DNA from: Lophium mytilinum | Taxonomy: Eukaryota | Length of the DNA: 64,000 nt | Direction of reading: 5' to 3' | Assembly (NCBI GenBank): GCA_010093605.1 | Contig: MU004183.1 | Coordinates: 558,001-622,000 of the forward strand | Shown here: piece by piece, positions 1 through 64,000 of the stretch | How positions within the stretch are numbered: the stretch's first letter is position 1 | How the letters are laid out: each line of letters starts with the position of its first letter | The notes under the pieces: generated by a model | The model's database searches: none | What the model saw: only the letters and a program-made list of their open reading frames with translations | What the model was told of the DNA's origin: nothing | Position numbers and translations under genes: made by a program

Positions 1-2549
1 GTGCTTGACTAACTGTGATATGATGACTAAGATAGCCTACTCTCGGATCCGAAAACATGACTCTGGCAAACTCATTATTATGCTTCCCATGACTCCAGAA
101 TCCTCCCAAACAACAAGCAGCCCCCGTTTCATGTCCATATCACACTAGAAGCAAGCTCTCACACAAATATAATTCCCTTGTGCCCTTATTGACCACCTCA
201 ACACCACCACCGCGGCCACCACGTACTCTCCAACCACCACCCGTCTCGTCTTACCCACTTCTTACCCCCACCGGCCTCACCACAACACCCCTTCCGCCGA
301 CCCCGCCTCAAAAGTCGCGACCCTCACGCCAAATTACTCACCATCACGCCCCTCGCACCAAGCCACCGCACTCCCATTTCCCCTCAGACGCCGCTACATC
401 CCGTCCGCATGCCTTTCCCCCCCTCCCCTCCCCCCCTCCTCCCCTTCTCCGCGGAACCCACCCAAGCTCTCCCATTGCCCATCTAGACCCCACTCTCCAG
501 ACCTCACACATCCAGGGACAAGGTTCCCACGCCCCCGTGGCGTATCCCGGCACCACCTACCACGGCATCGCCGAAGCGCCTCCCCATCGCACCTAACCCG
601 CCGCCGCCACGCCCTGAATCGGCCACGCCTCGCCATCCCCCCATAAGGCAATGATGCGCGCTAGATCTAGAACAGGCCTGTCGCGTGGTGGGGACGCTTG
701 GATGGGGATGTTAGTTTCTTTGTTCCCACGCGGGATGGCGTTCGAGACGCTCGCTCCGCGGAGGGGGGAGGGAGGGAGGGTCTGGAACGGGATTCGAAGA
801 GAGGCGGAGATCGGTGCCTGGCGATCGTCGTGATATCGATGTGTATAAAAAGAACGGGTAGGGTTGTAGTAGAGGGAGTCTAGTGGAAGTCCCAGCCTCG
901 CCGTTCTCGCTCCCTGATTATCTTTATTTTGGTCGCATACCCTTTCCTCTGTGCAGCTTTCTTGCTGCTACAAACCGAGACATTCCCCCTCCCAGATCGT
1001 GGAGCCTGGTCGGTATTGCTACATGCTCCCCACCCTTTCCCTGAGCATGCTCTTCTTCCACCTCTTCTTCCCCAGCGTGTTTTCCCGGCACCGCGCTCAG
1101 CACCCGCTGCCCCTCCCGCAGTCGGCTTGCCCAACCGCCCCGGCACCGACACCGCCGTCCCCTCCACCTTCCCTCAGAGATCTGCTCCTATAGCCGTCCT
1201 CTACGCCAATTCCGCCCCCAGTTTCGCCCCCATCCCGTCTTGTCTACACTCGCCCTACCCGCTCTTCGGCCCTAACGTCGTACTCTTCGAACCCTTTTGA
1301 CCACGATGGGGGAAAGAGGCATTACACACTACACCGTATCCCCACCTCGTCGTGTCCCAGCGAGTCCTATCGAGCCAACTCAAGGCTGTGCTACTGGCCA
1401 CGGGATTCGATACCTTTCACCACCACAACTACCAACCCAGAATGTATCCTGATACGCGAACGCCACTCAGGGGGTTGACAGATCGGATCTAGAGTCAGAA
1501 GAGTAGATGACGATGTAAGGAGAGTGTAAGAAGGCATATAGGACGGAAGCACGAGACAAGAGGGAGGCGTTTTGCGCGCTCACCTTTGTGACAAGAAGAG
1601 CGATAGTGAGTCACATCAATGGATGATTGTTGAGACTAGTTGCTAATTTGATACTCTCTAGGGATGGTCAATGAGATGAGGGACAAGAGATGAGGGACGA
1701 GAGAAGGGGTATGAGAGATGGAAGGAAGCGGCGCCATGACGGTAGCAGGTAGAAAGCTATAGAGAAGAGAACGAACAAACGAATGACACGAGAAACAAAC
1801 CCGAAATCTAACCTTTTCTATTGTCAGCATGTTCATGATTTGTGAAGAACCTCAGTGGCAGAAGGCTGCTGTTTGCTTTGGTCAGCTTTGATATCAGAGG
1901 CCATGGAGCTAGAATGCTGTGGCATCTATACCTCTTTTATTTCGCAAGAAGACCCTTCACCACTTCACAAACCCACCGTTATCACTACCAAACCGCACCC
2001 GCAAAGTCAAGTTACCATTTGCATATTTCCATTGATCCCATTATTATACCCATACCCATCAATTCATGCCCCAGTATCGACCGACCATGAGACAAAACTA
2101 CCCATTCCATCATGCAATATCCCCACTCACACATACCATAAAAGAAAAGGAGAAAGAAGCCAGAAAACAAGACCTCCCAAAGATCAAGTCAAGGGACTCT
2201 CCCATATATCACATACCCCCGTCGCTTCCACGTAATGTAGTCATCCACAAAGCCCGAATCCAAGAATCACCATGCAACATCAAATCAATCCACAGAAAAG
2301 ATCAGATACCACATGGCCGTCCGTGTTCACTGGGTTCCGCCATCGTGATCGCTCGCTCTCTCTTTCAAAGGACTCGGGGGTGCTTTTGTTGTTGTTTGAT
2401 GTACCAGGGGAATAGAGTGGAGTTGAGTAGGTAAGACGTCAATGATGTTGTCTGCACGCAGACAACAGAGTATCAACATCTCACCTAATCCGCATAGCTG
2501 TCAAAAGATCGCACAGTCGCATAGAGATGACAGAGCAGGGTGGGATCGT

Positions 2550-4546
2550 CTACAACTTTCCAGAGTCTTTGGCCTCCTTGACCTGCTCGAAGACCTGTGC
2601 GAATATCAGCATCTCACCCAGGACTATTAGCTTAGTTTCATCACACATACCTTTAGCATCTTTCTCCTAGCCCCCAACGCATTAACACCTCTCTTCTCCA
2701 ATCCCTCATCATCCAATTCAACCAACTCCGTCCACTTCAGATCCTTGAGATTATCCGTGTACTTGTGCAGTCTCAGGCTCCTAAGCCAGTTAGGAATGTC
2801 CTGGAGCAGAGATGGATCCGTGGGGTCTTCTGGGGGCTTCGAGCTGCCGCGACGACCGCGCGGGGAGCGACCACGATTCATATCGCTGTGGTCTGAGATG
2901 TAACCGCCGTGATCGTGATGGCTGCCGCCCATGCCGATACCAAATTGGCCAAGGTTGATTGTGTTGAGTCCGTTGCCGACGAGAGGTGAGCTGCCGTCGT
3001 ATGCGGAGAGGAAGCCGTTGTTCTGCGGTGAGGCGAAGTTCATGCCGCCGCCGAGACCGCCCTGCATGGCGAGACCAGGTGAGTTGGGACGAGAGCGACG
3101 GCCATTCAGGGCAGCAAGCTGTTGGGCTTGAAGAGCGGCGGCTTGTTGGGGAGAAAGTACATGGCCCATTTCATTCGTCATGATGAAGTTGTTTGGAAGG
3201 CCAGAAGAGTTCATGCCTGGGGATAGAGGACCATTGCCAACTCCTTGACCCTCGGAAGACCTAGCACGTCGATACTTGCGGACGTCGTCCAGCTGGATTC
3301 GGTTGTTGACGGTAGAGAGGGCAGCAAGCTTCATCGCGGTGGCGTTTGCGACCATGTCGGCCTGGCTGGCGCTCTGCTGGTTGGAAAAGTTGGATACCAT
3401 GGGGGTGCTGAGTTGAGAAGCCCAGCTTCCGCCCTGCGCATAAGGAGAAAGCATGGGCATGCTGTTTGGATCGCCTTGTGGGGCATTTAGTGTGGTGCTC
3501 TGAAGGTTGCCGTCGCCGGATAGTGGGAGACGCGGGGACCGCAGTCCAGCTGAGGGAGGTGGCTGGGTGAACTGGCCCATGGGCGGTTGATGGCCAGACG
3601 ACGATTTTGGACGTTGATCAGAGCTTCGCGGACCCCATGGAGAAGACGGTGGCTGCGGCAGGTTATCTTTCCTCAAATCCTCGGGCGCGGAGATGGTCGG
3701 GGCAATCAACGAAGTACGATCGCCGATAGTACTGTTGCGATTGGAAACGGGCGGGATTCCAGTGGACTGAGTGAACTCGGCCTTCTGCTTGGCGATAGCA
3801 GCAGCGGCATCCGGGAACATATTATTGATGGTTGCTGTATCGAGACCAGAGTTGCGCTTCGCGCCTGGTGATGGAGGGGGACGACCGAGACCAGGGCCAA
3901 GGGAGTTTCTAGAGCCTTCAACATTTAGTTTGCTCATCGCATCGCTGAGTTTCTGGGACATGGGGTCTACGAGGGGCAAAACATCAATATGGGCGCTCGC
4001 AACGTGGAGGGGGTATGAAAAAGAGCACTCACCCTTCTCTCCGAAGTTGGCTGGGGACAAGACTCCTGACATAGGATGGCTCTTGGCCATCTGCTGCAAG
4101 ACCTGAATGAAGAATCTAATCTGAACCTGGGTGGTCTGCTGGAGAAGAGCGTAAAGGGCGGCGGTCCTCTCAGCCTCGCTAAGGACACGGAACCATTGCT
4201 CAATGGCGCTGAGCTCGTCCTTGAAATCTTGGTCAAGTGTAGCGGCAGCCATCTCCTCTAAGGTAGCCTCATATTGATCGATATCGGCAATCCATTGCTG
4301 TGCAGCCCGCTCCATGTCGTCTGGGTTGCCGGAGTTGGTGTTGGCATGATTGAAGTAGACTTCGGAGGAGGGTCGAATGCCACGGTTGGCCAGCGGCGAT
4401 GAGAACCCGCCCATGTCAGCAGACGCGCGGAGGTGGTGTCCAGCCCCGATCAGGGTACGAGAAGAGGGCGGCTGGAGGGAGCTTCTGGCCTCGCTCCTCG
4501 CCTCCGGGGTGCTGTTCCGGTTGCCGGGAATATGGCTGGCAGACAT
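2550..4546 (-). CDS. VTS1: SAM-domain RNA-binding protein Vts1/Smaug
   Basis: N-terminal Smaug-type region ([25 protein letters not shown]) and C-terminal SAM domain ([14 protein letters not shown]...[13 protein letters not shown]). ATG at 4546, in-frame intron 3967-4032, intron 2595-2650, last exon [14 protein letters not shown] ending 2550. Confidence 0.93.
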
Positions 4547-5731
4547 GATGAATGGTGGGTTCGAGGACTCGAGTGTTGGTGGAAAATAGAATTCTGCTGC
4601 CAAAATAAGCTCCTAATCCAGCGAGATTGAGGGTGGATAGACTGACAGGTAGATAATCCCTTGGATATAGCTGGTGCTGGGAAGACTCCTGCAGTTCCTG
4701 CTGGCCTCAAAGGAGCTTCGACTAGCGGGGTGTTCAGGAGAGAGCTGGCGGTTCGCGCGAGGCCATGCGTATGAAGCTGCAGACGGTAGAGGAGGAGGTA
4801 CCAGGGAGGAAGAAAGGGGAGGTAAGTATGAAGGTACAAGAAGGGAAGGGGGGTGGCGAGAAGGGCGGAGAGAGGGCGAGCGAGTGAAGGTGGATGGTGG
4901 AGGGTCAGATTGGAGGCTGCGCTGCGAAAAGAAGATGCGCGGTTAGATTTCGGCTAGCCGGATACGCAGTTTAATACCGCTGACTAAGGCGAGACGCCGC
5001 GAATAGACGGTCAAGGGGGTGGAGAGCTTCACGGGACTTGTTGCACGCCTTATTGACACCTGCACTGTTTCAGGTAACCGTCGCTGTCGTCGCTCCGGGG
5101 CAAGAATAGCAACTTGTGCAGACTTCGGCCAAGGGGAAGCCCGTCTGTCCAGTCGCTCCCGTGTCCGTGGAGCCGTCACATTTACGCGTACAATGGTGTA
5201 CCTTGTTACCTTCAGAGTACTTCATTCTACCTTTGAACATCATCGCGAGCCAAAGTTGTATGATCCTGTACTATGTTTACACTTGCTGGGCCCCACGGAT
5301 CGCGCTGTTTACCGTTGAAGGAACCGCTGAAGGATAGTCTATGTCCAGCAATACATCGAGTTACTACAAGCATTACCAGAAGAGTGTACCTGCCCGGTCT
5401 TGTGATAGGCACTGTGACACCAGTCTAATTGGGCATGAAATCAATGCATTGAACCATCCCAACGAGCATTCTACGCTTTCCGACCCTTCTCTGGCGCGTC
5501 CTTGTCATTTCAGCGCACCACAGTAATGTTTCAGATGGATCGTTTATTGCAGGAGCATCTGACGATCGCATCGCCTCGCTCCGATAATGCCAAATGATAG
5601 GCCTGCCGCGTCTGCCGGACCAGGCGTTCCAGGCAGCTTGAGCCGGGCGTCCCTCACATTTGGCTGTCACAGAAGGTTGTTAGTTGTATCCGGCATCAAA
5701 CCTCACACCATACTACAATGGCATTGCCAAC

Positions 5732-7102
5732 TCATCGACCCATAACCCCGACTATTGATCCAACCATGACCGCAGCTTCACGCTCCCAGTTGCCTGCCAA
5801 GCCCGTTTTACCTCTACTCAGCGGACCAGCTGGTAGTTGCGAGCCCCGATTGACGCACTCCCGCACTGCGTCTCTTACGCGATCTTTGTTGGACCGCAAT
5901 GTCCTTGCCGAGACGCCCCCACGATTCAGAATCTCTTGTACTCGTGGAGACAAGGTAGAAGCCAATGAGCGCCAAAAATACGACGGGAGTGACGAAGTAT
6001 CCAGACTCAGTAACAACGGGTGAAGGAAGTCTGTGGAACGCTTTTTCTCCTCTATCGGTGTTGATGGCTCCAAAAGTGGATGGACTGGCTGTTTAGTGGA
6101 CTCGAGAAGAGCCTCCAATGCGACGATGTTCTGACAACGGGCTGATATTTCCAGTAGAGCGCGGTCCAGCGAGGGCAGCGTCGCAAGAGCCCGGGAAAGC
6201 GCCGCGTGGGATGACTTGAGAGCTGTTTGCAAGTAATCTTGCAACGCGTTTATGAGAAGAGCGGGCTGAAACTGGTCCACAGATGTGTTTGCTGACGTTG
6301 GAGACAGGAGATAGAGTGCCAACAGCGCTGACGTGGTGCGCGACTTCGTGTCTTCCGTCTGGGCATAAGTCGACGCAGACGACGACTGGCCAGAGGAGGA
6401 ATTTGAAGCTAGCAATGAAGACATTGAGAACTCTCTGACCACCTGCTGGGCCCGTGATATGATTGTGCGTTCTGATGGCACGACCATCTCATTTTTCAGC
6501 GTCGTAATGACATTGATCCTGTCCAAATCCTCGCCCTCTTCTCCCGGTTTCGACGCTAGAAAGATCTGGCGCAATGAGAGGAGTGTATTCGATGACCGAA
6601 CCATAGCCCTGTGATCCTCCCGTTTCGTCGCACCAGCGCCTGAGCTGCTCAACTCTGCCATCTGTACTTCCAGCTGCCGTCCAAGCATCAAACAACGTGC
6701 CACTGCCCTCCCTATCTTGACTGTTTGACACAGCCGTTCGGCCGTGAGCCGGACCTGCTCCGCTACCTCATATCGCTCAACGACTTCCCTCTCCAGCGTT
6801 TTGTACGACTCGGTGAGACTGGCGACCTGGCCTTCAACCTCCTTCAGTATCCGCCCACTCGACTCTGACTGATCCTTGGTGTGCTCAAGCAATGGAAGGG
6901 CTGACTTTGTCGTCAAAGTGTCAATATGGGTGTCGACCTCCTGGACGTCGAAGAGCACACGAGACAGCGGGGTCGAGAGATCCAAGGGGGTGTCCGAGGG
7001 GTTGTTCGTCGAGAGCACCAAGGTATTGGCAAAGGAAGTGGCCGAAAAGGACGGGTCCAGGAAGGCCTCGTAGTCGATGTATGAGGGCTCTGTGTCGGCC
7101 AT
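5732..7102 (-). CDS. COG5: Conserved oligomeric Golgi complex subunit 5
   Basis: Single-exon ORF from ATG 7102 (MADTEPSYIDYEAFLDPSFSATSFANTLV...LSRVLFDVQEVDTHI), a typical fungal Cog5 N-terminus; C-terminal WEREAAVMVGS. Confidence 0.88.
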   Translation of the reverse strand: MADTEPSYIDYEAFLDPSFSATSFANTLVLSTNNPSDTPLDLSTPLSRVLFDVQEVDTHIDTLTTKSALPLLEHTKDQSESSGRILKEVEGQVASLTESYKTLEREVVERYEVAEQVRLTAERLCQTVKIGRAVARCLMLGRQLEVQMAELSSSGAGATKREDHRAMVRSSNTLLSLRQIFLASKPGEEGEDLDRINVITTLKNEMVVPSERTIISRAQQVVREFSMSSLLASNSSSGQSSSASTYAQTEDTKSRTTSALLALYLLSPTSANTSVDQFQPALLINALQDYLQTALKSSHAALSRALATLPSLDRALLEISARCQNIVALEALLESTKQPVHPLLEPSTPIEEKKRSTDFLHPLLLSLDTSSLPSYFWRSLASTLSPRVQEILNRGGVSARTLRSNKDRVRDAVRECVNRGSQLPAGPLSRGKTGLAGNWEREAAVMVGSIVGVMGR

Positions 7103-7199
7103 GGTGGGCGCTAGGAGAAACACTGGTGCCGGACAATGAGGGTATGGTAGAAAGCTAAATTGAGGTTTCGTTATGCCCGCAGGGATCCTTCCCGTGAAG

Positions 7200-7211
7200 C
7201 TTATCGATAAG
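7200..7211. promoter_or_regulatory. Palindromic double GATA site CTTATCGATAAG in the COG5/DAL3 divergent promoter
   Basis: Perfect 12-bp palindrome giving CGATAAG (HGATAR) on both strands, about 80 bp upstream of a purine-catabolism gene. Such genes are classically GATA-factor (AreA/Gln3) regulated. Confidence 0.5.
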
Positions 7212-7291
7212 AACATCCCCGACTTCACCTCCACCCCAACCTCAGCACACTACCATAAGACAATACAGCTAACACCTTTCTAACCGCCACA

Positions 7292-8239
7292 ATGCCGCCC
7301 TCAATACCCTCTCCAACCCTCCGCATCCCCATCGAACTCCTCACCCAATTCTCCTTCTCCCAATTCGGCACCGTCATCGAAAACCCCACCACCTCCCCCG
7401 CGCCGCCCTCCGCACGCCTTCCCCCTCCCCCCTCCGTCCTCGCAAACCAAAACACCGCCCTCAAATACCTCGACGTGACCCACATGTCAGACCTCTACAG
7501 CCTCGCCCCCAGCCGCAAGCCCGCCCACGCCGCCATGAACATGTTCGTGTGTTCCCCGCGCGACCTACGCCCACACGAGCCCGTCGCCAGCATGCCGAGC
7601 TCCTGGGGCGACATCGACTTCGACGACGAGAGCGGGGACGGAGACGCTGGGTCACGAACACTATTCGACGTGCATATCCTAGAACGACACCCGTTCACTA
7701 CACAAACATTCATCCCGTTGGGCATCGGCGCAGCAGAGCAAACGCAATACCTCGTTATAGTGGCACCCACCCTCCCCGCCTCGCGCCATCGAACAGATAA
7801 ACATCCACCCTACCCTACTCCGGAAAGGGCGAAGAAGCGCCGCTCGGTAAGGGAAATATTTGCGCGGGCGCGCCCGAGCCCGTTTTCGAATGAGGCGGCG
7901 CCGCCGGCGAGTTCGTATAGTCGGTTGCATCCGAGTCAGCGGCCGAAGGGGCCGGGGTTGCCGGATTTGAGGAATGTTCGGGCGTTTGTTGCGAGTGGGA
8001 AGCAGGCGGTGACGTATGGGGCGGGGACGTGGCATGCACCAATGGTGGTGCTGGGGGAGGAGGCAGTGGATTTCGTGGTGGTGCAATTTGTGAATGGGGT
8101 TGGCATTGAGGATTGCCAGGAGGTAGAGCTGAAAGTGGATGAGCGGGCCGAAGAGGGGATCACGGTAGCTGTGGATACGGATGTGAGGGGGAGGGTTGTC
8201 GTAAAGGCAGGGCCAGGCGCTGTGAAGGCGAAGTTGTGA
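7292..8239 (+). CDS. DAL3: Ureidoglycolate lyase (purine catabolism), probably peroxisomal
   Basis: Motifs FGTVI, ANQNTA, LERHPFTTQTFIP, QAVTYGAGTWHAPM of the AllA/Dal3 family; ends in -AKL (PTS1). Confidence 0.9.
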   Translation: MPPSIPSPTLRIPIELLTQFSFSQFGTVIENPTTSPAPPSARLPPPPSVLANQNTALKYLDVTHMSDLYSLAPSRKPAHAAMNMFVCSPRDLRPHEPVASMPSSWGDIDFDDESGDGDAGSRTLFDVHILERHPFTTQTFIPLGIGAAEQTQYLVIVAPTLPASRHRTDKHPPYPTPERAKKRRSVREIFARARPSPFSNEAAPPASSYSRLHPSQRPKGPGLPDLRNVRAFVASGKQAVTYGAGTWHAPMVVLGEEAVDFVVVQFVNGVGIEDCQEVELKVDERAEEGITVAVDTDVRGRVVVKAGPGAVKAKL

Positions 8240-8684
8240 GAGTCCCGGACTTCCTTTCTGGAGTAATTGGGCCAAAAACTGGGTATGTCTTCATGGATTT
8301 ATGTTGATGTAATGTATTTCCTGGCGATGGAAAGATGTATATACGATATTACGCTTACGACCCCTTTTTCATCCTGATGACTGCTCAGGGCTTTTCAAAT
8401 GCCCTGCAACGAAATTAATCGAGATGGACTTTAAGATGCCGGGTCATCAATATTAGATTGGAAGACAAAATGCGTATCGTGGAAGCTAAAAGTGAGCGGT
8501 ATGAGATGATAAAAGTATACAATTAGATATTGGGATCTGGATGCACCATTTAGATTGCGACCTAGTCCCTGCACCGGGCTATTAGCATTTACACACCAGT
8601 CCAATGGTACCTTACAGTGTTCCAGATTATACATGACTATGTAGTTTAGTCGAGGAAAGAGAGCCTTTCTAGCTGAACTACTCT

Positions 8685-10934
8685 CTATTGAAAATGAACC
8701 CGCGTATTCTGCGCCTCTTGTTTGCGACCATCAATATAGACCGCAAACTCCACCGCTGCTCCAGAAGGAACCATCTCCATATCTTATCGCAGCATCTTGT
8801 GTTCCTTGCCACTGGGGGTATTGAAGGTCTCGTAATCAGAAAATGGGACATCAATTGAACAGCTGATAATGCAAAGGTCCGTTACGCTCGAAGTGATGCG
8901 GCTTGGTGGGACCTCATCTTCGCATTGACACAATTGGAATCGGAGAAGGCCCCCAGAATCCTTTCTGTAGACCCGATAGAAATTGTATCGGATTGGATCT
9001 TTCTTCGACGAATTCTCTCCCTTGGCGAAGGCTGAGTGACAATACTTGCAACAGGCGGGGACATCACATACCTTCTTCAGGTACCATCTCACCTGATTAC
9101 GAGCCCTCCACACCTCTTCTTCGGAGTCCCATTCCTTATCCTCTTGGAGATGTTTACTTTCGTCGAAAAGACTCTTAGTGGTCACACCTAAGCTAAACCT
9201 CGACACTGTGGATATCACCTGAATGGGAGAACAGGTTTCGAAGGCTGCATAATCTGGTCCTGAGGCGCTTCCAGCGCAAATTCCGCCAAGAAAACCTTTA
9301 GTGACGGCGCCGCGGCAAATGGCAGTTCGGCTGGAAATGGTCATCTTCGAGGAAGGGCTTTTAGGTTCTTGGACAAGACTAAAACTTACGGTCTCATGCC
9401 TCCTGATTGCAAGATTTCGATACCCGCGTCCGCGTGCTTCTTCTTCAAATGCTCATACAGATATGGGCTTGCGCCTAGTCCCCCAACGAGGATGATACCC
9501 TGAAAGCCGTCAATCGATGTTCGGTCATGGGAGATGAGTGTCAATATAGGCAAACTCACGGCGACTTTTAGGTCTTGCTTAACCGTTTTCTGAAGTTGCC
9601 CGTCAACGAGAGCGTCGATGCCGGAGAAGGTCTCTGTGAAGGCCGATTGGATATGCGAGCTGGCGTTCAAGGTTAACCACCTATCTTGAATACATTCTCG
9701 AAAGCAAAGCTTACCTGGTAAAATGTATACGCCCATTCTTGATTTGCGGGTGCCGACTAGTATCATCTAGACTCGACTTCCCGAAAGCTTCCGCTGGAAT
9801 TCTAACGATGTACTCCTTTTTCCTATTCCTAGGCGTGAACTGTGGCTTGATAGCGTGTTCCCATTCTCCCTTCATGATCTCCTTGATTCCAGCCTTGCTC
9901 AGGTGATCCCATCTCCGGCCAAGACGAGCTTTGCACATTCTTTCGAACGCTTCATCAATGAAGATGCCTCCACATAGACCACCTAGACGATATGTCAGCT
10001 ACACTTCCACCAGCCACTATAGAACTTAGCTCATACCTGTTCCTTCAACGGCTTCTTCCAATCTGATTGGGTTGACTCCTCCAATTGTATAGCTGATGAG
10101 ATCCTTTGTCTGTCAGCATACGCATAGCAAAAGCCTTCGAAGACATGTCCACTCACAACAGTGCCACCTCCAGCATCACAGATCATATAGACATCGCCAG
10201 TTTTCAACTTACGCCCAGGCTCGCCGAGCGTAGACAAAGCAGCGGCCTCAGGCTCAGGAGCAAAAGTCAAAGTCGTAGTCCCAGCAGCTCTGCGGTCTAG
10301 GATACCAGCCTTCTTCACAGCTTGCTCCATTCCCTGTCTTGCATATCCTTTCCAAATTGCCGGCACTGTAATCACAACATGAAAAGACAAGGCTTCCACT
10401 ACCGACTCCCCACGGGACTTTTTGACAGTCTCGAGGATGTGAACCCAAAGTGCGCGCAAAAAATCACTAATGAAATCATTAGCGGTTTTTCCATTCTCTT
10501 TCAGCATCTTTCGTCCACGTAAAATGATCTCGTTAGAGCGCACTTCCGCATCCAGATCTTCGTCTTTCAGCAGGAGAAGCTTGAACCAGCGCACAGGATC
10601 GGCGTCAAGGGGGATCTCGTATCCCCACATGATTTGACTGTGCTCGTAGAATAATTCCGTGGGGACTTTGCCCTCTTCTCGGCCGGTGCCTGGCCAGCTG
10701 GTGATCATGTTGATTTGGTTGCTTGCGAAATCTTCTCCAGTCGCCCATGCAGCCCCCGAGTAACTATTTGATAATGAGAGTTAGCAACACGAGTATTTGA
10801 ACCGATCGAGGGATGAACGAAAAGACTCACGTCGTTCCAAAGTCGATTCCAATGACCATGAGATCGTCATCCTCGTGGACTGAGGATGCATCGTCGGTGA
10901 ACCTAGGCCTACTGGGTAAGCCGGCCGTGAACAT
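8685..10934 (-). CDS. Atypical Hsp70-family (HSPA12-like) actin-fold ATPase with an in-frame premature TAA at 8784-8786
   Basis: Spliced exons give IGIDFGTT, TVPAIW, EPEAAA, CDAGGGTVD, GLCGG and VGGLGASPY motifs, with no EEVD tail. After the TAA the same frame continues for 32 residues (DMEMVPSGAAVEFAVYIDGRKQEAQNTRVHFQ*) to 8685. Confidence 0.85.
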
Positions 10935-11796
10935 GCTTAAGTTCTCCGACGAACGCTAGGAAAGAAGTCCCAAAAATGGTATCGATATTCATAAAGATAT
11001 CAGGGATAAGACCTTCGGGGAAAAGGTTTTCGCGAGAGTAGACAATGAAACAAAAGAATCCAGCTCCGTACTGATCAGGCTGAGTCTGGAGAAGAAAGAG
11101 CCAAGAGCTGGAACGACTCCCGGTTACGCCACGTCAGGGATCTTGCACGTGATCAGGACCTTCACAGTTGCATCCAGCTGCGAGCATTAGAATGACTGTC
11201 TCCTTGACCAGGTGGAGCGGGGTAATTCTTACTGAGGGCAGCTGTGCCCATATTACCCTCACCAAGTTGATGATCGGGCTGAGACTTCGGAGTTACGCCA
11301 TGTGGTCCAGATCCGAGCCGGGCGGGCCAATCGAATATATTAGCTCTAAGACTGCAGCCTGATGCACTCCAATATTGGCTTGCATGAAAGGCCTTCCTCA
11401 CTGCGCTTTTGACTGGTAGACATTCGGTTGCCTTATCTGCAGCCTGGTGAAGATCTCGTCTTATTCGCGAGAAGTTGACATACTATGCATGAGTTGTCCA
11501 CATTTTCGAATGACACTGCATAGTTTCCGTCCACTAGATTCTGTTGATTCACCTTAGGCCACCTGAGCTGTTTGGTGTGGGGTCAAAAGGAATGTCGTGC
11601 TAGCCTTTGCAGCCTCGCTGCAAACAAAGCTACCATTACCCAGGCCAAAGCCTGATTACTTTGCACCGAACGAGGTGCGCGTCCTGGTATCTTCAGATCT
11701 TTTACTTTTGCAATCTTTACATCTACTTGGAATGTGACGGGCTCATTGCTCTCCTCTGCAAACTCTCGGTATCAAACACCCGCTATCTTTAACAAG

Positions 11797-13132
11797 ATGG
11801 CAACATCTCGTTCACCATCGCAATCGTGTGAAGATACGGTTGCATTCCAGGATCAAGATTCTTTAGAAGGTCTTCAAGATGAATTAGTCGAAGTCCATCC
11901 ATACTCGAACCCCGCAGGCCCTACTCTAATGGACGGCATCGAAGTCGCATCTCAGCCCGAGACCGTCGGATCGAGGAAAGTAGCAGCAGAAATAGCCCCG
12001 GATACGCTTCCAGTGCCGCCCCATGGTGGGAGTGAATTTGAACCTGAAGTCCAGTCCAGTCCGTGTGCTTCAGAGGTAGCTTCCTACGATGAGCTACAGT
12101 CTGAGCTCACCAAGGAGCGGGGTACTCGTGTAAATGCAGAGAACGAGCTGCGGAAGATGGAAACTGAGCTCAAGGATATTCGACAGCGTTGGAAGCTAAC
12201 AGCGCGCGAACTTGGAATAATCCAGAGAAAAGGCCAAGGTTCCGGGTTCTACCAGGTTACGGACGATTATCTGATTGGATTGATAACGCGATTGAGATAC
12301 AACATTCAGAATATCTCTATCCAGTACTTTTCAGAGCGCCTTGGGAGGGCTTCAAGACCTCCAAAGAACGGTGTTCTTTACGCGTTCATGAGATCCACCA
12401 CTCCTGGATCTGACGATTTTCTTGAATATTTGACTCATCCGGCGCTGCGCCCCAAGGTTATTGAGGCGTTCTTTTGGAGGGTTCTTGTGAGCAGACTGTT
12501 TTATAATTTCAAATGGGCCGGCAGGACGTTCCTCTCGATGTGGGAACTGTACCGCGTACTAGAACCTAGTGAGTATAATTTTGAAGCATCTTAGGAGAGA
12601 TCACGTCCGCTAACGCCTGTTCGAAGGTCACCATGCAAACACAGACTGGAAAGCTTGTCCCAACCCAGAGGCAGAAAAGAAATATCATATTTGGAGAAGC
12701 AACACGGTTGCTCTTCTGTTAGATTCGATGGATGAAAAGTTGAGCCATAAAGCAGACGAAACGCTGCCACGATGGAAGGCCAGATTTTTCGACCAAGTTG
12801 GGGTCATGATCAGTTCGTACCGAGCCTCCCACGTGAGGGATTATAGAGAGGAATTTATGAGAATTATTGATGAGGCGCTCGAGCTTGACAAAGAGATCAG
12901 CAGACAGGTAACTGGGATACAATTCTTATTTCAAGCGATAGATAGCAATCCCGATTTCGACTGCTCTACGATGGAGCGAGAGAAGGGGGTTAAGGTGTCG
13001 GGAAACAAGCAGAAGGTCCTCCTCGTAACGTCCCCAGCCGTCGTGAAAAGAGGAAGATCGACCGGTGAGGGCTTCAATGAAGCAACCTTGCTGTTACGTT
13101 CGGAGCTGTTGTGTGAGGACCGTCGCACATGA
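11797..13132 (+). CDS. Coiled-coil hypothetical protein (about 425 aa) with GrpE-like C-terminus, divergent partner of the Hsp70 gene
   Basis: ATG 11797; intron 12569-12626 (GTGAGT..CTAAC..AAG) joins the two ORFs in frame. Acidic disordered N-terminus, heptad region (ELQSELTKER...LKDIRQRWK), helical middle, C-terminal FDxxxME...VLLVTSPAVVKRG...LLLRSELLC. Confidence 0.8.
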
Positions 13133-13625
13133 AGTCAGTCATGGATTCTACCAGTCTTATTGCAATCCAGAGCTGCGGAAGAAGATGGTCAAGATGAGAT
13201 GAAGGTGGATTGTGATGCAAAACGGGAAGGAACCCCGGAAGGTCCGAGCAACCACAGGATCACGTGGCCAGAACTTTACAAAGACGGCATCATAAGTCCA
13301 AAATAACGCCAGATAATTGAAACTTGAGAGAACGTCACGTTTCAAGGCTTCCGGTCTTTACGATAGCTCTAGAGCACACATGTTAAGAATCAAGTCTCCA
13401 ATTTCTGTTTCCAAGCAACCTCAGTCATCATCACTTTGATAGTCCGTATTCAACATTTTCGTTCGCTGAGATTGATTAGTTAAGGGTGAGCTGTACATAC
13501 ATGAGACACCATATCACTATGGCTGCCAACAGAACTGGAATGATTGGCCATTTCTGGGATTCAAACCATTACACCGCTACTCAAATGCATATACACGTCT
13601 CGCATTACCTCTGCCACCCAGCACC

Positions 13626-15784
13626 CTAATCCGCAACCGTCAATGCCTCAAAGGCCGTCTCAACATCCCTGAGGCTCTCTCCCACCCTCAACCCTTTCGT
13701 CTTGACCACAGTCTCGGCTTTTTTCTCTCTATACTCCCTCCCCAACACCTCCATCACCTTTCCCATCCCCGCCTCTGCGCCCCTCTCCTCTAACCCCTTC
13801 TTCACTCGACCGAAGTTCTCCTTCACAAACGCTCTATACTCGCCACCAGCACTACTCCCCTCCTCTCCATCTACGACTTTGCCCCGGGGAACCGGCCTCG
13901 TCTGCACCAACTTCCCCCTACACTTCCCACACGTATGCCGCGCTGGATCGACGCTTCTACTATGCCTTTTAAACTCGTAGCCACACCCCTCACACTCCCA
14001 GACAAACTTGAACTCGATCTCGTAACTATGCTTCGTCGTGACCTCGATGCCTTGGTCGCCGAACAGCCGACCAACTTTCCGCGCCCAGGCTTTAAATTCC
14101 GCGCCGTGAGGCTGCGTGCGCTGCCCATCGATCATGAAAGTCGCGAGATGGCAGAACTCGTGCGCGAGGACGTTGCGGAGACGGTCGGGGTTGTCGATTA
14201 CTTTTGTTGCGAGTTCTATGGATGCGTGATTGCGGTATTTTGTTTCCACTGTCCCGTCCGGGGCACGCGTGCGGAAGGTTTCGCGCCGCCAATTTGCGCG
14301 GCCGGCGGTGGTTTTGAGTGTTTTGCTCCAGACAATCTTGGTACCGCCGGTTGAGGCTGTGAGGGCAGCGATTTGAGAAGATGTGGTGAGGGCATCCAGC
14401 TCGGTAAGGAAGGCGTGGGCGAGGGTGTCCTTTTCGGTCTCGAAATCCTTGCGGGCTTTGCGGGCAGCTGCGACCGCGGGGTCAGCTTTCTTAGATGGAC
14501 TTCTTGACTTCTTGGGTGATGAGGTGGGAGAGTCGTCTGAGTCATTATTTGCAAGGAACTTGGGCTTTCGGGGCGAAATGAGAGGCTTGGAGGGAGAGTA
14601 GGTGTCGTTCCAGGTGTTGATTACATCGGCAGACCAGAAAGCATCGAGGCTTGGACGGATGTGGGGAGGAGTTGGAATCCGGGGCTTCGCTTTTGACGGT
14701 GATTGGAGCCGAGATTTTGATGGGCTAGCTGGAGCAGGTGGTGGTGTGCTTGGGCGAGAACAATCAGGGGCAGCTTTGCGTGGCGAGTAGTTGCGTGGTG
14801 GGGAGCTGGGTCGATCGTCAGTATAAAACTTTGAAGAACATAATGGCTTTCTACTTACTACTGAAGCATAGCGTGGTGATCGTTTGAGGATGAGCTATTT
14901 GGCCGATTCGCAGTATTAGGAAGAGTGACAGGTCTCGGAAGCTGTTTCGGTCGTAATGGCTTCTTGGCCGGGGAAGGCGATGCTGTTAGGTCTATGACGG
15001 CCGAAACTGGCTCAGAAGTTGATCTTGCGGCATTCTCCAAAGATTTGCTTTTCGATTTATCATCTTTCCGCGACTTAGGCAATACCGGGGCGGGTTTACT
15101 CCTCTTTGATTCCGCCTCCGTTTCTGAAGCCTCGGTATCACTTGGGTCTGTGCCGCAACAGATACTCTCCTCTTCCTCAACTTCTTCGACCTCTTCAACC
15201 TCAGCTTCGACCTCCTTTGACTTCTCAGGCTCAGAAGACCTAGCATTTCTGCTCTTCTTCTCCGTCCTCGAAATCAAAACCTGCCTCCCACTCCCACCCT
15301 CCTTCCTCCTCCCTTTCTTCTCCAAAATCCTCGACTCTTCCAACGTCAACTTCTGCAGCAACGTCGTATTAACCGCCACCGGCCCCAAAACCCTTTGTCT
15401 GCGTTTCGGCGTATCTTTCGCTTTGGGCACCATCCCCACCCCTTTTCCCTTCTCCTTTCTCACAGCAGGCTCCTCCTCTTCCTCATCACTAGACTCCACA
15501 ATCCTCCTCCTCCTCACCGGCGCCACTACTGATCCCGCCTCTTTCGCCTTCCCTTTCCCAACCACCCCACCCGGTTTCCGCATCAAAATCTCTTCCAAGT
15601 CTGGCAGACTCTCATCCTCACTATTTCCACTCTCCTCCTCACTATCCCCACTCCCTTCAGCCTCCGATTCCGGCTCCGACGCACTCTCAAAATCCTCATC
15701 CGAGTCCGTGACTTTCTGCAGCGGCTTCTGCGACTTTTTCTGCGCCGGCTTCTGCACCAGCGCCGGGTTGCGCAACCTCGCCAT
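13626..15784 (-). CDS. SprT-like metalloprotease (GCNA/ACRC type)
   Basis: Long acidic/basic disordered N-terminus, intron 14806-14858, then WSKTLKTTAGRA, HEFCH zinc motif, CxxC..CxxC finger and an HMG-box-like tail (YRAFVKENF...MEVLGREY). Confidence 0.87.
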
Positions 15785-16442
15785 GCCTCAATCCAACGCG
15801 TTTGGCGTCGACGGAGCCAAAGGACGAAAACAATATCCAAGGTTACCAAAGAAATAAGTAGTGGTGTGTCGGGTCGAGTTGCAAGGCTAGGGCAGTAATG
15901 GGAACGGTAAGGCTGGCTGGTGGACCGAAGTTCGCGGTTTCGCGATGTTTTGGGTTGTGGTTGGTGCGGCAACGGCGCAAATCACGTGACTAACTAACCC
16001 CGATGAGCGGAATCGAGCACAGCATTCACCACCTGCAGTGGGGTGAGGGTAAAGTATTTCATGTAGACTTTCCGCTGAATAATAGACATCAACAGCAATC
16101 ATGAGGTATGTGGCATATACAGAACAATCATCAAAAGGAAAACCCAGAAAAACTTTGCTACCAAACAGCTACATACAGATAGAGAGGCTTCTAAAGCACC
16201 ATCCCATCCACCACGCACGCAGAAGAATACAGTTGCATTGACGGGCCGCAAGTTTCATCATCGCATGCATCGCATCGCTCGGACAGTCATGTGCTTGCGT
16301 GCTCTCATTTCATCTCATCCGCATTCGTCCACCCCAGCTCCCCCCCGGATGATCGGGACTTAGGGATATACCTCCCAGGCCCTCTCGTCATGCTCTCTCA
16401 CTCGCTACTTTGATCTCGTCACGTAGACTGTCGATTTATCAT

Positions 16443-19236
16443 TTAAGCCTTCTTCTCCGCCGCCTTCTTGGCCATTGTGTTTAGCGCGCTACCGTTCTTG
16501 AACCACTCAATCTGGCCCTCGTTGAAGGTGTGCACAAGCTTGACGTCGAAGGTGCTGCTACCATCGTGTGGGTGGACCTTGAGGGTCATTGGCTTGCCGA
16601 CGGCGAGCTCGGTGATCAATAGATCGACCTTGTCCTCGGGCTGGATCTTATCGTAATCGGCCGGCTCGGCGAAGACCAGAGGAAGCATACCCTGCTTCTT
16701 CAAGTTCGTTTCATGCTGTGGCAAGTAAGCAGTTGTCTGCATGTTATTAGCGCAATAGAGTACTCACGATACGGGCGAAAGATCGGGTAATGATGGCGAG
16801 ACCGCCAAGATGCCTGGGCTCCAACGCAGCGTGTTCTCGAGATGAACCCTCTCCGTAGTTCCAGTCACCGACAACAACCCATGGGATGCCATTCTTCTTA
16901 TAGTCCCGTGCAGTGGCCGGGACAGCATCGTAGTCTCCAGTTTGGAAGTTCTTGACCTTGTTGGCCTCGCCGTTCTCGGCATTGATGGCACCGATCAGCA
17001 TGTTGTTGGAGATGTTGTCGAGATGACCACGGTATTTCAACCAGGGACCAGCCACTGCATAATGTCAGAACGTGTTAAGGGATATAACCGGCCATAACAC
17101 TTACTGGAAATGTGATCAGTCGTAGTCTTGCCTTGAGTCTTGATAAGAATGGGGACATCGAGAGCATCCTTTCCATCCCAGGCCTTGAATGGCTCAAGAA
17201 TTTGAAGACGGTCAGACGTGGGGGAGACAGCGACGGAGACATTGGAGCGGTCGGCAGGAGGCGCCTGGTAGGTGTCCTGGCCTGGGTCGTACCCGTTGCG
17301 GGGAAGACCATCACCGTGAGGGGGCTTGAGCATGAACTCGTTGCCATCCTTGTCCTTAAGCGTATCAGTCAAGGGGTTGAAGTTCAAAGTACCGGCGATG
17401 GTCATGGCGACGACGAGATCGGGGGAGGTGACGAAAGCATGGGTGGCGGGATTAGCATCGTTACGGCCAGTGAAGTTACGGTTGTAGGAAGAGATGATCG
17501 AGTTGGGCTCGCCCTTCTTGACGTCCTTGCGGTCCCATTGGCCTAGTCATCTAAATTAGCAAGAGGCATCTATGAACAAGAAAAGGTATTCGTACCGATG
17601 CAAGGACCACAGGCGTTGGCGAGAACCATGCCACCAAACTCCTCAAAGGTCTTCAACTGTCCATCACGTTCGATAGTAGCGCGGATCTGCTCGGAGCCAG
17701 GGGTGACAGTGAACAGAGCATTGGCCTTGATACCATGGGACATGGCATCCTCGGCAATGTTGGCAGCACGGGACATATCCTCGTAGGAGGAGTTGGTGCA
17801 TGAACCAATCAAGCCGACCTTGAGGTCTTCCGGCCACTTGTTGGTCTTGACAGCCTCCTTCCACTTGCTGATGGGAGTGGCAAGATCAGGCGTGAAAGGA
17901 CCGTTGATGTAGGGTTCGAGTTCAGACAGGTTGATCTCGACCAGCTGGTCGTATTCGGCACCCTCGTCCTCACGGAGTTCAGCAGCGTACTCGCGGGCGA
18001 AGTCACCAATCTCGGTGCGCTTGGTGGCAGCTAGGTAGTCGTACATGCGGTCGTTGAACGGGAAGAGGGACGTGGTGGCACCGATCTCAGCACCCATGTT
18101 GCAGATGGTTCCCATACCCGTGCACGAGAGGGTGTTGGTGCCGGGACCGTGGTATTCGACAATGGCACCGGTTCCACCTTTGACGGTGAGGATGCCAGCG
18201 ACCTTGAGGATGATGTCTGAAACATGTTAGCTTTGTATATAAGAGCAACTAGCCAAGCAACATCTAGTGATAGCATCCAAGGAAACAATTTTGAAATGCA
18301 AATCGCCAATTGCATGTCGGCGCGCTCGCCAGCCATCTCATGTAAATACAGATGCGGAATCGACCCCACAGTGGTGTTGTCGCATCTAGTGTTCCCTTGA
18401 AATACCGTCGACGATAGCGCGCACGCTTGTTGCAGAGCTAATCGGAGGCTTGGTGGCGGGGCAATCCGCATAGCCGCAACATAATGAGAACACAACTCAC
18501 CCTTAGCAGAGGTCCAGCCGGACATCTCTCCAGTCAGCTTCACACCAATGACCTTGGGAGCCTTCAGTTCCCAAGGAAGGTCGGCCATGACGTCAACGGC
18601 ATCAGCTCCACCAACACCAATGGCCGCCATCCCGAGACCTCCGGCATTGGGAGTGTGGGAGTCGGTTCCGATCATGAGAGCACCGGGGAAGGCATAATTC
18701 TCCAGGATGATCTGGTGAATGATACCAGAGCCGGGCCTCCAGAACCCAATGTTGTATTTGGCGCACGAGGTGGACAGGAAGTCGTAAACCTCTTTGTTGA
18801 TGTCGTTGGCGCGAGCCAGATCCTTCACGCCGCCAACCTGGGCCTCAATCAAGTGGTCACAGTGAACGGTGCTAGGTGTGGCGACCGAGTCCATGCCAGC
18901 GGACATGAACTGCAGAATGGCCATCTGAGCGGTGGCATCCTGGCAGGCAACGCGGTCGGGGCGGAGCTTGAGGTAGCTGGAGCCACGCTCAATCTCCTGG
19001 CCATGCGGGTCGTCAAGATGGGAGTAGAGGATCTTCTCGGCGTAGGTGAGAGGGCGGTTGAGGCGGCCGCGCACGATGTTGAGGTTCTCGTTCATCTTTT
19101 TGTAGTTGATGTAGTGGCCCTTCTCCCAGTTGGTCATTTCGACCTTCCTAGAGAGCGGAGCGTCGCTGTGGGTTGCCAGCGAGCGCGAGCCCATGAGGCC
19201 CTGGCCTACACGGCCGAGCCGCGAGAACTTCTGCAT
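16443..19236 (-). CDS. ACO1: Mitochondrial aconitate hydratase
   Basis: [45 protein letters not shown] motifs; Arg/Ser-rich presequence from ATG 19236; several introns including 18217-18500. Confidence 0.98.
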
Positions 19237-19936
19237 CGTGGTGGTGGATTGGGGAGAGGGGAGAGGGTGGTGGTGGAGTGGGAAGAGGAGCGGAGAAGGA
19301 AACAAGCTGTAGTCAAGATAATAGCAAGATGCTCATTCGCCGACCGGAAGGCTGGCACGGCTGGCTGAAAGGCCTTTCCAATTTTATCCGAGGCAAGTGA
19401 AAAAGCAACGGTGCGACACAACTGCACGGCAATTCTTTCCCGTTCGGCCGGCACGTGAAAGCAGGGCACTCTGTTTTGATTATATAGCTACTACACAGTC
19501 GTGCCTGTGTCCGAGAATGCAACTTTCTTCTATATTGCGCTCGTATGCCTCGAAGTCGGGCAGCGTTGTTGCTGGAGGAGCCGCCCAAACTTCGCTTGAA
19601 CTGTTCGCAGCTGCTGCATTTGTGCCCCACTACAACTCCGGCCGCGGACCGCTATATATCGTGCAATGCCCTATTCCGACCTCTGAAAAGATGCAGTAGA
19701 GCTCAGGCAGCGACTCTAGACCGTGAATGCACATTTATTACCGCCTTTAAAAGCAATTGGAGCGCGTTGTGAGCTTATAAGAGTTGCGAGACGTCACTGG
19801 CCAGAGTCGCGCTAGTACGGGTTCGTGTGGCCGCTTTAACGGGATCCTGGCACTACTTTCATCCCGCTGTGCCCGTCTTCACGAGAAAAAAACTCGACGA
19901 GCATAACCGACATCCCGAACACCATACCGAGCCATC

Positions 19937-20357
19937 ATGCCGGCGATACGGGGCTCGCAGTCCAAGAAGAAGACGCGCCGGCACACCCGCGATCTCGACC
20001 AAATCCACGCCGATCTGACTGACGGCAAGCACCTGGACCAGTACAAGCAGACCCAGGCCGTCGAGGACTTGCCCGGCCTCGGCCAGTGGTACTGCACCGA
20101 ATGTGCGAAGTGGTTTGAAGGCGAGACCAACTTTCTGGGGCACAAGAAGGGGAGCAACCACAAGCGAAGGTGTGTGGGCATGTGCTGTTGTGGGTATTGA
20201 GCATCGACTAACGAATTCTAGGGTCAAAGCACTCCGCGAAGAACCACACTCACAGAAGGCGGCGGAGGCAGCAGTAGGAATTGGAACGGACAACGGGAAA
20301 CGCACAAATACAACACTCATGGAGATTGATGGTGGTGCAGCTGCAACAACAACGTAA
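19937..20357 (+). CDS. BUD20: C2H2 zinc-finger 60S biogenesis factor Bud20/ZNF593
   Basis: KTRRHTRDLDQI...EDLPGLGQWYCTECAKWF...HKRR, one intron (about 20170-20221), then VKALREEPHSQKAAEAAVG. Confidence 0.92.
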
Positions 20358-20847
20358 AGGGTTGTAAATCTCTTGGGGCTGAAATATTGCTACGACTCGA
20401 TGTACGAATAAAGGGGACCACAAAACTGCATGGCATGGCGTTTGGGATGGGCACTGCTTGGTTGGAGTGAGGCTACATGAAGCGCCGCTAGGCTACTGGG
20501 CTACAAGAGTGTAGACGCCGTTTCAGGAAATCTCAGCGTTGCCTATGTGCCGCCTGGTTGATGCCTTTACAAAAAGCGAAGAAAGATTAGAGGAGAAGAA
20601 CATCTGAAACGGAGAAGAGTCTACTTGATACCCTCAGCAAATAGAATGCTAAAGTTACCTCTATGAAATGCTTTGAAATCTAGGTGCCGACTAGGTAGAA
20701 ACATTTCGCTGCCTGACCATCTGCCTACTGCTACCTGCATCCACTATCGCCAAATAATATTTATATAATGCAAGACGGTTCTCCTTCATCCACATAACAA
20801 CGACAGCCTGCAAGCCACTTCACCAAAGCACTACTCGAACAATAATT

Positions 20848-21695
20848 ATGTCGTTTCAACACACCAAACTCTTCGGTGGCGCCATAGTCGCTGACCTCCC
20901 AACCGAGTTTGGCGATGTGAGGTTCGTCTATCCAATCCCTTCACTCCCACCACCCTTGCTAACCTTGCTATCCACAAAGCGACATACGCCAAGTGCCCGA
21001 CACCCAGGAAGTCTATCTCGATGCCAACGGGTTTACCTCCATCATCTTCGACATCCTCCAGCGGGTCGAACATGCTGCCTCCGACGAAGCAGCACTAAAG
21101 GTGCATTTTCAAGACATCGTAGACGGCAGCGGGGACGCTACAAAGTTCTACGAGGTCAAGCAGACAACGTTGGGAAAGATGCCGTAAGCCTTATTCTAAT
21201 TTTCCATGATTCTTTTCCTACGTTCAATATCATATTTTTCCTATAGTCATTGCGTTAAGGAAGTCTTCATCATTACGTGCCTTGGCCTCTGCCATTTGCC
21301 CTCTTCTACTTCTATCGCATTATAGTTCAAGACAAAGCTTTACTGGGCCCTGTGCTAATTGCCTCCATAGCTCCACTCCAGCCCATACGCTTCTCGCCAT
21401 CCAAACACCCACACCGCCAACTCCCGCACCTGGGTCTCTCTCCACCATAGCTCCACCCTCCCGCAATCCCCAGCCGGACTTTACCGCCATCCTGCTCACG
21501 CTCGTACGGCTCGTGGAGCAGAAGACTGACATCGTGATCGCCATCAACGTACCGCATGCGGCTGGAGAGTATGCTATCGGAAGTGTGGATTTGGAGAACG
21601 GAAAGGCGGGCGTCATGCTTGAAACGGCAGCAATGGTGCGGGAGAAGGTTCTAGCGAGCTTGGAAGTCAAGGACTGGGGCCTATTTGTTAACTAG
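20848..21695 (+). CDS. MOG1: Ran guanine-nucleotide release factor Mog1
   Basis: LFGGAI, VPDTQEVY, SIIFDIL, LVRL..KTDIVIAINVP and terminal VKDWGLF motifs over three exons. Confidence 0.88.
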
Positions 21696-22404
21696 GTAAT
21701 CACTTGCATGATTTAGAGGTGGAAGTCTGGAAGGAAGTTTAGAAGGATTTGGTGACCTGGGAATAGTCATAGGAATTGGAATAGGATCGGCTTTCATGGC
21801 GGAGATTTAGGAAATATAACTACGTGACGATGCTACCTAGTTAATGAGCTGTCTAAAAGTACAAGGCCGTCTTCAAAGACGCTTTTGATTTGTGCATTTC
21901 CATGTCGATGCTATTTTAGAACTAGCGTGGTCCTTTAACGAATCTTCTTCAGCTCGCCTCGACGCTCGACTGACCATGATTCATGACTCCCTATCTTACG
22001 ACGACGATTCCTAGCGGTGAACGGCTATGACAGTTGCAACACAAGACACCTTGGTAGCTACGATGCTCTCCGCGATGGCGACATCGAGTAACTAAGGCGT
22101 CTTGGAGCCACACTTTACAGACCCTAGCCACTACCTCGACAACAAGAGCTAGCAAGGTTCTCCCTAGTCGTAAGGCTGCGAGTGGTTGCCGCACGACTAG
22201 AGTCATATTAAGGAGGCTAAGGATTATAAAGATAACGGAAAACCCCCGGGTGTTTGACATCGACATATCATCTGGACAAGCATTGCACATCAAAAGCTTC
22301 GAGCCGCATGCGGACCCACAATTATCTTTTACACCGGCATTCCCGAACACAAGATTACAGGAGCACATCGGAGCTTACTGGTTAATACTCTGCGACTACA
22401 GAAG

Positions 22405-24092
22405 ATGCCCTCAAGAGCACGGCAGAACTGCTGGACGTGCAAAGGTTTATCTCACACGCATCACCACCGCGGCTTGCTGACTTATCAAAGATCGGAAGAT
22501 CGGATGTGACAGAACTTTGCCCACATGCCAGAACTGCTCAAGGACGAACCGCTTGTGTCAAGGCTATGGCATGAAGCTTGCTTGGCCTGACACCAAGTCT
22601 GACGGCAGACGCAAGCAAAAGCGGTACTCAGTAGAGTGCAACCTCACTCAACTATCGTCGCGCTACAGGAAACTTCGAGGGGGGCTAGCGTTCCTCAACA
22701 CTACTGTCTTTGATCTGAGAGGCGATGTGCCCTCTCTCCAGGATCTGTTCACTGAGAACCCCTCCGATGTCATGGCTCCAAGCATCATGAGAAGTCTTTC
22801 TTTGAATCCGGCACTGACTGGGAACGATGGCCTTCTACTATCGTATTGTAATTAGCACATATCGCTCTCCACTTTATAACCAGCTAACATTAGTGGAGAT
22901 GATTCCGTTCTAGCCCGGATGATCACAACGATTGACGACGACAATAATGGTTTTCGAACGAACATCTTACCCATGGCACTTTCATCCGATGAATCTTCAA
23001 TCAGCCTTCTCAAGGCAACCTTAGCATTGGCATCGTTCCACATGTCCAAAACAGAAGACGCAATAGAGTACAAGATGGCCGCATTCCAAAAGCTATGCAT
23101 CTCCTTCCAAAGAAATAAAAATTCTAAAGCAGCGCAAGCGGCCTCTTGCATGATGCTATGCGTCTACAGCGTATGGTTTCGCTAAAACCGCAGTATGCTA
23201 CTAGCTGCTGACGAAAAGATTCAGGTTTTTGATCCTACGGACTCAAGTTGGCCACTGCATCTCAAGGGTGCGAAGGATGTACTTCAAGGGGTACCCGAAG
23301 ACGCCCGCACAGAGTTCCCACTTCCATTTCTTTCCGTCTGGGTAGACTATCACGACATCCTCAGCGAGTATAGCCAGCGCTATCCTACATTCTTAGGGAC
23401 GTCGGCTAGCGATGTAGTACTCCCTACCAGCGTTGACAATGATTCCAAGGTGATTACTCAAAAACAGAGAAGTCTGATCCATAGGAACAACTGACACAAT
23501 GCAGATCGTAGGACTACTTGGTTGTTCCCCCGAAGTCATGAGGCTTATAAGGTGCATAAATCATCTTAGAGCTTTGCGTGTACGCACGCACAGACTAGAC
23601 TCCGGAATTGACAGACTTGCCTCTATCATTCGCTCTCGACTACAGGTCTTGAATCAAGAGGTTTCCTTTCGCCTGGGACAGAACGCAGGTGCCGTCGATG
23701 CGGGACGTGTGAGGCGCACAGCCGAGTTCTACCGAATTGGGGCTCTCTTATACCTACATCAAGTGGTACCTGAGTCTTCTCTAACTGCAGAATATGTCCC
23801 AGGCCTTGTCCAAGAAGCTTTCGAGCTTATGGACTCGATGGAGATCTGTACCAGCCCGTGGCCTCTGTTTATGTTGGCGTGCCATGTCACATCGGACGTT
23901 GATAGAATCAGGGTCCTTGCCATTCTGGACTCTATGGACGAGAAGAGACGAATCGGCAATGTTCAGATTATCAGAGGTATTATCAAAACTCTGTGGAAGC
24001 AAAATGATCTGTGTTCCGATCAGAAGACTCGAATCGATGTTGACTGGCGGGATCTTATTGACACAAGCGAGGGAATTCCTTCTTTCATCTGA
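22405..24092 (+). CDS. Zn(II)2Cys6 transcription factor with fungal-specific TF (Fungal_trans_2-type) domain
   Basis: Spliced CWTCK-DRKIGCDRTLPTCQNCSRTNRLC cluster from ATG 22405; downstream exons with W..HL.GA and WPLFM motifs. Confidence 0.88.
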
Positions 24093-24166
24093 GCAGCTGC
24101 GCCGTCCCAGGGAGAGCTTATACGATTCCCCGAAAGCAAAACTAACGCGAGAGAGAATTTCGTCCT

Positions 24167-25457
24167 CTATTTCATCATCGTAACATGTTTCGCCGCAACC
24201 GGATTCACTAGGAGACTTAGTAAGTCCGGCCTTGCATAGTGTCCTACCGTATCAATGAAGGTCTTCGCGTAATCGATATCGCGAAGGTTGACATCTGCAA
24301 TCAATACACCCTCCTCCCCAGGGTCTAGCGGCTCACATAACGGCTTCCCATCTGGACCAAAGATCATCGAGAAGCCACCTCCAGGCTAGACACACCATTA
24401 GCCATTTCGCAAGCCAAACCTGGAACCGTGACTTACCGTCTTCGTGACCGGATTACCAGTCAAATTGTTCTTCTCCAAATTCTCTTCTGTCAATATCTGC
24501 GTAGCCACCAAGACGAACGTCTGGCCCTCAATAGCCATGAACTGGCTCGCTCGATAGCTCGCTTCACCAGTTTCGTGGTACTGCCACGCTAGCTTCTTCG
24601 GGTCTGGCATCTCGAACTCTGGAGGCCAGCTCGCGACGTGGATTTGGACGCCCTGGGAGTACTCATAATACCGTAGAAGCCTGTTTGACGATATCAGCTT
24701 TCTTCCTACGGAGTAGCCCATGTCAAGCACTCACGGCTGCAAATGCTCCCAACAGTTCAGGCCCCCGATCCGCCCAAACTTCGACGGAACAACGCAAGTC
24801 AGCGAGTCAGCTTGCCCATCGCCCCACAGCGTTCGCTCAACATGCGTGGGCTTGATCTTTCTCCGATGGTGTACGATTTCGCCCTCTGGCGAGATGAAGG
24901 ACTGTGCCATGTACAAACTAGCGCCGTCACGCTCGCTATAGCCCAGCACCACGAACATGCCCGCCTCTTTCACTGCGGATTGGATGCGCCGCATTTGGGG
25001 CGAGTCGCGGGCCATGGAGTTGGCCATGTATTCGTGGATCATGGGAACATTGCCTATGTTTCACTCGCTTTAGCTGCCATACCTCCCGCCAGACTGCTTG
25101 GATGTTTGAACCAGCCCTACCAATAACAGACGTTGTCCAAATACCCCTACTTCCCCCATTTGGGATCAGCTTTGCTCAAAAAGGAATATTATGGCGCACG
25201 AACCACGGATACCCAGGGATCCACACTTCAGGGAAACCGAGCACTTGCACGCCGTCATTCGCGCTCTGCTGGATCAGCGATATCGTTTTGTCGACGCTGC
25301 CCTCGAGGTTCAGCCAGACTGGCTCGGCTTGCACGGCTGCTACGCGGACTTGCATGCTCGGCTTAGGAGATTCGGATGCGGAAGTTATCAATGAGAACGA
25401 CGACGAGGAGGAGATGGGACTGTGTGCTTGGGAATTGGGAAGCTCTTGCGCTGACAT
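24167..25457 (-). CDS. Nitrilase (carbon-nitrogen hydrolase)
   Basis: [10 protein letters not shown]; catalytic E ([10 protein letters not shown]), K ([11 protein letters not shown]) and C (LNCWEH); terminal GHYARPD; multi-exon. Start is 25457 or the downstream ATG at 25355. Confidence 0.93.
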
Positions 25458-27523
25458 GGTTGCAAGAGGGCGGTTGGGTGCTTATTTTCAACCACTCTTT
25501 ATGCGGTGCCATTTGAGCTTGCGCGGTAGCCCTTTCGACATGGTAGGCTGAGATCGCGGAGTACTACCCCCTTGCTCACGAACGCGGGGTCGGACTGCCT
25601 ACATAGGAAGTGTAGATGGAGCGGTGGTGATCTGGGATGGCGTAGTCTGATTGGTGCGATCGCAAACTGCTTCCTTCGGTACTTTAGCGGCGTCATTCTT
25701 CTGTGTAATGGGATAAGTAATAACAGCGTTTTCAAAAGTAATGCTTTACCTTCGGCCAATCTCATGATTTGTGTTTAAGATCCTGATAGGTTTGGTACTT
25801 GCAATTCCGTACAAGTGGTTAAGGAAGGCCTGGGTGCCTCGGATGGATGTCCTCGCGTGGGACTGCTGCATATGGATTCAAGTATATTTCAGAACCACGT
25901 GCTACTATCTGATCATCGAACCTAAGTAATGTAGCGGTTAGTGCTGGACCTTTAACTTTGCTTAGTGTTAGTGCGAGTATCACGAGGTATGTAAGCGGTA
26001 AGGCGCAGCCCAGTAGCTATAAAAGCTTTCGCGTAACCACCAAGAAACGAAAGTCAGAGACAGAACAAAAACGCGATTTGTCGTGGAAATCGTGGACAGG
26101 AATACACCATGTGAGGCGATTGCGGGCCGGCGTGCTGTTGAAAGTGCCCAAGCGGAGCGACAATGAATCGTGGACCGGGCGAGCGAGAGCTGGTGAAGAA
26201 GATCATCGTTTCGGGCCAGAGTTGTAATAAGGATTGCTACTAAACTGAAGTAAGTATCTTCATCACTACCTGTGCGTAGGTTATAGCGTCGTAGGTAGTT
26301 ATAGAATGTGGTCACACCGCCCTACGCGTGAAGAAAACACAATCGATTCAGAAGTACAAATACTGTTGATTGCAGGCCGTAGCGTCTGATATTAGGTGGA
26401 AAGCTAGCTAATATACAGGAACGGACCCAAGTTTGCTACCATGATTGCTTGCTTTGGTGATTGTCCTAATCCAACAAATACAAATTTGGAGAAGGGCCCC
26501 GTCCGCCGCCCAACCCGATCGTTCCCAACGCTTGAAGCGGAACGTCTCATACATACTACGAAACAAAGAGGCGAGAAGCCTACGAGAGACAAAAGAGAAA
26601 TCTTCTTCAAGAGTGGGAGGTCCCGCACACGCAGAAAATCAAGAAAACCACCAAAGCAACGCAGCTCTAGATCAGATTTGGAACTGACACCGTCCACGCA
26701 CAGCCCTGTCCTCCCCAACCATGTGTGCTGTCGAGAGTGAAGAAGATTGGTGGAGGTTTGAAGCTGCGGGCTGGCGGCGTTTAAGTAGTCGAGGGCTCTT
26801 GAGGGTCTTGGCGCACATGTGATTCACGTGACGATGGATAGGTTCTGGGACGTCTTTTGGGGGTGCTCGTTCAATAGACACTACGTAGAGCGGTCTGGAA
26901 TAATGACAACCAATTCGTAAGAACTTGCAGAATCTCTGATCGAACGCTTGGAAGCATTGAGTATATTGCGAATATGGCTAGTGACATAGTGGAGCATCAT
27001 GAGTAGTGATAGATGATGAGTTGATGAGAACATAAAACCTGCAGACTTCCTGTCCGTCGTTCGCGTATACATTGAAGCCACGGGTAAGTGACGAGGAAGT
27101 GTCCGCAGTTTGATTTATGAGGAAAGGAACGGCGGACAGCCTTGTTTTGGCTCTCTGAAAGCATTCGTTGCACACATGGAAACAGATTGCCCAGGGGTAG
27201 ACGAGGAAGCGGATTGTTCTGTATAGCCAGAAGGGTAGGCTCCTAGGTGGTTGGGAAAGAGGAGAGATGTCGGTTCCCGTTGATATTTAGCGGCAGCCAC
27301 AGCGGAGACGCCCCTGTCAGAGATCGGGAGATCGGCGTTCAATTAAGGGTCATTTGGGAGCGTAAGCTATTCCGGTAACTAGGTAGGTATCCCAAACCCT
27401 CACCACGACCAGCAATTCACTGCTAGGGCAGGCCGTCACTTTTTCCCGTGACGCTCCCAGAGAACCCCGCCGCTCGTTCTGCACACTGCGAGCCATGTAG
27501 CCGGTGATTTCTCCCTCACCACC

Positions 27524-29407
27524 ATGGACAGCATCGCCGTCAAGCCGCCCTCGGGCGCCGCGCTGGCCTCGCCCAAGGTCACCAAGAACGCAAAGACTGC
27601 CGCCGTCACCTTGAACAGCATGGAGTCCAGCGTCGCCTTTGGATGTGGTAAGCCCCCTACACGGAAATATCCCATTACTCGCCCCCAATACTAACATAGC
27701 ATCGCAGAGCACGTCCGGGAGCTCTTCGAAGAGGCCAAGAAGCCCGCCATCAGAAATTATATCCAGATCCTCCAGGCAATTCACGACAAGCCGAGTATAA
27801 TAGCGCAAACCCATAGATCTACTGCCAACGGCGACGGCCGGTCCGTTGTTTCCCTTCGCCCACTCTATCTGTGTCTCCAGTGTCCGGACGTGATGACCGA
27901 GGAAGTTCGGGATGGCCATGTTGAGGTCAAGGGGCATGGCTTCTGTATGGACACACGATCGAGCTTGTCTGGAATACACGGCTAACAGTGGGCTAGCTGT
28001 GGAATCTCGAGAAGGATATCTTTATTGCCACCCATGCGCCGACTACGTCTATGACCCGGCTCTTGAAACGCTCCGACTACAGAAAGGTATGTATTTACAC
28101 ATTGCTCTTGGGAGTACCTACATTGAAGCCGTATCTGACGCTCCTACAGGGAAGAAGCGGAAACACGAAGAGATGAACAGCCCAGACAACTCTCAGCTCA
28201 TTCGCCACAACTCTACCTTCGTCCCTTGCCGCGCCATCGGGTTGCGGGGTCTCTACAACATGGGTCAGACCTGTTTCATGAGCGTCATCCTACAAACACT
28301 TTTACATAATCCATTTGTCCGAAATTTCTATCTCGCTGAGGGTCACAAGCCAGCCGACTGTGAAAAGGAGGCCTGCGTGAGCTGCGCTATGGACGAGATA
28401 ATCATCGAGTTCCACTCAGTGGAGAAGACAGAGGGATACGGAGCTGTTAGTATGCTGCTGGGGAGCTGGATGGCTGCACAGGTACATACTCCAAGGGTGA
28501 CGAGATGCGTCAAATAATTGTACTAACTTAACGCAGGCCCTTGCAGGCTATCAGCAACAAGACGCACACGAATACATGCAATTCATCCTAAATACGCTCC
28601 ACCTTGAAAATGGCGGCTCCACGGACTCCCATGGGTCTGACTGCGCTTGCATCATCCACCAAACTTTTGCGGGCATGCTGCAGAGTACCGTCACATGCGA
28701 CAAATGCCGCAACGTCACAACAGCACTAGATCCCGTCATGGACCTTAGTCTCGACTTACGTAGCCAGGCAAAGAAGCGAAAACTACAACAGAACGGCGAC
28801 GGGGGCGAAAAGGACTTTGCCATCGATATCCGGGACTGTCTCGATAGGTTCACAGGGAGGGAGAGGCTGGCGGCGGCCGAATATACATGCGGGAATTGCG
28901 GTGGTGAACAGCAGAATGCAACGAAGCAGCTCAGTATAAAGCGACTACCGCCAGTTCTCCCAATACACCTAAAGGTACGAATGGGGAAAGAGCTTGGAGT
29001 AGCAGACTAGCTAACACGTATTTTTATAGCGCTTCGAACATTCCAAGTCCTCATCCTCGAAACTCGAAACCAAAATCAAATTCCCGCTCACGTTAGACAT
29101 GTATCCGTACACGACGCATTGCAAGACTACCGCTCCGACCACAAAAGCATCCTTAAAAAATCCCTCGCTATCGAAACCCAATTCCAACCAAAATATCAAC
29201 TCTCCATATCCCTCCCTATACTATGAGCTCTCCTCAGTTGTTGTTCACAAGGGAAAAATCGACTCCGGGCACTACGTTTCTTACTCCCGGGAAGGGAACG
29301 ATTGGTTCCTCTTCGACGATTCCAAAGTCGTACTAGTTCCAGAAAGCGAAGTCTTGGCCGCGAATGCATACCTCCTCTTCTACATGGTTGGGGCGTTGGA
29401 AGTATGA
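27524..29407 (+). CDS. UBP8: SAGA deubiquitinase Ubp8/USP22
   Basis: ZnF-UBP remnants (CLQC, YLYCHPCADYVYD), Cys box GLYNMGQTCFM, QQDAHE, His box HKGKIDSGHY..WFLFDDS; ATG 27524. Confidence 0.9.
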
Positions 29408-30191
29408 GGCCCCTAATTTCTGCACGTAAAAGCCAGAGGAGTGAGTTTGCGCTTGTATACTGTCCCTTGGCGTTTCGGTTCATTTGCCCAATTGGATGTG
29501 GGCGGGCATTTCCTCGGAGTTGGGTCTTGTAAGATTGTCGATTCTTAGCTTCAAAACTCACTGAGGTGTGAGTTTTTCACATTTCTTCTGCTTCGTATCA
29601 CTTCGCACATGTCTTTATTTGGTGGCATTTCTGGCGGCATTTGCACACATATCTTGATTCTTTCTCCCATTTTTGTTGACGTTGGTGTTGCTGGAATTGG
29701 ATGTGCTGGGTACGGCGCATGATCACTGGGGAATTCGTCTGGCTTCAGTTGCTGCATCATGGCGAAAGTATACTGGTGGTTGCATTGTATAATTGCTGAG
29801 GGGACAGACAAATACGATCTACCTACGCATATGAACGAGACTTCATGTTTTAACTGCAAACCGACAGAGTATGTTTCCTCTTAAACCTGGTATGTAACAC
29901 CGAAGCACATTTGTTCCGCCTTGATCGCGTTGCAAGCACTTCGATGGGGAGGAGGGATTGCTGCCTCCATACAAAGACGGCGTGGGCATCTGCAAAGTCA
30001 AGCCCCGTCGATACTCGTCAGTAAAGCGAGTAAGTCATCGTCTATAAGACTCATATCGAATGGCTACAACTCCGGCAGGTATAACGTAATGTACCCTCGC
30101 GTCAAGATTAGAATTTGAAACTGACAGTCTCAACAGTATTATGACACATCTTGCCACACTCCTTTCTTTCACTTCAGACGATCGACCGAGA

Positions 30192-31059
30192 TCACCTCCC
30201 GGGCATCTCCAACGCCCTTTCATGATCGTCAATCTCAGCTAATGGAGGCTGCGGTGTCTGTTGGTACATATACGCGTCATGCTGAGCCGGTCTTGTGGCC
30301 GTGCCGGCAGTCTGTCCCATAAGACGCTTCCCTCTCCGTCGTTCCCACAAAGCCCACCCTATCGCAGAAAGGAGCAAGACGCCGAGTGTGACACCCAGAG
30401 CTGCTGCAACGGTCGTTGTCGAGGTGGAGCCGTAATGCCTGGATGCAGGCGTCCCCAATGAAGAGGCAGACGGTTGATTAGTAGCAGAACGACGCCGGTG
30501 TCGAGGACAGCGAGCTGAAAGCCTGGCTCTTGGTGAAGTTTCCCGTGATATTGACTTGCAAGATCGGAGCGACGGCGTCGATGAAAACGAGCGAGGAATT
30601 GTCGCAGCCAGGATTGCCGCCGCAGACGAAGTTATCGCTTGGTGCTCCGCAGTTTGAGAGCCATTGAACGCCGTCTTGGAGGCCTGGGGTCCAGCGCAAG
30701 AAGTCAGCCTCCTGTCCTTAGTTCGAAAGAAAGACAGGGTTCGCAGCGTACATACCTGCGTTAGGCCCGTGGTTATCTTGCGTGCAAAGCAGTGGACAGG
30801 AGTCGCCCCAATTCCTGTCCGTACACGCGCCGCGATAAATCGATCCCAGACCGCTGTAGCAGAGGCCGCTCACAGTGCATGCTTCGCCAACGGCACAACA
30901 GGCGCTTACGGGAGCAGACGGGTCGCAGGGCACGAATTTGGTTGGTTGGTCGTCGCCAGTGGTGAAATTGTTGGGAAAGAAGCAGACTGAGGCATTTGCC
31001 ATTGCACTTGGGTAAAGGCAGTTGGAGAAGAATTTACGATTCACCAGAGGGTAGGACAT
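30192..31059 (-). CDS. Cys-rich ectodomain / Ser-Thr stalk / single-TM membrane protein with an apparent +1 frameshift near 30489 (possible pseudogene)
   Basis: Exon 1 CFFP..PC..SACC..C..GLC..YRGACTDRNW..CP..C; intron about 30684-30755; exon 2 is Cys-containing and stops at 30478. The stalk, TM (AALGVTLGVLLLSAIGWALW) and basic stop-transfer lie in the adjacent frame. Confidence 0.65.
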
Positions 31060-34050
31060 GGATATACGTGGGGCTAGACTTCATTTTAACGTTTACTCTT
31101 GATGAGTCCCATCTTTAGGTTTAGGATGAGCGAGCTGTGGCTATGAGCTTGCTAGCTTGAGAGTGTGGGGGCGAGAATGAGCCTGGGAACTTCGCGAACC
31201 GCTTAATTGCTTCAATGATGGGTGTCAGTTGAAGCGGAACATAGCGTAGATAGCGTCCGCCTATATCTGCATCGTTAGGAGGGGTGGTGGCGTTTCTGAT
31301 CAGAGAAACCTTCGCCGCTCTGCCGCTGGTACTCGCATAACATGGTAACATCGTGCATCAGGGTAACAGGGAAAGTTTCTTTTGTGTTCAATAGCGAGCA
31401 ACATTCAGACTTCTAAAAGAGAACTTAGTCCAGCATAATAAGAAAGTAGTCGTGATATCGCTTTTCGAATCAGGCAACCAACTACAGCATAACACAACCC
31501 CGGCTTCTACGCCACATACGTCTACACATCGCCGTCAGTGAAAGTCGGGCCGAAGAGGCCATTCCGATGCCGCATCTTAGATATAGAAGCAAGAAAACTA
31601 ATCGCCTTTTCGAGATCAAGCTATGCATCATACGGTCTCCTCATTATCTGCTCCAGGTTCCTGTTCTATCATCTCAGCCCTTTTTTATTCGTTCTAAAAA
31701 GGGAATACCTACTCTCTTCGTCACATGTTCAGATCAGTATCCCTCTAAACAACGTCTATCGCTGCATGATAGCAGGGGTAATACTCAATCTTATGATACT
31801 GCCATTGGTTCTACCTAGCGCCCACTACTTCCTCGTCTGTCGAGCTTTTGTAACCTACTAGTGACTTTACAGATTTAGTGGCACTAGATGTTGCTCAAGC
31901 ACTCCCTCGTCTAGGTGGCTTGTCTCTAACAGCGCCGGGATGTCAGGTGCTTAGCTAAACCTCGCGACCAGACTAGAGGCTGTGGAGTATAAAGTCTCTT
32001 CTTTTCGATGGAACTTTGTTCTCCCTACAGATGTGTTAGTAGCGCCACAGCGCGGAAGGCATGCAAAAATTACTAAGAACAGCAAAATGGGTCCGGAGGG
32101 GGGGGAAGGCAAAATGTACACTCTCGACCACTCATGGGCGAGAATTCAGGGCAATGTGGCAAGGTAATGATGCCTGCCATCTATTTGGCTAAATGCTGGT
32201 CTTCTTTTTCCGTTCAAGCTTTTTGCAGTGAGCATCAGGTGTGAGGTGTGATCGGATGCTTCATTCCGAAGGTAATCATCACCATCAAATCGTGCAAAGC
32301 TTCCACGATCCATCCCAATGCAAGCTTTCGTGTTATGATTGACACAAATCCCGCATCAGCCAACTTTTCCTCTCCCCGTGTTCTCTCAAACACAACTACA
32401 CATGAGTGGGTAGGTTGTGTCGTGTTTGCTCCGTCACTCAACTACTGGAATGGTTTTCCAGCATGACTCTATCGAACCTCGCCTTTGAAGCATCAAGACG
32501 CGAGTATCGAAGCATAGCCCGTTACCTCACCCCCAGTTTCCACAGGAGAGTCCCAATGCCGCCATGTTCGGAGCCTGATTGGGGTGTTGAAATTCTCTGT
32601 CCCAACTTCCTTGGCCCAGCAATCTAGAGTAGAGAGTGAACCTTATACAAGGAGAAAGATGATAAGAGCCTGGACAACCTCGTAAGAGATCACGTGTAAA
32701 AGCTAGTAATCAGGCGCTTTCAAAGGGATGAGTGGGGTTGAGAACTGTAGCAGAAGGAGGCATGTGGGAGTTCCCTGGGCATGGTAATCAGACGCGTGAC
32801 GGACCTCGAGTCTAGTGTCAGATCTTCTGCTCGCTCGTATTTACCACGACTTGTTGAGACTGAGAGTGGGCATGTGAGTGCGAATGCAAATCACGTGCCC
32901 CTTACCTAATCTCCCTTCTCTCTACTATAGAAACTCATCCGCATTCCAACTCTAGCATTTTTAAACGAAGAGTCAAGAGGAGAAAATTTGGAGAGATCAG
33001 AGCCTGGACTGACACCGCTGCCCCAACGTGGATGCCTTCCTAGGGAAACCAAACACAGACATGACACAGCCGCATAGAGTAGATGCCTTTTCCGAGTAGA
33101 CCTGACACCACTGCAAAAAGTGGATGCCTGTCTTGTTGGGTCAAGATATGCTATACTGGGATCCTTTTCTTTAAGTTCTGTGGATGTTGCGATTGGCTGT
33201 GTGCAAAAATGCAGAGAAACGGGCCAATGAAGAAGAAGTGACCAAATGGTCCCGAAAATGGCGGGACTTCGGCGGTACAGTTTGAGGACACCTCAAAACT
33301 GCCATAGGGTGGAAGTGGAGATGCACCACTGCAAGCTGCTGGTGAGCACTTTCAAAGATTAGTCATACTCACCATCATTTCGCTACTGAGATAGGGGTGA
33401 ACATACAGCGAAGAGCTTAAGCGTTATTAGACCTGATAGATCACGAGCATCTCCAAAGCCTTCTTTGCGCTACAAGTCGCCAACTCCTCGATCATGAGGG
33501 AACCTAATTGCGCGTCCTGGCCTGTGACTTCTCTTGACTAAGCCTGTTGATTTTGCAAGCTGCGCGCTCATAGACGTGATTGGGCGCTGCCTCTGAATTC
33601 GGTAAACGATACCCATCCCATTCACGGCTCCATCCGACCTTCCCCGGAATTCGTACCTGGTAAGCGGTATGCACCCCAGACTCGCTTACAAAACCCTTGT
33701 TTAAGCATCTGCAAGTGAGGAGCTGGGCGTCTGTCAGTGAGTAGCTGGCAACCCAAATCTTTCTTTGGCTAGCGGTTCACTATCGATGCCATTGTTTGGA
33801 TCAAGAAATCGACACCATTCCGCCATCCAATATAGTTCCTCCCGATCCCCGCACCCTGGGAAACCCCTTCCAGTGCGGTGACATCTATTGGATATCCAAC
33901 TCCATCTCGCGTTTGGGGTCCCGGAGGAGTATTGAGGCTTGAGAACGCATTCTTAGGGAATAGGTTTACCGGTGAGAGATAGCCTATATGAAGCAACGAT
34001 TCAGGCCTACAAGCACAGGAACCAGAAATCATCATCCATACATCTTGACC

Positions 34051-36193
34051 ATGGCCGAGAAACAACATATTGAGACGATCGAAAATGCTTCTTCAAACCC
34101 CAACTCCTCTAATGAAGCGGTAGAAAAAGGACTTGCCGTCAATACCAACCAGGCTTACCTGCCCAACGAAGCCAGAGATGAAGACGTCGTAACGCTTAAG
34201 ACATGGGTTGTCGTGGCCGTGAGTGGCACCCTGCTCTCCGCTGATGTCTCGTATCTGACCATTTTCAGATCCTATCGGCCTCATACGGTCTCAGCTTCTG
34301 GATGATCCCTACGCTCGCCTCAATCCAAGCTCAAGTCTCGACGCAGCTGGGAAATCCAGGTAATGCGGCATGGTGGACAACTGTGTAAGCGCCTACTTTC
34401 TTTTCGAAGCAACGAGGAGCTCACCCACGAGTAGATATACCATGTGTACAGCTATCTCGTTCATGTTGTTCGGCGGATACTCAGATTTGTTCGGCCGGCG
34501 CTGGTTCATCATTAGCGGCAACATTTCTGTGTTCGTAGGGTACATCCTCATCGGCTCAGCCAAAAGCACCCAGGCGATCATTGCTGGTTCTACCTGTATA
34601 GGCATGGGCGCTGGATTGTGTCAGCTCGCTGCTTTTGCCTTACCAGAGCTGCTGCCAAATCGCCTCCGCCATATCGGTGTCCTCATAGCCGGTAAGTAAC
34701 ACGACCTGCCTCCATAGTCTTAGATCCCATCCTGACTACGTACAGATCTTAGCACTTGGGTTGCGGTCCTCTTTGGCCCCATTGTTGGCCGTTATGCCAT
34801 CCGCCACGGTCAAGCTTGGAGATGGCTATTCTACGCCCCGGCGATCGCTTGTTGCATCTCTTTCGTACTACTGGTCTGGCTATACAAGCCGCCACAGCAT
34901 CCCCGAGGTATTCCGTTCAAGCAGGCACTTCGCGAACTTGACTATGGTGGCGGTGTACTCTTCACCGCTGGCGCAGTACTCGTCTTCACTGGTGTGATCT
35001 ACACTCAGATCGTAACATCGAGTGATCCTAAAGTCATCGGATTGCTGGTCGCCGGTTTCGCGCTTATCGTGATATTCGCCTTGTATGAGACATTTGTGCC
35101 GCTAAAGCAGCCAATGACGCCGCCAGAGATCTTTGCGAAGGACTACGGGCGAGAATTGTGAGTTCCTATCAAGGGCCTCTGAAAGGAGTTGAAATGCTTA
35201 CATGTAGACTAGCACATTCCCTTTCATTGCCGGCATCATCGTGAACATGTTCTTCTACTCCGTCAACATCGCCTACCCAACAGCTGTAAGCTCTGACATC
35301 CTTTGCTTCCGTGCTTCTGTTGCTTTCACTCGCTAAGTTTCTCCAGATCAACGTCCTCTGGACGAATGCTTCGACCCCTCTCTCCTACTCTCTTGAGATT
35401 ACCTTGCCGCAAAACCTTGGACTCATCTTCGGCTCGGTCCTCCTATGGATCTTTGGAATTCGAATTGGCCATTGGAAATACCAGTTTATTGGGTCTTTTT
35501 TCATCATGACCCTCTTCGGCGGACTGCTCGCACTCATGAAACCAGACAACAAGGCCATGATCATGGTCTTCGTGTTCATCTGCGAGGGGGCGTATGGGTG
35601 GGCGCAGACGCTGAGTATTACGTTCATCCAGATGGGAGTGCCACAAACACAGCTGGGGATTTCTGGAGCATTGGCGTAAGTCTTGCCGTCTTATCATACT
35701 TTGTGGAATCACTGACAGTAAGATAGAGGTGTTGCCCGCTGGACTGGCGGCGCATTGTCCCAGTCCATCTATCTCACAATCATGTCGCACGTTCAAGCAT
35801 CACACGCGGCGTCTCTCGTTCCGAAGGCAGCTATCGCGGCCGGTGCTACCCCTTCCACAGCTCAAGCACTATTGGCCGCAATACCGCTCGGTGCGGCAGC
35901 CATCGAAAAAGTGCCTGGAATTACGACAGCGATTGTCGAGGCGGCGGGCGCGGCGTTCGTGCAAAGCTACGTTGTAGGACTAAGGTATGAGACTCCTCCT
36001 TCCTTTGCTATTTTTGAGAAAGGGACACGAAATCTGACCCTGACGCAGGACGATATGTCTCGCGTCGATCGCGTTCGGTGTAGTAGGCATCGTCTGCTGC
36101 TGCCTATCGAACGACATTGGACCAAAAATGAACGACAAGATCGAGGTCTTTTTGGAGAATGATGTACAGGCGGACAAGAACCGCTTCCACTGA
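34051..36193 (+). CDS. MFS transporter, Tri12-like (14-TM efflux type)
   Basis: Multi-exon hydrophobic protein with SDLFGRRWF, ELLPNRLR, WRWLFY, YKPPQHP and LDYGG motifs; ends IEVFLENDVQADKNRFH*. Confidence 0.88.
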
Positions 36194-36416
36194 GTTCTAC
36201 ATCTTGTTAGGAAAAACGTTGCTCTGCGTGGGTAGTTAGCTTATTCAAATGAAGATGATTAAAATTAACGTCATTGATCTTTTCCATCTCCAAACTAAAC
36301 GAATGGTCGTGTTAGCCTGTTCCTCGGGTCCTTTCCCCAAACCCACCTATTCACAAGCTCCATCGTAGCTAGCTGTTGAGACCTCGGTTAGAATATATGC
36401 AATCCATTCGCATTGG

Positions 36417-36424
36417 TATGTACA
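36417..36424 (-). promoter_or_regulatory. Candidate Puf3 element (UGUACAUA) in the NDUFA9 3' UTR
   Basis: TGTACATA on the sense strand about 105 nt after the stop matches UGUAHAUA. Complex I mRNAs are known Puf3 targets in Pezizomycotina. Confidence 0.45.
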
Positions 36425-36528
36425 ATCCCATCGATACACAGGCTAACCCCGCCGCTCCTCTTTGGTAGTCTTTTACGCAAAGGGATATTTGATCTGATAG
36501 AGGAATGAAATTGAAGACTACAAGGAAA

Positions 36529-38054
36529 CTATTGATCGTCGAGGACGTGGAGGTATTTCTTCTCTTCCCGCTTCTCACGCTCGGTCTGTGGAGGTAGGTC
36601 GTAGAAAGCAGAACTGCGGTAGCCTTTCTATAACGGTGAATCGTGGTTAGCAAGGTTACAAGGATCATTCTTTACACGCTATGGCTTACCAAATATTCGT
36701 ATGTCAAGCTTTTAAGTTCCGCTGGTTCGATATCCAAATCCTTGAAAGTTTTCGCCCTCGGATCAATGGTCTGATCAATGAACTCACGCTCCACCTCATC
36801 GGCAGATCCCACCGGCCACCATAAATACTTGTTCATGAGGCCAGCCGCTGGCTTCCACACCCGCTTGGGAAGGTTGACGTGCCTTCTCGTCTTGACAATC
36901 TCCCGATCAACTAGCTGAGCGATCTCTCCCAGTGAGTAGTTGGTGGGTCCAAACAATTCGTAGGTTTCCGATGCGGTGGTGTCATCGTGGAGCATCTGCT
37001 CGAGCGCCATGCCGACGTCAATGGCGTGCACTGGCCAGAACCGCTCCTCCATCCAGTTCGATGTGATGAAGTTCTTTTGGCCAGCCAACGTATTGAGGAG
37101 ACGGTCCTCGAAGCCAAACATTGGCGCGGGTCGGACGATAGTGGTCTCTGGATAGATGTTGCGAACCGCTTCTTCTCCGTATGCCTGATCTTACATTAGC
37201 AACATCTCACGCTACGAGTACCAGATGTATGAACCTTTGTTCGGTAGAATTCTGAGGGAGAGTTTTTGTTTGCATTGTAGCTGGAAACGTGGACAAATCG
37301 GTCGATGTCGTACTTCGCAACGGCTTCGGCAATTCGTTCAGCACCCTCTACATGGACGTCGTAAAGATCAAAGTTCCTGCATTTTGTCAATTCCGTCTTT
37401 ATGGCAACGTTAATTGACTAACTTTGTAGGATAGTCCCGTCCGATGAGATTGTAAACAATGTCCGAATGCCGTACGCTCTCCTCGATGGACGCTGTATTT
37501 CGAAGGTCCATTTCCTAACCAAGGTCAACATTTGCGCTCCCGATCAGTTTACGGGCGCCTTACAAGGAACACCACTCTTCCCAGGTCCCCGGTAACCTTC
37601 AAATGACGTTTGGCCATGTCCTCTCGGAAGGGAATGACCACCGTGCATCCCGAACGAGCTGCTTGCGGTCAGACGTTATCCATAGCTTCAGCGATCACAT
37701 TCGTACCTAGCCGGTTCACAATATATCTTCCAAGGAAACCGGTAGCTCCGAAGACGGTCGCGGTGTAGCCTATTGATCCAAGGGTGAGCGGAAGCGTTGA
37801 TCCCATGCGCGTCAAGTGGTCATACCTCCGAGTGACGATCTAGAAGAAACATCAGTCATATGCCTTCAGAGTCAGTCTCAATCAACATACCTGCCCCCGG
37901 ACACTGTGAGAATGGGCTTGCCGGTCCTGGTGATCCTGACATCTTCGTTGAGACCCCGCCGGTAAATCTTCGAGACGTTCGGACTGCGGGCGGATGAGGC
38001 CAATGATGAGGTCAGACCAGCACCAGAGCGAGCGCAATGCCTGGGGAACGCCAT
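36529..38054 (-). CDS. NDUFA9: NADH:ubiquinone oxidoreductase 39/40-kDa subunit
   Basis: GGRSSLGGYTATVFGATGFLGRY, HLKVTGDLG, IVYNLIGRDYPTKNF, RPAPMFGFEDR; many introns, including a 14-nt microexon 37826-37839. Confidence 0.95.
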
Positions 38055-38099
38055 GGTCGGGTCAATGCCTTCAGAGAGTAGTGTCAAGGCGTGTGGATT

Positions 38100-38188
38100 G
38101 GAGCTCTCACGTCGTTCGAGGTCGGTTTCGGCGATGGAAAAACACACGCGCCGACCTCTGTGCCAAGACCGATCGCATTCGCGGAGCT
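38100..38188 (+). promoter_or_regulatory. Two GGAGCT motifs upstream of RPN9 (candidate Rpn4-type proteasome element)
   Basis: GGAGCT at 38100-38105 and 38183-38188. This hexamer is the filamentous-ascomycete variant of the proteasome regulon motif, but it is short and chance occurrence is possible. Confidence 0.4.
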
Positions 38189-38325
38189 TCACTTGCCTGT
38201 TCGTCGATGTTGCCAGGACTCCTTCAAAACACCATCTGCCTTCGTACTCACACTGTTCAGCTGTGCTAAATCTCTACATCCCCTCCAACTCTCAAAGATC
38301 CTAGCATCTGGAAAAGCAAAACACC

Positions 38326-39582
38326 ATGGCTATGGACACAGATGCGATTCCCAACCTGCTGGGCGACATGCGGGATGAGGCCCCCGACGACCTCCAGACG
38401 CACTTCATTTCCTTCGAGGACTATTGGGAGAGGAAGCTATGGCACGAGCTTACGGAGGCCTTGTTAGAATATTTCCAGACACCCGCTAGCGCACGACACC
38501 GAATACAGCTATATGACAACTTCATCAAGACCTTTGCCGCGAAGATCAACCAGTTGAAGCTTGTCCAGCTAGGTCTGAGCACAGCTTCATGTTATAGGGG
38601 TGAGAATGAGATACCACAATATGTTACTATGACTACGTACTTACGTCTTCGTAGACAACCAAGAGCGCCTCACCTTCCTCACAGCTCTCGCAGAGAAGGT
38701 CAACAAGCCAGCCTCGCAAGACGCCTACGTATATGCCACTGTGGCAGCAGCAGACATCCAGTTGAAGCTGAAAGAGTATGACGGTGCGCGGAAAAAGCTC
38801 GATGAGTGTGAGAAGATATTAGACACCTTCGACTCGGTGGAGACCGTCGTGCACGCATCCTTCTACCGTGCCAACGCGGACTACTACAAGGTAATAAGCC
38901 CCTTCGAATCTAGCCACATGATGGTATCTAACGTAAGCAGCACAAAATGGACTTTGCAGCCTATTACAAGAACTGCCTCCTCTTCCTCGCCTGCGTCTCT
39001 GTCAACGACCTCACACCTACGGAACGCCAATCGCGCGCCTACGACCTCGCCATCGCCGCTCTCGTCTCCGACAGCATCTACAACTTTGGTGAACTTCTCC
39101 TGCACCCGATTCTGGACACGCTTTCGCACACCCAACACGCCTGGCTAAGAGACCTCCTCTTCGCCTTCAACCGCGGCGACCTCGTCGCCTATGATGTCCT
39201 CGCAGGCAACATCGGCAAGAACGAGTTCCTCCAACAACACCAAACCTTCCTCTACCAGAAGATTTCACTATCCGCGCTCACAGAAACCGTCTTCCGCCGT
39301 CCACCGCACGACCGTGCCATGTCGTTCGCCACCATTTCCGAGGAAACGAAGGTCCAACCCAACGAGATCGAGCATTTGATCATGAAAGCGCTGAGCTTGG
39401 GGCTACTGAGGGGCACGATCGACCAGGTCTCGGAGATAGCGAGGATCAATTGGGTGCAGCCGAAGGTGCTGGATATGAAGCAAATCGAGAATATGCGAGG
39501 GCGGTTGCGTGAGTGGGACTCGAGCGTCAACCAGCTCGGGAACTGGATCGAGGGGGTTGGCAAGGATGTTTGGGCTGCATAA
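38326..39582 (+). CDS. RPN9: 26S proteasome lid subunit Rpn9/PSMD13
   Basis: ERKLWHELT, IYNFGELLLHPIL and PCI domain (EHLIMKALSLGLLRGTIDQV..WVQPKVL); two introns. Confidence 0.95.
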
Positions 39583-40110
39583 GGAGCTGTTGCGGTGCTC
39601 CGTGGCCCGGAAAGACAGGGCTTTGGGAGCATGTATAATCATCCGGAGCGACAGAGCACTTGCTCTGGACCCGGCAGTCCGTCGGTTACGAATAAGAAAG
39701 ATTTAGACTCAAGCTGCTTTTCTACTGCTGTGAACTGTATGCTCAAGCGTGTGTTATTACATTGGACCCTTTCTGGTTCCATGTTCATGAGCCTTTGGGA
39801 TCCACCCTTCTCGATCTAGAGATTAGCTGATACTGAAGCAGACAATCTACGTAGCGTACGGGTTATGTACTCTTCGTGTACAAAAAATAGCAGAAGAACT
39901 CCCCAATCGAACCGCAGCAGTCGAGTCCTTGCCTACGCCGCGTGCACGACAAGGCCCCCACGCCACGTACCCACAAGTCTTCACAAAATTGACTGTGTAG
40001 ACTGGACCCCTTTTCTCGTAATCATGTGACTTATTTCAAATGCATTCCTATGTGTACATATCATACCTACTCGTCTATGTCTTCCCTTTTCATCGCCCTA
40101 ATGTCCACCA

Positions 40111-42202
40111 CTACGCTTTAACACTTTTCGCTTCTACCACCTTACCAAATAACGAGCCCGCCACAACAACACTCTCCGCAAACCACGCCGGCCACCACAC
40201 CAACCACACCACTACCTGCGTCCATAGACCCCACACATGCCAGCCCTCCGCGGCAGCCACTAGCACTGTTCTGAGCTGCGACACGTCGCCGCCGGCCCAG
40301 TAACTCGTTGCGAGAGTAATGACGACTAGAGGATTTACCGCAACTAGGAGGAGCGTTTGCAGCCCGGCTATTGGGCGTGAGGACGTTGGGCGTACGAACG
40401 TCAGAGGTGTGGCGAGGATGCCAACGAGGAAGGCGAGGGAGAAATTGAGGGTTGCGAGCGCGGAGAGGAACATGCCCAGGAGGAGGAGCGATAGGCATTG
40501 TATTAGGATTGTCTCTTGAGCTGAAGGTCGGTAGGGGGAGAGGGAGAGCGCGGAGGCAGTGAGCTGGGGAAGGAGGAGGGTGAGGAAGGTGGTGGCGTGG
40601 AAGGTCAGGGTAAGGGACTGGGGTTGTTAGCTAGACGTTTGGTATAGGGAAGGGGCTGGCGTACGCTTTCTGAGGTGTTGTTGAATATGTAGAGGGGCAG
40701 GAGGCCGAGGAAGTGCGCGCTTCCGACGAAGGCGAGAGGGAGGAAGAGTTTGCGTTCTATGATTGTGAGATATTGTTCTGGGATTAGGGCTACCATGCCG
40801 TCTCTGTCTATGGCTATCATTTTGGGAGCCTCAGAAGGTTTTGTATTGGTTGAGACGGGCGATGGTGGATTGGGGGCTCGGCCACTTTGTACCCATAATG
40901 CGATGGATGTGATAGTAAAGTTTACCGCGATCAGCATGGCGCTGGGAAGGTAGGTCCCAATGCTAACAAAGCGGTTTGCTTGCATAAGAAGGTAGAAGAA
41001 GAAGCTCTGGTGGAGGTGCTCGAGGAGGTTGTTCAAGCTTCGGAACAGACTCTCAACCGTGCGACCCAGCGACATTTCGTCGTGCCAGCCGTCGCCGACA
41101 GTCTGCAGAGTGATGGCATCGACATGATAGGGTATAAAGCTGCTATGAGGGCCGGAAGCGTGACCGAGGCCTTGGCTAATCATTCCTCGGAGCATAGTCT
41201 GGAGACGCGCTTGGTAGGAGTCGTCATGCTTCCACATACGTTGGAGGGTGCAGCCGATGCCCATTTGGCCGCTAGCGATTGATACGGCTGTGTTGAAGAG
41301 GTCGAGATTAGGAAGCTGCCCGTTGATGCCATCATATACGATGTGCAGCTTGTCGAATCGGTGGCCCCATGGTCCAGCTGGGTAATCAATAGCAACAGCT
41401 CCTTGAAGAGCACCACTTTTGATAGAAAGGGGCTCAATTGATGCAGGGGAGTGAGAGTCATGATAGGCGTCTACCCACGCCTGTGGTCCTGCCGTACTGT
41501 CCCCAGCAATCAAGAAGATGATATCTTTGGACCAGAGTGACCATCCTAAAATGTGTTAGTTTAGTTCCATACTTTGATATGAAAACAACGTACTCTTGAA
41601 ATAGCGAGCAAGTGTAAGGACGAGAGCTACTCCGCTGTGATTGATCTCTCCATCCATATTCCTCCAAGCTGCTATGAGTACAATTGCTTCGGTAGCATCC
41701 GCCCGGGGACCTTGCAGGATACCATACACATTCTGGCCAGATATTGTCCGTCCTGAGGCCGAGTACTCGTAGTTCTGAGTCGCAACTTTCAGTCCCGAGG
41801 ACCGCAATATCTCTGCAAGCCTCTGATTTCGCCTGCGAACTCAATGAGTCTACGAAAGCTGAAATCCATGGTAAGGGAATACATACCCCTCTAAAGGCTG
41901 GTGTACCAACTCCGCAACCTCGTGCCGGTACGCCCTGAAGATATTATGCTCGCTCCCAGTGAAGTACGTATGCACCTGGCCAGGTAGCAAGGCATTCTCC
42001 GACACGTAGGTGCCCCTCGAGTACTCTTGTAAGGGCAATACCAGTAGCCATCCTATTCCGACGAGGACGCACAGGGCGGAGAGGTAGGGGGGTATCTTGA
42101 GGAGACGCGCATCGCGGCGGAGAGCGAGGAGTGATGCTATGGACAAATTAGCTGCAGAACAGCTTCCACCATATAAAAGACATAGTTACTTATCAACGAC
42201 AT
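40111..42202 (-). CDS. GAA1: GPI transamidase subunit Gaa1
   Basis: 13-nt first exon (ATG 42202) plus intron 42137-42189; TYVSENALLPGQV, PRADATEA, GQLPNLDLFN, RSLNNLLEHLHQSFFFY; C-terminal TM helices. Confidence 0.93.
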
Positions 42203-42386
42203 GCTCTTCGACCCCTCAACTCATTCATTTCTCGTTGCTGTCAGAAAGCGTGGCTTCGACGTTCACATCGGCGTTTCGTCGGTCCGCCTCCCCAGATTCT
42301 TTTGCGCGCGAAGAACTTGGACGCGCATCATTCCTCTCGCCCTTCTCCAGCACACATCGAGGGCTCCCAGAGCCTTTTCCCCGGCC

Positions 42387-43478
42387 ATGCCGTCCTCTTT
42401 CTTGCAATTCAACCCGCTACGGCTCCGATCCTACATCTTCCGCCTGCCCCTGTGCACGCGCGCGCTCATCTTCGTCATAGTCGCGCTGTGGACGCTGTCG
42501 ATTCCTATCGTCTGGCTGCGGGAATGGGCGGCCCTGATACCGAAAGAAATCGGGCTGGCTTCACGTATGGATTTTTTCTCTCAGTCACCCTGTCGAATCG
42601 TTCCTATATCAGACACGACGTCAACCTCAAAAGACAGGGACCAAGAACTAATTCGCCCCTACCCGCAGTGTACCGGTTGAACACGTTTCCTTTGATGCAC
42701 CTCGGGTTCCTACATCTGATATTTAATGTCCTCGCTTTAACACCTCTACTTGAGCGCTTCGAGGCTGAGAATGGGACCCTACCCACCCTTCTCCTTTTCA
42801 CCGGACGTAAGCATCTTCAATACCGGCCGTAAGGGGCATATCTGATGGGTGACCAGCTTTTGGTCTCATCCCAGGAGCTCTATACACATTGATAGAACGA
42901 GGTGTGTTGAGGAGCAATACCACAATTATGGGTGCAAGGTATGAGCTTGTTTCACTGGACTACGGGAAGTGCGAAGCTGACTGGCGTAGCATATGGGTGT
43001 TCCTCCTGTTGTCGAGCGAAGCCATGAAAACGCACAAGGCGAACCCAAACTTCAGGTATTAGATCTTGAACCCTCATCATATATAGAATGCTAATCCATG
43101 CCCAGCATCGGACCCTACAAAATCCCAACCTGGACCACCCCCCTCATCCTCATCCTCGTCATAAGCTTCTTGGTCCCCAACACCAGCTTCCTAGGACATC
43201 TCTGCGGTGCTGGGCTTGGATACCTATGTATGCTCCCTTGCTCGCCTCCGTCCTCGTTCTGCCTTATGCTTACAATATCAGGGGGCCTCAACTATATAAA
43301 ATTTCTCGTCCCACCAGAGAAGATTCTTCGCTGGATTGAAGGCAAACTCAACTTGCTCGGCCGCCTCCCTCATTACGTCTCCGTCGACCAGAAGACCTAC
43401 GGCCGCTATGGAGTTCTCCCTAGTACCTCCACGATACCGCGGAGTCCGGAGGGCGGAGGAGTGAGATTGGGGCCTTGA
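42387..43478 (+). CDS. RBD2: Rhomboid intramembrane protease Rbd2
   Basis: YRL.TFPLMHLGFLHLIFN, ERFE, GAS catalytic Ser and SFLGHLCG catalytic His; multi-exon. Confidence 0.88.
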
Positions 43479-44415
43479 CCGAAGCTCAATATTTCGTATA
43501 TTAGCAGGATATGTGAGACTTTTTCGAGGAAGTAATTGGGACATGGCTGGTGGCGTTCATGGTGTTCACGCTGTACCAAAAGACTGAGGTTCCGCATTCC
43601 GGGCGTGTTGCTGGGTGGTTCTGGGTTGTATTGGTAATTGCATTAGTGGGAGCGTTGGATTGTGTCTGTGTAAGAGATACGTTGCCAAATTATCAGTATG
43701 TGTACAGTTTACACTATAGACGGTATTTGAAGCCACTGGGGGTTTCCAGAGCTCTGCTTACTGGTTGATATCCGTATTTTGTTCCTATGTCACTTCCGGC
43801 TCTCCTCTGTTACACTCTCTCTGGATCCTCGAAAAGGACTCGAAGAAGTCTCGCAGGTCTAAGGCAGATATTCTTTTCTATTACTACAACCGCGAGAGGA
43901 AACCACTGTGACTCGGAGAGTTTTTACTGATACAAGCTGTACACATCATAGATAGTCTCCGACTCTCAAGTTGCAAACAATTCTAAGTCAGTGAGTCTTC
44001 CAATGCTGTGGGTTGGGATGACGATTGACTGACTATCTAGAACGAATGGCAGGGCACGTGAATGAGATGGCAACGGGCCCTGGCTCAACCATTCGGTGGT
44101 GCTGGTCATCCTTGCTGCCACATCGATTCGATTATTGCGGAGGCACACAGACATGCGAACTCATCAATCTGGAAATATCCCATCTTTCCTTCTCTCTATG
44201 CCAGCTTCTCCGCCTAATCGCGTCCCAAATGGAGCTCTCCATTCACTCGAGAAGCTAGAGGGGAATGCAAGGCTTAGTATCGACGTCTGGAGTTCACACT
44301 GATCGCTAGCGACTACAAATGAATAGGTCTAGCAATAGTGATCGGGCTTTGGAGCATGACTGCAAAGGTGTCTTGCTCCACACCACGGTCGCGTTTTGTG
44401 GAACGGCTACGCCGA

Positions 44416-47400
44416 CTACGACGGCTTCTTGAATAATTCTTTCACATGCCGCCGTATCCGTTGCCGCACTGATTTCTCCTTCCGAGCTGAATTATCTTCT
44501 CCCCTTTCCACCCAATACTCTTCCACCCGGGCACCCTTTTGCTTCAGAGCCTTGATTAGGTCTAGAAGTTCTTCCTTGACATCTTGGTCTTCCGTTGAGG
44601 AAGCGTACCTCTCGTACTCCTCCTGTATGAGACACAATGCGCTTTGCCGGTGATGGTGCCACAGTAAATCTTGTTTCTTTGAAAGTACCCTGTCAACGTA
44701 TGCATTGGGATCCGCGCCGTGCTGCACGAGCAGCTTGAGTATAGCAACCGTGCCTATAGGTTCATGGGTATGCGTGATTAAGGCGTGTTGAAAAGGGCTG
44801 AGACCATTGAATTTCTCATTTGGATCTGCTCCATTATCAAGAAGAATTTGAACAATTCCTGGGTTTATGAAAATTGACAAAGTTGCCCATATAGGTTCGG
44901 GCCTACAAGCGTAAGCGAGGAGGGGTTTTCCTTCCCTCTTTGGAAGTCCATTTTTCTGCTTCTTAATCTTTGCTTCGGTGTACAGTTTTAAGCCACTTCG
45001 GATAGCAAAAAAAAGCATAGTGTCGTGCCAAGGTACCGGCTCCTTGCCATTTTCGTATAGCGTATCGTACCAATTCGAAGCGTATAGCTCTCGGGTCTTG
45101 CCTTTGTGTTCCGTTTCGAAGAAAATCGCCATGGTTTTTGCCATCTCATCCAGTATCTCCTCTTGCGCTGTACCTGTTGATTCTTCTGCCAATTCGGCAA
45201 AGCGCATAGAGGCCATGATGAGTTGCGACCCATCTCTCAGAGGACTCGAAATCCCATTCCCGAAACGATCTTCGGAGCGATGATCTCCTGACGAGCACTT
45301 AAGTCTCATAACCAGTGATTGTAGATTCGCTACGTTGGGATCGAAGCTGGTGTCTTTGGTTGCTTCTCTTATCTCTTCCCAGACTCGTTCTTTTTGTAGG
45401 AAATCCGCAACACTTTTATGTAGGTATTGCACGGGAGCATCTGTTTCTACACTCTCTAACTGCTGTGTTATGTATGTTTTCTCGGTCTGAGAGCTTTCGC
45501 TCTCCTCTCTTGAAATTTGGTTTTGTACTTCTTCGTCCCCTTCCTCTTTTTGCCCTTCTTCGTCGCCAGATCGAAATGACCTGGTTCGCAATGTTGGCAT
45601 TTCAATGAGTCCAGCACAGTGACTTGTTAATCTCATTTTTATCTCATTGTGTCTTCTTTGCAGCTCCGAGGAGGAGAGCGGTGCGATGTTTGCCTCCAAG
45701 ATAGTCCCTCGGCTATATTCTGTGAAAAGCATCCCTATACCGGTTAGTGGTAAGCTCCAGCTCTCGGGCTCAGCTACGCTAACATAGCATCGAAAAACTT
45801 GAAACATCCGAGATGACTGAGTCTTGTAATCTTCAGGGATGTTACGCAACATATGCATAAACAGCTGTTCGAGGTCGCGGGGTAGTTTTCTAAGCCGCCG
45901 GTGCATATCCTCAAGCACATCGTAGTTCTGAAGGCCCACGAGGAGCTCGCGAACGACAAGCTTGACCCAAAGAAAGACGCCAGACGCGGTGTCGACAATC
46001 TCGGTGATCAAGATCTTCGTACCCGCGGCGTCGTCCTCTGCCAGTTCTAACATCCGGGAATGCCCGCTTAGTTTATCGTCAACATACTCTCTTATATCTC
46101 CTTCGGTTAGCTCATGTAAACGCAATTTTGGTTGATCAGAAAATGCTGCCTCAAATGCTGAGAGGGGTCTGCTCGATAATACTGCTTTAACATTTCTGGA
46201 CTTCGTGGCCACGAGAAAGATTTCAGCCAGGTCGATCATGGTGGCATTTGTGGGCTCAAATTCATCTAGCCCGTCGATGAGCATGACGAGCTGGATTGGG
46301 ACGTCCGTCTGAGTCGTCAACTTTTCGAAAGCGCGTCTTAGCTGATGAAACGTTGGAAACTCGTTCCAACTTGCGCCGGGCTCGTACCGCTCGGGAAATA
46401 AAATTGGTCCCAGATCAGGCCTCTGCCTCAACGCATCAAGTACGATGGAGCGAAAAAGACCCTGTTGAGTTTTCTGAGGCTCTGTCCCTGAGTTCCAGAA
46501 ATAGAAAGAAGTCAGCACAAGGGGAGTCTCGCCAGCCCATAGCTCGAGGGCTTGCTTCAATCGGCTATCCTGGTTCAACAACTTCATCAATGTAGATTTT
46601 CCCGAGCCTGCCTTGCCGCTGACCCAATAGACGCCATTCCCCTCTCGAAGCCACTGGCCAAAGTTCGACCAAGGAGCCTGTCTCTTGCTTGGATCATGAA
46701 ACACCCAATCGAAGGTCTTTTGGTGAGCCACAGCAATATCCTCAAAACGGTCCCACTTCTGGTCGAAATTCAGGCGGGCTTTGATGTTACGGAAAACATC
46801 CTGTGGATCTACATCTCGGCTCGTCGTGAAACCTTGCCCTAGAACATGGGGAAGGTTCCTAATCTCAGCTACCGTTTCTGCATGTCTTTGTTCTGCTGTA
46901 ACATCGCTTGCCTTTTGTCGTCGGATCAGTTCGCCTGTCTGTGCCGCAACTATGGCAGCAAGATCGGCCTTGCCATCTAGTATGCATGCCACGATAGTTG
47001 CTGTCGCTTCGTCAAACGACTGCCGACCGACTTCCTTTCGCAAAGCGATTTGGTCGACTGTGTCCTTCATCGAAACCAGAATGCGGAACTGCAGCTCTGC
47101 CCGTATCGCTTCGAGGCGCTCTGCTATCTCCTTGATCTTAGATGAGTTCCACCTCGTTGCAATAGCTAGTTGGAAGGTCTTGAACTTCGTGGTGCCGCCT
47201 TCTATTTGAATTTTGACTAAAACGGCGATCAACTCGTCTGCGATCTTTGCGCATTTATCTGCCAAATTTTCCAACGCCTTGCTCTTATTTAGTGACACGC
47301 TCGACTAGAACTTGAGCAGATTTGCCTACCTGGTTGTCCTGTGGCAATGGGCCCATCGTGGCTGTATCTGGACGTGCCCATAATTTGATTTTGTCATTCA

Positions 47401-47554
47401 GTGAGCTGAGATCGTCGACCACCAGGGCATACTCTGAAGTCCGTATGGTCGAGCCCGACTCGTAGATCTGATATCCCGCCGAGAGCAACTTGGCTGATAA
47501 GTCGACTATTTGAAGAATCCCCGCGGCGAGCCCGAAGGCGGCGAGAGCTTCCAT
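44416..47554 (-). CDS. NACHT/STAND NTPase (fungal NLR-like) with N-terminal helical domain and C-terminal ankyrin-like repeats
   Basis: N-terminus MEALAAFGLAAGILQIVDLSAKLL (SesA/HeLo-like); intron from 47329; TFDW, Walker A GKAGSGKS, Walker B LIDGLDE, SSRP, GVFLWV; two LLxxGADPN repeats. Confidence 0.9.
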
Positions 47555-48527
47555 TTCCTAGTAGGCGCTTTTGACGAGGCTGTGAATGGAGTTGATTCCG
47601 CGAGAGCGGGGCCCGCTGTCCTTTTAAGGTTGTGCGCACGCAGCCTGCAGCCTGGCTTGCTGGCTTGCTGGCCATCCAATGCTACATTGCATGCTTTTTC
47701 CAGCTTAGCCCAGCTGTGACCATAGCTGAGTCTCAGCCTTGTATCTCGATCAGCAACTTGCAGAAGCGAGAGGGACATCGAGCGGATACCTGCTACATGG
47801 GCTGGCAGGCTAGAAAGCTTCGTCTTCATCCTATTTATCTTACTCCTCAGCACAACTACTCTAAAAAGTATCCGCTACTTAGCCTTTGTAGTTTAAAAGA
47901 AGCAGACTGAATCTGAAGTGTACTCATGTGTCCCATGCCTTCGACCGCTCGATAGTCCCAGATATAGCTATCTTAATCCTCACCAGCCTTTCTATTTACC
48001 AAGATAGCACCCTATGAATCTCTTTTTTGGAATCTATCTACCTAGTTGATCTATCCACTTACATACTTTACACGTCCCTGACATTCCTGACAAGTTTCCT
48101 TGATAAGCTCCAAAGTTATTAACATGCTCTTTTATTCGACTTACACCTCTTGATCCCATTCTCTACAATATTTCTGACCTTATTATATTCAATTCAAGGT
48201 CTCACCTGTGTTGCTCACGTTGGTACACCCGTTTCCAGGCCAAGGCCTACTCCACCAAGAAAGGCGCGGCATGAATCGGCGCTAAGATCATGACTAGCGG
48301 GAGGACCCTTATGTTAACCACGGAACTGGAACTGGGCTAAAGACCCTGTGCGAACCTTCACGAGGAAAAGTAATGAAATCAAAACTTCATTCCATTAATA
48401 TCATCCATGCCATCAACAGGCTCGACCGCTAGCAATATGCAACCCCGAAGCCCAACCACCCATGTCACCATCCAGATGCCAGACCAAAACGACGTACAGA
48501 CAAGATAAAAGTGTACAGTGAACGGAA

Positions 48528-51500
48528 CTAAGCCCGGCCGGTGAGATAGTCTTTGTTTTCTACAGTTACACTCTTGGTCTGTGGAGCATAGTTAGCGGGG
48601 GTTCATGTCACCCGAGAAAGGGAGATGGTTAGCTTACCATATGATTGACCTTATACACACCCACCAACCGAGATGCGAGTTCGAACATGTTGTTTCGCAA
48701 CGAGATAACAATGAATTGCGCATTCTTCGTCCGCTCCTTGATGTAGCTCGCCACAATCGAAACCTGTTCCGGAGAATTAGTAAAACTCGCACAAGACGTC
48801 TCAAAGAGCTACTTACGTTTCGGAAGTCTAACGCGGCGTCTATCTCGTCCATAACATACAACGGCGTCGGCTTGTAGTGATGTAGCGCGAACACCAACGC
48901 CAAACTACTCAACGTCTTCTCTCCGCCGCTGAGATTGGAAATGTTCTTCCAGCTTTTCTTAGGTGGCATAACACTGAAGAGGATTCCCTCGGAAAACGGA
49001 TCTAGTGAGTCAACGAGCTCGAGCTCCGCATTTCCGCCCATGGTGATCATTTGGTACATCTCCTTGAGGCGGAGCGAGATTTGGCTGAACCCTTCCATGA
49101 AGCCCTCCAGGCGCTGTCGTCGATAATCATCACATCGCTTCTTCGCAGTATCACGGGCAGACACTGCCTCAGCAAGGTCCATACTCCGAGTGGCGTGCTC
49201 TTCAACTCGTTTCCGGTACTCAGCCAGAACACCAAGGTCGACGTTGACGTTCTCGTTCTTCGCTTCAAGAGCAGCGATCTCATGCTTGAGGTCATCCTTA
49301 TCCATGTCAAGAAGCTCGTCTTTGGTGTATGTTGGTATGCCGTCCTCCTCTTGCTCCTGCTCTGCGCCGAGATCGCTGGTTTTGTGGAACTTGAGCTTGC
49401 CAAGTTTGTCCTGCCAGAAGTGGAGCTTCTTTTGAGACTCATTCAGATTCTTTTGATGCTCTTCAAGCTTATTCCGCATCTCAATCTCGACGGCGCGGGT
49501 CTCGTTCAGCTCCGCCGTCTTCTGATCAAGCTCGACTTTCACAGCTTGCAATTCCTCTTTCTTGGTATCAAGAGCATCTTGCGCCTCCTCGGCTTGTTTC
49601 TTAGTGCCAGCAGCATCCTTGATTTGTGCCTTCATATCTTCCTCGACTTTGTCAGCTTCGACTGCCATCTTCTCTAGCTCGGCTGTAGCCTCTGCAAAAG
49701 CCTTCTCGTGCTTGACCTTTTGTTTCTCAGCCTTCGATTTGGCAACCTCGGCAGTGGAGACGGCGTCAGACAAAGTGTCGATTTGCTCCTTCAAGCCATC
49801 GACCTTGGCCTTTTGACTTCGAAGCTTGATTCCACCAATCTCCATGATCTTGTCTTGCAAAGTCTTGATCTCATCTTCGACACCGGCGGTTTCCGTATGG
49901 AGCTTGGACACCTCCCTTTCCATGATGGCGATGCTCTTCTCCAGTGACGAAATCCGGCCTTTATCAGACTTCCCTGTCTGTTGCTCCGCGCCCAATTCCT
50001 TGATACGACGCTGAGAATCGGCGATGTTGCGATCAAAGCTCTCAAGTTCCAGCGCCAACTTCTGAGCCTTGATCTCAAGCTTGGGGATCTGATCCGTTAG
50101 GTCTCGGAGGGTAGCTTCTAGCTCTCGCTGATGCTGTTGAAGACTCGAGTATTCTTGTTCCAATGCGTCCCTGTCGACTTCCAACTTCGCAACTTGGTCC
50201 TTGGAAACGTCCGCCGCCAGCTTAGATGACATCCCTCCTCGGGCAACTCGGGTGCCACCACCACTCATGGTACCAGACTTGTCGATGAGTTGTCCATCCA
50301 AGGTCACCACACGCCATCGCTTTGCACCATACGCAATACGATTAGCCTGTTCAAGATTCTTGGCCACTAGTGTGTCCTGGAGGACGCTGTAAAATGCTGG
50401 TCTAAAAACTTCATCCTTTGGCTTGACTAAGTCGAACAGGCGGGGAACATTCTCCGGAGTTTGAATTTCGGACAAGTTTCGTTTTGCGAGCCGGTTGAGA
50501 AGAATGATATTCGCTCGACCAAGGTTGTTCTTTCGGAGGTATTCTATGCATTGCTGTCCAACCTCGACTGTGTCAACAACGATATTGTCGAGGGAAGGGC
50601 AGGCCGTGGAGATTGCGACGTCATATTTCTGATCGATAGCACCGAGATTTCCTAGTCGCCCGTGGAACCCACTAATTCGTCCAGACTCCTTCAAACGCAT
50701 CAGGCCAGTCAACACGTTCCCTTGAGTTTGTGTTGCAGAGAGACTCGCACGAGCCTCGTCGGCTTTCTGCCTGGCTCCGGAGAGCTTTGATTGTAATGCA
50801 GGTTCCTTCTTGGCGACTTCAGAAATATCCGCGTGAACTCGTTGAGCTTCTTTCTCCAGTTGCTTCTTCTCGGACTTGCATTCCTGAAGCTCAGCAGCTT
50901 TGGTAGACTTCGACTCTTCGAGCCCAGCTATCTTAGTTTCAACCTCGGTGATCGCAACCGCCCCGGAGTTCTCTTTTTCACGCAGAATATCCAATTCGCT
51001 CTGAGCTACAGCGATGGCGGATTCCTTCTCATTGACCTTTGCTTTCCATGGCTCCAAAGACTTTTGCTTTTTGGAAATTTCATCAGAGAGACCTTGTGTT
51101 TTTCCTTTGAGGCTCTCCCGGATAGACGCCAATTCCTTCTCTTCAGCCTTCATGCTCTGTTCCAAGTCGGCGATTTCGGTGGAGTCGCGTTCGATGTCAT
51201 CGGTGCGTTGCTTGGCGTGGGTCTCAGATTCCGATACCGAAAATTTGCTGGTTTCAATGGTTTTTTCTAACTTCTTTTGCTTATTTGCCAAGAACTTCTT
51301 CTTCTCCTCAAATTTGACGGTCTCCTTGTCGATCTTCGCTATTTCCTTGATGACAGCCTGGGTTTGCTTTTCGAGCTGCTCATATTGCTTGGTCCCAGTC
51401 TTGTACTGCTTCTCGAGGCTTTTGATTCCTTCTTCGTTTCCATCGTGCTTCCGCAGCTCCTCGTCAAGCTCAGCCTGCATCTGTAATACACTCTCCTGGG

Positions 51501-52878
51501 TGACCTGCACATTGTCGTTGCACTCTTCGATCAAGATCTGATACAAGGCAGACTGTTTGGTAGCCAATTCATTCTCGTCCCGAATGAATGCTAGCGCCTT
51601 ATTCTTCTTGTCCTCGAGGCCGTTCTTCTCTTTCTCAACATGCTGCACTCTGTTGCTCTTCTCCAGGCACACCTCGTTCAACGTTTCAGTCTCTGCAGCT
51701 GATTCCTCGATGGGGGTCTTGTACTTGGATGTTCCAATGATGTCTTCAAGATACTCGAGAAGTCCGTCATCGTGTTCATTGGCTGCTTTTGGCTTCATTT
51801 GCGCGATGGATTCGACCTCACCCTGCAAGATGAGGAATCGTTTGTGGTCCAAATCCACGCCTCGATCGCGGAGGAGTGTGGTGACCTCCTTGTAGTCGGA
51901 GTTTCTGTTGTTGATATAGTACTTGCTTGCGTTGTTTTTGAATGCCTTTCGCGAAATAATCAGCGTAGAGTCCGGGATGACTTCATGGCCTCCTCCGGGG
52001 AGATCCATCACTTCTTGAAAATGGACCTGGACTTCGCAATGATCGAGATCAGGGTACGCGGCTGAGTTGTGGATGAGTGCCGAGATCTTCCCTTGCCGCA
52101 TCTTGCTTGCTCGAAAGCCAAAGACAAAGAGCAGGGAGTCGATAACATTCGATTTTCCAGATCCATTCGGCCCTACAACGGACGAGAACGAGGTGTGAAA
52201 CGGCCCAACCTCTTGTCTCCCAGCATAGCTTTTAAAATTCGTGAGAATCAGATATGTGATTACAATTCGTGATTTTGGTGCAGCAGGCTCCTGCGTCGAT
52301 GGCATAGCCGTTGCCCGTGTCCTCACCACAATATCCATCGGCTTCTCCAGCACCGTTGTACGCGCATCCACCTTTGCGACTTGTGGTGTCTCCGGGACAG
52401 GTATTCGCTCGTTGATAGCATTGTGCTCTGTGATGTCTGCTAACGGCGTTCCCGGGATGTTTGTAGGTTCGGGGGAGACTGAGGGCTTCGGTGTGGGTAG
52501 AATTGGGACTTCTGGCATATCTGGCGCAACGGAGACGCGCATTTTCCGACCTCCTCGGATGCTCTTCCTGGGCGATCTTCCTTTGGTAGGCGACACCGGT
52601 TCTGGTGCCGTAGACTCTGGGCTAAACAGTTGCGTTGGCTCAACGGACTCACTCGCCCTAACCCTCCTCCCGCCTCTGGATGTTCGTGGTGTTGCCGGCT
52701 CCTCTCCAGCCTTCCTTCGGGGCGCTCTCCGGGTGCTCTTGGGCGCTGTTGTGAACTCTTCCTCACTGTCATCGTTGACGGGTGCTTGGTTCTCTTCCTC
52801 GTCGGACGAATCGACTACGGCGGGTTTCCGGCGAGTAGCAGCCGCTCGCATGGATTTTCGAGGCGAGGCGGACGACAT
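48528..52878 (-). CDS. SMC4: Condensin subunit Smc4
   Basis: NFKSY, Walker A GPNGSGKSN, hinge, long coiled coils, LSGGEKT signature, DEIDAALD; two short 3' exons ending ENKDYLTGRA*. Confidence 0.97.
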
Positions 52879-53308
52879 TCTCTGGTCTGTTAGTAGTGTT
52901 ATGGCGGGAGTGCGAAGTAGTGTTGTGGTGTTGTAGTGGGGAAATACTTTGTTTGTTGTGTTTTGACATCAACCGTACCCGGCTAGCGCCAAATCGCGTA
53001 CCAGGGTCTGTGGCGCGTCTCCCTCCGCCACATTATTCAACCTCTTTCCGTCCCGAGATCCTTACAAAGGTAGAACACAGTAGCGCATTCTCCCATCAAC
53101 CTCTAGCAGCAATCACTGTCTCTATAATGTCGCCCAATGCACAAATGAGTGTTCATCGAGCTTTTGCACCTGACGTCAAAGTCATCAAGGTAGAGTTCAA
53201 AGAGTCTATATCTATCAAGTATCTATCTGAATCAGTCACCTCTAGACACGGTGTCTAGCTAACAACACGACCAAAATTTCAAGACTGTTCCGGTATATGA
53301 ACTTTCAT

Positions 53309-54400
53309 TTATGTTGTGCTAACCCAGCCGGCGTCACCTTTAACCTGATGTTTAGTGAAGCTCTCCACATTCGCCGTTATGCTTTCCTTCAGACCCGTGA
53401 AGCCCGCCCCGAAACACTCTTTCAGCACTTCCTCGGCCCGTCCCCGAGGCCTGATGTCCACTTTATCACGTTCCAATCCGAAATTTTTCAAGAAAGTCTT
53501 TTTAGGGTCCAACTCCCTGAAAATAGCGAGGATGTCATCCCAGGTGAAGTCTCCCGCAAAACCATACAGCCTTTCGTTCGTCACACCTGGATCGACCAAG
53601 CCTGCAATGTGGAGTTTCGCCACGTCAACGACATCGATGTACCAGCCGGGTTTGACAAACGCCATAGGAAACTGCACGTCCTCGGTCTTCTGTGCGTTAT
53701 AGAACATCTGCACAAAACCAGCTGTGCTCGGAATTCCTTGCTTCTCGGGATTGAGGATGCCTCCAGTCGTCGTACTTGGTAGAACGGCGTTGACGACAAA
53801 CTTGGGGTCGTTCTCCTTCACCCACTTCCACAGCGCTTGCTCGGCTGCGACTTTGCTGGCAGAATAGATTGTTGCTGGTGCTCTTCCCGTGTCAGACGGG
53901 TCCCACGCCGATTTCACAGCTGCCTCATTCCATGATTCGACGTCGATGTACTCCTCGACATTTGGTTCCGCACTTTTAGTCGCCCAGCTCGAGGAGGTGA
54001 GAACGAAAGCCTCAACGGTAGCACTCTTTTTGGCCGCTTCTAGCGCCGTCGTGATGCTCTGGAGCACTGGTGGTATCACCTCGTTAGGATCTTGGGTGGT
54101 TAAATCCATACAACTCGTCGTGTGCGCGATTCCAGAGACGTCTTTGGCAGCATCGTCGAAACAGCCCGGCACGCGCATGTCGGTGACTTCAACCAGCGAA
54201 AACTTATCCGATCCGTACCGGTCTGAAAAGAAGCTGTCAAGCCAGGCATACTTAGACACACTGCGGACAGACCCTCGAACGCGATATCCCGCCTGAATGA
54301 GCTGATCTGCAAGCTGGGATGCGATTAGGCCATTCACACCTGTGACGAGGACGGTCGAGCCGAGAGGGAGCCTTGGGTTCGAGATCTTGAGGGTACTCAT
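53309..54400 (-). CDS. NAD(P)H-dependent aldehyde reductase II-like extended SDR (Gre2/Ari1 family)
   Basis: VLVTGVNGLIA, VRGSVR, TSS, YSASK catalytic motif, IDVVDVAKLH; single exon from ATG 54400. Confidence 0.9.
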   Translation of the reverse strand: MSTLKISNPRLPLGSTVLVTGVNGLIASQLADQLIQAGYRVRGSVRSVSKYAWLDSFFSDRYGSDKFSLVEVTDMRVPGCFDDAAKDVSGIAHTTSCMDLTTQDPNEVIPPVLQSITTALEAAKKSATVEAFVLTSSSWATKSAEPNVEEYIDVESWNEAAVKSAWDPSDTGRAPATIYSASKVAAEQALWKWVKENDPKFVVNAVLPSTTTGGILNPEKQGIPSTAGFVQMFYNAQKTEDVQFPMAFVKPGWYIDVVDVAKLHIAGLVDPGVTNERLYGFAGDFTWDDILAIFRELDPKKTFLKNFGLERDKVDIRPRGRAEEVLKECFGAGFTGLKESITANVESFTKHQVKGDAGWVSTT

Positions 54401-54904
54401 TTTCAAGGTCCTTTGACGTCGAATTATAGAGTGAAGAGGGGTATCTGGAGGTTAAGTAACTTGATTTTGACGTTGGGATAAGTTGATGATGCCGGACTTT
54501 GTTGAGTCTGCACATATGTAAGCCAATTGTCAAACCTGCAAAGAAGTACACGACATTGCTTACCAATGGATAGAAAGTAAAGTGTTTGGACGAGGAGCTT
54601 GAGGGCTCTTTATACATCTCAACATCCCGGCTCATCGGAGAGCCGTTGCTGACTGCGCCTGTTCCAACCTTTAGTTGCATGAATTAGTCTTTGGCTAGTG
54701 CTCTAAATCGGGCTTAGCTTGGTGATGGACATATATTAAATCCTTCGTCACCGCTCAAAGTCAAGTAAGCATCATTCCTCAAGGGTTCCCAACGACTATT
54801 GGCTACCGCAAATACGCTCACCTCTGTCCCATCTGCTTGGGAACGAGAAATGTTACAACTCCGAGTCTACAAGAACCGACCTAATTCACCATTCACGATT
54901 TTCT

Positions 54905-55100
54905 AACATACAGCGCCTTGTTATACTTATCTATACACGATCTATAATGCTTATAATATCTTATAGTTGCTCTAATGCTTAAGGAGTAATTAAGTATCTT
55001 AAACAGCTAGTAAACTCTTAAGCCTATTATAGACAGCGGCAGAGTAGGTATATATATTTGGAGTGCGCTATATTTTCCCTAATATCTATTAGTACGTTAG
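54905..55100. repeat. Short AT/TpA-rich island, possible RIP-degenerated repeat relic
   Basis: Abrupt drop in GC with dense TA/TAA/TAG against flanking sequence of about 50% GC; no ORF and no clear termini. Confidence 0.4.
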
Positions 55101-55183
55101 GACCCTACAAGCATTGGCAGAGAACTGTAGGGATATCTATGAGATAGCACTATACCCGGATCTCTGAACGGCATCAAATCACC

Positions 55184-56638
55184 CTAAACAGTCGTAGAGA
55201 CGGAGGACTTCGAAGATTCATCAAGCTCCCCGATGCTCGTCCAGTCCTTGACTATGCTCAGGTCCATTATCTTCCCGTCCGCTCCAAATCTATCTTGCGT
55301 GGCATACCAATCGCGTCCAACGGCAGTCTCAGGTCTCCACTTCATCATTTTTTGCAGTCGGGGCTCCATTACTCCTTCGAGAGCGTCCACTGCCAGAACG
55401 CCCACTGCGGGATTCGTCATGAAACCGTGTCCAGAGCCGCCGACTGCGACCATCAGATTTGAGACTTCCGGATGCCGGTCAATCAGAAAGAATCGGTCGG
55501 GCGTATCGGCATCCCAGCAGATTCGTGCAAAACTGAACGGGCGGTCCGCAAGATGAGGTACTACCTCCGCGAGTAATAGCCGCATCCGATGCTCTGCACC
55601 GATGGGGATTTGTTGACGTGCAAAAGGCACAGACCTTACCTCTCGGTCCACCTCCACGAAGTTACAATACCCAGGATGCTCGTCGCATATCTTGATCTCG
55701 TGTTTATCTTCGTCTGGCTCAATAAAAAATCCTCGGTCGACCCCGTACAATACCGGCAAGTCTCTCCAGAGGCGTGCCTCCTTGGTCGACATCGGTAAAT
55801 GCGCGAGCGTCCAGGCCGTTGGTCTAAGGGAAGGTCAACGCAAAGCCTGCTGCGCCAATATAGGGGTCCGTTACCTCAACTGCTTCTTGAAGTCTAGCAG
55901 TTGGTCGCTATAAGCGCCCGCTGCAAGGACTGTATAGTCTGCTTTGTGCTCTGCACCATCGGCAGTCTTCGCACCGCTTACAGTTTTTACATCTTCTGCA
56001 GAGGACGATATAATCAAGGAGTCTACCTTGCCTTGATGCCCTCCAGTCACATATCTGACTCCTAACCGCATAGACTCAGCATACATGGCTTCGAGAGCGC
56101 CTCGAGCAAACACCCATCCAGCACCCTTCTTTTTCCAGTAACCGCGCCACTTAGGAAACGATCCGGTCAGCACTCCCTTTGGCATCGTGTTTTGGAAGTC
56201 ATCTGCAGTGTTGAGAGGGAGTAATTCCGCCTTCTCCTCCGCTGCGTAGTCTAGCACGTGCTTGTAGGCTTCATCTCCGCAGGCGGCCATGATGAAGCCG
56301 GTAGAATGGTAGAATGGTTTCAGAATTATGTCGTTGAGCCATGCATGCATCGACATCTGGTGAATACGGTTCCACGTGTAATTCTCATCGGAGTCGTCCT
56401 CCGATGGCGGATTAGCTGTTGGGCCTCAGTCCTCACTCAATTCCCAAACCATGGGTGGGTTACCCTCTTCAGCAATCTTATTGAGGTCATTTCCCGCAGC
56501 AATTGGGGAAGGGAACTTGGAGGCGTCTAGAACCTTAATGTCCCTATACCCCCGCCGGGCTAGCTGCAGCGCAATTGAGCAGCCCCAGGTGCCACCTCCA
56601 ATAACGAGGATAGATGAGTCGTGGGTAAGTCCATCCAT
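55184..56638 (-). CDS. Fructosyl-amino acid oxidase (amadoriase) / sarcosine oxidase family flavoenzyme
   Basis: GGGTWG FAD motif, AAGNDLNKI, WTLAH, IKICDEHPGY, RICWDADTPD, GGSGHGF; two introns. Confidence 0.88.
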
Positions 56639-56936
56639 TGTGGTTCGAAGAAGAAGCTGATGACTACGCAGGCAAGTTGCTACAGTAGTATGAATAAGGT
56701 ATGAACTAGAGTCGCGGGCGTACACAGTGCAGGTGTTGTGTAACGGGAGTGGCGAATTGAACCTGGCTTCGCCTGGGAGCTGACTAGGCGCTACGCTATA
56801 CCTCATCCGATGTTAGTTCTCTTAGAGTGCTCTCTAGTCCGTTACCCGATTTGATAGTTATTGATGTATACATAGTTCAGACAGCGTGTCGACATGCACT
56901 ATGTAGCGTCCAGAAGAAACGAGCCCCCTCATAGCT

Positions 56937-58052
56937 CTAATGCAACCTCGCCGTATACCTAGCCTCCTCCAAAGCTTTCCTGCCAGCAAACTTCTCGTCA
57001 ATTGAGTACTTTCTCAGCGCTTCTGGAGATCCAAAGAAGTCGTCGACTTCCGCAAGAAGCCCATTGATAGCCGTCATTTCTTCATTCACGACTCCGTTGG
57101 GACAGGTGGCATCTTGCAAAACCCGCGTTAACCTTGAAAGAGTCTGGATCTGAAGGCTGATCGAGTCCAGGGAAGCTTGAATCTCGAAGCCCAATGACTC
57201 TGTCGGATCTTCTACAAACCTGAGACTATCAGATCTATTCCTAAGTGGTGAGTGGTCGGAGTTGACTTACTCGTCTTCGTCATCTGAATTGTATTCCTCC
57301 TCATGCGGGTCTGTAGCGGAGGTTGGTATCATCAAATCACGGTATTGAGCCCTCGCGCAGTCTGCCTTCAAGTCACTTGCTCTATTCGATATTCTCTGCA
57401 TCGTGCGTAGCGCGGTCTCTACGTGTTTTTGTCGGCTAGCATCAATCTCTGTCCATTTCTCCAGTCCGACTTCGTAGGCCCAGATATTCAGACGGAAGGC
57501 ATCTCCATTCATCTGCGCTGCAATGCTGCTGAACGAAAGGCCTTTGGCAGAGTCGGTATCCCCGTCATCCTTGCGAGAGCAAAGCGCACTGACATCGGCC
57601 AACTTAGCTGCGATGATATTGACTTGCGAGCGTAAATCCACGAGTGAAGTTCCTGTCGTTGGAGAGTATGACCTCGGCGGCGAGGAGGGTCGGGAGGGCT
57701 TGTCCTGATGTATCTCAACTTTGATGCTTGGGCGACGCCGGCTACTTGTCCGAATTGGCAGTTCGGTACTTCTAGGTGCAGTCGGAGTCCGAACGTAATA
57801 TCTTTCCTCTTCCCATAGATCGTCACGACGGGATGACTGCTGCGAGTGGTGTTGTCCATATGGGAGATTTGGAACTGTGAGCGAAGGGCCTGCTCGGTGT
57901 CGGCGCTCTCGTCGTGATATCTGGAATTCCCGCTCCCGACGCTCCCTCGCTTGTTGCTGGTCCCAAATGTTACCATGGCCGTGCGATCGAGACCTTCTGA
58001 GATCAGGCTCTCTTTCCGCGGCGAGTTCCTCGGCAGATGAAGCAAATGGCAT
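56937..58052 (-). CDS. Hypothetical protein (about 354 aa): Arg/Ser-rich disordered N-terminus and helical C-terminal domain
   Basis: Two ORFs joined in frame by intron 57220-57270 (GTAAGT..CTGAT..CAG); helical segment with FRLNIWAYEVGL. Confidence 0.75.
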
Positions 58053-58415
58053 GGCTCCGAATGTAGAATATATGCCTCGACAAAGCGAAACCGCGACAAC
58101 GAAGATTCTAGGGAAGCAAGACTTTGAAAGAGATTAAAAGAAGGATCATGCACACTTTTGAGTCTCCGCCCTCCAGCTAGGCAGCCTGCCTGCTGCTTAT
58201 ACATCGCCGTGTGGCTGTTGTGTGGGTGCACAAGGCTGTGCATGGTGCGCGTGGACACCAGTGGCGGTGCTCCGGTGAAGGCACCGAGTTGGGGGCCAAA
58301 ATCAGCTGAGGCACAGCTAAATATTAGGCAAGTGCACGACTCTTCCTCCATCATTTAATTCTGCCTAAACCTGCTCAGGCCGCTTTTTTTCTCTTGAATT
58401 TACTGGATATTCGAC

Positions 58416-60083
58416 ATGGCAGACGTTCTCTCAATTCTAGGCGCTATCGTTACGACCGGTAACATTCTTTGGTCCTTTACCAAACAGGTAGAAAAATGGC
58501 GTCAAATCTCCGACCGACTACTCGATCTGCAAGAAAGCCTACAGGTCGCTGAGCTCACATTGGACAGTTGGCGGCGCAAATACGACGTCCAAGAGCGCCG
58601 GCCGATAGTTTACATGCATGTGCTCTTCGGGAAGCTAGGCTGGGAGCGCATTCAGCAAACACTAGGAGGCATCGGTATAATCTCCAAGACCATTGCTAAA
58701 GAGGTGGACGGTGTTGTCGAGCGGGCGACTAGGGCCAGACCCAGAGGAACGCCAAGAGAGTACTATGACAGAAAGTACGACGAGCATTTAGTTCGCATGT
58801 GTATCGAAAAAATCAGCAAGAACACCGCCTGGACTCGAAAATTCAAGCTAAGCGTATGGGATAAGGCCGGTGATCTGCAAATCGAACTGGAAAGACTCAA
58901 CCGGAAGCTCATTAATCTGGAGCGATTGTCCGATTATTACCTCGAGAAGGAACACCCCGATATCTTTCACAACATCAAGCGACTTCCCGGCAGACGAGTC
59001 ATCCTTCGTGTAGGGGAGTCCCAAATGGACGGCGTCCAGCAGAAGGTCCTCAGTGCACTAGCTGCCCGGAAGGACGCAGAACTCCTCCATCGAGCCAGCG
59101 GCCAAGGTACCCGTTGCCATATTGGCATCAGTGTTCCGCAAATCCACAAACGAGACTTCGCCTTTCTCCTAGCAGGCGGGAGCAGAACACACGAAGTACT
59201 GATCCACCCCATCAAATTCCGTGAAGGGACCGACCGCCAAATGCTTCAACCAAACATGTCCACCGCAGTCCCAGCACTCTTCCAAGATGTCTCTAGGCCA
59301 TGCTACATGCTCCCACCCGCAGCGCCCCTAAGCTCCGGGTTCGAAATCTCAATCCCGCACAGCAACAACCTCGCCGACCTGGAGTACCGCGAACCTCTCA
59401 GTGCGATCCTTAACTCTAATTCCCTCACCCAGCAAGTCGTCCACCCGCAGGATCAAGTCGCCATCGCGTGCGGCCTTATTCAAGGGAGCTTCCGCCTGCT
59501 CGGCAGCCAATGGCTCGACTTCATGGATTCGAAGAACATCCGCTGGCGTCGCAGCGCCGACGCCCGCTGGACGACCATGATGGCCGCCGTACCGGGTGAT
59601 GCACCCACCGCACGCACACTTGCTCAAGTGCTGGACAAGAACAGAGCACGCCGCGACCGCCGCGATCTCACAAAGCACTGTCAAATGTTTAGGCTTGGCC
59701 TCCTTTTGACCGAACTCGCTTTGAAGACACCAATCACGTACATCGAGTTTGACGACCAGACCACTGGCGCGAGGATATTCATCGACAGTATTAGCTCTGG
59801 CCCGCTGGACGCGCACGACGTAGTGGCGGAAGTGGAGACGAGGACGAATACGATGTATGGCAATATTGTGTTCTTTTGCTTGTCGGTGCTACAGGATAGA
59901 GACATGATGGGGAATAAGCAGATTGAGAGTTCCTTCTATAAGGATGCGGTCAAGCAGTGAGTTTCATCACAGTCGGAAATGGGTTAAGCTTTGCTAATTG
60001 TCGTTAGGGCTGAGGAACTTGAGGCCATTATTGGATCGGGGAGGAGGAGGGGATCGAATAGTGATGGTGGGAGTCCGCATTGA
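58416..60083 (+). CDS. Hypothetical protein (about 538 aa): HeLo-like N-terminus plus degenerate kinase-like (DUF7580-type) C-terminus
   Basis: 514-codon ORF plus intron 59957-60007 and a short last exon. Hydrophobic first helix MADVLSILGAIVT, ELTLDSWRRK, C-terminal VAIACGL..LLGSQWL and FRLGLLLTELAL. Confidence 0.8.
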
Positions 60084-61773
60084 GGCGTCCAACTTACACA
60101 GTATAGAAAACTGTGTAAAGCGTTGTTTTCCCCTGCAGAGACACAACGGCTAGAAACTCTTCCTTCTGAAGACTCACGCCTTCCCTCGCACCCAATCCAG
60201 CTTCCAAGGTCTCAAGCAATTTGACCCAATCAAATCACGAGACTTCCAAGCCGAGTTGGGACCTCATTACTCTCGAGTATAAGAGCACCTCTTCAAGCTA
60301 TGACAACTTTCATTCCAGACCGTTTGGATGGGTCTTTGCAAAAGGATGGAGGAGTACTCCGTCATGAGGATTCGTAAAACACTAGAGAAAAGCGCAGCAT
60401 GGCTCTCTGGTGGAATTGGAAATCAACTGTTATCAATGGTGTGTCTGTGCGTGTAGTCTAGCAGAATTAGTGCGTTGATGATAGTGCCCATTTTCAGTTC
60501 CGATTACGATGCTGTTCATCTACCCACCTAGCCATCGTCCAAGCAGCGTCGTCCTCCCGTACTTGTCCATGATTGCACGTCATCGTAGCGCTTCATAAAT
60601 GATCTCCAACATCACTGCCGAGGCAGGGAGGAGGTTCCAACATGGACGCTGTTCCTCTGGCGACTCCAACCATCTGACCATCCCATCTGCCTATTGTGTT
60701 GAGAGCCCACCAATCCACACGAGCCATGGAAAGTTGATCAAGTTCTTGTTGCCAAATGAACACATGGCATGGTGGCAGTGCGATTTTTTCTATACACCTT
60801 ACTCCCCTGAAGATTCCAGGTAGACGGCAGAAACTGAAAGATCTGGATACCATAGCTTCCACCCCATCACGCGAACTAGCTGCGGAGCTCGTGACAGTCC
60901 TTATGAAATCGCTCAGTCTGCTCAGGCGCCCAGCTCCTCTGAGTCCGTTCCTGTCTCCAAGACTACCATGTGCTGAGTGTGAAGTCACAAGGATTCGTTA
61001 GTCATCCAGGAGAAGAATGTTTTCTGGCGGGTACAAAACCTACTAGCCCAACTGCGACATCTCTTCAACGGCGGGAACTCTTACGGGGAATCAACAGTTT
61101 TGAGGCGAAGAAAAAATGGTCTGTGGCAAAATTGCACGAGGTGTCGTATGATGGGGAGGTGTGGACAGGAGTTTAATCAAGAGGAGAGAGGAGATTATGG
61201 AGGTTGGTGCCGGTCCAGCCCTGTAAGCTCGCTCTAGTAATGAAGACCATCCTACCGCTTTTCAGGTGATACTTAGCGTCTCAGTGATATCTTGTCACTC
61301 AGGAATCCTGGGAAAAGATAACGATCACCATAGCACGCCCAAACCTTTTCCAGATCTCCACCAGATGCCCTCCATGAACTGACAAAGTCGGTTGCTTTTG
61401 ATCAAAACTCTGGCTCCAGCTCCCTCCATAGATTGTTCTCAATTCTTCGATTTGAAGTCCTCATCCACCACTCTGCACGAAGAAAGACTTTCACAGAAGG
61501 CACGAAAGGATTTATACCTGATCTAAGACCCAGTCATGTGAGTTATCGGCCCGACATTCGCTCCGAACAAGGCAGAACTCACAACACTCCCAGACTAAAC
61601 AGGATATCCAGGCTTTCAATTCTTTAGATTCCTTGCTTCTCGCCCTTACTTCTAGCCCGGACCAGCAATTGCCACGTTCTTGGATTTCCAAGCCAGAGAT
61701 TCCCGACCCTGACAAGCCCGCTACAAATGCCAATCAAGAACCCATCCCCCTACACACAAAGATCCGCCGCCTC

Positions 61774-64000
61774 TCACGCAACCCCCAAACTCGGGATATC
61801 TCCATGCTCCTGACTCCTCGTCCCCGCGACCTCGTACGCCGCCTTCCACCTCATCTTGACCTTCTCGCCGACACCGCGCGGCACGCCGTGGAGCCAGATG
61901 GATTGCGTGATGCCATTGATTTGATGTGGAGCCAACGAGACGCTAGACTGAGGTTCTAGCGAAAGCGAGTAGCCCTGACCGATGGATTAGTATGCTAGCG
62001 TCAAATAAAAGGATAGTAAGTCAACAAACGTACTTTTGAAACCGCGACTTGGAACGTCAGAGCCGTTATCGGGTGCGCGGTATTATTTGATATCTTGCTC
62101 TTGATCAGAATTACGTCGTCGCTTTCCCGCGCTACGTTGAAGGCAATTTTCACTTGTGTGTTGCTAACGACTATGTCTTTTGAAAGATCTGGGACAGCAG
62201 ATGCGAACGTCCATTCATCGTCATCATTTGCGGGCGCCGGCGCTGCAACCTTAGGTTGAGAAACTGGAGCGGAGGGGGTTCCGAGGCCAAGGAGGTCATT
62301 TGTAGCAGAGGGTGTGACGGAGGGCTTAATGGACTGCTGGAATTGAAACGGAGAGTTTTGCCGGGGTGCTGGCGAGGAGAGGGCGGCGAAAGGATCGGCG
62401 GCTGATTGACGGGGAGGTGGTTGCTGTGGTTGTGTGATATGGGGTTGTGAGTAGAAGGATGGAGGGGACATGGGCGGTGGAGGTGGTTGTGAGCTGCTGA
62501 TCGAGCCGAAAGGGTCGTAGTTCGGCTGCGGTATTGAGTACTGCGGCTGCTGTGGTTGTGGTGGTGCTGGACTCGATACTCCGGATGAAAAGCCAGAAAG
62601 CCCTGAAGGAGTTAGCAAAAGACATTGAGAGAAAAGGCTGAACCCTACCAGCACCGTTGGAGGAACCCAGTGATATGCCTCCAGTCTGACCAGAATAGTC
62701 TCCCCCTATTGACAGTCCGAGAAGGTCGTCTTCTAGATGATTGCCTGTAGGAGCTTTTTGTGATGACGAAGATGTGGTTTGTGCGTCTGGTGTGTCCTCG
62801 GGACCTCCAAAGTCGATCAGAGACAGCTCATTATCGGGCCCCTTCGATACTCCTGCTCCGCTGGTCCCTAATGTTCCCCTGGGTATCTTTGCTGCGCCTT
62901 CAATATCACCCTTTTTGATCAATCTGTATCGTTCTATCGTCCGGTGAATGCTATCGTTGATCTCAAACAGCTTTGCGACGGCTTCGTGGTCGTCCGATTC
63001 CTCTTCGCACATCTTCTGAATCTTCGGCTGCGCGCTTGCCAATGCATTCGCGAGTTCCTGGTGATTCGATCAGTCTTTGGCATCCTAGTATGAGTTCGGC
63101 GTGCGTACCTCAAAAACATCACCCTCTTTTATCTGATCTCCTTCCTTGTAGCCTTGTAGCATCTCTTCGAGTAGCTTGGCCTTCTGCTGTATCTTGCCTA
63201 CTTCCTCAGCAGCTTTCGCTCGATAGTCTGTCTTGTTTCTTGTATCATATCCCGCCATAACCTTCATAAGCTTGTTGGCCTCCTGCAAATCGTGTGGACC
63301 CCCTCGTCGAATGAGTTCCTGTAGTTTCGCCGATTGCGCCGCCCTTTCTTCCTCCTCCATTTCATCTGCGGACCTCAGATTCTGCATTTAAATCAGCTTA
63401 TGCACCTTTCAGCGTCTATGAAACGGGTCTTCCTACATCGCTCGGATTCAGCACCGCGGCATCCTCTCTCCGCACCTCCGGAAACACGTAGCCCTTATAG
63501 CTCAGCAGCCGGTGCATATCCCGAATAAACCCCAGGTCTTCTTTATGCCGCGACGTCTGGCATATTGTTTGTCGCCACTCCTCAATCAGCTCGAGGATCT
63601 TTGCCTGCACCCGCGACGCATGCACCGGCGGCCGCTCGGGGAAGCGCCGGACGAGCTCATTGAGGAATTCCTTCGTGCTTATCTGGAGGTGGAATGGATA
63701 GCCGCAGTTTTTGACGCATATATCGAGGAGCTGGGACGGAGGTCAGCGATTGGCTCCCGAAGAATTGGAATCAGGCAGCCTTACGTTGAGCGCGAGAATG
63801 GACACGTTTTGGTTGCGGTGGTTGATATAGTGGACGATCGCAACGGCGGCTTCCCGGGGCCTATCGAGTTTTTTTAGAGGATGCAACGAGGTTATAATTG
63901 AGGCCTGGGGATCCTTACGCATTGCCCTTCTTCGCGTTAATTAGGTCCGAGATCTCGAGGTTGAGGGCAAGGTTTGGCTCGAAGTTTTGGGGATCGCAGG
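61774..64000 (-). CDS. GGA2: GGA clathrin adaptor (VHS-GAT-GAE), 5' end beyond the window
   Basis: VHS (CGYPFHLQISTKEFLNELVRRFP, IRDMHRLLSYKGY), GAT (SAKLQELIRRG..ANKLMK), clathrin-box-like SLIDF/DLLGL, GAE ear (FQVAVSKGYSLSLEPQS..KMRWKAAY); multi-exon. Confidence 0.92.

What the first reader, a model, noticed from the sequence alone, without database searches (positions are those of the whole stretch)
8685..13132. Head-to-head atypical Hsp70 plus GrpE-like coiled-coil protein: candidate dedicated chaperone/nucleotide-exchange-factor module
Seen: an HSPA12-like Hsp70 (intact ATPase motifs, no EEVD) and an unannotated protein of about 425 aa are divergently transcribed from an 860-bp spacer, inserted between housekeeping genes. 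The partner has a disordered N-terminus, a long coiled coil, a helical bundle and a terminal segment FDCSTME...VLLVTSPAVVKRG...LLLRSELLC (about 12956-13120). Known: GrpE has this order of parts, ending in a beta-domain of pattern FDPxxHEA...VxxVxxxGY...vlRxAxVxV, and bacterial grpE is linked to dnaK. Eukaryotic cytosolic Hsp70s normally use BAG/Fes1/Hsp110 exchange factors instead. Inference: this is a cognate Hsp70-GrpE-like two-gene system with no visible organelle presequence, possibly acting in non-self recognition or stress rather than general folding. The GrpE similarity is by eye only.
Basis: partly seen in the sequence, partly recalled or inferred. Interest (0 to 1): 0.85.

Follow-up and report, generated by a model that had tools for sequence, protein, structure and literature searches.

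The report
Orphan Hsp70 with its own partner
In this fungus and its relatives, an unusual Hsp70-type ATPase gene always sits head-to-head with a gene for an unnamed protein that is predicted to clamp its ATPase domain, which could give this poorly understood Hsp70 branch its first candidate helper protein.

Summary
The window is Lophium mytilinum DNA. The gene pair is real. An HSPA12-type Hsp70-like gene (minus strand, 8 coding exons) and a 425-aa gene (plus strand, 2 exons) diverge from an 862-bp spacer.

The Hsp70-like frame ends at an in-frame TAA (8786-8784), which cuts off a conserved 32-residue tail.

The pairing is conserved. It is head-to-head in 5 of 5 metagenome loci. The genes carry adjacent gene numbers in two genomes and share a contig in three more. 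No third shared gene was found.

A complex predictor supports binding: score 0.80 against a best control of 0.00. The footprint covers subdomain IIB and the loop that aligns to DnaK residues 29-32.

Best reading: a dedicated cofactor that works on GrpE's logic without proven GrpE membership. My searches found no paper describing it. This scan had already noted similar pairs in bacteria and Naegleria.

The parts
8784..10934 (-). HSPA12-type Hsp70-like ATPase gene, CDS as annotated (583 aa, P0008). Exons: 10934-10831, 10763-10157, 10103-10037, 9982-9715, 9659-9560, 9499-9390, 9330-9072, 9020-8784.
   Evidence: Read from the sequence. The exon sum is 1752 nt, i.e. 583 aa plus stop, equal to P0008. 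All seven introns are skipped in the X3 contig with CT..AC ends on the + strand. Weak Pfam HSP70 match at 18.9 bits, below the 20.6 cut-off. Homologues are named Heat shock 70 kDa protein 12B by their sources.
8784..8786 (-). In-frame TAA that ends the Hsp70-like frame early.
   Evidence: Homologues of 611-648 aa continue past this point. The codon is unchanged in runs X1, X2 and X3.
8685..8783 (-). Open, still-conserved 32-codon tail after the TAA, plus the TAG at 8687-8685. This is the ancestral C-terminus of the Hsp70-like protein.
   Evidence: 25/32 identical to residues 582-613 of the Mytilinidion orthologue P0009. Aligned.
10935..11796 (.). 862-bp divergent spacer between the two start codons.
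   Evidence: It is covered end to end by the X3 contig.
11178..11232 (-). 55-nt intron in the 5' leader of the Hsp70-like transcript.
   Evidence: Joint 11177 to 11233 in the X3 contig with CT..AC ends; absent from DNA runs X1 and X2.
11797..13132 (+). Partner gene (425 aa, P0001): exon 1 11797-12568, intron 12569-12626, exon 2 12627-13132.
   Evidence: An intron at the same place is implied in L001 by two tblastn segments.
12064..12237 (+). Partner residues 90-147: long single helix. Its end (residues 129-144) lies in the predicted interface.
12244..12333 (+). Partner residues 150-179: the family's most conserved motif (QGFYQVTDxYLIxLxxxLRYNIxNxxIQYF). It is the main predicted contact with Hsp70-like subdomain IIB.
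   Evidence: Conservation. Lowest-error contact pairs. Interface residues are more conserved than the rest of the partner (p=2.4e-4).
12914..13114 (+). Partner residues 354-420: six-stranded C-terminal beta domain with FDxxxME...VxLVxxPxxxKRGxSTGE...LLxxExxC.
   Evidence: Models (domain model pLDDT 89.3). Weak GrpE resemblance. Nearer to GIL1_IRKI_C and MIEAP.

Best explanation
This is a conserved two-gene module of filamentous ascomycetes. An HSPA12-type Hsp70-like ATPase and a dedicated partner protein are transcribed divergently from a shared region.

Inferred mechanism: the partner binds the ATPase's nucleotide-binding domain. Its most conserved helix (residues 153-179) lies on the tip of subdomain IIB. 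The end of its long helix and loops of its C-terminal beta domain reach lobe I, including the HSPA12-specific insertion at the place of DnaK's 28-33 loop. A protein that bridges both lobes across the nucleotide cleft in this way most likely controls nucleotide release. It would act on the logic of GrpE or BAG exchange factors and would give the orphan ATPase its own cycle regulator.

It works like a GrpE, but it is not shown to be a member of the GrpE family. Its nearest named folds are MIEAP and GIL1/IRKI_C.

Shown here: gene structures, conservation of the pairing, transcription and splicing of the ATPase gene.
Predicted only: binding and its footprint.
Inferred only: nucleotide exchange.

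In Lophium itself the ATPase has lost its last 32 residues to a TAA.
For: Pairing:
- 5 of 5 metagenome loci found with the partner profile carry an Hsp70-like gene upstream on the opposite strand.
- Adjacent tags VP1G_05585/05586 in Cytospora mali and Fc.00g001120/001130 in Cosmosporella.
- Same contig in Mytilinidion, Lentithecium and Acephala.
- Only these two genes are shared among the loci.
- Distances between 6 named pairs correlate: Mantel r 0.85, with 4 of 720 permutations as high.

Binding:
- ipSAE 0.80, 0.80 and 0.79 against a best of 3 controls at 0.00.
- The mark was reached by 51 of 78 solved complexes and 2 of 108 mismatched pairs. On eukaryotes it was reached by 39 of 65 solved pairs with no like complex among older structures and by 2 of 126 unrelated pairs.
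- The runs agree in at least 86% of contacts, and the partner's pLDDT is at least 80.

Footprint:
- ATPase residues 299-346 align to DnaK 262-299 (IIB). Residues 51-66 are an insertion at DnaK 29-32. Subdomain boundaries are recalled from the literature.
- The partner's interface residues are more conserved than the rest of its folded part: 2.1 against 1.6 bits, p=2.4e-4.

Shape:
- The order of parts is disordered N-terminus, long helix, helices, six-stranded beta domain.
- GrpE clusters are among the 30 nearest Atlas models: TM 0.54-0.56 over 67 residues.
- hhalign places FDPxxME on GrpE's FDPxxH.

Expression: the X3 contig has all ATPase-gene introns removed.
Against: - No significant sequence link to GrpE. 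Pfam finds nothing for P0001; 2 of 86 family members match at E of 0.0075 or worse.
- The PDB profile search shows no GrpE among the 60 rows displayed of 73.
- hhalign probability is 0.1-10%. The match to canonical GrpE (score 16.1) is below its reversed control (19.7).
- HMMER hits of the partner profile on bacterial GrpE fall in the acidic, coiled-coil part and have high bias.
- Fold scores are below the usual trust levels.
- The helical domain (about 200 aa) has no counterpart in GrpE.
- The predicted contact is led by a helix, not by the beta head.
- The ATPase side of the interface is not more conserved than the rest (p=0.18).
- The predictor did not use my alignments, was run 1:1, and is calibrated mainly on microbes.
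- In this genome the ATPase is truncated. The one X3 contig over the partner gene keeps the partner's intron.
Confidence: 0.55

Rival explanations
1. The partner is a true, very diverged member of the GrpE superfamily. GrpE's helix-plus-beta-wing module has been kept and a large helical insert added, and the protein acts as a dimeric exchange factor exactly as GrpE does on DnaK.
For: - Co-linear local profile matches. The long helix RxxWKxxAxEL falls on GrpE's lRxxAEmeNlR, and FDPxxME falls on FDPxxH.
- Against a diverged bacterial GrpE-like group, which is itself 98.9% probable GrpE, the match spans 104 columns. Its score of 23.7 exceeds the reversed control (9.0) and all 20 column shuffles (maximum 15.1).
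- Foldseek ranks GrpE 1, 6, 12 and 14 of 232 for the C-terminal model.
- Linkage to an Hsp70-type gene.
Against: - The canonical GrpE profile does no better than its reversed copy.
- Pfam GrpE is not matched.
- MIEAP and GIL1_IRKI_C are structurally closer.
- Dimerisation was not tested.
Confidence: 0.25
2. The partner is not a cycle regulator. It is the client, adaptor or effector of the ATPase: a MIEAP/GIL1-like scaffold with a variable disordered N-terminus whose assembly state or location is remodelled by the HSPA12-type ATPase.
For: - The nearest named folds are MIEAP (TM 0.54 over residues 150-425, 0.66 over 328-425) and GIL1_IRKI_C (0.50-0.71).
- The N-terminus is disordered and of very variable length in the family.
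- A Basidiomycota cluster joins the same fold to an MMR_HSR1 GTPase.
- The partner evolves about 1.7 times faster than the ATPase.
Against: - The predicted contact is on the nucleotide-binding domain (IIB and lobe I), not on the C-terminal domain where a client would be expected.
- The contact uses the partner's most conserved residues.
- No Pfam MIEAP or GIL1_IRKI_C match in 86 members at E below 0.0015 or in 5 C-terminal pieces at E up to 10.
Confidence: 0.3
3. The module is a conflict or non-self-recognition system, rather than a proteostasis device.
For: - Both families are large. The partner family has 404 clusters at 50% identity. The ATPase search gave 1017 hits among 4786 candidates.
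- The partner diverges fast.
- One genome (this one) carries a fresh nonsense mutation.
Against: - No defence-family match for the ATPase. The partner gives only a weak coiled-coil hit (PDC-S27, E 0.0022) in PADLOC.
- No NLR, HET or toxin domain was found in either protein.
- The flanking genes are ordinary.
Confidence: 0.12
4. In Lophium mytilinum the module is decaying. The TAA makes the ATPase non-functional, so the pair here is a relic.
For: - An in-frame TAA removes 32 conserved residues.
- It is present in DNA and in the spliced contig.
- That contig keeps the partner's intron, which would end the partner at residue 265.
Against: - The ATPase gene is transcribed and all seven coding introns are correctly spliced.
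- There is no other stop or frameshift in either gene.
- The tail after the TAA is as conserved (78%) as the whole protein (78%), so the change is very recent or is read through.
- The interface lies before residue 420.
- Contigs cannot show that the spliced partner form is absent.
Confidence: 0.3

Closest known systems
DnaK-GrpE (Pfam PF01025; structure 1DKG)
   Same: - An Hsp70-type ATPase gene is linked to a gene for a protein with a disordered N-terminus, a long helix, further helices and a small six-stranded C-terminal beta domain carrying an FDP-type motif.
- The partner is predicted to bind the nucleotide-binding domain at IIB and at the loop equivalent to DnaK 28-33.
   Different: - No significant sequence match.
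- The helical part is about 200 aa rather than about 50.
- The predicted contact is led by a helix rather than by the beta wing.
- The ATPase is HSPA12-type with a non-canonical C-terminal domain, and the pair is cytosolic by inspection.
- Dimerisation and exchange activity are untested.
MIEAP domain (PF16026; animal Mieap/SPATA18) and plant GIL1/IRKI C-terminal domain (PF24994, with DUF641)
   Same: - These are the nearest named predicted folds. GIL1_IRKI_C reaches TM 0.70-0.71 and MIEAP 0.66 over residues 328-425. Over residues 150-425 the values are 0.50-0.59.
- Members are also coiled-coil proteins with a C-terminal domain of this kind.
   Different: - No HMMER-level match.
- No MIEAP or GIL1 sequence could be fetched, so no profile comparison was made.
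- No Hsp70 link is described for either family in the papers I searched.
Vertebrate HSPA12A/HSPA12B and the 'actin-like ATPase domain-containing' HSPA12-like proteins of fungi
   Same: - The ATPase belongs to this branch by its sources' names for close homologues.
- It shares their conserved ATPase motifs and their lack of a helical lid and EEVD end.
- Reviews state that HSPA12's function is unknown (passages).
   Different: Here the gene comes with a fixed neighbour. No cofactor is reported for HSPA12 in the two reviews whose passages I read.
HSPA12-type Hsp70 plus partner 'ending like GrpE' in bacteria and Naegleria
   Same: The same logic applies: an orphan HSPA12-type ATPase with a dedicated coiled-coil partner whose tail resembles GrpE's wing.
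   Different: - Those are unchecked AI notes on other DNA.
- I could not fetch such bacterial loci. The profile gave only scores of about 25 bits, in 19 of 401 genomes, and one false locus.
- Kinship of the fungal partner to those partners is therefore untested.
- The fungal partner is roughly twice as long.
BAG-domain exchange factors (recalled from the literature, no call)
   Same: A helical element that grips IIB and lobe I of the nucleotide-binding domain.
   Different: No sequence or fold match was seen in any search here.

Membership tests
GrpE (PF01025) | Matches the family profile above its curated cut-off (25.8 bits) | tested here: not met
   - No GrpE row for the window's exons at E up to 1 or 10 or for P0001.
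- 2 of 86 family members match at best E 0.0075.
- hhalign probability 0.1-7.5% against E. coli GrpE or a 31-sequence GrpE alignment.
- The real score (16.1) is below the reversed control (19.7).
GrpE (PF01025) | Order of parts: disordered N-terminus, long helix, short helical bundle, C-terminal beta domain | tested here: inconclusive
   The order is the same, but the helical part spans residues 156-350, far larger than GrpE's.
GrpE (PF01025) | C-terminal six-stranded beta 'wing' of GrpE fold | tested here: inconclusive
   - Foldseek places GrpE at ranks 1, 6, 12 and 14 but with E 0.6-1.6.
- Atlas gives TM 0.54-0.56 over 67 residues.
- GrpE is not in the top 50 of the wide VIA search, which was filled by helical hairpins.
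GrpE (PF01025) | Homodimer through the long helices and four-helix bundle | not tested
GrpE (PF01025) | Binds the Hsp70 nucleotide-binding domain across lobes I and II | tested here: met
   This is a prediction only. ipSAE is 0.80 against a best control of 0.00. The interface covers residues 299-346 (aligned to DnaK 262-299, IIB), 51-66 (insertion at DnaK 29-32), 151-160, 194-196 and 416-420.
GrpE (PF01025) | Accelerates ADP/ATP release from its Hsp70 | not testable with these tools
   Needs a nucleotide-release assay.
MIEAP (PF16026) / GIL1_IRKI_C (PF24994) | Matches the family profile | tested here: not met
   Neither family appears among the rows for P0001 or the 25 families listed for 86 members; the unlisted ones have E above 0.0015. 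Neither appears for 5 C-terminal pieces at E up to 10.
MIEAP (PF16026) / GIL1_IRKI_C (PF24994) | Same predicted fold | tested here: inconclusive
   - Atlas structure search, residues 328-425: GIL1_IRKI_C TM 0.70-0.71 (84-85 residues aligned) and MIEAP 0.66 (85 aligned).
- Residues 150-425: MIEAP 0.54, GIL1-type 0.50-0.59.
- Feature scores of 0.78-0.82 are below the tool's 0.9 bar.
- Both sides are predicted models.
HSPA12-type Hsp70 | Hsp70/actin-fold ATPase with phosphate-1, phosphate-2 and adenosine motifs | tested here: met
   - GIDFGTT (29-35), DAGGGTVD (231-238) and ILVGGLG (384-390) are invariant or nearly so in 7 and 87 sequences.
- Pfam HSP70 gives 18.9 bits for P0008 (below the 20.6 cut-off) and 26.3 bits for P0009.
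HSPA12-type Hsp70 | Groups with proteins named HSPA12 rather than with DnaK, HscA or Ssa | tested here: met
   - Close homologues (64-79% identity over the query exon) are named 'Heat shock 70 kDa protein 12B' by their sources.
- Bacterial DnaK and HscA models score only 16-41 bits against cut-offs of 331-1019.
- No tree was built.
HSPA12-type Hsp70 | No canonical helical lid and no EEVD end | tested here: met
   The C-terminus is ...KMLR here and ...VHFQ in homologues. Lid absence rests on the reviews' statement and was not modelled here.

The most novel reading that the evidence does not exclude
The fungal partner, animal Mieap/SPATA18-type MIEAP-domain proteins, plant GIL1/IRKI proteins and the bacterial and Naegleria partners noted earlier by this scan are one ancient, GrpE-derived class of dedicated cofactors of HSPA12-type Hsp70s.

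This would explain a published result. In bivalves, the Hsp70-family orthogroup (68.1 genes per species against 4.4 in other molluscs) and the Mieap orthogroup (53.1 against 0.6) are both hugely expanded, each with duplications in the bivalve ancestor (PMC8382680, passages read). A review says the bivalve Hsp70 expansion is of HSPA12A/B (PMC13580251, passages).

It would give HSPA12A/B their first co-chaperone and give Mieap a biochemical partner.
Probability: 0.2. Interest if true: 0.9.

Novelty: new variant of a known kind. Interest (0 to 1): 0.72.

Why it matters
HSPA12-type Hsp70s occur from bacteria to humans. They are expanded to tens of copies in bivalves, yet two 2026 reviews give them no known function or cofactor (passages read).

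A conserved neighbour gene that is predicted to bind the ATPase gives a concrete and cheap experiment: co-purify the two proteins and measure nucleotide release.

It also names a fungal protein family of at least 404 clusters at 50% identity that has no Pfam entry.

If the fold link to MIEAP and GIL1/IRKI holds, the same experiment becomes relevant to a human p53-target protein and to a plant family of unknown mechanism.

I found no paper describing the pairing. Searches; PMC open-access and bioRxiv only.

Tried and rejected
- Whole genome: none is held for this window, so paralogue pairs within Lophium could not be surveyed. The window itself has no second copy of either gene.
- The search for related loci with the 86-sequence alignment failed because no stretch was conserved enough. 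A 14-sequence alignment then worked.
- Bridging to bacteria. The genome-contig scan with the ATPase alignment gave one false locus without any Hsp70 gene. The profile over 401 genomes of one phylum gave only matches of about 25 bits in frames of 625-800 aa, which I take to be ordinary DnaK or HscA (not verified). NCBIfam has no HSPA12-type model.
- My last homologue search, with E. coli GrpE, returned only 88-99% identical enterobacterial proteins among the 120 listed. It was useless for a diverse profile, so I took 30 GrpE genes from the genome search instead.
- Partner HMM against 514 bacterial ORFs. All 5 hits are GrpE, but they lie in the acidic coiled-coil part with high bias, so I rejected them as evidence.
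- PADLOC: only PDC-S27 at E 0.0022, on the coiled coil.
- Earlier-findings look-up by sequence found nothing.
- RNA: no listed holder is on record as RNA. X3 is labelled RNA only as a guess. I treat its contig as spliced RNA only because of its eight GT-AG joints, which are absent from the DNA runs. No contig joins across the partner's intron, and this does not show that the spliced form is absent.
- Supplements of PMC8382680 were not opened. They may show whether bivalve HSP70 and Mieap genes are neighbours.

Full report
WHAT IS THERE

The window is from the dothideomycete Lophium mytilinum. Both genes equal NCBI proteins of that species at 100% identity over the queried exons.

The partner gene lies on the plus strand. 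Its ATG is at 11797. A 58-nt GT-AG intron (12569-12626) splits a serine codon, and the stop is at 13130-13132, giving 425 aa. This equals P0001, 'hypothetical protein BU16DRAFT_578124'.

The Hsp70-like gene lies on the minus strand, from ATG 10934 to TAA 8786-8784, with eight coding exons. It gives 583 aa and equals P0008, 'actin-like ATPase domain-containing protein'. The two start codons are 862 bp apart.

The flanking genes are COG5, ureidoglycolate lyase and a SprT-like protease.

The Hsp70-like frame is closed by an in-frame TAA. Six homologues of 611-648 aa run on for about 32 more residues.

In Lophium those 32 codons are still open after the TAA, down to the TAG at 8687-8685. They are 25/32 identical to the Mytilinidion C-terminus, which is the same level as the whole protein (78%). 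The finding's start coordinate (8685) silently reads through this stop.

The TAA is not an assembly slip. Two DNA runs, which may be the assembly's own source, and a contig of a third run from another sample and study all carry the window's letters there.

TRANSCRIPTION

The third run (X3) is labelled RNA only as a guess. Its 4157-nt contig nevertheless skips seven segments that coincide with my seven coding introns. It also skips a further 55-nt segment (11178-11232) in the spacer. All eight have CT..AC ends on the plus strand, which is GT..AG on the minus strand, and none is skipped in the DNA runs.

The Hsp70-like gene is therefore transcribed and spliced, and its leader reaches into the spacer past 11233. 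The same contig runs on without a gap across the spacer and the partner gene to beyond 13200, with the partner's intron retained.

A contig across two genes shows no single transcript, and contigs drop rare variants. I conclude only that an unspliced form of the partner region is present in that run.

IS THE PAIRING MORE THAN CHANCE?

Yes.
- A scan of metagenome contigs with a 14-sequence partner alignment gave five loci. In 5 of 5, tblastn with the Mytilinidion Hsp70-like protein finds a gene upstream of the partner on the opposite strand. The N-terminal HSP starts roughly 1 to 1.9 kb before the first aligned partner residue; in L002-L004 the partner's N-terminus itself is not aligned.
- In Cytospora mali the two proteins carry adjacent tags, VP1G_05585 and VP1G_05586. 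In Cosmosporella sp. they are Fc.00g001120 and Fc.00g001130.
- In Mytilinidion, Lentithecium and Acephala both proteins lie on a contig of the same length.
- Translated comparison of the window's first 22 kb with the five loci finds only these two genes in common. There is no conserved third gene and no J-domain gene.
- For six named pairs, the pairwise distances of the two proteins correlate: Mantel r 0.85, with 4 of 720 permutations as high. The partner diverges 1.7 times faster. Shared species history alone could produce this correlation.

THE TWO FAMILIES

The ATPase is HSPA12-type. Its close homologues are named 'Heat shock 70 kDa protein 12B' by their sources. The three ATPase motifs are invariant or nearly so. 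Pfam HSP70 is matched only weakly: 18.9 bits for P0008, below the cut-off of 20.6, and 26.3 bits for P0009.

The partner belongs to an unnamed family. A full HMMER search of 1.84 billion representatives gives 404 proteins at E of 0.001 or better, 221 at 1e-10 and 53 at 1e-30. These are conserved over query residues of about 95-421. No Pfam family matches P0001.

The AlphaFold2 model (pLDDT 80.4, pTM 0.70) shows:
- residues 1-89 disordered;
- one long helix, 90-147;
- a helical domain, 156-350;
- a six-stranded beta domain, 354-420.

A model of exon 2 alone (residues 259-425) has pLDDT 89.3.

IS THE PARTNER A GrpE?

By sequence, this is not shown.
- Pfam GrpE does not match the window's protein. 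Only 2 of 86 family members match, at E of 0.0075 or worse.
- A family profile against all PDB sequences lists no GrpE among the 60 rows shown of 73 at E of 10 or better.
- hhalign gives 0.12% against E. coli GrpE. It gives 1-7.5% against 31 GrpE sequences that I took from E. coli and 30 proteobacterial genomes.
- The local matches are co-linear and sensible. The end of the long helix falls on GrpE's conserved helix motif, and FDPxxME falls on FDPxxH. But the real score against canonical GrpE (16.1) is below that against the reversed alignment (19.7).
- Only against a small diverged bacterial GrpE-like group does the match stand out. That group is itself 98.9% probable GrpE. The match spans 104 columns with score 23.7, against 9.0 for the reversed alignment and at most 15.1 in 20 shuffles. 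The probability is still only 6-10%.

By fold, the resemblance is weak but recurrent.
- Foldseek with the C-terminal model ranks GrpE chains 1, 6, 12 and 14 of 232, at E 0.6-1.6.
- The Atlas structure search places two bacterial GrpE clusters among the 30 nearest models for residues 328-425: TM 0.54-0.56, 67 residues aligned.

Closer still in that search are plant GIL1/IRKI_C (TM 0.70-0.71) and MIEAP (0.66). Over residues 150-425, MIEAP (0.54) and GIL1-type clusters (0.50-0.59) are the only named neighbours.

I therefore do not file the partner under GrpE. I describe it as GrpE-like in layout and nearest in fold to MIEAP and GIL1/IRKI_C.

DOES IT BIND THE ATPase?

One complex job was run: full-length P0008 with partner residues 90-425. 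It gave ipSAE 0.80, 0.80 and 0.79, with the best of three controls at 0.00.
- The mark was reached by 51 of 78 solved complexes and 2 of 108 mismatched pairs.
- On eukaryotes it was reached by 39 of 65 solved pairs with no like complex among older structures, and by 2 of 126 unrelated pairs.
- The runs agree in at least 86% of contacts, and the partner's pLDDT is at least 80.
- Of blind neighbouring genes, 7 of 44 passed in the tool's own test.
- The model supports binding but does not show it. My alignments were not used by the predictor.
- DnaK-GrpE is a solved complex, so a pass 'from memory' is conceivable. However, the partner has no detectable sequence likeness to GrpE.

The lowest-error pairs join ATPase residues 299-318 and 344-346 to partner residues 161-176. 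When E. coli DnaK is added to the 87-sequence alignment:
- residues 299-346 fall on DnaK 262-299, which is subdomain IIB (boundaries recalled from the literature);
- residues 51-66 are an HSPA12-specific conserved insertion at DnaK 29-32;
- residues 151-160, 194-196 and 416-420 fall in lobe IA and IIA.

I recall from the literature, without a call, two points. IIB is the face used by all known Hsp70 exchange factors. The DnaK 28-33 loop is needed for stable GrpE binding.

The partner's interface residues are more conserved than the rest of its folded part (2.1 against 1.6 bits, Mann-Whitney p=2.4e-4). The ATPase side is not (p=0.18).

HOW IT MOST LIKELY WORKS

The partner clamps both lobes of the nucleotide-binding domain. 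It thereby sets the ATPase's nucleotide state, giving a dedicated exchange-type cofactor for an Hsp70 branch that has no known co-chaperone.
- Shown: the genes, the conserved pairing, and transcription.
- Predicted: the binding and its footprint.
- Inferred: the effect on nucleotide exchange.

The main rival is that the partner is the machine's client or adaptor. This reading is favoured by the MIEAP-like fold, the variable disordered N-terminus and a GTPase-fused relative in Basidiomycota. It is disfavoured by the position of the interface.

WIDER LEADS

Earlier notes of this scan report HSPA12-type genes paired with a partner 'ending like GrpE' in bacteria and Naegleria. I could not fetch such loci to test kinship, so this remains a lead.

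Independently, Regan et al. 2021 report that the Hsp70-family and Mieap orthogroups are two of the largest ancestral expansions in bivalves (PMC8382680, passages read). A 2026 review says the bivalve Hsp70 expansion is HSPA12 and that HSPA12's function is unknown (PMC13580251, passages).

Together with the MIEAP-like fold of the fungal partner, this suggests that MIEAP-fold proteins are the general partners of HSPA12-type Hsp70s. The idea is untested.

VERDICT

The cognate-pair idea is well supported. GrpE membership is not demonstrated. The pair is a new variant of the Hsp70-plus-cofactor theme, and I found no description of it in the papers I searched.

Noticed in passing
window 11178-11232 (minus strand): A 55-nt GT-AG intron lies in the 5' leader of the Hsp70-like transcript, inside the 'intergenic' spacer. 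The leader therefore starts less than 565 bp from the partner's ATG, and the two transcripts may abut or overlap.
   Followed up: partly
window 12569-12626: The one X3 contig over the partner gene keeps the partner's 58-nt intron. This would end the protein at residue 265, at a TAG in the intron. Whether a spliced form exists in that run cannot be told from contigs.
   Followed up: partly
L059-L063 (bacterial genomes G039, G027, G047, G003, G035); L058 similar: A second, diverged GrpE-like gene (221-254 aa; hhalign 98.9% to GrpE) sits next to a 585-632-aa Hsp70-like ORF and an 840-911-aa ORF in five proteobacterial genomes. It looks like a separate non-housekeeping Hsp70 module. The large ORF was not identified.
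   Followed up: partly
Atlas clusters (no locus): A Basidiomycota cluster of 100 members (628-aa representative) aligns to the partner's residues 150-425 at TM 0.69. 57% of its members carry an MMR_HSR1 GTPase domain, so this looks like a fused form of the partner fold.
   Followed up: no
L002 and L004 (same metagenome, contigs of 17000 and 17061 bases): These two contigs share far more than the gene pair: similarity runs along most of their length. They are probably two alleles or close strains, so they are not fully independent witnesses of the pairing.
   Followed up: no
window 11390-11796 versus L001: Translated similarity between the window and L001 extends about 400 bp upstream of the partner's ATG. 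No in-frame ATG lies there in Lophium. This may be a conserved leader or promoter.
   Followed up: no
window 13629-14894 and 14858-15787 (minus strand): The SprT-like protease ORF (422 aa) is directly followed by a long acidic, serine-rich ORF (309 aa). They may be one spliced gene; I did not examine this.
   Followed up: no
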